This document shows, piece by piece, positions 1-32,000 of a stretch of 32,000 nt of DNA. This DNA is from Nostocales cyanobacterium LEGE 11386 (lineage in GTDB: Bacteria; Cyanobacteriota; Cyanobacteriia; Cyanobacteriales; Nostocaceae). The translations under genes were made by a program, and so were the position numbers. A model generated the notes under the pieces. It did no database searches. It saw only the letters and a program-made list of their open reading frames with translations, and was not told the origin of the DNA. The first letter of the stretch is position 1, and each line of letters starts with the position of its first letter. The stretch spans positions 10,527 to 42,526 of the forward strand of contig JADEXK010000054.1 in NCBI GenBank assembly GCA_015207155.1, in the 5' to 3' direction.

Positions 1-25
1 TAACATAGGTAACGAGCGTTGTGAT

Positions 26-514
26 GTGATTGCTCGCTCCTTCGCTAGCGGTGAAATCCCATCCCTACAACAGTTATCCTCTACGGAATCTTACAAATCT
101 TTACCGAATCCCAGTAAAACACATGTAGCAAAAGTAGCTGAAGATGATAAAAATTTTACAATAATTAACACAAGTACACAAGATAACAGTACTTCTGCAT
201 TAGATATAGACGTTATGGAACCATCCACTGCACAAGCTGCGGCTGCAAATGAAGAAAAACCGCCTGCCACGAGAGTCGAACAACTCCGCAACTTGGTTGA
301 AACTCTGCATATAGCTGATGAAATTTCTCAAAAAGGCTACTTAATCACCAGTTCTGAACTAGCAGACTTGATGGATGTCCACGCCAGCGCAGTCACTAGT
401 CGGGGAGACCAATGGCGCTGGCGGAACTGGATTGTATCACGGGTAAGACGCGAAGGTAATCAAATTCTCTGGGAACTAGAACGAGGCGATCGCTTGGGAG
501 GTGAAGAAGATTGA
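26..514 (+). CDS. Hypothetical protein, probably the 3' part of a longer gene
   Basis: The 162-codon ORF starts at GTG, but its frame has no stop back to window position 2, so the true start may lie upstream. No recognisable catalytic motif. Confidence 0.4.
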   Translation: MIARSFASGEIPSLQQLSSTESYKSLPNPSKTHVAKVAEDDKNFTIINTSTQDNSTSALDIDVMEPSTAQAAAANEEKPPATRVEQLRNLVETLHIADEISQKGYLITSSELADLMDVHASAVTSRGDQWRWRNWIVSRVRREGNQILWELERGDRLGGEED

Positions 515-584
515 GGGAGCAGAGGAGCAGGGGAGCAGGGGAAGAAACTCCTACTCAGCACTCAGCACTCAGCACTCAGCACTC
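515..584. repeat. Two adjacent short tandem arrays: GGAGCAG(G)-type units (515-542) and ACTCAGC heptamers (553-584, about 4.6 copies)
   Basis: Read directly. The array fills the gap between two convergent genes and ends exactly at the cruG-like stop codon (585-587). Confidence 0.85.
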
Positions 585-1787
585 TTATTCATACTTCCTT
601 CCTCGCCACTCCCGTGGAGTGTGGAATGCAGATAAGAAGATGCGTAGCACTGCTATGGGGTCAGCTAAAGGAGAAAGCCAGAATAACCAACCACCTTTAG
701 CGCTTTGGCGATCGTAGGAAGGTGCGATCGCTAATAACATGGCAAAGCGAATCACCAGCAAAAATAGATTCAGTCCCCATAAGAGGAGCAGAGGAGGGAG
801 GGTAGGCAGGGGGAGAATCAAGAAGTAACTGATGAAAATTGGCAAAGGTAAACCCTGAACTGCTAAGAGTAACCATAAATCTCCCCAAATTTGAGCAGAT
901 GGAGATGCATCTTTCAAATCGAGACTGCGCCCCCATTCTTTCCACGTTTCTACCGCTCCTTCATACATCCGTACCTTTAACACCTTAGCGCCATCTAAAA
1001 AGCCTACTTTAAAGCCCTGGGCAGCAATATATCGTGCCAATGTAACATCATCACAAAAGGAATTACTGGCACTGGTATAACCACCCACAGCAGCTAAAAC
1101 TGAGCGACGACATAAAAAGCATTGACCATTGGCCATTACCCGTTCTGGCTGCTCGGTTTTGATCCCAGCCGGATCAAACCGATAAAGTAAAGTCATTAAT
1201 AGCGCTGGTTGCAGCAAGCATTCACCTGGGTACTGGAGGATAAATTGAGGTGAGAGGGAAACCAAATCATATCCTTGTGCTTGTGCAGTCTTCACCAAAC
1301 CCGCAACTAAACCCGGATGTGGCTGAGTATCAGCATCCATCCCTAAAAACCACTGACTTGCGTCTGAACTATGCAAAAAGCCGTTATGCAGTGCCCAAGG
1401 ACGACCCACCCAAGTAGAAGGTAGTGGGTCATCTGTCATGAGGCGAAAACGGGGGTCTTGCTGTTGTGCGGTTTTCACTAAGTCCGGGGTGCCATCTTGG
1501 GAATTGCTATCTACCACAATTATTTCCCGAACTTCGTAGCTTTGCCGACTCAAGCCAGATAACAGAGGACTAATGCGAAGTGCCTCATTCAGTGTGGGAA
1601 CGACAACACTGACACTACCCAAAAGCTCAGGTGTTGGCTGTTGTGGTTGAATGGGGGGATGGCGTCTTGGCCCCTTGACTAGACGCGAGAGTAGAATCGC
1701 TGTTGCTGGTACTTGGAGAAGTAGCAATATAAAAGATATGACGCTTTCTACTATTAAAGCGTTGTCCACAGTAAAAGTATTTTGCAA
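585..1787 (-). CDS. cruG: Family-2 glycosyltransferase with C-terminal membrane helices, likely the myxol 2'-O-glycosyltransferase
   Basis: GT2 signature VVVPTLNEA...VVDSNSQDGT and a DxD-like MDADT motif. It lies immediately downstream of a CruF-like gene on the same strand, as described for cyanobacterial cruF-cruG. The start is TTG at 1787; GTG at 1769 is an alternative. Confidence 0.55.
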   Translation of the reverse strand: MQNTFTVDNALIVESVISFILLLLQVPATAILLSRLVKGPRRHPPIQPQQPTPELLGSVSVVVPTLNEALRISPLLSGLSRQSYEVREIIVVDSNSQDGTPDLVKTAQQQDPRFRLMTDDPLPSTWVGRPWALHNGFLHSSDASQWFLGMDADTQPHPGLVAGLVKTAQAQGYDLVSLSPQFILQYPGECLLQPALLMTLLYRFDPAGIKTEQPERVMANGQCFLCRRSVLAAVGGYTSASNSFCDDVTLARYIAAQGFKVGFLDGAKVLKVRMYEGAVETWKEWGRSLDLKDASPSAQIWGDLWLLLAVQGLPLPIFISYFLILPLPTLPPLLLLWGLNLFLLVIRFAMLLAIAPSYDRQSAKGGWLFWLSPLADPIAVLRIFLSAFHTPREWRGRKYE

Positions 1788-1918
1788 TGGGGAATGTTAT
1801 TGAGCATTGGGGAGGCAGTGACGGGTACATAGGGGTCTCCTCAATTGGAGCAACTGCCGTCATTGGGCATTGGGGAAGTAAAATTTCTTTTTTTGTCCCC
1901 CTAGTCCCCAGTTTTTAA

Positions 1919-2827
1919 TTATTTCAAAGCAACTTTGATACTTGCTACTGAAACTTCATTAGTTGTTGGCTCAGGATTAACTTGAGCAGATGCGGCTGAT
2001 CCTTTCAACCAAAACACCATAGCTGGAGCTACACCTAGTAGCAAACCTAGTAATACAGGAATGGAGAATCCAGCAGCCAAGCTCATAACTGTGGCAAAGC
2101 CAAAATTACTTAAATAAACCGCTAAGGGTAAATTAAGCTGCGATCGCTCAAACTTAACAGGATTGTTTTTCCATAGCAAGGCTGCCACAGTTATAAATAC
2201 TGCTCCAGTACCCAACCAGCCAGCAAAGTTTTGATAAGGCATACCAAAGAAAGCACCTGGTTGTTGCCAATACCAAAACGGGAGAGAAGTTTGGCTCATA
2301 GCCGGGTCAAGCACAAAATCCCAGCAAGTTAGCAGCAAAGAACCTAAACTGATTGCACCTATGTGCCGCCACCAGCCAGGCTTTGTATCCACTTCTAAAC
2401 CAGCACGCGCTAGCAGATAAGAAACACATCCCACATAAAACCATGACAAGGGAATTGTAAATGGCACTAAACCACCAATTTTATAGCCCAAGCCACTCAG
2501 GTAGCTGTAGTGACCAAACGGAAATCCCGTACTGGTTCCTAGTAATTCACTAGTTAAGGAGATCAAAATTGCGGGCAGCATAAATGCCAAAATGCGACCC
2601 AAACCCAACGTCCGCAAACCATACAAAAATACGGCTGCTGCACCCAAGATGATATAAACTACACCACCACCAGCCATACTCCATTGCATGGCGGTCTGTC
2701 CCACCTCAGACAGGTGTAAAATTACTTCGGCGTTAGGTATAACTAGTAGTATGCCTACTAATCCAAACACCATTGACACGATATGACCAATGAGGCATAC
2801 GCGCTCGGCGATAACAAGTTGTTTCAT
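1919..2827 (-). CDS. cruF: Carotenoid biosynthesis membrane protein (PF04240/CruF-like, gamma-carotene 1'-hydroxylase family)
   Basis: Polytopic 302-aa protein with GFPFGHYSY and WDFVLDPAM motifs, which I recall as typical of the CruF family. It is paired with the GT2 gene downstream. Confidence 0.55.
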   Translation of the reverse strand: MKQLVIAERVCLIGHIVSMVFGLVGILLVIPNAEVILHLSEVGQTAMQWSMAGGGVVYIILGAAAVFLYGLRTLGLGRILAFMLPAILISLTSELLGTSTGFPFGHYSYLSGLGYKIGGLVPFTIPLSWFYVGCVSYLLARAGLEVDTKPGWWRHIGAISLGSLLLTCWDFVLDPAMSQTSLPFWYWQQPGAFFGMPYQNFAGWLGTGAVFITVAALLWKNNPVKFERSQLNLPLAVYLSNFGFATVMSLAAGFSIPVLLGLLLGVAPAMVFWLKGSAASAQVNPEPTTNEVSVASIKVALK

Positions 2828-3139
2828 GATAAGTCCTTAACAAGATGTGACACGTGGCTACTCGGCTGCTAACAGTTTACAAATATTTACGAAAATATTT
2901 AACTAGTTCATGCTGTAATTCTCTGGAAAGTAGCTTGGCTTTCGTGCCCAGAGCATAACAGACCATTGATTGAATCTAGAAAACATAGGATGATAAACTT
3001 ATAGTCTAAGCCATAGTAGTCAAAATCTATATACAGCAGTATATTTTAGGGTAGATAAAAATTAAAGTAAAACAAGGCCTTTGGTGCGACCAAAAACTTG
3101 TTAGATAATAGCTTAAGCCGCTCATGGCTACACCAATCC

Positions 3140-3580
3140 ATGTCAATTGTCAAAAGACTTCCCTGGATTTCCTTGGTACTTGTGTTACTTAGCTACAGTA
3201 CATTGGGTTGGTTTTTATCCGAAACACAAGCCTCTGTGTTGGTATGGATGGTCTTGATGCTTGGTATTTTGCTGTTAGTGGGAAGCTTGACTACTCCTTG
3301 GTCAGCAATGGCTGATTACTATACTTTACTATTTCGGTCAAATCTCAAGTCTTTTGCCGTTGCTGTTGTAGGCGCATTCTTATTTTTTCTCATGCTTGCT
3401 TGGTTTCGCCTATTTCTTGATACCTTGCTCATTATTTCTGCGGCTGTCTTAGCGAGAATTGACTTTCAGACAGCTGGGTTTACGCAAGGGCAAGCTTTTT
3501 TAGTTACTTTTATATTTTCCTTAGCCGGTTTAGCTTTGGGTAAAGTCCTGCACATGGGATTTTTACAGGAGCTATGGTAA
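3140..3580 (+). CDS. Small integral membrane protein, function unknown
   Basis: ORF 3098-3580 starts at TTG; ATG at 3140 is the more likely start. Four hydrophobic segments, no known motif. Confidence 0.45.
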   Translation: MSIVKRLPWISLVLVLLSYSTLGWFLSETQASVLVWMVLMLGILLLVGSLTTPWSAMADYYTLLFRSNLKSFAVAVVGAFLFFLMLAWFRLFLDTLLIISAAVLARIDFQTAGFTQGQAFLVTFIFSLAGLALGKVLHMGFLQELW

Positions 3581-3649
3581 GTCATTCCCAAAGTAACAAT
3601 TTTACTATTGCCAGTAGGTTGCAGGGTGGGAAACACCCACCCTCATACT

Positions 3650-3931
3650 TTAAACAGCCACTGTCTCAACTGCGGCAGCAACTGGATAAACACTAATTTT
3701 TTTGCGGGTTTTGCCTTTTCTCTCAAACGTCACTACACCATCAACCAAGGCAAACAAAGTGTCATCACTGCCGATGCCGACATTGTTACCAGGATGAAAC
3801 TTGGTGCCGCGCTGACGCACGAGAATGTTGCCCGCCAGCACAGCTTGACCACCATAGCGCTTAACACCCAGACGCTGGGCATTAGAGTCGCGACCGTTGC
3901 GTGTACTACCTGTTCCTTTCTTATGAGCCAT
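3650..3931 (-). CDS. rpmA: 50S ribosomal protein L27
   Basis: [29 protein letters not shown] is the canonical L27 N-terminus. Confidence 0.97.
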
Positions 3932-3960
3932 AATTTCCTCTTTTGTTTGTTCTCTTTAAA

Positions 3961-4359
3961 TTATTCAGCAGTCGCTTCTGCAAGGGAATTATCGGTGATG
4001 GGAGACTCAGCAGATAGAGATTCATCTGCTGCGAACACCGTACCATTGAGGGTGATGGAATTAATCATCAGTCTAGTAATTTCCTGGCGATGCCCCCGCT
4101 TTTTACGGGTTTTCTTTTTCGGCTTCATTTTATATACCAGGACTTTGCGACCTCTAAGATTCCTTAGCACTGTCCCTTCTACAGTCGCCCCTGCTACTAA
4201 AGGCTGTCCAATGGTGACTTCACCATCGTGCTGCACTAGTAATACTGTTTCTATTGTAACTTTTTCGTCCGCTTCGATATGCAGCAGTTCTATGTCGTAA
4301 AAGCGCCCTGGCTCAACTTTGAGTTGCTTGCCGCCAGTTTCAATAATTGCGTAGGTCAT
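3961..4359 (-). CDS. rplU: 50S ribosomal protein L21
   Basis: [24 protein letters not shown] is the canonical L21 N-terminus. The gene is upstream of rpmA, as in the conserved rplU-rpmA operon. Confidence 0.95.
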
Positions 4360-4636
4360 GGAATTGTCCTTGAAGTTGCCGTACAGGTAGCTGGCTTTTA
4401 TCTCTTGTAGAGATGCGATTCATCTTGCTTTAATGAATCACTGTTGCTAGCTTTTGTAATTATGTCTACCTGATCCGAGCAGGAATTAGACAGACAATCT
4501 ATAATCTTACCCTATAAATGACAATTAAGTCAACCTAAATGTGACTAAAAATTTTGTTTCAGCCTGAATTGATCGATTTGGCGAAATTTAGATAATTGCC
4601 GATGTAGTTACTCAAGACACAGAACAGCACTAAAAA

Positions 4637-4668
4637 TCTGAGTAACGACAACCGTTACTCGGATTTTT
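4637..4668. terminator. Bidirectional intrinsic-terminator-like hairpin (A5, 11-bp stem, 5-nt loop, T5)
   Basis: tctgagtaacg-acaac-cgttactcgga is flanked by aaaaa (4632-4636) and ttttt (4664-4668). No annotated gene ends here. Confidence 0.4.
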
Positions 4669-4908
4669 CCTTGATATCAAAGAATTTTATAGCTATGCGA
4701 TCGCCTGAAATCAACAAGTAACATAAAATTTACACTCAAAATTACCAAAATAGATATTTGGCTGAGTTTTATCCCTAAATTAATTAAAATATTATATTTT
4801 ATTTTGATATTTATCTACCTAATATTGCATTTATTTCTTGAATAAATTCATAACTTATTTGCTTTAACTACTGGCATAAACAGAGTAATTTAATGCATAA
4901 AAATAATT

Positions 4909-4941
4909 CTTGTGGAACAGTCAAGCTATCTGTTCCACAAG
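4909..4941. repeat. Perfect 12-bp inverted repeat with a 9-nt spacer
   Basis: cttgtggaacag-tcaagctat-ctgttccacaag sits in the AT-rich region about 200 bp upstream of the ndhI-like gene. Confidence 0.7.
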
Positions 4942-5137
4942 AAAATCTTATTGCTCTATTTTAGTCTGGTCACGCTACTACAATATTTTTTGCTAAAACA
5001 AGCAATATTTAAACATAAATTTGTATTTTGACTCACACTCAAACTTAACATTTAGCCTGCCGTTTGACGGAAGTTACTGTTAGCAGCAACTATTACCGTG
5101 CTGATTAGTAGTGTTCTTAGCTGAGACTAGTTTACTC

Positions 5138-5743
5138 ATGTTTAAATTTCTTAAACCAGTTGGTGATTACGCCAAACAAACTTTGCAAGCAGGTCGCTAT
5201 ATTGGACAAGGGCTATCGGTAACTTTCGATCATATGGGTCGTCGTCCCATTACTGTGCAATATCCATACGAAAAACTGATTCCCTCTGAACGCTTCCGAG
5301 GGAGAATTCACTTTGAATTTGATAAATGTATTTCTTGTGAAGTTTGCGTTCGAGTCTGCCCTATTAACCTCCCAGTAGTAGATTGGGAATTTAATAAAGA
5401 ATATAAAAAGAAAGAACTCAAGCATTACAGTATTGACTTTGGAGTTTGTATATTCTGTGGCAACTGTGTGGAATTTTGTCCAACAAACTGTCTGTCATTT
5501 ACTGAAGAATATGATCTTTCTGTTTATGACCGCCACGAATTGAATCATGACAACGTGGCGATGGGAAGACTACCTTACAAAGTTACCGAAGATGCAATGG
5601 TGACACCACTACGAGAATTAGTGTACTTACCTCAAGGAGTCTTAGATCCTCACGGAATTCCTGATGATGTTCGTCGAGTCGGTGTTTTACCATCGGAGAT
5701 TTTACAACAGGCTGTAGAAGATACCAATGATGCTAATCAGTAA
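5138..5743 (+). CDS. ndhI: NAD(P)H-quinone oxidoreductase subunit I (NuoI-type 2x[4Fe-4S] ferredoxin) in a non-canonical context
   Basis: [25 protein letters not shown]...[27 protein letters not shown], with both CxxCxxCxxxCP motifs ([24 protein letters not shown]). The start is taken at ATG 5138 rather than the track's GTG 5111. Confidence 0.9.
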
Positions 5744-5769
5744 TTGCTAGTAGCTAATTTTTATTGATC

Positions 5770-7494
5770 ATGACACAAGTACAAGTACAAGAAACTACTA
5801 ATATTGCTGCTCATGGTGAAGAATTGCCAGTAAGAAATTGGCGAGAATATTTTAGTTTTAGCACTGACCATAAAGTTATTGGCATTCAATACTTGGTCAC
5901 AAGTTTTGTGTTTTATCTATTTGGTGGTGCGTTGGCAACTTTAATTCGCAGTGAACTAGCAACACCAGAGTCAGACTTAGTTAGTCCTGAATTTTATAGC
6001 GGTTTATTTACCCTCCACGGAACTGTGATGATTTTTCTGTGGATTATCCCGGCTGGGACGGGGGGATTTGGTAACTTTTTAGTGCCGCTATTAATTGGGG
6101 CGCGTGATATGGCTTTCCCGCGATTGAATGCGATCGCCTTTTGGCTTGTCCCGCCGGCTGGCCTTTTGCTCCTAGCAAGTTTCTTTATAGATCCACCCCA
6201 GGCTGGTTGGACATCCTATCCACCGCTAAGTCTGATCATGAGTCAAGCCGGTGAAGCCATGTGGATTCTCAGCTTGATTTTACTGGGAACCTCCTCAATC
6301 ATGGCAGGGCTAAATTTTCTGGTGACGATTCTCAAAATGCGGACACCAGGGATGACGCTAAATCAAATGCCTCTATTTTGCTGGGCAATGTTAGGAACTT
6401 CTGGTTTAACACTGCTAGCAACCCCTGTACTCGCTGCGGCTTTGATTTTGCTAGCTTTTGACCTCTTGGCGGGTACAACATTCTACAACCCCACAGGCGG
6501 CGGAGACCCTGTAGTCTACCAACACATGTTCTGGTATTATTCACATCCGGCTGTGTATATCATGATTCTCCCAGTCCAAGGGATGATCTCAGAAATCTTG
6601 CCAGTTCACGCCCGCAAGCCAATTTTTGGTTATCTAGCCGTTGCTTATTCCAGTATTGCGATCGCCTGTTTATCTCTGATTGTCTGGGCGCACCATATGT
6701 TTACCACTGGTACACCTGGATGGGTGCGGATGTTTTTCATGATTACCACTATGGTTATTGCCGTACCCACAGGGATTAAAGTATTTAGCTGGTTAGGAAC
6801 TCTCTGGGGCGGCAAAATCCACTTTCGGACTGCCATGTTATTTGCCATGGGCTTGATTTCCGTGTTTGTCATTGGTGGGATTAGTGGCGTGATGACAGCT
6901 GCGGTTCCCTTCGACATTCACGTCCATGATACCTATTTCGTTGTGGCTCACCTGCACTACGTCTTGTTTGGCGGTAGTGTCTTTGGTTTGTATGCCGGCA
7001 TTTATCATTGGTTTCCCAAAATGACCGGGCGAATGTTAGATGAAACCTTAGGCAAAATTCACTTTGTCCTGACATATATCGGCTTCAATCTGGCATTTTT
7101 CCCCATGCATGAGTTGGGTATGCAAGGGATGAGAAGGCGAATTGCTGTGTATGATCCCAAATTTGCCGACCTCAATCTTATTTGTTCTATCGGTGCAGTC
7201 TTACTGGCAATTTCTACCCTACCTTTCCTGATTAATGTTTGCCATAGCTGGCTATACGGGAAAAAAGCACCTGATAACCCTTGGCAAGGTTTGACTTTTG
7301 AATGGATGACAACCTCACCACCACCACCAGAAAACTTTAAAACTCAACCAGTTTTAGCGGTACACCCTTACCATTACGGCGTGCGTGCATCTGAAGCTAA
7401 CGGCCGCTCAGATCAAGAAAATCCTCAACCTGATCTAGCTGCTGTGAGTCATGCCGATGACAACCAAAACTCTGAACAAGAATCATCTACATAG
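5770..7494 (+). CDS. ctaD: Haem-copper oxidase subunit I (A2-type, cyanobacterial CtaD-like), with no ctaC or ctaE nearby
   Basis: Twelve or more TM segments. Motifs include HGTVMIF, WTSYPPLS, FWYYSHPAVYIMILP (the YS motif replacing the D-channel Glu), WAHHMFTTG, VPTGIKVFSW and HDTYFVVAHLHYVLFGG. ATG at 5770; the track's TTG is at 5764. Confidence 0.9.
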   Translation: MTQVQVQETTNIAAHGEELPVRNWREYFSFSTDHKVIGIQYLVTSFVFYLFGGALATLIRSELATPESDLVSPEFYSGLFTLHGTVMIFLWIIPAGTGGFGNFLVPLLIGARDMAFPRLNAIAFWLVPPAGLLLLASFFIDPPQAGWTSYPPLSLIMSQAGEAMWILSLILLGTSSIMAGLNFLVTILKMRTPGMTLNQMPLFCWAMLGTSGLTLLATPVLAAALILLAFDLLAGTTFYNPTGGGDPVVYQHMFWYYSHPAVYIMILPVQGMISEILPVHARKPIFGYLAVAYSSIAIACLSLIVWAHHMFTTGTPGWVRMFFMITTMVIAVPTGIKVFSWLGTLWGGKIHFRTAMLFAMGLISVFVIGGISGVMTAAVPFDIHVHDTYFVVAHLHYVLFGGSVFGLYAGIYHWFPKMTGRMLDETLGKIHFVLTYIGFNLAFFPMHELGMQGMRRRIAVYDPKFADLNLICSIGAVLLAISTLPFLINVCHSWLYGKKAPDNPWQGLTFEWMTTSPPPPENFKTQPVLAVHPYHYGVRASEANGRSDQENPQPDLAAVSHADDNQNSEQESST

Positions 7495-7507
7495 GAATGT
7501 TAACAAG

Positions 7508-8122
7508 ATGAATTTAGCACATGAAAACTTGACTAAAAACTTGACTAACTTGATGGGAATTATTGGTGTTAGTACGGCGATCGCGGTTACTGGCTATTCA
7601 CAGATTAATCAAAAAGCGATCGCGCAAACGACACCCAATGTATCTACTATTTCGGGAACTAATATCTCACAAGCTAGGCTAAATGCCATTGACAGAGTTT
7701 ATGTGAACGAAGCAGCCCAAGCAGGAATGGCAGAAGTCGAAATGGCAAAGCTGGCACTAGAAAAATCAAACAACGATAACGTCAGACAGTATGCCCAGCA
7801 GATGATACAGGATCATACACCTGCGAACAAAGAATTAATGCAATTGGCGCAGCAGAAGGGAATTACTCCACCCACTGATGTCGGTTCTAAGTATCAAGCC
7901 ATAATAGCGCAACTATCACAATTATCTGGTGCAGATTTTGACCTAGCATACAGAAATGAAGCCGGCATGAACGGGCATATGGAAAACTTAGTCATCCACA
8001 CCCGTCAATTACAAATTGGTCAAGACCCAGACTTGCAAGCCTTTGCTGCCAAAAATATTCCCATTGTAGAGAGACACTTGCAATTGGTCGATGAATTATT
8101 AATGCAACCCACTCAGCAATAA
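7508..8122 (+). CDS. DUF4142-like (ferritin-like four-helix) protein with an N-terminal signal/anchor
   Basis: Hydrophobic N-terminus [17 protein letters not shown] followed by two helical half-repeats ([20 protein letters not shown]..., ...[18 protein letters not shown]). The family call is from memory. ATG 7508 lies 13 nt after the ctaD stop. Confidence 0.55.
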
Positions 8123-8133
8123 ATAGTTTAATT

Positions 8134-9318
8134 ATGGCCAGAATCGAAACCAGAACCGAACCCATGACCATCAACATGGGGCCGCATCATCCCTCGACGC
8201 ACGGTGTTTTGAGGTTGATTGTGACATTGGATGGAGAAGATGTTATTGACTGTGAACCGGTGATTGGCTACCTGCATCGGGGAATGGAAAAAATTGCCGA
8301 AAACCGTACCACCATTATGTATGTCCCTTACGTCAGCCGTTGGGACTATGCTGAGGGCATGTTTAATGAAGCTGTCACAGTCAACGCTGTGGAAAGGTTA
8401 GCTAATATCCCCATTCCCAAACGCGCTAGCTACATCCGCGTCATCATGCTAGAGCTGAATCGAATTGCTAACCACCTGCTGTGGTTTGGGCCATTTGCCG
8501 CAGATTTAGGCGTGCAAACTCCCTTTTTCTATATATTCCGAGAACGGGAAATGATTTATGACTTGTGGGAAGCAGCTTCAGGCTACCGCATGGTTAATAA
8601 TAACTACTTCCGCGTTGGCGGCATTGCAGTTGATTTACCTTACGGTTGGGTAACTAAGTGCCAAGAGTTTTGTGATTACTTTCCGGGCAAAATAGATGAA
8701 TATGAACGGCTAGTCACCGATAACCCTATTTTTCGCCGTCGGGTTGAAGGCGTGGGTTTCATTGACCGAGATGAGGCGATTAACTGGGGTCTTTCCGGCC
8801 CGATGCTGCGTGGTTCGGGAGTGAATTGGGACTTGCGAAAAGTTGACCACTACGAGTGCTACGACGATTTTGATTGGGAAGTTTGTTGGGAAACTGGTGG
8901 TGATATCTTAGCGCGTTACTTTGTGCGGATGCGGGAAATGCGAGAATCAGTGAAGATTCTGCATCAAGTACTCAAAGGGTTACCTGGCGGCCCTTACGAA
9001 AATTTAGAAGCCAAACGCATGGCGTCCGGACGTAAATCAGAATGGGACGCATTTGATTATCAGTATATTGGCAAGAAGGTTTCCCCTACCCTCAAGATTC
9101 CCAAAGGAGAAATCTATGCCCGTGTCGAAAGTGGTAAGGGTGAGTTAGGCATTTATCTAATTGGAGACGATAACGTTTTTCCTTGGCGCTGGAAAATCCG
9201 TCCGGCTGATTTTGATAATTTGCAGATTTTACCCCACCTGCTGAAAGGGGTAAAAGTTGCCGATATCATAGCAATTTTAGGTAGCATTGATATCATTATG
9301 GGTTCAGTTGACCGTTAG
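8134..9318 (+). CDS. ndhH: NAD(P)H-quinone oxidoreductase subunit H (NuoD-type)
   Basis: [37 protein letters not shown]...[14 protein letters not shown] is near-collinear with cyanobacterial NdhH. Confidence 0.92.
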
Positions 9319-9336
9319 AAATTGGGAGTTGGCTAT

Positions 9337-10053
9337 TTACTCAATTTCTACTCTCTTTCTGGCAGTTTGCAGTGCAGGAGGAATCGGTGTTCCCATTGCT
9401 TCTGCTAATTCTGGAGGTGGTTGTTGTAGAGAAGGCAATCTCAAATATTTACCTGTGAGAATTTGAGGCCCCACCTTCATATTATGGGTGGTACTGTAGA
9501 AGCGATGAGTTTGCTTAAATTTATCTCGTTCTTGAATTGATTCATCAGCTATTTTTTTGCGAAGTTTGATGATGGCATCAATGATCGCTTCTGGACGGGG
9601 AGGGCAACCAGGTATATAAACATCTATGGGTAAAAGTTTATCAGCACCTCGCACAGCAGTCGGAGAATCCATGCTGAACATACCTCCAGTAATCATACAA
9701 GCTCCCATGGCTATTACATACTTTGGTTCAGGCATTTGCTCATAAAGCCGCATCGTTGGTTGAGACATTTTCACATTCAAAGTTCCTGCCAAAATAATTA
9801 AATCAGCTTGACGTGGGCTAGCACGAGGAAGTAGACCAAATCTGTCAAAATCAAATCGTGAGCCAATTAAGGCAGCAAATTCAATAAAGCAGCAAGCAGT
9901 TCCATACAACAGTGGATATAAACTGGAGAGTCTAGCCCAGTTATAGAGGTCATCTAATGTTGTTAAGATGACATTTTCTGATAGCTGGTTAGTTACTTTG
10001 TAACCAATCGGAGCAATTATGCTTTCTTTGTCAAATGAATTATTAGAACTCAT
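9337..10053 (-). CDS. ndhK: NAD(P)H-quinone oxidoreductase subunit K (NuoB-type, N2 [4Fe-4S])
   Basis: [58 protein letters not shown] and [12 protein letters not shown] at 10053 is preferred over the track's TTG at 10065. Confidence 0.9.
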
Positions 10054-10401
10054 GCTTTTATCCAAAAAGAGAATTTTAAGCTAATTTTCTCAAAATATCT
10101 TGTTGATAATCTAAGATTAAAAGTTTGTGGCATTTAATCACTTCCACCAAAAGGAATATGTGTTAACTAATTTAGTTTCAAGAAACCATTCTGTAGGGAA
10201 AAAACAGGAAGAGATTCTCAACCAAGAGTATGAGCTTTGTACCAGAAATTTTTGAAATCAGTTATTAAAATGTGTTTTTTATAACTTATAGATTTAATAT
10301 AAAACCATTCTTTGAGAGGAGGGTTTTTTATCGTTAAAAGATAAAAAATTAATTATGAAAAAATAATGCTTGTTGGCATTTAACGTATTTTATTTAAACT
10401 A

Positions 10402-11148
10402 ATGGAAAGAAATAATTTAAATTACTATGATTTGAATGCAGATAATTGGTGGATCGAAGGTGAAGTTTTAAATTTATCTAATCATCTTAATAAATCTAGA
10501 ATTGAATTTTTTTCAAGTTACATCCCGACATGGCAAGGAGTGGAAGTTTTAGATATTGGTTGTGGAGGTGGATTAGCATGTGAACTTTTAGCCAAGCAAG
10601 GGGCTAATATATCTGGTATTGACCTATCTTTAAATTCGATTAAAGTCGCTCAAGAACATGCTAAAAAGAGCAATTTAAAAATTGATTACTATCAAGGAAT
10701 TGCCGAAAATATGCCTTTTGAGACAAACAAATTTGATATTGTCTTGTGTTGTGATGTTTTGGAGCATGTCACAGACTGGAAACAAGTGATTTCAGAAGCT
10801 TATAGAGTTTTAACAACAAATGGTTTATTTTTCTTCGATACAATCAACAAAACTTTTAAATCCAAACTGATCATGATTTGGCTTTTAGAAGATATTTTAC
10901 AGCAGATACCACGAGGATTTCACGACTGGAATAAGTTCATTAAAGTCCAAGATTTAATATATATTCTGGAAGATACTGGCTTTAAGGATGTCAGAATAAA
11001 AGGATTTGATTTAACAGGCGGTACAAACTTTAAAACATTGACAAAGATGATTTTGAAAGGTCTAAGCAACAAGAATCAAGAATTATTTGAAATTAAAATA
11101 AATGAGGATAGTTCGGTATGGTATATTGGCAAAACGGTGAAGCTTTAG
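10402..11148 (+). CDS. Class I SAM-dependent methyltransferase, UbiG/Methyltransf_11-like
   Basis: Motif I VLDIGCGGG, plus post-I and motif II/III spacing (DIVLCCDVLEHV). The gene and its flanks are visibly AT-rich. Confidence 0.7.
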   Translation: MERNNLNYYDLNADNWWIEGEVLNLSNHLNKSRIEFFSSYIPTWQGVEVLDIGCGGGLACELLAKQGANISGIDLSLNSIKVAQEHAKKSNLKIDYYQGIAENMPFETNKFDIVLCCDVLEHVTDWKQVISEAYRVLTTNGLFFFDTINKTFKSKLIMIWLLEDILQQIPRGFHDWNKFIKVQDLIYILEDTGFKDVRIKGFDLTGGTNFKTLTKMILKGLSNKNQELFEIKINEDSSVWYIGKTVKL

Positions 11149-11384
11149 TGCCCAAATCACATATACAGCAAATTTCAAATAAGTAGGGTATACAAGGGCG
11201 GGCAAGATGCCCATCCCACAATAGAGTTTACCGACAAAACAGGTACAGCAGCAGATGGCATCAGGATTTGGTAATGAGTCCGATGATAGATGAAGATGCG
11301 ATCGCCTCAGCTTAATTATGTGGAAAAGATTGGTGATTTTCTGAGTAGCGCCATAGGATCTAACTTCATCATAGAGACATCATC

Positions 11385-12830
11385 ATGGAATTTTTATCTG
11401 ATACCGTTGTACTGTCGCGGATGCAGTTTGCGCTGACAGCTTCTATTCATATGCTTTGGCCTACACTGACAACAGGTGTGGGGATTTATTTAGTCATTAT
11501 TGAAGGACTATGGTTAAAAACCCGCAATCCCCAATATTACTATCATGCTCGTTTTTGGGCTAAACTCTATGCCCTCAACTTCGGTGTGGGTGTAGCAACG
11601 GGCATTCCTATGGAATTTCAGTTTGGCACTAACTGGGCAGCTTTTTCGGAAGCTGTTGGTAACTTTTTTGGCAGTGTTATTGGGTTTGAGGCATCTTGGG
11701 CATTTATGCTAGAAGCCGCGTTTCTGGGGATTATGTTATTTGGTTGGGAGCGTGTTAATCCGGCAATTCACTATCTCTCCACGATTCTGGTGGCAATTGG
11801 TGCTAACTTATCCACGGTTTGGATTTTATCGGCGAGTTCCTGGATGCAATCACCAGCAGGCGGAGAAATGGTAAATGGTAAGTTTGTCGTTCATGATTAT
11901 TTTCAGGCGATCGTCAACCCATTTATGGTGAAAAGTGTTCTCCATATGTTTATGGCAACGCTGGAAACATCATTATTTGTGATAGGTGGAATTAGTGCTT
12001 GGTATATTCTCAAACATCGTCATCCTGATTTCTTTGCTAAGTCTTTCAAGATTGCGCTGGCGGCGGTAATCGCGATCGCTCCCTTACAAATTTATATCGG
12101 ACATTTGAATGCTGAACAAGTTTACCATTATCAACCAGAAAAACTAGCAGCAATGGAAGCCCAATGGAATACAATTCCCGGTGGACAGCCTGCCAATTGG
12201 AGCCTTTTGGCATTACCGAACAACAAAGCCGAGAAAAACGACTGGGAATTGGTCATCCCCAATGCACTGGGATATATTTTGGAATTTAAAGAAAAGTTAT
12301 CTGAGCCGGTACTGGGTTTGAAGGAATGGAAACCGGAGGATCGTCCCCGCCTTGTGGGTTTAATTTACTATTCTTTCCGCATAATGGTTGGTATTGGTTT
12401 TTTATTAGCCGGATTAATGTTTGGCAGCATTATTTATTGGTTACTAGGCAAGCTTTCTCAAGATAATATTACTCAGCAGCATTGGTTGATGCGTGCTTGG
12501 ATGTTTGCAGCTCCATTAGGATTTATTGCGATCGATACAGGTTGGATTGTGCGTTGCGTTGGGCGACAGCCGTGGACACTCTATCGCCAAATTCGCACTG
12601 TAGATTCTGTCTCTCATCTTCCCCCTAGTAATGTTCTTGTATCCCTCACGGGTTTTACAATCAGTTACATGTTGTTACTAGTGGCATACATTTATTTTGG
12701 TAGTCGCATTATTCGTAGAGGGCCAAATTTCGATTTGCCTGTACCTGGCATTGAAGTTGCTAGACCAGCAATTGAAACGACTCCTGGAGAGTTTGTTCCC
12801 AATGAGCGTCCCACAGAAGCGCAACAGTAG
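11385..12830 (+). CDS. cydA: Cytochrome bd-type quinol oxidase subunit I
   Basis: LSRMQFALTASIHMLWP, GIPMEFQFGTNW, GFEASWAFMLEA and GRQPWTLY align with CydA hallmarks, including the haem-ligand His positions. No cydB ORF follows. Confidence 0.88.
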   Translation: MEFLSDTVVLSRMQFALTASIHMLWPTLTTGVGIYLVIIEGLWLKTRNPQYYYHARFWAKLYALNFGVGVATGIPMEFQFGTNWAAFSEAVGNFFGSVIGFEASWAFMLEAAFLGIMLFGWERVNPAIHYLSTILVAIGANLSTVWILSASSWMQSPAGGEMVNGKFVVHDYFQAIVNPFMVKSVLHMFMATLETSLFVIGGISAWYILKHRHPDFFAKSFKIALAAVIAIAPLQIYIGHLNAEQVYHYQPEKLAAMEAQWNTIPGGQPANWSLLALPNNKAEKNDWELVIPNALGYILEFKEKLSEPVLGLKEWKPEDRPRLVGLIYYSFRIMVGIGFLLAGLMFGSIIYWLLGKLSQDNITQQHWLMRAWMFAAPLGFIAIDTGWIVRCVGRQPWTLYRQIRTVDSVSHLPPSNVLVSLTGFTISYMLLLVAYIYFGSRIIRRGPNFDLPVPGIEVARPAIETTPGEFVPNERPTEAQQ

Positions 12831-12973
12831 AAATTGAGTTCGTAGTAAGCGGCTCTAGCCTTTTTTTTGTAAAGCCCTGCGGGCATGGGGCTTTACGTTA
12901 GTCGCTCATGGGGGTTTCCCCCATGACCGCGCTAACTCACTACAAACCTTTAATTATCCTCAAAAATTCTCAC

Positions 12974-13339
12974 ATGGAACGTTTGTTGAAAAGTGGCTTG
13001 GGTTGGCGTATTGGCTGGAACCCCAATGCACTCGAATTTAAAGGGTTAGTAGGTACAGATGATTGGGCAATCGAGTTAACCGAAGCCGAATTGAATGATT
13101 TTTGCCGACTACTGGCACAACTAGCAGATACGATGAAGCAACTCGCCACTGAATTAATGGATGAGGAGAAGATTGCTTGTGAAGCCGAAAGCGATTTATT
13201 ATGGATGGAGGTGGAAGGCTATCCTCACGCCTATAATCTGCGCTTGATGCTGAATACAGGACGCTGTGCAGAAGGTAAATGGAATGCTGCTGCTGTAGAG
13301 GGTTTGCTACATGCGGCGGGGATGCTCAAAGTTTTTTAA
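12974..13339 (+). CDS. Conserved cyanobacterial hypothetical protein (DUF1818-like)
   Basis: MERLLKSGLGWRIGWNPNALEFKGLVG... matches the family from memory. ATG 12974 is preferred because the track start at 12908 runs through an intergenic palindrome (12907-12925). Confidence 0.5.
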   Translation: MERLLKSGLGWRIGWNPNALEFKGLVGTDDWAIELTEAELNDFCRLLAQLADTMKQLATELMDEEKIACEAESDLLWMEVEGYPHAYNLRLMLNTGRCAEGKWNAAAVEGLLHAAGMLKVF

Positions 13340-13348
13340 ATTTAACTC

Positions 13349-13377
13349 TTGATTACCCGATAAATTTGCAGTAGAAT
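13349..13377 (+). promoter_or_regulatory. Sigma70-type promoter for tRNA-Pro
   Basis: TTGATT (13349-13354), a 17-nt spacer, then TAGAAT (13372-13377), 12 nt before the mature tRNA 5' end. Confidence 0.5.
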
Positions 13378-13389
13378 AGAAATTCTGAC

Positions 13390-13463
13390 CGGGGCGTAGC
13401 GCAGCTTGGTAGCGCGCCACTTTGGGGTAGTGGAGGTCGTGGGTTCGAATCCCGCCGCTCCGA
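13390..13463 (+). tRNA. tRNA-Pro, anticodon GGG
   Basis: Cloverleaf folded by hand. The 7-bp acceptor is CGGGGCG/CGCTCCG (one G-U pair). The D arm is GCGC..GCGC. The anticodon stem is CCACT/AGTGG with loop TTGGGGT. The T arm is GTGGG-TTCGAAT-CCCGC, the discriminator is A, and no CCA is encoded. Confidence 0.9.
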
Positions 13464-13479
13464 TTGACAAAAGACCCTA

Positions 13480-13515
13480 CCTGCTAGTCTTTTTTAAAAG
13501 ATTGGCAGGTTTTTT
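13480..13515 (+). terminator. Rho-independent terminator after tRNA-Pro
   Basis: cctgctagtctttt-tt-aaaagattggcagg stem-loop followed by tttttt. Confidence 0.6.
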
Positions 13516-13591
13516 AGTAGAAATTTTCTAGGCGGCAAGCAGAACCCAAAATTTTTGATTTGCTGAGGATGAAAACTGTACACTAAAACTT

Positions 13592-14488
13592 ATGTTTCCT
13601 AATTTTTTACCAGCCGCAGTTGAGCAACTAACGGAACCTACCTCGATCGCCTTGGCTCAAAGTATTCAAAATCAAGCGATCGCTACTCCTTTAACTAATC
13701 AACCAATTACCACAACCTATGTACATCAAGGTAGTGGTGGCACGCCTATTTTATTACTTCACGGCTTCGATGGTTCTGTTTTCGAGTTCCGTCGTTTGTT
13801 GCCACTGCTGGCAGAGGATAATGAAACCTGGGCAGTGGATTTGTTAGGTTTTGGGTTTACAGACAGAATTGCAGGTATACAATTTAGCCCACTTGCTATT
13901 AAAACTCATCTGTATTATTTCTGGAAAACCCTGATTAACCAACCTGTGATTTTGGTGGGTGCTTCGATGGGGGGTGCAGCAGCGATTGATTTCACTCTCA
14001 CTTATCCAGAAGTGGTGCAAAAACTAGTATTAATTGACAGTGCTGGTTTGCAAGGGGGTTCACCGTTAAGCAAATTGATGTTTCCTCCTTTGGATTATTT
14101 AGCAGCTAATTTTTTGCGTAATCCTCAGGTACGCGATCGCATTTCCCGCACTGCTTACAAAAACAAGCTACTGGCATCACTGGATGCTCAAGTATGTGCT
14201 GCTTTACACTTAGAAATGTCTAATTGGCATCAAGCTTTGATTGCTTTTACCAAAAGTGGTGGTTACAGTGCTTTTAGTTTGCAGCAGCTTGCAGATATTG
14301 TGCCATCAACGCTGATTTTGTGGGGCGATAGCGATCAGATTTTGGGTATAGGAGATGCTAAAAAGTTTCAAAGGGCAATTCCCAACAGTCAACTCATTTG
14401 GATTCAAGACTCTGGACATGTCCCACATTTAGAGCAGCCACAAATCAGCGCCCAATACATATTAGAATTTCGTCAAATGTTTTCGTAG
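13592..14488 (+). CDS. Alpha/beta-fold hydrolase
   Basis: HGFDGS oxyanion region, nucleophile elbow GASMGG, and C-terminal DSGHVPHLEQP catalytic His. Confidence 0.8.
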   Translation: MFPNFLPAAVEQLTEPTSIALAQSIQNQAIATPLTNQPITTTYVHQGSGGTPILLLHGFDGSVFEFRRLLPLLAEDNETWAVDLLGFGFTDRIAGIQFSPLAIKTHLYYFWKTLINQPVILVGASMGGAAAIDFTLTYPEVVQKLVLIDSAGLQGGSPLSKLMFPPLDYLAANFLRNPQVRDRISRTAYKNKLLASLDAQVCAALHLEMSNWHQALIAFTKSGGYSAFSLQQLADIVPSTLILWGDSDQILGIGDAKKFQRAIPNSQLIWIQDSGHVPHLEQPQISAQYILEFRQMFS

Positions 14489-14660
14489 TAAAGACTTTAG
14501 TCCTTGATATTTTCAGCACTAAAGTGCTTACTACAAACCCGCAAAACTATTATTCTCTAATCACTACGAATTACGGATTATAGCATCTGCCACATAGCTG
14601 AAGATCATAAAAATCAGACATCAAGCAACTTTCAAGTCTATCCCCTGTTCCCTGCTATAT

Positions 14661-15269
14661 CTAGTCGTATAACCAAGTATTAGCGTTAAAATCATCATTA
14701 TCTTCTATTTGCCGTTCTAGAAGATGTTCAGGGACTCGATGTGATTTTCTATAGCCAACCGGGTTATATTTTTCTTTTACTTGAATCGCGGATTTATTTT
14801 CTTGTTCTTGTTTTTCTTTTACTTGCATTGCGGATTTATGTTCTTGTTCTTGTTTCAAGGAATTATTTTCTTCTATAAGTTTAGAATTAGCTTCTGCCAG
14901 GTGTAGCGCTGCTTTTTTAGCTTCTTGTAGTTCTTTTGTTAGTCGTTCTGCGGTTGCTTGTTTTTCTGACAAAGCTGATTGCAAATTCACAATTTGCTTT
15001 TGCAGATTTTTTTCTTTGTCTTGAGCTTGTTCTAGAGTTTCTTTTAACTCTTTGAGCATGTTTTCTAAATCAGCCTTAGTGGGATTAGTGCGTCTAGCAG
15101 AAGTAGGTTCTGGTGTTTCCGTTGACGAGTCCTCAGTTGCTGAAGCATTTGGTTCGGCAATTTCTTCAGATGCAACTTCAATTACAGAATCACTTTCAGT
15201 TGATGTCAATTTTTGTGCTTCTTCTTGTATTAAGTCAGAAAGACGTTTCTTAACCATTATTTCCTCCAA
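14661..15269 (-). CDS. mcdB: Charged coiled-coil partner protein of the upstream ParA-type ATPase, McdB-like (type 2)
   Basis: Acidic, disordered-looking N-terminus, then a long E/K/Q-rich coiled coil, with Trp four residues from the C-terminus (NANTWLYD). The start overlaps the ATPase gene by 13 nt. It contains a 42-bp tandem repeat (14772-14855). Confidence 0.5.
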
Positions 15270-15889
15270 TCACGCTGTAATTCATCAGCCACGCGGCGGT
15301 AGTCTAACTCGGCCTCCCGCGCATTCCTACCTCGCCATTGAGTAATTGCTAAACCCTCCAATGCTGCTCTTTCATGAGCTTTATAGGTACGGATGAAAGC
15401 TTTGCAAGCAGGAATTCCTAGCCGCAGGAGAGTATCTTGTGCTTCTCGTGCTTCGCCCACACACCGCGCATCGACTTTAGTGAGCAGCACCCGATGGGGA
15501 ACTCCCGCAGGAACAACAGCCTTCTTGACTGTCTCAACAAGAACAGCTAAGTCCATAGCAGATGGTGGTGTAGGCAAAACTAGATAATCGGCGATCGCTA
15601 CTACTGTCGCTAATGCTTCAGAGTGCAGCGCCGGAGGCGTATCCACCACTACTAAATCGTAACCTGTTATCTTTCTTAAATCACCTAAAAGTTGAGGATT
15701 GCTTTCTTGGGAGAGATCAAACCCCATACCATCCTGGTTTCGTCCCACCCACCAGCTAGCAGAACCTTGAATATCTGCATCAACGAGAATAACTTTTTTC
15801 TTTTTGCTAAACTGTGCAGCTAGATTGACTGCGGTAGTCGTTTTACCGACTCCTCCCTTACCGTTGAGGATAGCGATGATTTTTGGCAC
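15257..15889 (-). CDS. mcdA: ParA/MinD-family deviant Walker-A ATPase, McdA-like (type 2)
   Basis: [20 protein letters not shown] contains the signature Lys (KGGVGKT), and Walker B is [12 protein letters not shown] start with GGAAG 8 nt upstream. The context is chromosomal and no ParB/HTH partner is present. Confidence 0.55.
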
Positions 15890-15914
15890 TGCTTACTTCC
15901 GACCCTGACTTGAA

Positions 15915-15945
15915 AGTGCTGAGTGCTGAGTACTGAGTGCTGAGT
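15915..15945. repeat. AGTGCTG heptamer array (reverse complement of the CAGCACT/ACTCAGC family), about 4.4 copies
   Basis: Read directly, in the divergent mcdA / P450 intergenic region. Confidence 0.85.
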
Positions 15946-16105
15946 AAAAATTCCAGTCTCTAGCTTCTAGTCTCTCTTTCATACTTGGCTGTGAAACTCG
16001 TTTCATCGGAACTGCCTTAAATGAATATACCGCTTTATGTGACACCCAAGAACATAAAAACCCGTAAAAATAAAAATTAGAAGCCGTCACTTCTAAAAAA
16101 CTCCT

Positions 16106-17482
16106 ATGACAGTAACTTACAATCTGCCTAATGGGCCAAGACTACCGCGCTATCTGCGGTTGATCAAATTTATCACTCAGCCAGTGAAATATGTAGAAGA
16201 TTTTGCCAAAGTTTATGGTGATACATTTACGATTTGGAATCGAGGGGATAAGCACATTGTATATTTCAGTCAACCCCAAGCACTAGAGCAGATTTTTACC
16301 AATGCTAGCTATTTTCAATCTGGTGGAGGAACCGGAATTTTAGGATTTTTGCTTGGTGATAATTCTGTAATTTTACTAGATGGCGATCGCCACCAGCGCC
16401 AACGGCAATTATTAACGCCGCCTTTTCATGGCGAAAGAATGCGAGCCTACGGTGAAACTATCCAAGAAATTACCCAACAAGTTAGCAACGAATGGACTAT
16501 TGGTCAGCCTTTTAATATCCGCGCCTCCATGCAAGAAATTACCTTGCGGGTGATATTACGGGTAGTGTTTGGTGTAGATGAGGGGCCGCTTTTTCAAGAA
16601 CTGCGGCGATTACTCACTTCCGTATTGGATTTCATGGGTTCTTCCTTGATGTCCAGCGCTTTCTTTTTTAGTTTTCTGCAAAAAGATTTAGGTGCGTGGA
16701 GTCCTTGGGGACGGGTTTTGCGCCTGATTCAACAAATTGATCAACTTATTTATACTCTGATTCAAGAACGTCGGGCTGAACCTGGGGAAAGTCGCCAAGA
16801 TATCCTCAGTTTATTAATATCCGCTCGTTATGACGACGGACAGGCAATGTCAGACGTGGAGTTACGTGATGAATTAATGACAATGTTAGTTGCAGGACAT
16901 GAAACCACAGCTTCTGCATTAACCTGGGCTTTTTACTGGATAGATCAATTACCAGAGGTACGAGAAAAGTTACAACGAGAACTAGAAACCCTTGGTGCAA
17001 ATCCAGAACCGAGTAGCATTGCCAAATTGCCTTATTTGACAGCAGTTTGCCAAGAAACCTTGCGAATCTACCCAATTGTGGCGAATGGTTTTATCCGAGT
17101 TGTCAAAACTCCAATAGAAATTATGGGTTACAAATTGCCAGTAGGAACAGCCATAGTTCCCAGCATATATTTAGCCCATCATCGAGAAGAAGTTTATCCA
17201 CAATCCAAGCAATTTAAACCAGAACGCTTTTTAGAAAGGCAATTTTCCCCTTATGAATATATCCCCTTTGGCGGAGGAAATCGCCGTTGTATTGGCTTGG
17301 CATTTGCTCAGTACGAAATGAAAATTGCTTTAGCGACGATTTTGGCAGAATTTCAATTATCCATGGTTAACAAGCGTCCTTTGTATCCTGTGCGTCGTGG
17401 GTTAACCTTAGCCGCACCATCAGGGTTACAAATGATACCCACAGTCCAAGCGACAACGGCAAATATACCAGTCAAAGTTTAA
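16106..17482 (+). CDS. Cytochrome P450 (cyanobacterial CYP110-like)
   Basis: I-helix AGHETT, K-helix ETLR, and haem-binding loop FGGGNRRCIGLAFA. Confidence 0.88.
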   Translation: MTVTYNLPNGPRLPRYLRLIKFITQPVKYVEDFAKVYGDTFTIWNRGDKHIVYFSQPQALEQIFTNASYFQSGGGTGILGFLLGDNSVILLDGDRHQRQRQLLTPPFHGERMRAYGETIQEITQQVSNEWTIGQPFNIRASMQEITLRVILRVVFGVDEGPLFQELRRLLTSVLDFMGSSLMSSAFFFSFLQKDLGAWSPWGRVLRLIQQIDQLIYTLIQERRAEPGESRQDILSLLISARYDDGQAMSDVELRDELMTMLVAGHETTASALTWAFYWIDQLPEVREKLQRELETLGANPEPSSIAKLPYLTAVCQETLRIYPIVANGFIRVVKTPIEIMGYKLPVGTAIVPSIYLAHHREEVYPQSKQFKPERFLERQFSPYEYIPFGGGNRRCIGLAFAQYEMKIALATILAEFQLSMVNKRPLYPVRRGLTLAAPSGLQMIPTVQATTANIPVKV

Positions 17483-17508
17483 TTGGCAGTAGGGAGTAAG
17501 AAAACTCT

Positions 17509-17568
17509 TACTCTCTGCGCCTCTGCGTGAGATACATTCATTAAATTGAAAACTCACAGGCGATCGCC
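17509..17568 (+). repeat. Dispersed repeat, full copy: (CTCTGCG)n-TGAGATACATTCATTAAATTGAAAACTCACAGGCGATCGCC
   Basis: Related copies occur at 18275-18300, 18394-18440 and 19032-19065, and in inverted form at 23076-23132. Confidence 0.8.
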
Positions 17569-17587
17569 TCACTAAATAACCGTAAAA

Positions 17588-17950
17588 TTAGATAGGCAAT
17601 TGTCTCACACGAAAGGTTTCATTACTGACAGAAATAATTGCACCTATTTCTAAATCTTCCTGGCATTCTCTCAAAACTTCTGTCAACCGTTTATTAATCG
17701 CATTGTAATTTTGATTACCCAACCTAAACAAAATAACGCTAGGTAAACTATCTCCACTAACAGCTAATAGTTGAGCAAAGTCTAAATCTACAGTTAATAA
17801 AATTCTATCTTCTATACGGGCTTTAATTAAAATTTGATTATCTGGTAATTTTTGCAATCCTTGATCACGTAAATGAACTACATCATAACCATCACTACGC
17901 AACCAAGATAAAGTTCGTAATGAAATTCCCATATCTGCCAAAAACTTCAT
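17588..17950 (-). CDS. DUF5615-family PIN-like putative toxin
   Basis: MKFLADMGISLRTLSWLRSDGYDVVHLRD...LLTVDLDF follows a DUF433 gene, which is a known pairing. The alternative TTG start at 17962 forms a TTGA overlap with the upstream stop. Confidence 0.6.
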   Translation of the reverse strand: MKFLADMGISLRTLSWLRSDGYDVVHLRDQGLQKLPDNQILIKARIEDRILLTVDLDFAQLLAVSGDSLPSVILFRLGNQNYNAINKRLTEVLRECQEDLEIGAIISVSNETFRVRQLPI

Positions 17951-17958
17951 GTTACTTA

Positions 17959-18189
17959 TCAAGCAATTTTAAAGGGATAAACCCGTTCTTGAGTCAACCA
18001 CGCTGCATAAAGTAAAGATTGACGAATATCTTCTTGTTCTAAATCAGGATATTCTTCTAAAATTTCCTCTACAGGTTTTCCGTTAGCGACTAAATTCACC
18101 ACTAAAGAAACCGGAATTCGCATTCCCCGAATGCAAGCTTGTCCTCCCATAATGCCAGGATCAAACGTAATATTATCTAGACCCAACAT
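17959..18189 (-). CDS. DUF433-family putative antitoxin
   Basis: DPGIMGGQACIRGMRIPVSLVVNLVANG...ILEEYPDLEQEDIRQSLLYAAW matches the DUF433 signature. Confidence 0.7.
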   Translation of the reverse strand: MLGLDNITFDPGIMGGQACIRGMRIPVSLVVNLVANGKPVEEILEEYPDLEQEDIRQSLLYAAWLTQERVYPFKIA

Positions 18190-18393
18190 AACTTATTTCT
18201 CCAAAATATCTTCTATTAAGCGGTTACTCACAGTTCTTTTTTTTTATAAAATAGCTATTTTTACCGTATCTATTTAAATTGTAAACTCACAGGCGATTGC
18301 GTAAAACCCACGCTGCGCGAACGCATTTGTTCTACTACATATCGTCTGAAATATTATTGTTGCTTAATTCAAACACAAATATGCTCATTTCTC

Positions 18394-18440
18394 ACTCTCT
18401 GCGCCTTTGCGCCTTTGCGTGAGATACATTCATCAAATTT
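18394..18440 (+). repeat. Dispersed CTCTGCG-type repeat copy, with the detached second half at 18275-18300
   Basis: actctctgcgcctttgcgcctttgcgtgagatacattcatcaaattt. Confidence 0.75.
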
Positions 18441-18481
18441 TTGTTACGATAAATCTAATGTTGAGCATTGTGAGAAGGGCT

Positions 18482-18712
18482 ATGCGGTCAATTGAGCAAC
18501 TGACAGAAGAAATATTGTCCTTGCCTAGTGCATCGAGAGCTATTCTTGCAGAAAAACTGGTAGAAAGCTTAGAATTCGACACTGATTCAGTAATTCAGTC
18601 AGTTTGGGTAACAGAAGCTAAAAGAAGAAGAGACGAAGTTCAACATGGTTCTGTACAACTGATTCCAGGAGAAGAAGCCCTAGCTCAAGTTAGACAACTG
18701 ATCGAGCCATGA
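18482..18712 (+). CDS. Putative addiction-module antitoxin component (TIGR02574-like)
   Basis: MRSIEQLTEEILSLPSASRAILAEKLVESLE...W.TEAKRRRDEV. Its stop overlaps the ATG of the downstream toxin frame (ATGA at 18709-18712). ATG 18482 is preferred over the track start inside a repeat. Confidence 0.65.
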   Translation: MRSIEQLTEEILSLPSASRAILAEKLVESLEFDTDSVIQSVWVTEAKRRRDEVQHGSVQLIPGEEALAQVRQLIEP

Positions 18713-18999
18713 GGTATGTATTTCACCCTGAAGCACTGAATGAATATTCTGAGGCAGTTAAATACTATACAGAGCAACGGGTTGAAATTGCCCAAGCATT
18801 TATAAATGCGATTGAGGATACCGTCTATAGAATCAGAGAATCTCCGACTCGCTACGCTGTAATTGATGATGAAGTTCGGTGATGTATGACAAAGAAATTT
18901 CCTTATGGAATTCTCTACACAATTGAGCAAGACTACATTCTCATTTTGGCGATTATGCACTGTAGCCGAGAGCCTGGATACTGGAAAGATCGTAAATAG
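18709..18999 (+). pseudogene. ParE/RelE-family toxin interrupted by an in-frame TGA (18880-18882)
   Basis: Hand translation gives MRYVFHPEALNEYSEAVKYY...AVIDDEVR-TGA-CMTKKFPYGILYTIEQDYILILAIMHCSREPGYWKDRK-TAG, all in the same frame throughout. Neither half appears in the ORF track because each is under 60 aa. Confidence 0.7.
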
Positions 19000-19031
19000 T
19001 AGTAGTTTTTGATACGAATACCCTCTTTTCC

Positions 19032-19065
19032 TACTCTCTGCGCCTCTGCGTCTCTGCGTGAGATA
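19032..19065 (+). repeat. Dispersed CTCTGCG-type repeat copy
   Basis: tactctctgcgcctctgcgtctctgcgtgagata. Confidence 0.75.
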
Positions 19066-19172
19066 AAAACCATATCCTTAATCAACAAAACTCAATATCC
19101 CTCCTGCTTACTGCCTTTTACAAACCTGCTAGACTAAAAACCATAAGTATAAACTCGTATGATTGCTAACTT

Positions 19173-19598
19173 ATGGAACCAGTAACACTAACGGCCGTAG
19201 CAACAGCGATCGCTACAATAGTTTTAACTAAAGCCTTAGAAAAAACAGGCGAAAAGCTGGGAGAAACTGCAATACAAAAAAGTAACGAGTTAATCGCACA
19301 ACTACAAAAGAAAAATAAACTTCCTTTATTAGCAGATGGAAATCCCCAGCCACCGTTAGATTACGGTCAAGCAGTATTGGAATTGAAAGCCGCAGCCGAT
19401 ACAGATACCGAAATTGCTCAGTCAGTGCTAGAAGTGGAAGCAGCCGCCAACGCTGACCCCCAAGTAGCGCCAAAAGTCCAAAAGTTAGCAGAAGACATTA
19501 ACTCACAATCAGCAAGTGTCATTAATTCCACAAAGTTAGCTGAATATATTAAAAACGTCTTTCAGGGAAATACTTTCATTGGTACTCAGAATTTCTGA
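19173..19598 (+). CDS. Alpha-helical N-terminal module (hydrophobic first helix, Ala/Glu-rich, G/N/Q-rich C-terminus), in frame with the downstream NB-ARC gene
   Basis: MEPVTLTAVATAIATIVLTKALEKTGEKLGE...NVFQGNTFIGTQNF-TGA. It is in the same reading frame as 19722-22241. Confidence 0.55.
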   Translation: MEPVTLTAVATAIATIVLTKALEKTGEKLGETAIQKSNELIAQLQKKNKLPLLADGNPQPPLDYGQAVLELKAAADTDTEIAQSVLEVEAAANADPQVAPKVQKLAEDINSQSASVINSTKLAEYIKNVFQGNTFIGTQNF

Positions 19599-19721
19599 CT
19601 GTACTCGCCCGAACCGGAACGGGTAAAGTTAAATCCCAATGAAACACAGCAAAATTTACCCCTGAGTGGGGTAGTAAAATTTGTCGGACGTGAAAACGAA
19701 CTGCAAAACCTCCATCAACTT

Positions 19722-22241
19722 TTGCAGGAAAATAACCAATTAGCCATTGCAGCTATTTTGGGAATGGGTGGACTGGGTAAAACAGAACTCGCCTTGCAAT
19801 ATGCCATGACTCAGCGCGAAAACTACAAAGGTGGACTGTGCTGGTTACAGGCGAAAGCTGAGGATTTTGGCGTTCAAGTGGTGCGGTTTGCCAGAACTCA
19901 GCTTGATTTAAAGCCACCAGAAGAATTTGATTTACCTGAACAAGTACAATACTGCTGGCGGAATTGGCGTGAGGGTAATGTGCTGCTGGTGGTGGATGAT
20001 GTTACAGATTACCAGCAAATCAGACCTTACCTACAGGGCGCATCTTCCAGATTTAAAGTATTGATGACTACGCGCCAAAAGTTGGGTGCAGCCATTAAGC
20101 AATTATCTTTAGATGTATTACAACCAGATGCAGCGTTAGATTTGTTACGGTCTTTGCTGACAGAAACACCAAAGCGAATTGAGCAAGAATTAGAAGTAGC
20201 AAATCAGTTGTGTGAATGGCTAGGATATTTACCATTGGGTTTAGAGTTGGTGGGGCGATATCTGGCGCGAAAACCGGATTTATCCTTATCAGCAATGATG
20301 CAGCGCTTGGAGAAAAAGCGATTAGAACAACCTGCACTTGTCAAGCCAGAAGCCGATATGACAGCACAAAGGGGAGTGCAAGCCGCTTTTGAGTTGAGTT
20401 GGCAAGAATTAGCAGAGGATGACAGGTTACTAGGTTGTATTCTCAGTTTATTTGCAGCCGCACCTATACCTTGGAACTTAGTAGAAAAGTGTTTACCGGA
20501 GAAAGATGAAGATGAGTTAGAGGAAATTCGAGACGATAAGTTAATGAATCTGCATTTACTCCAGCGTAAAGGTAAGGGAATTTATCAACTACATCCACTG
20601 CTGCGGGAGTTTTTTCAATATAAGCTTACAGGTTTAGAGCAAGCGGAGGAATTTAGGCGATCGTTTTGCGGTGTAATGGTAGAGGTTGCCAAAAAAATTC
20701 CTCGTACTCTTACACTTGAGAAAATTAACGCTGTTTTCCTTGTCATATCTCACATAGCTCAAGTAGCAAGACATCTCATTCCACACGTCATTGATGAAGA
20801 CTTAATTTGGCCTTTCATCGCCTTGGGCAAATTTTATGAAGGACAAGGTTTGTATACCTTAGCCGAACCTTGGCGTCAGCAGTGTTTATCAACAGCAAAA
20901 GACCGCTTGGGAGACAATCATCCCGATGTCGCCACTAGCCTCAACAATCTGGCAGTAATCTACTATTTACAAGGATGCTACGACTCAGCTGAATCTTTAT
21001 ACATTCAAGATTTAGAACTGAGTAAACATCTGCTAGGAGAAAATCATCCTAATGTAGCTACTAGCCTCAACAACCTGGCAGTACTTTACTATTCACAAGG
21101 ACGCTACAACCAAGCTAAACCCCTGTTTCTCCAAGCTTTAGAACTGAGTAAACAGTTGATGGGAGACAATCATCCTGATGTTGCCCAAAGCCTCAACAAC
21201 TTGGCAAATCTCTACAAATCCCAAGGATGTTACGAGCAAGCCGAACCCCTGTTTCTTCAAGCTTTAGAATTAAGAAAACGCCTGCTGGGAAACAATCATC
21301 CCGATGTTGCCCAAAGCCTCAATAACTTGGCAGAACTCTACAAATCCCAAGGAAGGTATAACCAAGCCGAATCCCTGTATCTCCAAGCTTTAGAACTGTA
21401 TAAACAGCTGCTGGGAGACAATCATCCTGATGTTGCCACTAGCCTCAACAATCTAGCAGCACTTTACTATTTACAAAGACGATACAACCAAGCCGAATCC
21501 CTGTATCTCCAAGCTTTAGAATTAAGAAAACGCCTGCTGGGAGACAATCATCCTGATGTTGCCACTAGCCTCAACAATCTAGCAGCACTTTACTATTTAC
21601 AAAGACGATACAACCAAGCCGAATCCCTGTATCTCCAAGCTTTAGAATTAAGAAAACGCCTGCTGGGAGATAATCATCCTGATGTTGCCACTAGCCTCAA
21701 CGACATGGCAGCACTTTACTCTGACCAAGGAAGGTACAACCAAGCCGAATCCCTATATCTCCAAACTTTAGAACTAAGAAAACGCCTGCTGGGAGATAAT
21801 CATCCTAATGTTGCTCAAAGCCTTAACAACCTGGCATATCTCTACAATTCCCAAGGAAGGTACGACCAAGCCGAATCCCTGTATCTCCAAGCTTTAGAAA
21901 TAATAAAATGCTTGTTGGGAGATAATCATCCTGATGTTGCCAACACCCTCAATAATCTAGCAGCACTTTACTCTGACCAAGGACGATACGACCAAGCCGA
22001 ACCCCTCTATCTCCAAGCTTTAGAACTCAGACAACGCCTGCTGGGAGAAAATCATCCCGATGTCGCCACTAGCCTCAACAACTTGGCTGGACTCTACTCT
22101 GGCCAAGGAAAGTATGAGCAAGCCGAACCCCTTTATCTCCAAGCTTTAAATATTTGTGAACATAGCTTAGGGTTAGGTCATCCTTCAACAATAATAATTC
22201 GGAGCAACTATGCAAGTTGTTTGAAACGGACATATATTTGA
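19722..22241 (+). CDS. NB-ARC (STAND) NTPase with a C-terminal TPR array, NLR-like
   Basis: Walker A GMGGLGKTELA, Walker B LLVVDDV, MTTRQ, and the GLPLA-like LGYLPLGLELV, followed by about 10.5 TPR units. Homology (KFVGRENELQNL) continues upstream in frame to the TGA at 19596 with no ATG, GTG or TTG in between. The TTG at 19722 is only the first formal start. Confidence 0.8.
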   Translation: MQENNQLAIAAILGMGGLGKTELALQYAMTQRENYKGGLCWLQAKAEDFGVQVVRFARTQLDLKPPEEFDLPEQVQYCWRNWREGNVLLVVDDVTDYQQIRPYLQGASSRFKVLMTTRQKLGAAIKQLSLDVLQPDAALDLLRSLLTETPKRIEQELEVANQLCEWLGYLPLGLELVGRYLARKPDLSLSAMMQRLEKKRLEQPALVKPEADMTAQRGVQAAFELSWQELAEDDRLLGCILSLFAAAPIPWNLVEKCLPEKDEDELEEIRDDKLMNLHLLQRKGKGIYQLHPLLREFFQYKLTGLEQAEEFRRSFCGVMVEVAKKIPRTLTLEKINAVFLVISHIAQVARHLIPHVIDEDLIWPFIALGKFYEGQGLYTLAEPWRQQCLSTAKDRLGDNHPDVATSLNNLAVIYYLQGCYDSAESLYIQDLELSKHLLGENHPNVATSLNNLAVLYYSQGRYNQAKPLFLQALELSKQLMGDNHPDVAQSLNNLANLYKSQGCYEQAEPLFLQALELRKRLLGNNHPDVAQSLNNLAELYKSQGRYNQAESLYLQALELYKQLLGDNHPDVATSLNNLAALYYLQRRYNQAESLYLQALELRKRLLGDNHPDVATSLNNLAALYYLQRRYNQAESLYLQALELRKRLLGDNHPDVATSLNDMAALYSDQGRYNQAESLYLQTLELRKRLLGDNHPNVAQSLNNLAYLYNSQGRYDQAESLYLQALEIIKCLLGDNHPDVANTLNNLAALYSDQGRYDQAEPLYLQALELRQRLLGENHPDVATSLNNLAGLYSGQGKYEQAEPLYLQALNICEHSLGLGHPSTIIIRSNYASCLKRTYI
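20907..22241 (+). repeat. Coding tandem array of about 10.5 units of 126 bp (42-aa TPR units, LGDNHPDVATSLNNLA..Y..QGRY.QAE.LYLQALEL)
   Basis: Read from the protein and DNA. Units 5 and 6 are identical at the nucleotide level (21408-21533 equals 21534-21659). Confidence 0.9.
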
Positions 22242-22652
22242 GGAGATCGCCTCAACACAACAGTAAAAGCCAAATCACCAAACTCATTCATCCAGTTTCT
22301 ACGCTCCTTGCTGTTCATAGATTAAATGAGGTATTTACCCGTGATAGTTGAGAGCGATCGCTTATTTTAAAAGAAAGTTTGATAAAAAGTTGTATGAATA
22401 GGAAACTAAATGAAGGCGATTATTTACAACTGAAAGAAAAGCTGTTTGCTCAAGAAACAGTTAATAGTTTATATGCCAAAATTCAAGATTTTCAGGATGT
22501 AAAGAGTAAACAATCCTCACAATCTAATCTATAGTCATGAATCAAAGATAATTAGACAGCGATCGCCTGTGGGAATTGAGAGATAATAATAGCGATCGCT
22601 CGACTTAAATTGTAGAATGATCACATCAATAATCAATTAATAAAAACTTACC

Positions 22653-22889
22653 ATGAATCCAGAACTGACTCAAGCGATCGCCTCGGAAATTCAGTTATTT
22701 CAGAATATTGAACAGAAAGAAAACTTTCTATTTTTACTTGGTGCTTTGCTTGCTAAAGTAATTAGCTTAAAAAAAGCGGCGGAAGTTTTGCACCTAGAAC
22801 CAGCAGAATTACTGAAAATCCTAGACCTGATGGGAATTGAGTTTTCTTATCTATGTGAAGAAGACGTTGCTTTAGAAAAAAGCTGGTAA
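22653..22889 (+). CDS. UPF0175-family putative antitoxin
   Basis: The 78-aa protein has a C-terminal HTH-like segment SLKKAAEVLHLEPAELLKILDLMGI. It is followed by a DUF3368/PIN-like N-terminal remnant. Confidence 0.55.
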   Translation: MNPELTQAIASEIQLFQNIEQKENFLFLLGALLAKVISLKKAAEVLHLEPAELLKILDLMGIEFSYLCEEDVALEKSW

Positions 22890-22893
22890 ATGA

Positions 22894-22998
22894 ATGCAGA
22901 TTATTCTTAATTCATCACCACTGATTTTTTTGTCAAAATTAAACTATTTGAATCATTTTTGTGAATATCCTGATGATTTCTATATTCCTCAATCCTAA
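22894..22998 (+). pseudogene. Truncated DUF3368-type PIN toxin remnant (34 codons)
   Basis: MQIILNSSPLIFLSKLNYLNHFCEYPDDFYIPQS-TAA matches only the N-terminal strand-helix of the roughly 150-aa PIN family that usually partners UPF0175. Confidence 0.5.
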
Positions 22999-23075
22999 TA
23001 ACTTTATTTTTGAGGTATGAAATGGAAATTAAAGTTATTACAGAATATCAAGAGGCTGAAAATATTATTTAAACT

Positions 23076-23132
23076 TCACGCAGAGACGCAAAGGCGCAGA
23101 GAAGAGGTGTATGGTAAAACACAGGCGATCGC
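23076..23132 (-). repeat. Dispersed CTCTGCG-type repeat copy, with the array part inverted
   Basis: tcacgcagagacgcaaaggcgcagagaag...aaaacacaggcgatcgc. Confidence 0.7.
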
Positions 23133-23369
23133 ATAAAACAAACGCTATGCGGTAAGCGTAGCTATGCCGTTAGGCTTATCGCTTGTGCTGTACTACTAAT
23201 TTGAGGTACTTGAAACTGATTCAAACCAAATTTAATTTTTTTGTCTTCGGGTATTGACTCTTGTATAAAATTATACTTTAATAAAAATGTACAAAGAAAG
23301 GCGATCGCCCCTCCGACCAAGAGACCGCGATCGCCTTTCACCAAAACTCCACAATGGGAGATAATTACC

Positions 23370-23657
23370 ATGATGGCACAAGTACAAAAATTTGTAGAGT
23401 ATCAAAATTTCACCCCATCAGATTTGCGCGATGCAGATTTTGAGACAGCCACTAAAAATCAATCACCTGAAAACCTCTTACCCAAAAGAGAAGCAATCAA
23501 ACATCTACTGATTGGTTCACCCAAAGCCGTCACCAGTACGATTCATTATTTACAGGTGATTGGTTACGCCAGTACCGGGGACTGGAGTCCTCTACTTCCC
23601 ACCGCTAACTCAGGTGAGGTGATGAGTATTTTAATCCGACAGATTTTAATGCAATAA
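23370..23657 (+). CDS. Small hypothetical protein
   Basis: ATG 23370 has GGGAG 10 nt upstream. The track's longer version (from 23241) begins in repeat and intergenic sequence. Confidence 0.45.
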   Translation: MMAQVQKFVEYQNFTPSDLRDADFETATKNQSPENLLPKREAIKHLLIGSPKAVTSTIHYLQVIGYASTGDWSPLLPTANSGEVMSILIRQILMQ

Positions 23658-23664
23658 CCACCAA

Positions 23665-23693
23665 GCGATCGCTCTTTGTCAGAGAGCGATCGC
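23665..23693 (+). terminator. 11-bp HIP1-containing hairpin after the small ORF, with no U-tract
   Basis: gcgatcgctct-ttgtcag-agagcgatcgc. Confidence 0.3.
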
Positions 23694-23949
23694 CTAAATG
23701 ATATAAAACCATTGATATCTCGATATTAAACCGCTTGCACAAATGCTGTAATATTGCTGAATACTACTCTTTAGAAGTTTGCAAAGTTGCAAATAAGACG
23801 GATAAAAAATAACTGTTGTAAGTTATCTATTCAGATTAACGTGAATTCGACGGAACCTAACCCCAACCCCTTCCCTTGTAGGGAAGGGGCAAAAAATATC
23901 TCATGTGGTACGAAATAATCAGCTTTTTAAGCCTCTCTCCTTGCAGGGG

Positions 23950-24114
23950 CTACCGTGTACACACAAGTATAAGCCGCAAGGGTTTCAACTCTTTTAGCCC
24001 CATAAATACCCTAATTTTGGGCAACTGGAAACTCCATTTATTCCGCTAATTTTGGCGCTAGGGCAACGAAACCAAGTTTCCGGTGGGATTTTAAGACTTG
24101 TGTGTACACCGTAG
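23950..24114. mobile_element. MITE-like element of 165 bp with 19-bp terminal inverted repeats (TIRs), flanked by an 11-bp direct duplication
   Basis: The left end is ctaccgtgtacacacaagt and the right end is acttgtgtgtacaccgtag (one mismatch). CCTTGCAGGGG occurs at 23939-23949 and again at 24115-24125. Confidence 0.7.
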
Positions 24115-24224
24115 CCTTGCAGGGGAGAGGTTTGGAGAGGGGTCATTTCCAGCTTATCGAAACTCACGTCAGATTATTAAAGATTTGTGCAAGAGGTTTA
24201 TTGAACTTAGCTAAAAAATTTGCC

Positions 24225-25235
24225 TCAATTAGCAGGAATTTGCCAAATCTTGGCAGTTTCATCAGAACTACCACTAGCTAGAGTTTGTCCATCAGGACTA
24301 AAAGCTACAGACCAAACAGCCTTGTTATGACCCTTGAGATTATCAATTAACTGTCCTGTCTGTGTATTCCATAACTTAATTGTTTGGTCATAACTACCGC
24401 TAGCTAGAGTCTTTCCATTAGGGCTGAAAGCTAGAGAATAAATTGCTCTATTATGCCCTTGCATCACACAGTGTAACTGCCCATCTTTTAAATTCCATAA
24501 CTTAATTATACGGTCAGAACCACCACTAGCTAGAGTCTGTCCATCGGGACTGAAGGCTATAGACCAAATCGGTTGGTCATGAGCTGCTAAAGGTGTTCTT
24601 AATCTACCAGTGCTTATTTGCCAAAGCATGATTTTACCACCTTCATCGCCACTAGCTAAAGTCTGTCCATCGGGGCTAATAGCTACTGTTCTCACTGGTT
24701 GTGATTGACTAAAAGTTTGTAATAGTTCACCAGTCTCTACATTCCATAAATTCACCTTTTTGTCCCAGCCAGCACTAGCAATAGTTTTACCGTCAGGGCT
24801 AAACGTGACTGCTTTAACATCATTGGTATGTCCAGATAAAGTGCGGATTAGTTCACCTGTTTTCAAATTCCATAATTTAACCTGGAAATCCCAACTACCA
24901 CTAGCTAAAGTTTGACCATCGGGGCTAATTGCAACGGATGCTACAGAGTTTCCATGTCCCCGGAGTGTGTGAATCAACTTACCAGTATTAAGATTCCAAA
25001 CCTTGATACTTTTATCATAATTTCCCGTAATAAGTTTTTGACCATCGGGACTAATTGCGACTGAATAAACCCACACAGACTGAGTATTAAAAGTGCGTGT
25101 TTGTTCATCATTTACAAGTAATTTATTTGTGGAGTTACCTAAAACTAAAGAGATACTGCTTAGTCCGAGAAGCGTGGAAAATATAACACCTACTAAGCCA
25201 GTTTTTGTTTTTCTGTTAATTAGGTTGAGTTTCAT
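24225..25235 (-). CDS. Seven-bladed WD40 repeat protein with an N-terminal signal/anchor
   Basis: Seven units of the form [VI]xSVAISPDGQTLASGSxDxxIKLWN, with hydrophobic N-terminus GLVGVIFSTLLGLSSISLVLG. ATG 25235 is preferred over TTG 25262. Confidence 0.85.
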   Translation of the reverse strand: MKLNLINRKTKTGLVGVIFSTLLGLSSISLVLGNSTNKLLVNDEQTRTFNTQSVWVYSVAISPDGQKLITGNYDKSIKVWNLNTGKLIHTLRGHGNSVASVAISPDGQTLASGSWDFQVKLWNLKTGELIRTLSGHTNDVKAVTFSPDGKTIASAGWDKKVNLWNVETGELLQTFSQSQPVRTVAISPDGQTLASGDEGGKIMLWQISTGRLRTPLAAHDQPIWSIAFSPDGQTLASGGSDRIIKLWNLKDGQLHCVMQGHNRAIYSLAFSPNGKTLASGSYDQTIKLWNTQTGQLIDNLKGHNKAVWSVAFSPDGQTLASGSSDETAKIWQIPAN

Positions 25236-25284
25236 ACTAATTGAATAACTAATTAATGGCAAGTAATAGAACTAAATATGGTAA

Positions 25285-25890
25285 TTAATCAGACATAGGT
25301 TGCATTGATTCCTGTTGCTTAATATTTGGCTTTGTTTTCATTTGCCGTTCTAGCCAGCGTCTGCGTAAGAATAAAACGATCATTGTTGCCATTCCCACAA
25401 CTACTACAGGAGTCATAAAATTCCAATGCCCAGACATTTTGTCATTAATGTGCCAAAACAATAAGAACATTGCTAAATAGGTTAGTTGATGCAACTGTCG
25501 CCAATTTTTCTTCATTTTTTTGACACACCAGTCGTTAGATGTAACTGCTAGTAGTGTGAAAATAATAAATGTTGCTGAACCATGCACATATACTCTATAG
25601 GTACTCAAATCAAAGAAATCGAAATTTCTTTTTACTATTAAAAGCCAGGCATGACCCAAACTTAAAACAAAAGCCAAGACCCCTAATTGACGACGATATT
25701 TCAATAATTGAATGGGAAGTTTAGTCTTCTTTAAAGCAGGAAAAACTACTCTTAAAGAGGTGGGAAGCAATGTTAAAATATAACTAATTACTGCCAAACA
25801 ACCTAATAAGTTAGCCATTGGCATCGGATTGTTCAGCCATGTCATGTACATCATGTAATCTCCCGTAGTTGTGACTAAAGCTTTATTCAA
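25285..25890 (-). CDS. Ferric-reductase-like transmembrane haem-b protein (MsrQ/YedZ-like)
   Basis: Six hydrophobic segments with spaced His residues (SLGHAW, VYVHGS, LHQLTY, LFWHI) and the YRRQLG motif. The start is uncertain (TTG 25890; ATG 25854). Confidence 0.5.
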   Translation of the reverse strand: MNKALVTTTGDYMMYMTWLNNPMPMANLLGCLAVISYILTLLPTSLRVVFPALKKTKLPIQLLKYRRQLGVLAFVLSLGHAWLLIVKRNFDFFDLSTYRVYVHGSATFIIFTLLAVTSNDWCVKKMKKNWRQLHQLTYLAMFLLFWHINDKMSGHWNFMTPVVVVGMATMIVLFLRRRWLERQMKTKPNIKQQESMQPMSD

Positions 25891-26290
25891 GTCGTAACCG
25901 GGAGATTACGGATTTTTGTAAACTTGCTAGGGAAAATTTCCTCGTAAACCAAGCAAAAATTAGTGAAAGCAGACTATCTTTCACCGGAATACACGGTATT
26001 TGTGGCAGATTATAATACTTCTGAGATTACCTAGCCCTTTCAAGGTGTCATGTATTTCTCTTGGTGTCTTGGTGTCTTAGTGGTTAAACAAATGACTTTT
26101 GAACCACAAAGGTACAAAGACAAGCCAGTGCTTTGGGCGGCTCCGCCGACTTGTAGCAACTGGCTCACAAAGAAAGGCTTGGTTGCGATACCTACTGATT
26201 TCTTGTTGCAGATATTAAAAATAATCTAGGGAGCGATCGCATCTTTTACCATGAGCAAACCACACGCGATCGCTAAATTAATTGGTCTAT

Positions 26291-27079
26291 TTATTCTGTA
26301 GCTGCTTTGGGAGAAAACTGAATTCTGGGATCTGGCATGAAAGTGTATCTGAGATAAATTCCTCCCCAGATAAATAGAATAATCAACAAACTACCAATAC
26401 CGAGGGGACTGGGTAACCAGAAAACTACTTCTATGTGGTTAAGTTCACCAGGTCTGAGTTGCCATATCAATTGCTTGCCTTTTTTTTCTGGCTGAATAGC
26501 AGTTTCTGTTTTTTGAATGTTCCTGGCTCCCCAAGGGGTTTTTAAGCTAAATTCCAAATCGAGAATTGACCCAGGATCAGCGAGGACGTTACCATTACTG
26601 GCAATCAGGGAGAGCGATCGCAAGTCTAAATCATAAATTAAGCGATTCTTGACTAACAGTAAAAAATTGTTTTGATCTAGGAGTAAGTTAGATTCAATTT
26701 TTGGTAGTTCTGATTCAGATTCGCTTGGTACAGCTTCAGCTTTTTGATTAGCACGAGAGTTAAAAAATTCGTTGAACTTCTCTTGTAACTCCTGACCATT
26801 ACTGAAGGGAATCTTCACAATAATTTCTTCTTTAGAAAGCCGTTGTGCTTTTCCTTCTAGTTGACGGGCGCGACGTTCTATGCTGTTTAACCATTCATAT
26901 ACATAGTCGCCACTAAAAGTGGTAAGTCGTTCGCCCAACTTAATGTGCTGCACCAGTTCGCCACGATTTGAACTGTCAAAGTTCACCCCTACGTCATACT
27001 GAACACAACCAGATAGCAGTAACGATGTTAACAGTACCAGCCACAAAATAGGATTTTTGAGCGGCAAGATTGAATTCAT
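26291..27079 (-). CDS. DUF3153-like lipoprotein
   Basis: MNSILPLKNPILWLVLLTSLLLSGC lipobox, a C-terminal TM segment, and family resemblance from memory. ATG 27079 is preferred over the track start 27187. Confidence 0.5.
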   Translation of the reverse strand: MNSILPLKNPILWLVLLTSLLLSGCVQYDVGVNFDSSNRGELVQHIKLGERLTTFSGDYVYEWLNSIERRARQLEGKAQRLSKEEIIVKIPFSNGQELQEKFNEFFNSRANQKAEAVPSESESELPKIESNLLLDQNNFLLLVKNRLIYDLDLRSLSLIASNGNVLADPGSILDLEFSLKTPWGARNIQKTETAIQPEKKGKQLIWQLRPGELNHIEVVFWLPSPLGIGSLLIILFIWGGIYLRYTFMPDPRIQFSPKAATE

Positions 27080-27268
27080 CCGATTTCGACTTTTTTTTGG
27101 TTGCAGAAATCTTACTTTTGTCAACACAAAACTAAATGGTCTAATTAACCGCATTAAAAGCTGGCCGAGAATTGAAAAATTCATCACTATATATCTCCCA
27201 AAAAGTCAAATATCTTCACCAATCTTGACTTCGACAACATGGCGACGTTGGTATTTACAAGAGGTTGA

Positions 27269-27817
27269 TTAAAAACTCAACCAAGCCAAGTAAGAAAGTG
27301 TTAACCCAATAGCCATTAACGCCACCCAGATAAAGCGATTATCTCTGGTATTGACCTGGCTAAGATCAACAAATTCTGGTTCAGCAGTCGTCTTTTGTCC
27401 AGAAGATTTGCGAGGATTGCCAGATGCCCGAATTTTGGCCTCATTATCAGGTAGTGTACCTAAATCGGGGATTTCAGTCATCCACTCACTTGGTCGTTGG
27501 AGTTTTGGCGCTTTTAAAATGTAGAGTAATTGCTTTGCTTGTTTACTAGTCTCTGGGAAAGGATGGCGTTGGAGTTGTTGACAAAGGGCGATCGCGTCTT
27601 CACTGCGTCCAGCTGCTTCATAAGCTGTCACTAGCCAAATTTCCACCTCACCCCCAAAGCGAGAATTGCGAGATAACAAGGCGCTGGCCTTTTCTAGATT
27701 TTCTACAGCTTCTCGATATTTTCCATTTTCAAAGGCAAGTTTTCCGCTCTGGTAGCGAACTTTAGCAATTTCTAAACTTTCTGTACTCACGTTTTGCTCT
27801 GCTTTAGTTGTGTTCAT
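27269..27817 (-). CDS. TPR-like protein with a C-terminal membrane anchor
   Basis: TPR-like helices (GKYREAVENLEKA, WLVTAYEAAGRSEDAIALCQQL) and C-terminal FIWVALMAIGLTLSYLAWL. Confidence 0.5.
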   Translation of the reverse strand: MNTTKAEQNVSTESLEIAKVRYQSGKLAFENGKYREAVENLEKASALLSRNSRFGGEVEIWLVTAYEAAGRSEDAIALCQQLQRHPFPETSKQAKQLLYILKAPKLQRPSEWMTEIPDLGTLPDNEAKIRASGNPRKSSGQKTTAEPEFVDLSQVNTRDNRFIWVALMAIGLTLSYLAWLSF

Positions 27818-27948
27818 GCCAGGAATCTTTTTAGAATCTTTTTAAAAGCTGGCAAAATTCAACTCGATAAACTTTTAAAATTTTAACCAAGTAGCTGTGG
27901 CTATTTTCTTAATAAAAATTCAGGTTATCAAATGCAGGTGAGCAAAAT

Positions 27949-28371
27949 ATGCTGAAAATTAAGCATTCGCAACTGAATTGGCTAGGAGCAGGCATAACTC
28001 TGGCAATAATGAGTGCTATGAGTACCCCAGCTTTTGCCCAGCGCATCATCATAATTAATGGCGCTTCTAGAGTTAATCAGCCACCTGCTGTTGGTTCTTT
28101 TATTTATGGTAGTCCTATTCCCACTCCCATGCCTGTAGACCCAGCGACGGGACTAATACCAAGTCGCAATAGCCACTATCATTCCTATCCTACGGTCAAT
28201 AATTCCAGATTAATTAAGCCAACTTTAATTAATCCGATAATTCGTGACTCAACCTTGGTTAATCCGGTGATTATCAATAATTCGCGGCACCATACACCAT
28301 TCAGAGGGCGATCGCGGGTGATTATCAATAATTCGCGGTATCATACACCATCTAGGGGGCGTAGGTGGTGA
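27949..28371 (+). CDS. Secreted repeat protein, function unknown
   Basis: Signal peptide ending AFAQ. The C-terminal tandem VIINNSR(H/Y)HTP(F/S)RGR(S/R)(R/W) is encoded by a 51-bp direct repeat. Confidence 0.45.
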   Translation: MLKIKHSQLNWLGAGITLAIMSAMSTPAFAQRIIIINGASRVNQPPAVGSFIYGSPIPTPMPVDPATGLIPSRNSHYHSYPTVNNSRLIKPTLINPIIRDSTLVNPVIINNSRHHTPFRGRSRVIINNSRYHTPSRGRRW

Positions 28372-28424
28372 TTAGGGAGTAGGTAATAGGGAGTAGTGAA
28401 GTAGTGAGTAGGAACTAGTTTTTT

Positions 28425-28520
28425 ACTCAGCACTCCCCTTCGACTTCACTCAGGGCACTCAGCACTCAGCACTCAGCACTCAGCACTTAGAATGCACTCA
28501 GCACTCAGCACTCAGCACTC
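28425..28520. repeat. ACTCAGC/CAGCACT heptamer arrays (perfect runs at 28456-28487 and 28494-28520)
   Basis: Read directly. The array ends exactly at the argB stop codon (28521-28523). The upstream purine-rich arm (28396-28420, AGTGAAGT) can pair with ACTTCACT at about 28450. Confidence 0.85.
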
Positions 28521-29411
28521 TTAGGAGTATTTAGAACCGAGAATCATACTGCCGATACCACCATCGGTAAAGATTTCTAATAGTAGGGCGTGAGGAATGC
28601 GACCATCAATAATGTGTGCTGCACTCACGCCTTGGGCAAGCGATCGCACACAACAATTAACTTTGGGAATCATGCCACCGCTAACGGTACCATTGGCAAT
28701 CAGCTCGCGGGCTTCCCGAATATCTACTTTAGGAATCAAGGTAGAAGGGTCTTGATAATCTTGTAAAATACCCGGTGTGTCAGTTAGTAATATCAGCTTT
28801 TCTGCCCCTAGGGCGGCGGCGATTTCCCCAGCTACAGTATCAGCATTAATGTTGTAGGCTTGTCCTTTCTCGTCTGTGGCTACGCTAGATACTACCGGAA
28901 TATAGCCATTACTAGAGAGGGTTTCCAAAATGTTGATATTTACATTACTAACTTCCCCCACAAAACCAATGCCTTCTTGATCTTGGGGACGGGCTTTAAG
29001 TAGGTTACCATCTTTACCGCAAAGTCCTACTGCCAAGCCTCCAGCCCGGCTAATTAAAGAAACAATTTCTTTATTAACTCGACCGACTAAAACCATTTCC
29101 ACCACATCCATAGTGGGAGCATCTGTAACTCGCAGACCATTCTTAAATTGCGCTTCGATGCCCAGTTTATTTAACCAACTGTTAATTTCTGGGCCACCAC
29201 CATGGACAAGAATGGGACGCAAGCCAACGCAGGATAAAAATACAATATCGCGGATAACTTTATCTTTCAGGACGCTATCTTTCATTGCTGCACCGCCATA
29301 TTTCACAACAACAGTGCGACCTGTAAATTGTTGAATGTAAGGTAGTGCTTCGCTTAGTACACGTACACGAGTGGCTTCAGCTTGCCTGATGTATTCAGAA
29401 TCGTTGACCAT
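28521..29411 (-). CDS. argB: Acetylglutamate kinase
   Basis: [18 protein letters not shown], and [18 protein letters not shown] 29411 is preferred over GTG 29474. Confidence 0.92.
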
Positions 29412-29597
29412 CGCAAGGGGCTGTTGATAGTTAAAACCTATCCAGTCAGTGTAGAAGACTTTGGAGCTTGTCACAATCTCTCAGTTGGCTGTGCCATGTT
29501 TTATTTGCCCCCATAAGTACCTCAGCATAAATATTTAGACATTTTTTAACACGGCTGAAATTGCTGTATGTCAATCTTGTCACCTCTCCCCTATCAC

Positions 29598-29740
29598 CTA
29601 CCGTGTACACACAAATCATCTGATCCCCCTAAATCTCCCTTAAAAAGGGGGACTTGAAGAAGTTTTCCTCTCTTTTCAAGGGGTTAGGGGGGATCGAAAC
29701 GCTGTTAGGCAACTTTATAAGACTTATGTGTACACCGTAG
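29598..29740. mobile_element. Second MITE-like element (143 bp) with the same TIR family, flanked by a 10-bp direct duplication
   Basis: ctaccgtgtacacacaaat ... acttatgtgtacaccgtag. CCCCTATCAC occurs at 29588-29597 and at 29741-29750. The interior is a gatccccctaa...ttaggggggatc hairpin module. Confidence 0.7.
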
Positions 29741-29760
29741 CCCCTATCACCTGTCCCCTG

Positions 29761-30858
29761 TCACCTCTCCCCTATCACCCCACACTGCCCATGATGCCTT
29801 AACAAATGGTCACACAGTACTAAAGCCACCATCGCCTCAACCATTGGTACTGCACGGGGTAATACGCAAGGATCATGCCTACCTTTGGCAGCTAATACTG
29901 TTTCTTCTTTCTCATTAGTAACTGTTTTTTGCTCTTTTCTAATTGTTGCTGTCGGCTTAAATGCAACTCTTAAAATTATATTTTCTCCGTTAGAAATTCC
30001 CCCTTGAATTCCGCCAGAACGGTTAGTTACGGTGCGAATTTCCCCATTTTCATCAATATAAAATTCGTCGTTATGTTCAATTCCTGTTAACAGTGTGCCG
30101 GCAAAACCTGAACCGATTTCAAAGCCTTTACTAGCCGGGAGAGACATGACACCTTTAGCAATATCGGCTTCTAATTTATCAAATACTGGTTCACCTAAAC
30201 CTTTGGGCACATTCCGCGCTACGCATTCCACTACACCGCCAATGGAATTACCTTGTCTGCCAATTTGCTCAATTAATTCAATCATGCGATCGCTGCATTC
30301 GGCATCGGGACAGCGCACAATGTTGCTTTCTACTTGTTCTAAGGTAACGGTGTTGGGATCAATTACGCCTTCCAAATCCTTGATGCGCTTGACGTAACCG
30401 ATGATTTCAATATTGGCAACTTGACGGAGAATTTTTTTAGCGATCGCACCTGCTGCGACTCTACCAATTGTCTCACGCGCTGACGATCTACCGCCACCTT
30501 GCCAATTCCGAATGCCATATTTAGCATCATAGGTTGCATCTGCATGGGAAGGGCGATACTTCTGGGCCATTTCGTCATAGTCTTGGGGACGAGTGTCTTT
30601 GTTCCGCACCATAATAGCTATGGGTGTTCCCAGAGTTTTCCCAGCAAATACTCCAGACAAGATTTCGCAGCTATCAGCTTCTTTACGTGGTGTGGTAATT
30701 TTGCTTTGTCCCGGTCGTCTTCTGTCTAATTCTACTTGAATTTCTTCTGCGGAAATTTCCAGTTGTGGAGGACAGCCATCAATTACAACCCCCACGCCGC
30801 CACCGTGGGACTCACCAAATGTAGTGATGCGAAATAAATGTCCGAAAGTATTGCCCAT
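29761..30858 (-). CDS. aroC: Chorismate synthase
   Basis: [31 protein letters not shown] and GGRSSARET. The last six codons and the stop lie inside a repeat unit. Confidence 0.95.
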
Positions 30859-31287
30859 GATATTGAGGAAAAAGGATGAGGCTTATGTATTGTACCGAAA
30901 GTTATCACCTAAGAAAATGACAAGTTTTTCGGTTTGTTGTCCGAAAGATGGATTACCTCTAATCTTATAAATCCCCCTTCATGGCCAGTTTTTAACCAGG
31001 CGCTGTATAAAAACCTTCAATAGGACAGCATGAGTGTCATTGTTGCACTGCAACTAGTTATAAGTAGATAGACATAATTAAATATAAAATAAAGTTTGGT
31101 TCGTAGTGAGCGATTTATCGCTCTTTTGTAAGTTTTTAAAGGGCTAAAGCCTTGAATACGAACTGTTATTTTATTAATTCTTGCTACTTAAATCAAACCA
31201 AAAACATATAGAAATTCAGAAATGACGCAGGCGAAATTCCAGGATTTGGCGCGTCATTTCTGAAAAATATCCTAAATTAAATTTTAT

Positions 31288-31560
31288 TTATGAGTTAGAT
31301 GATTTCTCCACCTTCACTTTTTTGATTAATTCCATATAGACATTAATCTCACTAACTTCTAAATCATGCTCAACTCTAGTTACTCGCCAATTTTCTTTGT
31401 TTATGTAAATTTCCTCTCCTATCCTGGGAGTAAATTGTATGTCATAAAACTTTTTTAGATAATCTTTTTGTTTTTCTTCCCATAATATTACTTTAACTAC
31501 TTCTCTACTCATTGCTGATCCTGTTTTGTTACTAGATAAAAGCCAGCATTTTGATGACAT
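31288..31560 (-). CDS. Small hypothetical protein in an AT-rich region
   Basis: The only support is the ORF. An internal ATG at 31512 (MSREVVKV...) is an alternative start. Confidence 0.3.
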   Translation of the reverse strand: MSSKCWLLSSNKTGSAMSREVVKVILWEEKQKDYLKKFYDIQFTPRIGEEIYINKENWRVTRVEHDLEVSEINVYMELIKKVKVEKSSNS

Positions 31561-31892
31561 GCATACGGCTAGTTTATCTTACTAATTCGATTTCATATCG
31601 TAGTTAAAACCACATTCTTGAAATTGATATTTTAATAGTTATGTAAAATTATAAATTTATACAAGGCAAAAAGGCTCTTTACCACATATACAGATGCTTT
31701 AGCAACTTCCCGAAATTAAAAAAAATGGCTCTCCCAGAGTGGTTATGATAAAATACTAAGAAAAAAGCAAATATATCTCAATACAATTAGCAGTGATTAG
31801 TGGGAACAACCCAAGTGGGGAAGGAAATACAGAAGTAATTGAAAAGATAAAAGACAATAAATATTAAAAATAAAATTACAATTTTAATAAAT

Positions 31893-32000
31893 ATGCCTTC
31901 TAATCCCTTACTTCATTTTATTACTAAACGGATTAACATTGAAGAGATCACGGTAGTGAATTACGATTTTATCACCGACGATGAAATCGTAATTGAAATC
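31893..32000 (+). CDS. 5' fragment of an ORF running off the window, possibly a transposase N-terminus
   Basis: MPSNPLLHFITKRINIEEITVVNYDFITDDEIVIEI loosely resembles the N-terminal region of ISL3-type transposases. Only 36 codons are visible. Confidence 0.2.
   Translation, partial: MPSNPLLHFITKRINIEEITVVNYDFITDDEIVIEI

Follow-up and report, generated by a model that had tools for sequence, protein, structure and literature searches.

The forms NDH-1L, L', MS and MS' of cyanobacterial NDH-1 are a known case in which one complex is diversified by paralogues (NdhD, NdhF and Cup) encoded at separate loci. Known variation affects only the distal membrane and CO2-uptake module, and the NdhH, NdhI, NdhJ and NdhK core has been treated as a single set in reviews of the complex. 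A second NdhK encoded outside ndhC-K-J occurs in Synechocystis sp. PCC 6803 (NdhK2, slr8031 on pSYSG; PMC7058544), unaccompanied by copies of ndhI or ndhH. Among terminal oxidases a precedent is provided by Pseudomonas aeruginosa, where ccoN3Q3 and ccoN4Q4 place a subunit I gene away from a complete oxidase operon and the orphan catalytic subunit CcoN4 hybridises with subunits from the full operon, giving condition-specific isoforms (PMC5697931, PMC10790758). The locus described here lies in a window of 32,000 nucleotides from Nostocales cyanobacterium LEGE 11386 and differs from these systems in that it duplicates the FeS/quinone-site core of NDH-1 and, embedded among the NDH-1 paralogues, carries an oxidase subunit I (CtaD') that is of the A2-type aa3 rather than the cbb3 class. 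The pairing of an isoform with full-operon partners, demonstrated in Pseudomonas, is proposed for CtaD' by analogy. The locus is probably an accessory cassette of co-regulated isoforms, in which NdhI2, NdhK2, NdhH2 and CtaD' would swap into otherwise standard NDH-1 and Cox complexes.

Four genes on the forward strand are separated by gaps of 26, 13 and 11 nt. The first gene of the unit is ndhI2 (5138-5743), whose product is a paralogue of NDH-1 subunit I bearing two [4Fe-4S] motifs (TIGR00403, 335 bits against a cut-off of 302), followed by ctaD' (5770-7494), a stand-alone Cox1-type (A2) haem-copper oxidase subunit I (TIGR02891, 710 bits, cut-off 671), a gene for a DUF4142 protein (7508-8122; PF13628, 134 bits) and ndhH2 (8134-9318), a paralogue of the quinone-site subunit H (NF005649, 816 bits, cut-off 583). 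On the reverse strand an ndhK2-type gene (9337-10053; NuoB subfamily NF005012, 232 bits), a paralogue of subunit K with cluster N2, converges on ndhH2 with its stop at 9337 and 18 nt between the two stop codons. Its annotated product (P0241) is 238 aa long from an ATG at 10053, and the mechanical open reading frame extends to a TTG at 10065. No convincing intrinsic terminator was found between the four tightly packed genes, and we infer that they are co-transcribed. None of ndhA, ndhG, ndhE, ctaC, ctaE and cydB was detected in the 32 kb by tblastn or by Pfam searches of ORFs of at least 100 aa, and ctaA and ctaB were likewise not found near ctaD'. The initial annotation had described this spacing, the convergent ndhK and the lack of the ndh and cta partner genes, and had claimed intact redox ligands in NdhI, NdhK and CtaD; the ORF coordinates, the searches and inspection of motifs and residues agree with it on each point.

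All cassette genes are under purifying selection, with dN/dS of 0.04-0.28 overall and of 0.04-0.12 in the redox subunits (ndhI2 0.05-0.12, ctaD' 0.09-0.12, ndhH2 0.04-0.08, ndhK2 0.04-0.11, at dS up to ~2) and 0.14-0.28 in the DUF4142 gene. The reading frames are intact as well.

Phylogenies against housekeeping copies, a check suggested in the initial annotation, placed NdhI, NdhH and NdhK outside the housekeeping clades as diverged paralogues at the level of sequence, the trees being NJ only with moderate bootstrap support (62-85%). NdhI2, in which both 12-residue cluster motifs are present, is encoded outside the ndhA-I-G-E context that is canonical in 64 of 80 GTDB ndhI loci and belongs to a clade of 14 Nostocales paralogues (NJ bootstrap 62%) with the signature residues L2F and M121F. 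The NdhH2 clade (NJ bootstrap 67%) is marked by A74E, present in 20 of 20 paralogues where 99 of 101 housekeeping NdhH have Ala, by M122A and V125L, and by N361V. In sequence these signatures bracket the quinone-site triad His23/Tyr72/Asp124, with A74E two residues past quinone-binding Tyr72 and M122A and V125L flanking Asp124. Identity of NdhH2 to the housekeeping cluster P0136 (1,663 members including Nostoc PCC 7524, N. piscinale and Chroococcidiopsis) is only 85%. NdhK2 retains the cluster N2 motifs (one of 17 residues, and PGCPPRPE) and is separate from a housekeeping clade that includes T. elongatus (bootstrap 85%); T86L, I90L, L98T, T118M and V135A are fixed in it (80 of 80 paralogues, 0 of 14 housekeeping proteins). 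T118M adjoins an N2 cysteine in sequence, and since the housekeeping form of this motif is GACTITGG, the GACMITGG quoted in the initial annotation is a paralogue signature that was not recognised there.

Residues 1-394 of NdhH2 are colinear with T. elongatus NdhH (6HUM_H) and NdhK2 aligns with 6HUM_K including the cyanobacteria-specific C-terminal extension, and these full-length alignments to NDH-1L subunits indicate proteins shaped to fit NDH-1. The NdhK2 of Synechocystis is 68% identical to the cassette protein over residues 23-209 but lacks the C-terminal extension and matches the housekeeping form at each of the five signature positions (T, I, L, GACTITAG, V), and is therefore a distinct, independent paralogue.

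CtaD' has the expected ligands (His83, SHPAVY at 258, AHHMF at 307 and AHLHY at 393) and keeps the D-channel Asp and K-channel Lys. The Tyr of YSHPAVY had been listed in the initial annotation among the intact ligands; this motif is normal in all 120 cyanobacterial CtaD matches (A2-type oxidase) and so is not special to ctaD'. The housekeeping ctaC-ctaD-ctaE (Cox1) operon with divergent ctaA/ctaB encodes a CtaD of the same type at 68-75% identity with the same motif and ligands, whereas CtaD' has no ctaC, ctaE, ctaA or ctaB nearby and is set apart by seven substitutions specific to its clade (F270Q, W492H and G141D among them), none of them at a ligand. Its identity to the ctaD homologues carried on plasmids, of which one is annotated as ctaDII, is only 53-56%. 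The nearest relatives beyond the clade (at most 75% identity) are located in ctaC-D-E, as are all further relatives examined, a context that fits 79 of 80 metagenome ctaD loci. The ctaD' clade itself is small (80-100% identity) and was seen only directly 3' of ndhI2, in seven lineages and in all members with context read (P0005, at 80%, left out).

The DUF4142 protein has an N-terminal hydrophobic signal or anchor and repeated helices that contain His, and is predicted to be a four-helix bundle of the DUF305/CopM type. Sequence similarity to these periplasmic copper-binding bundles is marginal (DUF305, 21 bits against a Pfam cut-off of 27; CopM, E = 6e-4) and the family is DUF4142 rather than DUF305, but they are the best fold match of the AlphaFold model (domain pLDDT ~80-90), for which the top Foldseek matches were DUF305 structures 3BT5 and 2QF9, Rv2844 and CopM 5FFC (target TM 0.70-0.77, E ~3e-3). 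On this model the protein is probably metal-binding, a putative function, and placed on the P side of the membrane.

Immediately upstream of ndhI2 is a conserved element of ~115 nt (5022-5137, forward strand), a promoter or 5' leader identified by alignment and an nhmmer profile, which includes an NtcA/CRP-like box (TGTA-N8-CACA) at 5022-5037. The profile was built from 16 loci and run on ~180 loci, where it gave one match per locus immediately 5' of ndhI2 in 21 Nostocales loci (E 5e-26 to 6e-12), no other match and no significant match in any canonical locus. The element was also absent from the canonical ndhA-ndhI spacer of locus L060, the one spacer read directly, and no RNA structure was supported within it.

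The arrangement is not unique to this strain. Synteny in other Nostocales, also raised in the initial annotation, was seen as an identical five-gene order with other flanks in Nodularia sp. LEGE 04288 and as subsets of the cassette at ~20 other loci, mainly Nostocales, in Cyanocohniella, Cylindrospermum NIES-4074, Umezakia, Nostoc desertorum, Calothrix, GCA_000331305.1, Gloeocapsa PCC 7428 and metagenome contigs; ndhI was the search probe and is hence present in every Nostocales locus compared. Loci with common upstream genes hold five, four, two or one of the cassette genes, and the DUF4142 gene accompanies ndhI2 in loci without ctaD too (L006, L017, L020, L042). In Trichormus ATA11-4-KO1, which is 95% identical over the flanks, the region corresponding to 7628-11132 is deleted, removing ndhH2, ndhK2 and most of the DUF4142 gene, of which a 41-codon stub is left, so these ndhH2 and ndhK2 copies are dispensable. 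The pattern is best explained by a cassette that is old in Nostocales and is being lost piecemeal in separate lineages.

The Trichormus deletion also took a UbiG-like SAM-dependent methyltransferase gene (10402-11148, forward strand; TIGR01983, 173 bits, cut-off 103), a variable companion of the cassette that adjoins it in Umezakia/Chrysosporum (L003-L005, L007), a metagenome contig (L099) and Leptolyngbya FACHB-321 (L048) and has a GC content of 31.5% against 41% for the window. Beyond it is a stand-alone cydA (11385-12830, forward strand; cytochrome bd subunit I, PF01654, 505 bits), given as context only, which is followed by a DUF1818 gene, with no CydB-sized ORF in the window. This arrangement is kept in Trichormus ATA11-4-KO1 (98% amino acid identity, dN/dS 0.10), and cydA may be a further isoform gene.

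The initial annotation had offered two readings, isoforms that swap into NDH-1 and are co-regulated with an extra oxidase subunit, perhaps for heterocyst or akinete respiration, and a chimeric module in which an FeS Q-module feeds an O2-reducing subunit directly. In the second reading a soluble FeS/quinone module of NdhI, NdhK and NdhH would pass electrons straight to the orphan CtaD and, needing neither NDH-1 nor Cox, would act as a ferredoxin- or quinol-to-O2 oxidoreductase. The tight and exclusive ndhI2-ctaD adjacency in seven lineages and the single apparent operon with gaps of 11-26 nt are compatible with such an enzyme, but ctaD is absent from most loci with Ndh paralogues (for example L011, L022, L091, L089 and L095), and ndhI2-ctaD is kept without ndhH or ndhK in Umezakia and Trichormus. 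The paralogues align end to end with NDH-1L subunits, NdhK extension included, CtaD' differs from the ctaCDE-encoded protein at only seven clade-specific positions, and a membrane adaptor, for instance NdhA, is not encoded at the locus. In established structures NdhI is cytoplasmic, whereas haem a of subunit I receives its electrons via CuA of subunit II, from the opposite (P) side. The chimeric enzyme is thus unsupported, topologically implausible and scarcely credible. The idea that the duplicates are without function or in decay, for instance as a hitch-hiking leftover from horizontally transferred DNA, would account for the patchy distribution with many partial versions, the outright deletion in a close relative and the AT-rich adjoining methyltransferase. 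It is nevertheless highly improbable given that every reading frame is intact, dN/dS of the redox subunits stays low at high dS, the ligands are all conserved, signature residues are fixed over 20-80 sequences and the regulatory element is conserved.

Intact, strongly selected genes scoring above equivalog cut-offs would also be expected if this were a rearranged housekeeping locus, holding the sole ndhI, ndhH and ndhK (and ctaD) of the organism moved from their usual operons. On indirect evidence this is very unlikely, because within their own order the proteins group separately from the housekeeping clades and show fixed differences, ndhH and ndhK are deleted from the locus in the 95%-identical relative, the same-position Nostocales loci L013 and L030 hold only ndhI2, which would leave their hosts without NdhH or NdhK, and ctaD without ctaC and ctaE could not supply a sole oxidase. 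It is unlikely too that two unrelated isoform systems, an Ndh set and a ctaD'/DUF4142(/methyltransferase) set serving different conditions, are chance neighbours. Some loci do have ndhI2-ndhH2-ndhK2 without ctaD and others ndhI2-ctaD-DUF4142-methyltransferase without ndhH or ndhK, and GC3 is heterogeneous (0.29 in ndhI2 and ndhK2, 0.43-0.48 in ctaD' and ndhH2), yet the orphan CtaD clade was never seen away from ndhI2 in its seven lineages with differing flanks, ctaD is lodged between ndhI2 and ndhH2 with a gap of 26 nt on one side and of 13 and 11 nt on the other, and the sole conserved upstream element detected is 5' of ndhI2.

The isoform reading of the initial annotation therefore stands in its essentials, in that clades, signatures, synteny, selection and the deletion in a relative identify paralogous isoforms, and as an interpretation overall it stands in part, the swapping of subunits into NDH-1 and Cox being the step that we infer. 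As an accessory isoform cassette, the locus would hold extra copies, with housekeeping ndh and cta genes presumably elsewhere in the LEGE 11386 genome. The conserved promoter or leader before ndhI2 would drive expression, and under some inducing condition the products would replace their housekeeping counterparts, NdhI2, NdhK2 and NdhH2 entering NDH-1 and CtaD' pairing with the CtaC and CtaE that a complete cox operon supplies. On this view ctaD would be tied to the ndh genes by regulation, through one transcription unit, and not by physical association. Electrons in cyanobacterial NDH-1 travel entirely through NdhI, NdhK and NdhH, from N6a/N6b through N2 to the plastoquinone pocket, and replacing these subunits would retune the cofactor or quinone-site properties of the resulting complexes.

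The gene layout reported in the initial annotation was reproduced by an ORF scan, with four plus-strand genes separated by gaps of 26, 13 and 11 nt and an ndhK-like gene converging on them with the two stop codons 18 nt apart. The plus-strand genes were ndhI2 (5138-5743; TIGR00403, 335 bits with a cut-off of 302), the oxidase gene ctaD' (5770-7494; TIGR02891, 710 bits, cut-off 671), a DUF4142 gene (7508-8122; PF13628, 134 bits, cut-off 27) and ndhH2 (8134-9318; NF005649, 816 bits, cut-off 583), while the ndhK2-type gene, assigned to NdhK/NuoB by family search, occupies the minus strand from the end of the cassette at 10053 to a stop at 9337. The redox ligands that had been listed for NdhI, NdhK and CtaD were all found, and the earlier observation that ndhA, ndhG, ndhE, ctaC and ctaE are missing held across the 32-kb window, where none was detected. 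By tblastn, ndhI2 was outside an ndhA-ndhI-ndhG-ndhE context in the window, as were the paralogue loci elsewhere. GC3 was uneven within the cassette (5138-10053), being 0.29 for ndhI and ndhK, 0.43 for ctaD and 0.48 for ndhH, which suggests that the genes were put together from sources differing in age or origin.

Upstream of the cassette rpmA and rplU are located on the opposite strand (3650-4359, minus), and a 230-aa mechanical ORF antisense to both (3608-4300, plus) is almost certainly spurious. On the other side a UbiG-like methyltransferase gene (10402-11148, plus; TIGR01983, 173 bits, cut-off 103) precedes a stand-alone cydA encoding cytochrome bd subunit I (11385-12830, plus; PF01654, 505 bits), and no cydB was present in the 32-kb window. 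The cydA gene is the third example at this locus of a catalytic subunit without partners. A tRNA gene (13390-13463, plus; Rfam RF00005, 61.7 bits) lies between the DUF1818 and alpha/beta hydrolase genes. The more distant genes encoding a DUF5615/Mut7-C-like protein (17588-17962, minus), an addiction-module antitoxin-like protein (18407-18712, plus), an NB-ARC/TPR protein (19722-22241, plus) and a WD40 protein (24225-25262, minus) are ordinary variable Nostocales chromosome content and bear no relation to the cassette.

The cassette NdhI, NdhH and NdhK proteins were each placed apart from the housekeeping groups in NJ trees with moderate bootstrap support (62%, 67% and 85%, respectively). Non-canonical Nostocales NdhI proteins formed their own group, the 62% value applying to a 14-sequence core, distinct from the NdhI that Nostoc and its relatives encode in ndhAIGE. 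NdhI has two CxxCxxCxxxCP [4Fe-4S] motifs, starting at residues 64 and 104, and the paralogue signatures are L2F and M121F. The NdhH clade grouped all cassette loci with 13 database proteins. The window NdhH is 85% identical to the representative of the housekeeping cluster (P0136; 1,663 members including Nostoc PCC 7524, N. piscinale and Chroococcidiopsis) and forms a separate cluster at 90% identity. Glu74 (A74E) was found in the window protein and in all 20 paralogues, whereas 99 of 101 housekeeping sequences have Ala; at position 361 the window protein has Asp and 18 of the 20 clade members have Val, but 101 of 101 housekeeping sequences have Asn. M122A and V125L are further NdhH signatures. 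Using an ungapped offset of +15 to T. thermophilus Nqo4 (2FUG_4 match), His23, Tyr72 and Asp124, which were invariant in 20 of 20 NdhH paralogues, correspond to Nqo4 His38, Tyr87 and Asp139, the established quinone-site triad. Because the offset puts the triad at these residues, A74E, M122A and V125L flank it. One NJ tree placed NdhH2 as sister to the Nostocales housekeeping gene, as a recent duplication would, but this grouping had only 4% bootstrap and is not claimed here.

Housekeeping NdhK proteins, with the T. elongatus protein of 6HUM as anchor, formed a clade separate from the cassette type with the 85% support. Five substitutions (T86L, I90L, L98T, T118M and V135A in T. elongatus numbering) were each present in 80 of 80 paralogues and in none of 14 housekeeping proteins, and the window protein differs from housekeeping at all five. 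T118M changes the housekeeping GACTITGG to GACMITGG and adjoins an N2 cysteine, while the four N2 ligands (CC at 58-59, C123 and C154) are kept in three motifs. From their positions in the sequence, we infer that the signature residues would lie close to the cofactors in three dimensions. NdhK aligned to residues 8-225 of 6HUM_K including the cyanobacterial C-terminal extension, and both NdhH and NdhK were colinear end to end with NDH-1L structure subunits and are thus built to fit into NDH-1. Organisms listed among the members of ten housekeeping clusters did not overlap with the paralogue carriers.

A set of approximately 100 loci was assembled from exact look-ups of the closest CtaD relatives and an NdhI scan of GTDB species genomes and was classified by tblastn. 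The best 80 NdhI loci from GTDB comprised 64 with canonical ndhA-I-G-E and 16 non-canonical loci. The five-gene arrangement is conserved as a mosaic, and the identical order, ndhI-ctaD-DUF4142-ndhH with ndhK on the minus strand, occurred in Nodularia sp. LEGE 04288 between flanking genes different from those of the window. Shorter versions included ndhI-ctaD-ndhH with ndhK in Cyanocohniella, ndhI-ctaD-ndhH in Cylindrospermum NIES-4074, ndhI-ctaD-DUF4142-methyltransferase in Umezakia/Chrysosporum and metagenome contig L099, and ndhI-ndhH with ndhK in Nostoc desertorum, Calothrix FI2-JRJ7 and assembly GCA_000331305.1. Four genomes had ndhI-DUF4142 and five had a non-canonical ndhI alone. Loci with common upstream genes held 5, 4, 2 or 1 cassette genes, as would be expected if genes had been lost (or gained) piecemeal at a single ancestral site.

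The cassette-type NdhK family is large (approximately 80 of 94 sampled matches) and reaches beyond heterocystous cyanobacteria, often as an ndhK-ndhI pair as in Gloeocapsa PCC 7428 (CP003646; L089 6001-7412) and Leptolyngbya FACHB-321 (L048). In L078, a locus from a MAG labelled Actinomycetota, ndhK comes after ndhI, and metagenome contig L095 has all three ndh paralogues inside 6 kb. Because this NdhK type is widespread and often paired with ndhI, the I/K paralogue pair may predate the Nostocales cassette. At comparison locus L097 (5001-6344) a cassette-type ndhK stands alone and is followed immediately by a convergent gene of the vitamin K epoxide reductase family (VKOR), also a quinone-dependent protein.

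CtaD' has the features of an aa3-type subunit I of the A2 subtype, including the six His ligands, the cross-linked Tyr, the YSHPxV motif, the D-channel Asp and the K-channel Lys, and is encoded outside an oxidase operon with no adjacent ctaC (subunit II) or ctaE (subunit III) in the window. Its clade is small (80-100% identity) and was directly downstream of a paralogous ndhI in all seven lineages in which the context was read, the 80%-identical relative P0005 standing outside these seven. The next relatives are at most 75% identical and are located in ctaC-D-E with divergent ctaA/ctaB. Metagenome relatives had the full ctaC-D-E in 66 of 80 cases and truncated or extended versions consistent with it in 13 more (79/80). 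YSHPAVY was common to all 120 cyanobacterial CtaD matches, and the seven substitutions specific to the CtaD' clade (e.g. F270Q and W492H) included none at ligand or channel residues. A plasmid-borne cassette was considered and rejected, as tblastn searches of PLSDB with NdhH, NdhI, NdhK and CtaD returned no close plasmid copies. The only plasmid matches were a Kovacikia ndhI (77%), NdhK paralogues of Synechocystis and Acaryochloris that are unrelated to the cassette type (66-68%) and ctaD homologues, one annotated ctaDII, with 53-56% identity to CtaD'. As far as these data show the cassette is not plasmid-borne, and given its low identity to the plasmid ctaD homologues CtaD' is a Cox1-type subunit.

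An element of approximately 115 nt directly upstream of the paralogous ndhI (5022-5137, plus) was shared by 21 Nostocales loci irrespective of which gene precedes it, and a profile search found it nowhere else in the loci compared, canonical loci included. It starts with a TGTA-N8-CACA box (5022-5037) resembling NtcA or CRP-family sites and contains an ATTAA-N8-TTAAT inverted repeat. The box is kept as TGTA-N8-NACA in most loci and is perfect in L007 (Umezakia/Chrysosporum) and comparison locus L091. Class II NtcA promoters have a GTAN8TAC box approximately 22 nt upstream of a TAN3T -10 box, whereas the spacing to the candidate -10 hexamers was 9 or 16 nt. With this element in front of it, ndhI2 would be the first gene of a unit under its own control. 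Consensus promoter and terminator scans performed at chance level, and the tRNA was the only Rfam family in the window, with none in the leader. A riboswitch or attenuator in the ndhI2 leader was rejected, since RNAalifold returned 0 pairs and two hand-drawn hairpins had no more covariation than shuffled sequences (73% paired compared with 73% after shuffling, with 1 compensatory pair). Descent of the leader from the ndhA-ndhI spacer was likewise rejected, the canonical spacer being unrelated and the profile having no canonical-locus match.

The DUF4142 protein has an N-terminal hydrophobic segment, and a single-sequence AlphaFold model gave pLDDT values of approximately 80-90 for the domain. 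The best fold matches of the model were DUF305 proteins, Rv2844 and the copper-binding CopM (target TM 0.70-0.77, with weak E values of approximately 3e-3), in agreement with HMM scores that fell short of the family cut-offs for DUF305 (21 bits, cut-off 27) and CopM (19.8 bits, cut-off 90); resemblance was found at the fold level only. The protein could plausibly handle metals on the P side. The UbiG-like methyltransferase gene lies beside the cassette in three lineages, being found also at L007 13298-14059, L048 11963-12712 and L099 (approximately 4758), and is AT-rich, with a GC content of 31.5% in the window and 32.5% in Umezakia compared with approximately 41% in the surroundings. Plastoquinone carries no O-methyl groups. 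A YflT-like general-stress protein gene (PF11181, weak) occurred near ndh paralogues in five loci of unrelated context, for example L007 9194-9790, L091 6055-6615, L095 7526-8080 and L006 13683-14240, and at L091 a hemerythrin-domain gene was alongside it. The recurrence of this gene may hint at stress regulation.

Relative to their homologues, NdhI, CtaD, NdhH, NdhK and CydA had dN/dS values of 0.04-0.12, with dS up to approximately 2, and values for DUF4142 and the methyltransferase were 0.14-0.28. Trichormus sp. ATA11-4-KO1 (L001) is colinear with the window on both sides of the cassette at 95% nucleotide identity and retains the orphan cydA, with DUF1818 as the next gene, at 98% amino acid identity (dN/dS 0.10). 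This strain is without the 3.5 kb corresponding to window 7628-11132 (compared with L001 11858-13159), which holds most of the DUF4142 gene (its 3' part), ndhH, ndhK and the methyltransferase gene; a 41-codon DUF4142 stub is kept (L001 11739-11864) and a TPR gene stands in place of the lost segment. Short cydA-derived and junction repeats in the window (11133-11195 and 11532-11591) match sequence at the junction in L001. NDH-1 requires NdhH and NdhK, so with the copies at this locus deleted the Trichormus strain must presumably encode both elsewhere. The deletion is the strongest argument for the accessory status of the cassette copies.

The best-supported interpretation is that the cassette encodes an accessory set of isoform subunits that would take the place of the housekeeping versions within standard NDH-1 and Cox complexes. 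Isoform paralogues were one of two options put forward in the initial annotation and are favored by the separate protein groups, the fixed signatures, the dN/dS values in the purifying range and the mosaic synteny. The second option, a chimeric enzyme in which an Ndh FeS module feeds CtaD' directly, fails on distribution, since most paralogue loci are without ctaD and some ctaD' loci are without ndhH and ndhK, and on the architecture of the paralogues, which fits NDH-1. Membrane topology also opposes it, as NdhI is on the cytoplasmic side while haem a receives electrons from the P side via CuA. If the cassette genes were instead the organism's only copies this would be a rearranged housekeeping locus, but that reading is contradicted by the phylogeny, the signature residues and the Trichormus deletion, and the case for paralogue status of the Ndh proteins is indirect but consistent. 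We consider improbable a more elaborate alternative, a condition-specific chain in which the whole electron wire and quinone pocket of NDH-1 are exchanged (NdhI2/NdhK2/NdhH2, with changes beside N2 and Tyr72) and paired with a Cox subunit I of their own, here also with the orphan CydA and the UbiG-like O-methyltransferase, and which would be tuned against an inhibitor or oxidant or for a modified quinone.

The NdhH/I/J/K core carrying the FeS clusters and quinone site of cyanobacterial and chloroplast NDH-1 is regarded as invariant and single-copy, and the known isoform diversity of NDH-1 is in the distal NdhD/NdhF/Cup module. A literature search returned no account of paralogous ndhI or ndhH, of the cassette NdhK family or of ndhI-ctaD linkage, and searches on ndh paralogues in heterocystous strains and on DUF4142 gave nothing relevant except Synechocystis NdhK2. 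That plasmid-encoded protein (pSYSG NuoB; PMC7058544) is a different paralogue, 68% identical, in which every signature position carries the housekeeping residue and the C-terminal extension is missing. As a set of accessory isoform subunits, the cassette would have parallels in the NdhD/NdhF isoforms and in P. aeruginosa, with its orphan CcoN subunits (PMC5697931, PMC10790758). What the locus suggests is a second version, recurrent and under selection, of precisely those three subunits through which electrons pass from ferredoxin to plastoquinone. Each has paralogue substitutions fixed beside cluster N2 or the Tyr/Asp residues that bind quinone, and in a subset of Nostocales this second Ndh set is joined to a stand-alone Cox subunit I. 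The paralogues are natural variants for studies of N2 and Q-site tuning, and their signature peptides can be distinguished by mass spectrometry, making subunit swapping directly testable. If the subunits do swap in, cyanobacteria could use a single promoter to adjust the redox properties of the complexes at both ends, entry and exit, of respiration and cyclic electron flow.

Follow-up and report, generated by a model that had tools for sequence, protein, structure and literature searches.

Two ways of wiring NLR receptors to their effectors are known, an all-in-one fusion and two genes whose products carry paired amyloid motifs. The closest described systems to the locus analyzed here are the Bell/BASS pairs (Dyrka et al. 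2020, bioRxiv 10.1101/2020.01.06.895854) and the fungal HET-S/NWD2, with which it shares a helical protein of ~100-140 aa having a hydrophobic N-terminal helix and a G/N/Q-rich C-terminal motif. As in the Bell/BASS pairs of filamentous cyanobacteria, the effector is encoded directly upstream of a collinear NB-ARC/TPR or NACHT NLR, and the motif pair that defines those systems is seen in two sister loci (L066 and L068). The locus differs from them because the NLR of the window (the whole stretch of 32,000 nucleotides that was analyzed, from Nostocales cyanobacterium LEGE 11386) has no motif of its own and lies in frame behind a conserved TGA and a putative pseudoknot. Neither the Bell/BASS study nor the description of the Bab/Agp antiphage system (bioRxiv 10.1101/2024.11.07.622273) mentions stop codons or readthrough, and no description of a TGA-pseudoknot arrangement in NLR loci was found in the literature searched. 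We argue here that the locus is probably expressed by programmed UGA readthrough, giving an abundant free Bell-like effector and a rare effector-NLR fusion. The comparison of related loci indicates conservation of the TGA, of its context and of the frame, translation of the spacer, a pseudoknot and a distinct architecture in the sister loci.

In eukaryotic viruses, programmed readthrough of a stop codon that is stimulated by a pseudoknot downstream of it is textbook knowledge; we know of no description of pseudoknot-type programmed readthrough for bacterial chromosomal genes and, to our knowledge, stimulation of readthrough by a pseudoknot is not established for bacterial ribosomes. Qbeta uses a leaky UGA, at which we know of no pseudoknot, and the recoding of dnaX is a -1 frameshifting with a downstream stem-loop. 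The readthrough pseudoknot of MoMLV starts at +12 after an 8-nt spacer, the type II readthrough context of alphaviruses is UGA CUA, and the readthrough stop of Qbeta coat/A1 has a UGA-A context (PMC13517186).

The small ORF of the window (19173-19598, + strand) starts with ATG, and the frame read from 19173 continues without a stop past its TGA terminator, comprising 141 codons, a stop and 880 codons (Table 1). These coordinates were re-derived and agree with the preliminary description, which had reported two ORFs sharing one frame with a single TGA between them; its observation that the 41 codons after this TGA hold neither a stop nor an ATG, GTG or TTG was also confirmed, the first such codon being codon 42 after the stop. 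The NB-ARC domain begins upstream of that codon, at residue 32 after the stop according to Pfam, so the start-less stretch contains the pre-P-loop FVGRENEL segment, as had been proposed. The P-loop GMGGLGKT follows at 19761-19784, and in the TPR array (20908-22148) a 126-nt unit is repeated 9.8 times. Chance does not explain the open frame: the first 50 codons after the TGA contain 0 stops in this frame vs 6 and 3 in the other two. No + strand terminator was found in the window between the small ORF and the NLR ORF.

Table 1. Coordinates of the features of the effector-NLR locus in the window
Feature	Position	Strand	Remarks
Bell-like helical effector ORF, 141 aa	19173..19595	+	starts MEPVTLTAVATAIATIVLTKALEK (hydrophobic helix), tail KNVFQGNTFIGTQNF; supported by homologues and AF2 model
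Conserved in-frame TGA, proposed recoding site	19596..19598	+	C at 19599 gives a UGA-C context
8-nt spacer CTGTACTC from stop to putative pseudoknot	19599..19606	+	first codon CTG (Leu)
Putative pseudoknot stem 1	19607..19624	+	GCCCG (19607-19611) pairs with CGGGT (19620-19624)
8-nt loop of stem 1, AACCGGAA	19612-19619	+	contains the 5' strand of stem 2, GGA (19616-19618)
A-rich loop 3 AAAGTTAAA (19625-19633) and 3' strand of stem 2, TCC(C) (19634-19637)	19625..19637	+	
Linker coding region LYSPEPERVKLNPNETQQNLPLSGVVK, no start codon	19599..19691	+	would join the effector to NB-ARC in a readthrough product
GTA GTA (Val Val)	19671..19676	+	GTG GTG at the same place in relatives
NB-ARC and 11 TPR_12 repeats (Pfam), stop TGA 22239-22241	19692..22241	+	first canonical start, TTG 19722, inside NB-ARC

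The 141-aa protein has 396 homologues, nearly all stand-alone and 139-152 aa long; 199 clusters at the 50% identity level are nearly all of 130-160 aa. Its AF2 model (pLDDT 70) is all-helical, with helices predicted at residues 6-25, 31-46, 64-94, 99-110 and 119-131, and the tail at 132-141, G/N/Q-rich in composition, is predicted to be disordered. The hydrophobic N-terminal helix and the G/N/Q-rich tail recognized in the preliminary description are confirmed, and the model has the form expected of a Bell-type effector, a small helical domain with a hydrophobic and conserved first helix (H1, 6-25). Conservation in alignment A2 is highest at the N-terminus, whose sequence, MEPVTLTAV..., resembles a MEPIS-type start. 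The comparison with HMM and structure collections proposed for this region yielded no match in Pfam, NCBIfam or PADLOC and no match of the AF2 model in the PDB at E <= 0.001 (Foldseek).

A tie to Bell/BASS-type effector modules appears reasonable because of homology to a motif-paired sister locus, the window effector being 61% identical to that of L068. L066 and L068, where the TGA-pseudoknot element is absent, have the classical two-gene layout: the NLR has its own ATG and its N-terminus carries a copy of the C-terminal motif of the effector (50% identity over 22 aa). The NLR frame of the window begins after the TGA with LYSPEPERVKLNP and contains no copy of NVFQGNTFIGTQNF there; motif pairing would be obtained solely through the readthrough product. 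The effector gene adjoins, and is collinear with, an NB-ARC or NACHT repeat NLR in the window and in nearly all of the 80 related loci.

Three readings of the interrupted frame had been put forward: a freshly pseudogenised NLR, a fused form converting into two genes, and stop-codon readthrough arming a membrane-targeting effector. The comparative evidence favours the last one. Orthologues were searched for a sense codon at the TGA site, and 78 of the 80 related loci, which span many Nostocales genera (55-88% protein identity), carry TGA at the same position and with the same frame relation, as do all 70 distinct intact junctions; among the 30 ordinary stops of the window, TGA accounts for 27% (8, with 16 TAA and 6 TAG). 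No real sense codon bridges the junction in any of 336 homologues, and the only true sense-codon variant found is TGG (Trp) in locus L208. This comparison shows the TGA to be a family-wide feature, not one peculiar to the window locus. Conversion of a fused form into two genes finds no support: the arrangement is old and stable, occurs before both NB-ARC and NACHT NLRs and has its own conserved RNA structure. The same arrangement is also present in a PCC 7120-type chromosome. One annotation pipeline translated the TGA as Trp (P0007).

Decay of the window copy into a pseudogene, or a sequencing error at its TGA, is very improbable. With respect to its closest relatives it has lost a GTG GTG and its stem 2 is weakened to 3 bp, and clear disruption is seen in a few related loci (L047, L075 and L082); the TGA is nevertheless ancestral and nearly universal, neither the 880-codon NLR frame nor stem 1 is damaged, and the changes from GTG to GTA are synonymous, as expected for codons read as sense. 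A recent pseudogene, recognizable by a stop unique to the locus and a sense codon in its orthologues, was considered as a candidate and rejected on the distribution of the TGA given above.

Conservation extends to the 3' context of the stop. The +4 position is C in about 66 of the 70 distinct junctions, the codon next after the TGA is CTG or CTA in about 64 of them, and this codon is kept as Leu through the synonymous CTG, CTA, CTC and TTG. Stop identity and 3' context are both conserved far above neutral expectation, as a readthrough signal should be. This context could alternatively serve termination followed by re-initiation at a CUG, UUG or GUG beside the UGA, with the pseudoknot retaining the ribosome and the linker becoming the N-terminal segment of an NLR that lacks the effector. 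The codon after the TGA is indeed CTG in about half of the loci (it is TTG in L030 and GTG in L083), and re-initiation would account for translation of the whole spacer and for indels in multiples of three with no recourse to readthrough. We nonetheless find it decidedly improbable: codons that do not serve for initiation (CTA, CTC, CCA or CCG) are present in the other half, the synonymous-Leu pattern marks a sense codon, and re-initiation explains neither the need for TGA as the stop nor the pairing of a motif-less NLR with a motif-bearing effector, a pairing for which the sister loci duplicate the motif.

Downstream of the stop, the same frame continues uninterrupted for 100 codons or more, into an NB-ARC or NACHT NLR, in 74 of 81 loci (the 80 and the window). 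In the related loci the first 50 codons after the TGA contain 0 stops in frame vs 1-6 in the other frames, and the P-loop is always in frame 0 relative to the TGA. The distance between the two is 51, 52, 53, 54, 55, 61 or 64 codons and the pseudoknot loops are 5, 8 or 11 nt long, so that all indels are multiples of three. The same cassette is located ahead of NB-ARC/TPR, NB-ARC/phycobilisome-domain and NACHT/HEAT NLRs, and the linker LxSPExExVKLNP is conserved ahead of these different NLR classes. The 55 codons at positions 16-70 after the TGA include no canonical start in five NACHT loci and have a pN/pS of 0.11 there, with variable sites distributed 1/1/9 over the three codon positions and pN/pS far >1 in the other frames. 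These loci appear to carry a coding signature downstream of the stop that is not explained by any start codon; as an alternative, a non-canonical start may be used in the NACHT leaders, where codons 14 (ATC) and 46 (ATT) are conserved. The spacer of the NB-ARC subfamily has a dN/dS of about 0.8, and no protein-level signature seems separable from RNA constraint; its synonymous divergence is depressed (0.24 vs 0.7-0.8 in the flanks), which fits such a constraint. Because the frame is kept, the spacer is stop-free, indels are multiples of three and the start-less NACHT leaders have a coding signature, the spacer appears to be translated.

The constraint on RNA would come from an H-type pseudoknot of about 31-35 nt, which begins 8 nt downstream of the TGA. 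In stem 1, 97.9% of the cells are paired over 67 sequences, with compensatory changes in 3 of 5 pairs, and in stem 2 89.6% are paired, with GC<->AU double changes in 2 of 4 pairs; for the pooled pseudoknot the values are 94% and 5 of 9 pairs. The observed covariation score was reached by none of 500 shuffles, slid controls pair only 17-48%, and the loop matches its downstream partners better than permuted ones (0 of 2000). A covariance model (R1) matches the window site at 67.5 bits; in 77 of 80 loci it gives a single hit to the element, which lies at the junction. Stem 2 has 3 bp in the window vs 4-6 bp in relatives, and the single-sequence folding energy is unexceptional (z = -2.1 in the window and about 0 in three relatives). 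Covariation thus argues for a conserved RNA structure shortly 3' of the stop and, by analogy, the combination of UGA-CUR, an 8-nt spacer and a pseudoknot has the layout of viral readthrough signals.

The general layout of a bacterial SECIS element is also an in-frame UGA with a stem-loop downstream and G in the apical loop, and the conserved in-frame UGA of these loci has a stem-loop about 11 nt downstream with G residues in its apical loop. That the UGA encodes selenocysteine, with the hairpin as its SECIS element, is nevertheless extremely improbable. No SECIS match was found in Rfam and no Cys homologue was seen, the sole sense variant being Trp; the site is located in a disordered linker of a non-redox protein, and the loop pairs downstream as a pseudoknot. 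The selenoprotein trait has been reported absent from Cyanobacteria (PMC1794560).

A further signal is found close to the NB-ARC domain. At two Val positions that match 19671-19676 of the window, GTG is present in 44 and 38 of 52 distinct loci, corresponding to 44 of 48 and 38 of 41 Val codons, vs 29% of the Val codons elsewhere in these ORFs. To judge from this bias, selection clearly acts on the GTG GTG immediately preceding FVGRE, and in relatives this pair is probably the internal start of a stand-alone NLR; a separately initiated NLR therefore probably exists in most loci, where the fusion might be dispensable. The window copy, having GTA GTA, has lost this start, and the full absence of a canonical start over 41 codons is specific to it.

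The preference for GTG is also the main element of a simpler scheme of two separately translated genes, in which the NLR starts internally (at GTG or TTG in relatives; in the window, at TTG 19722 or at a non-canonical codon), the pseudoknot acts as a regulator between the cistrons through translational coupling, RBS masking or mRNA processing or stability, and the common frame is left over from an ancestor in which the two were fused. The dN/dS of the NB-ARC spacer agrees with this scheme, the purine-rich loop (GGGA/GGAG/GAGG) resembles a Shine-Dalgarno sequence, and in each genome the gene callers predict two genes. Such an outcome, two genes with a proper start in the orthologues, had been named in the preliminary description as contrary to its view and is formally what the annotation and the GTG of most NB-ARC relatives give, but the spacer between the genes appears to be translated. 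We consider two independent genes unlikely. A non-coding spacer is not expected to preserve the frame in every one of 74 intact loci, to avoid stops in one frame only and to accept only 3n indels even within the RNA loop, nor would it place 55 start-less NACHT codons under strong protein-level selection. Coupling needs no TGA specifically, yet TGA-C is invariant, and the 880-codon frame of the window has stayed intact although no canonical start precedes NB-ARC there. The Shine-Dalgarno-like loop has no start codon 5-13 nt downstream, and it covaries with the downstream pyrimidine tract and is therefore likely to be paired within the RNA.

According to programmed readthrough, the locus would be one expression unit making two proteins from one frame. 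Most ribosomes would stop at UGA 19596-19598, releasing the free 141-aa effector with its membrane-type helix and G/N/Q-rich motif, and a minority would decode the UGA, presumably with a near-cognate Trp-tRNA, and continue through the 31-codon linker into NB-ARC/TPR to give a 1,022-aa effector-NLR fusion. Readthrough would be promoted by UGA-CUR, the 8-nt spacer and the H-type pseudoknot (5-bp stem 1, A-rich loop 3 and 3-6-bp stem 2). The fusion would supply the sensor with both effector domain and motif, whereas classical pairs duplicate the motif at the NLR N-terminus. Upon a trigger, the NLR would oligomerise and its clustered N-termini would nucleate free effector copies, leading to membrane damage and then to cell death or abortive infection. 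We infer from the sequences the occurrence and efficiency of readthrough, the inserted amino acid, the co-transcription of the two ORFs and this mechanism of cell death. Most NB-ARC relatives probably also make an effector-less NLR from the internal GTG; in the window, where that start is lost, the intact NLR would be made only via readthrough.

We lean slightly towards a broader proposal, that NLR loci of the Nostocales carry a dedicated readthrough element in place of the duplicated amyloid motif, as a chromosomal and family-wide counterpart of gag-pol in which the ratio is set by RNA and the sensor is pre-armed by recoding. Since both RF2 and the supply of Trp-tRNA govern termination at UGA-C, the sensor:effector ratio could also respond to changes of translation induced by phage or stress. 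If this is true, one frame yielding two products at a fixed ratio would be a third wiring of NLR and effector and would open the question of stoichiometry in amyloid/SMOC signalling to direct testing, and a covarying conserved element in about 80 loci would offer bacterial translation research a natural test case. Since a PCC 7120-type chromosome contains a copy, experiments are feasible. The loci are cut in two by gene callers, which place the NLR start at an arbitrary internal codon, and domain-architecture censuses of bacterial NLRs therefore miss the class.

Among known systems, Bab/Agp with the N-terminal MEPIS motif of Bell/Hell domains and antiphage NLRs (bioRxiv 10.1101/2024.11.07.622273) resembles the effector in the type of N-terminal start, in a predicted helical bundle around helix 1 and in the proposed function, sensor-triggered membrane damage leading to abortive infection; it differs in its sensor, a TPR-GreA/B-PIN protein instead of an NLR, and in the Bab domain of about 80 aa, the effector described here having 141 aa and no structural match in the PDB. 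Qbeta coat/A1 and E. coli dnaX (tau/gamma) are precedents from bacterial systems for two products made by recoding, but neither involves an immune receptor, the first being a phage gene with a UGA-A context and the second using -1 frameshifting. The viral signals differ because here a bacterial chromosomal gene would be read by a 70S ribosome with RF2, and because the pseudoknot is much smaller than the viral one of 50 nt. In layout, MoMLV gag-pol has the same in-frame stop, 8-nt spacer and H-type pseudoknot at +12, and Sindbis and O'nyong-nyong viruses have an identical UGA CUA/CUG context; the likeness would extend to purpose, a fixed ratio of a short to a C-terminally extended product.

The two ORFs, the TGA that separates them and the spacer without start codons were accurately described in the preliminary description, as coordinates, Pfam domains and a frame scan confirm. 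In the window the effector ORF is followed in the same frame by the NB-ARC/TPR sensor (NLR); the first ATG, GTG or TTG past the TGA is the TTG at 19722, and Pfam has the NB-ARC domain begin at nt 19692, residue 32 past that stop, so that the conserved FVGRENEL segment falls inside the stretch without starts. Over 50 codons from the TGA onwards, the shared frame has no stop and the other two frames have 6 and 3. Repeat number in the TPR part varies widely among the relatives, whose in-frame ORFs have 535-1135 codons, and two 42-aa TPR repeats of the window NLR are identical as protein; strong internal repeat conservation is typical of fast-diversifying NLR sensor domains.

Features of the window around the junction between effector and NLR
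Feature	Coordinates	Strand	Description
P450 gene	16106-17482		
DUF5615/DUF433 gene pair	17588-18189	-	DUF5615 is Mut7-C/PIN-like; between P450 and effector genes
Unstab_antitox gene	18407-18712	+	addiction module; between P450 and effector genes
Effector ORF	19173-19598		ATG start, 141 aa, TGA at 19596-19598
UGACU	19596-19600		stop plus 2 nt; complementary to AGUUA/AGUCA at 19627-19631 in loop 3
Spacer to pseudoknot	19599-19606		
Stem 1	19607-19611 with 19620-19624		
Stem 2	19616-19618 with 19634-19636		only 3 bp
Loop 3	19625-19633		
Hairpin UACCCC-UGAGU-GGGGUA	19657-19673	+ (RNA)	reverse complement on - strand in the terminator scan
P-loop	19761-19784		followed by 11 TPR_12 repeats (Pfam)
TPR part	20908-22148		tandem array, 9.8 copies of a 126-nt unit, 83% matches, no indels
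NLR frame	to TGA 22239-22241		open in the frame of the effector
WD40 protein gene	24225-25262	-	stand-alone, seven repeats, 345 aa, lacks an NTPase domain; ~2 kb downstream of the NLR, adjoining a ferric-reductase-like membrane protein gene

Toxin-antitoxin genes cluster around the cassette both in the window and in the syntenic Nodularia locus L001, where the P450 gene is immediately upstream and a PIN/MazE pair is found downstream instead. G+C falls to 0.294 (10001-11000) and 0.299 (31001-32000), compared with 0.35-0.49 elsewhere in the window.

The 141-aa protein has 396 homologues, nearly all of them Nostocales proteins that stand alone and measure 139-152 aa; an exhaustive phmmer search gave 199 clusters (50% identity), nearly all of 130-160 aa. 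The first three contexts (Nodularia, Anabaena and Nostoc NIES-4103) share the small gene, a gap of about 70 nt and an in-frame NB-ARC/TPR gene, within different genomic neighbourhoods. A survey by script of 80 loci fetched from genome assemblies (81 with the window) found the small ORF terminated by TGA in 78 of the 80. The shared frame stays open for 100 to about 1,230 further codons in 74 of the 81, and the P-loop is in frame 0 in every locus where it was recognised. The distance from TGA to P-loop is 51, 52, 53, 54, 55, 61 or 64 codons, and therefore every spacer indel is a multiple of three; the rule extends to the loop of the RNA element described below, whose length is 5, 8 or 11 nt. Ordinary genes of the window use mixed stops (TAA 16, TGA 8, TAG 6), which argues that the invariant TGA at the junction is not neutral. 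The codon that follows it is nearly always Leu (CTG 33, CTA 31, also CTC and TTG), and, of the termination contexts in E. coli, UGA followed by C is reported to be the weakest. A PCC 7120-type chromosome (CP183817.1, locus at 4,563,265-4,571,723) has the junction as well, reading ...NTYN-TGA-CTA CAG TCG.... Exceptions are few: L047, L075 and L082 are visibly broken and L066 and L068 have a different architecture. The suggestion that the TGA marks a freshly damaged gene is thus contradicted, as the codon is a real trait of the family and no artefact.

In a metagenome scan the pattern TCGCCYGN{8,11}CRGGTAAAGT was too unspecific, 119 of its 120 matches being unrelated; the only true cassette among them, L088, also carries TGA. 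A protein search with the 99-aa junction peptide returned 7 candidates, none spanning the junction, with a word index that is insensitive to short queries. A public metagenome gene call (protein P0007, from contig ENA k141_596624, L207) joins both ORFs with Trp at the stop; it was considered as a natural fusion and withdrawn, because the contig DNA carries TGA and the Trp arises from gene calling with a table in which TGA is Trp. Database proteins that seem to span such junctions can therefore be code-table artefacts. The only true fused variant seen is L208:213-992 (ENA NODE_3881). This remote homologue of high GC content (35% identity) has a genuine TGG in place of the TGA and a partly degraded stem 1, and its frame enters an NLR-type leader (...VTFN W LESPVPAQVKSTP...VKNFWVQGVLEQ...). 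This TGG fits Trp insertion at UGA; it is also just one mutation away from TGA.

Behind the cassette are found NB-ARC/TPR proteins, an NB-ARC protein with DUF7779 and a phycobilisome-protein domain (L043), NACHT/HEAT/NCC-H proteins (L054, L056, L074, L079) and other NACHT proteins (L081). The peptide directly after the TGA, LxSP(E/D)xExxxK(L/S)xP, is kept across these classes, which indicates that effector, TGA and linker move together as one unit. The L043 protein (L043:4436-6421, Aetokthonos hydrillicola) has an unusual NLR architecture, with PF00502 (E = 1.9e-36) as C-terminal 'sensor' replacing TPR or HEAT repeats. Several cassettes can occur in one genome: L038, L041 and L050 lie on one Scytonema UTEX 2349 scaffold, two of them only ~5 kb apart.

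A structured RNA element follows the stop. A hairpin begins 8 nt past the TGA, and its arms vary compensatorily (GCCCG/CGGGU, GCCUG/CAGGU, GUCCG/CGGAC, GCCCC/GGGGU, GUCCC/GGGAC, GUCGG/CCGAC). Over 67 distinct sequences this stem 1 is 97.9% paired, with double-sided changes in 3 of its 5 pairs; it scores 0.45 for covariation, shuffles score 0.25 and none of 500 reached the observed value, and slid controls were paired at only 6-38%. Purine tracts in the loop (GGGA, GAGA, CAGGA, GGGAG, CGGGAU) match pyrimidine tracts (UCCC, UCUC, UCCUG, CUCCC, AUCCCG) located 8-9 nt 3' of stem 1; loops with their own partners gave -6.46 kcal/mol, compared with -5.26 +/- 0.22 for permuted ones, and none of 2000 permutations was as low. 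In a gap-free alignment of 53 junctions this second stem is 89.6% paired, with GC<->AU double changes in 2 of 4 pairs, and, taken as a whole, the pseudoknot reaches 94.3% pairing and compensatory changes in 5 of 9 pairs. The connecting loop, AAAGUYAAA, is A-rich and almost invariant. Of the 80 loci searched with a covariance model, 77 gave a single match each, located at the junction, and L065, L066 and L068 gave none. Folding single sequences by MFE does not make the element stand out, and ViennaRNA cannot model a pseudoknot. A second copy of the element is present at L052:356-406 (Tolypothrix VBCCA 56010), 4 kb upstream of the first one in that locus.

The pairing of UGACU with loop 3, which the MFE fold of the window uses, might represent an alternative fold in which the stop codon is hidden. 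As an extra helix (UGACU/AGUYA) it was set aside, the pairing being lost in L032, L077 and L081 with no compensating change; UGACU is invariant and so cannot covary.

Is the spacer itself translated? In the NB-ARC subfamily, dS over the first 20 codons after the TGA is 0.24, compared with 0.7-0.8 in the flanks, and dN/dS is ~0.8; this points to constraint at the nucleotide level, by itself no protein signature. A NACHT group (L044, L054, L056, L058, L060) is more informative, since no canonical in-frame start occurs there until codon 71. In its codons 16-70, which take in the conserved DIYVPLGLVERK leader, pairwise differences are 36 synonymous and 14 non-synonymous (pN/pS 0.11) and variable sites are distributed 1/1/9 over the codon positions; pN/pS in the other two frames is far above 1. 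Together with the stop-free frame and the indels in multiples of three, this coding signature indicates that ribosomes translate the spacer in the same frame as the small ORF. The main rival, in which two genes are translated separately and the pseudoknot is regulatory, has this against it, and we regard it as improbable; no terminator was found between the two ORFs of the window. Apart from readthrough, spacer translation could come from initiation at the codon directly adjoining the stop, or at ATC/ATT codons that are conserved.

Programmed readthrough at the TGA is, on these comparisons, the probable reading, and of the three options first proposed (a fresh pseudogene, a fused gene converting into two, a stop read through to arm a membrane-targeting effector) the third is the best supported. 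Editing of UGA to UGG by A-to-I conversion was rejected, since TadA targets carry a UACG motif that the site lacks. Selenocysteine at the UGA is unlikely: Rfam gave nothing relevant in 19450-19800 and no SECIS match, no Cys homologues were seen, and the trait was undetected in Cyanobacteria (PMC1794560).

A sister architecture without the pseudoknot is found in L066 and L068, whose effectors are of the same family (61% identity between the L068 effector and the window protein). Their small ORF ends ...KLAEKIGQVVVGGTGSIQNQSF and is followed by a NACHT/HEAT NLR with its own ATG, beginning MPEDTGKFAEKIGVVAHNSTVNIHNQNI...; this N-terminus is a copy of the C-terminal motif of the effector, 50% identical over 22 aa and thus inside the 43-56% reported for functional BASS pairs, which share a short amyloid-type motif. 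Past the motif, the NLR shares a ...TPINWHEICRQLL...RRLTSNP leader with the NACHT loci of the TGA type. The comparison indicates two solutions within one family: in one the motif is duplicated on a separately translated NLR, and in the other an NLR devoid of it is placed in frame behind TGA and pseudoknot, where the sensor can carry the motif only when the stop is read. Both architectures occur in Tolypothrix VBCCA 56010 (L052 and L068) and in Brasilonema angustatum (L066 and L082).

A stand-alone NLR is probably also made in most loci. In fact, the Val codons of NLPLSGVV are GTG in 44 and 38 of 52 distinct NB-ARC loci while adjacent codons vary freely, GTG accounts for just 29% of the Val codons in the rest of these ORFs, and loci without it have TTG at the Leu of NLP. 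The window reads TTA...CTG...GTA GTA (the last two at 19671-19676), the GTG-to-GTA changes being synonymous; no canonical start remains ahead of NB-ARC, and the 880-codon frame is intact. A start at TTG 19722 would delete the first NB-ARC helix, and the full window NLR would rely on readthrough alone. Slight decay of this copy is possible, a stem 2 reduced to 3 bp being a weak sign of it. The hairpin at 19657-19673 stops exactly at the GTG GTG start of the relatives and could mask or regulate an internal start; at its Pro and Gly codons, variation in third positions gave no clear covariation.

The effector protein has no family in Pfam, NCBIfam or PADLOC, and its AF2 model found nothing significant in the PDB with Foldseek (best E = 0.49), hence no solved relative; weak matches to BAX, BFL1 and Rx-CC were discounted. 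It has an MEP... start, a hydrophobic helix 1, an all-helical AF2 model and a G/N/Q tail. The mappable accessions are not listed in the supplements of Dyrka et al. 2020, and the L029 protein (RCJ37669.1) is distinct from the example in that paper (RCJ33357.1). In the full-text literature covered, which is incomplete and includes two key Bell/BASS papers, the arrangement is undescribed, and an earlier description is possible.

Several features match published Bell-type effectors, namely the MEP... start, the helical features, the G/N/Q tail, the fixed NLR partnership and the motif-paired sister locus, and by this likeness the effector may be called Bell-like. Like the MoMLV signal, the junction has an H-type pseudoknot that begins at +12, after 8 nt of spacer; with the alphavirus type II context it shares UGA-CUA/CUG (PMC13517186). 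Pairs of a Bell-like effector and an NLR, and the principle of recoding, are already known; their combination appears to be new, as does a readthrough signal of the pseudoknot type in genes on bacterial chromosomes.
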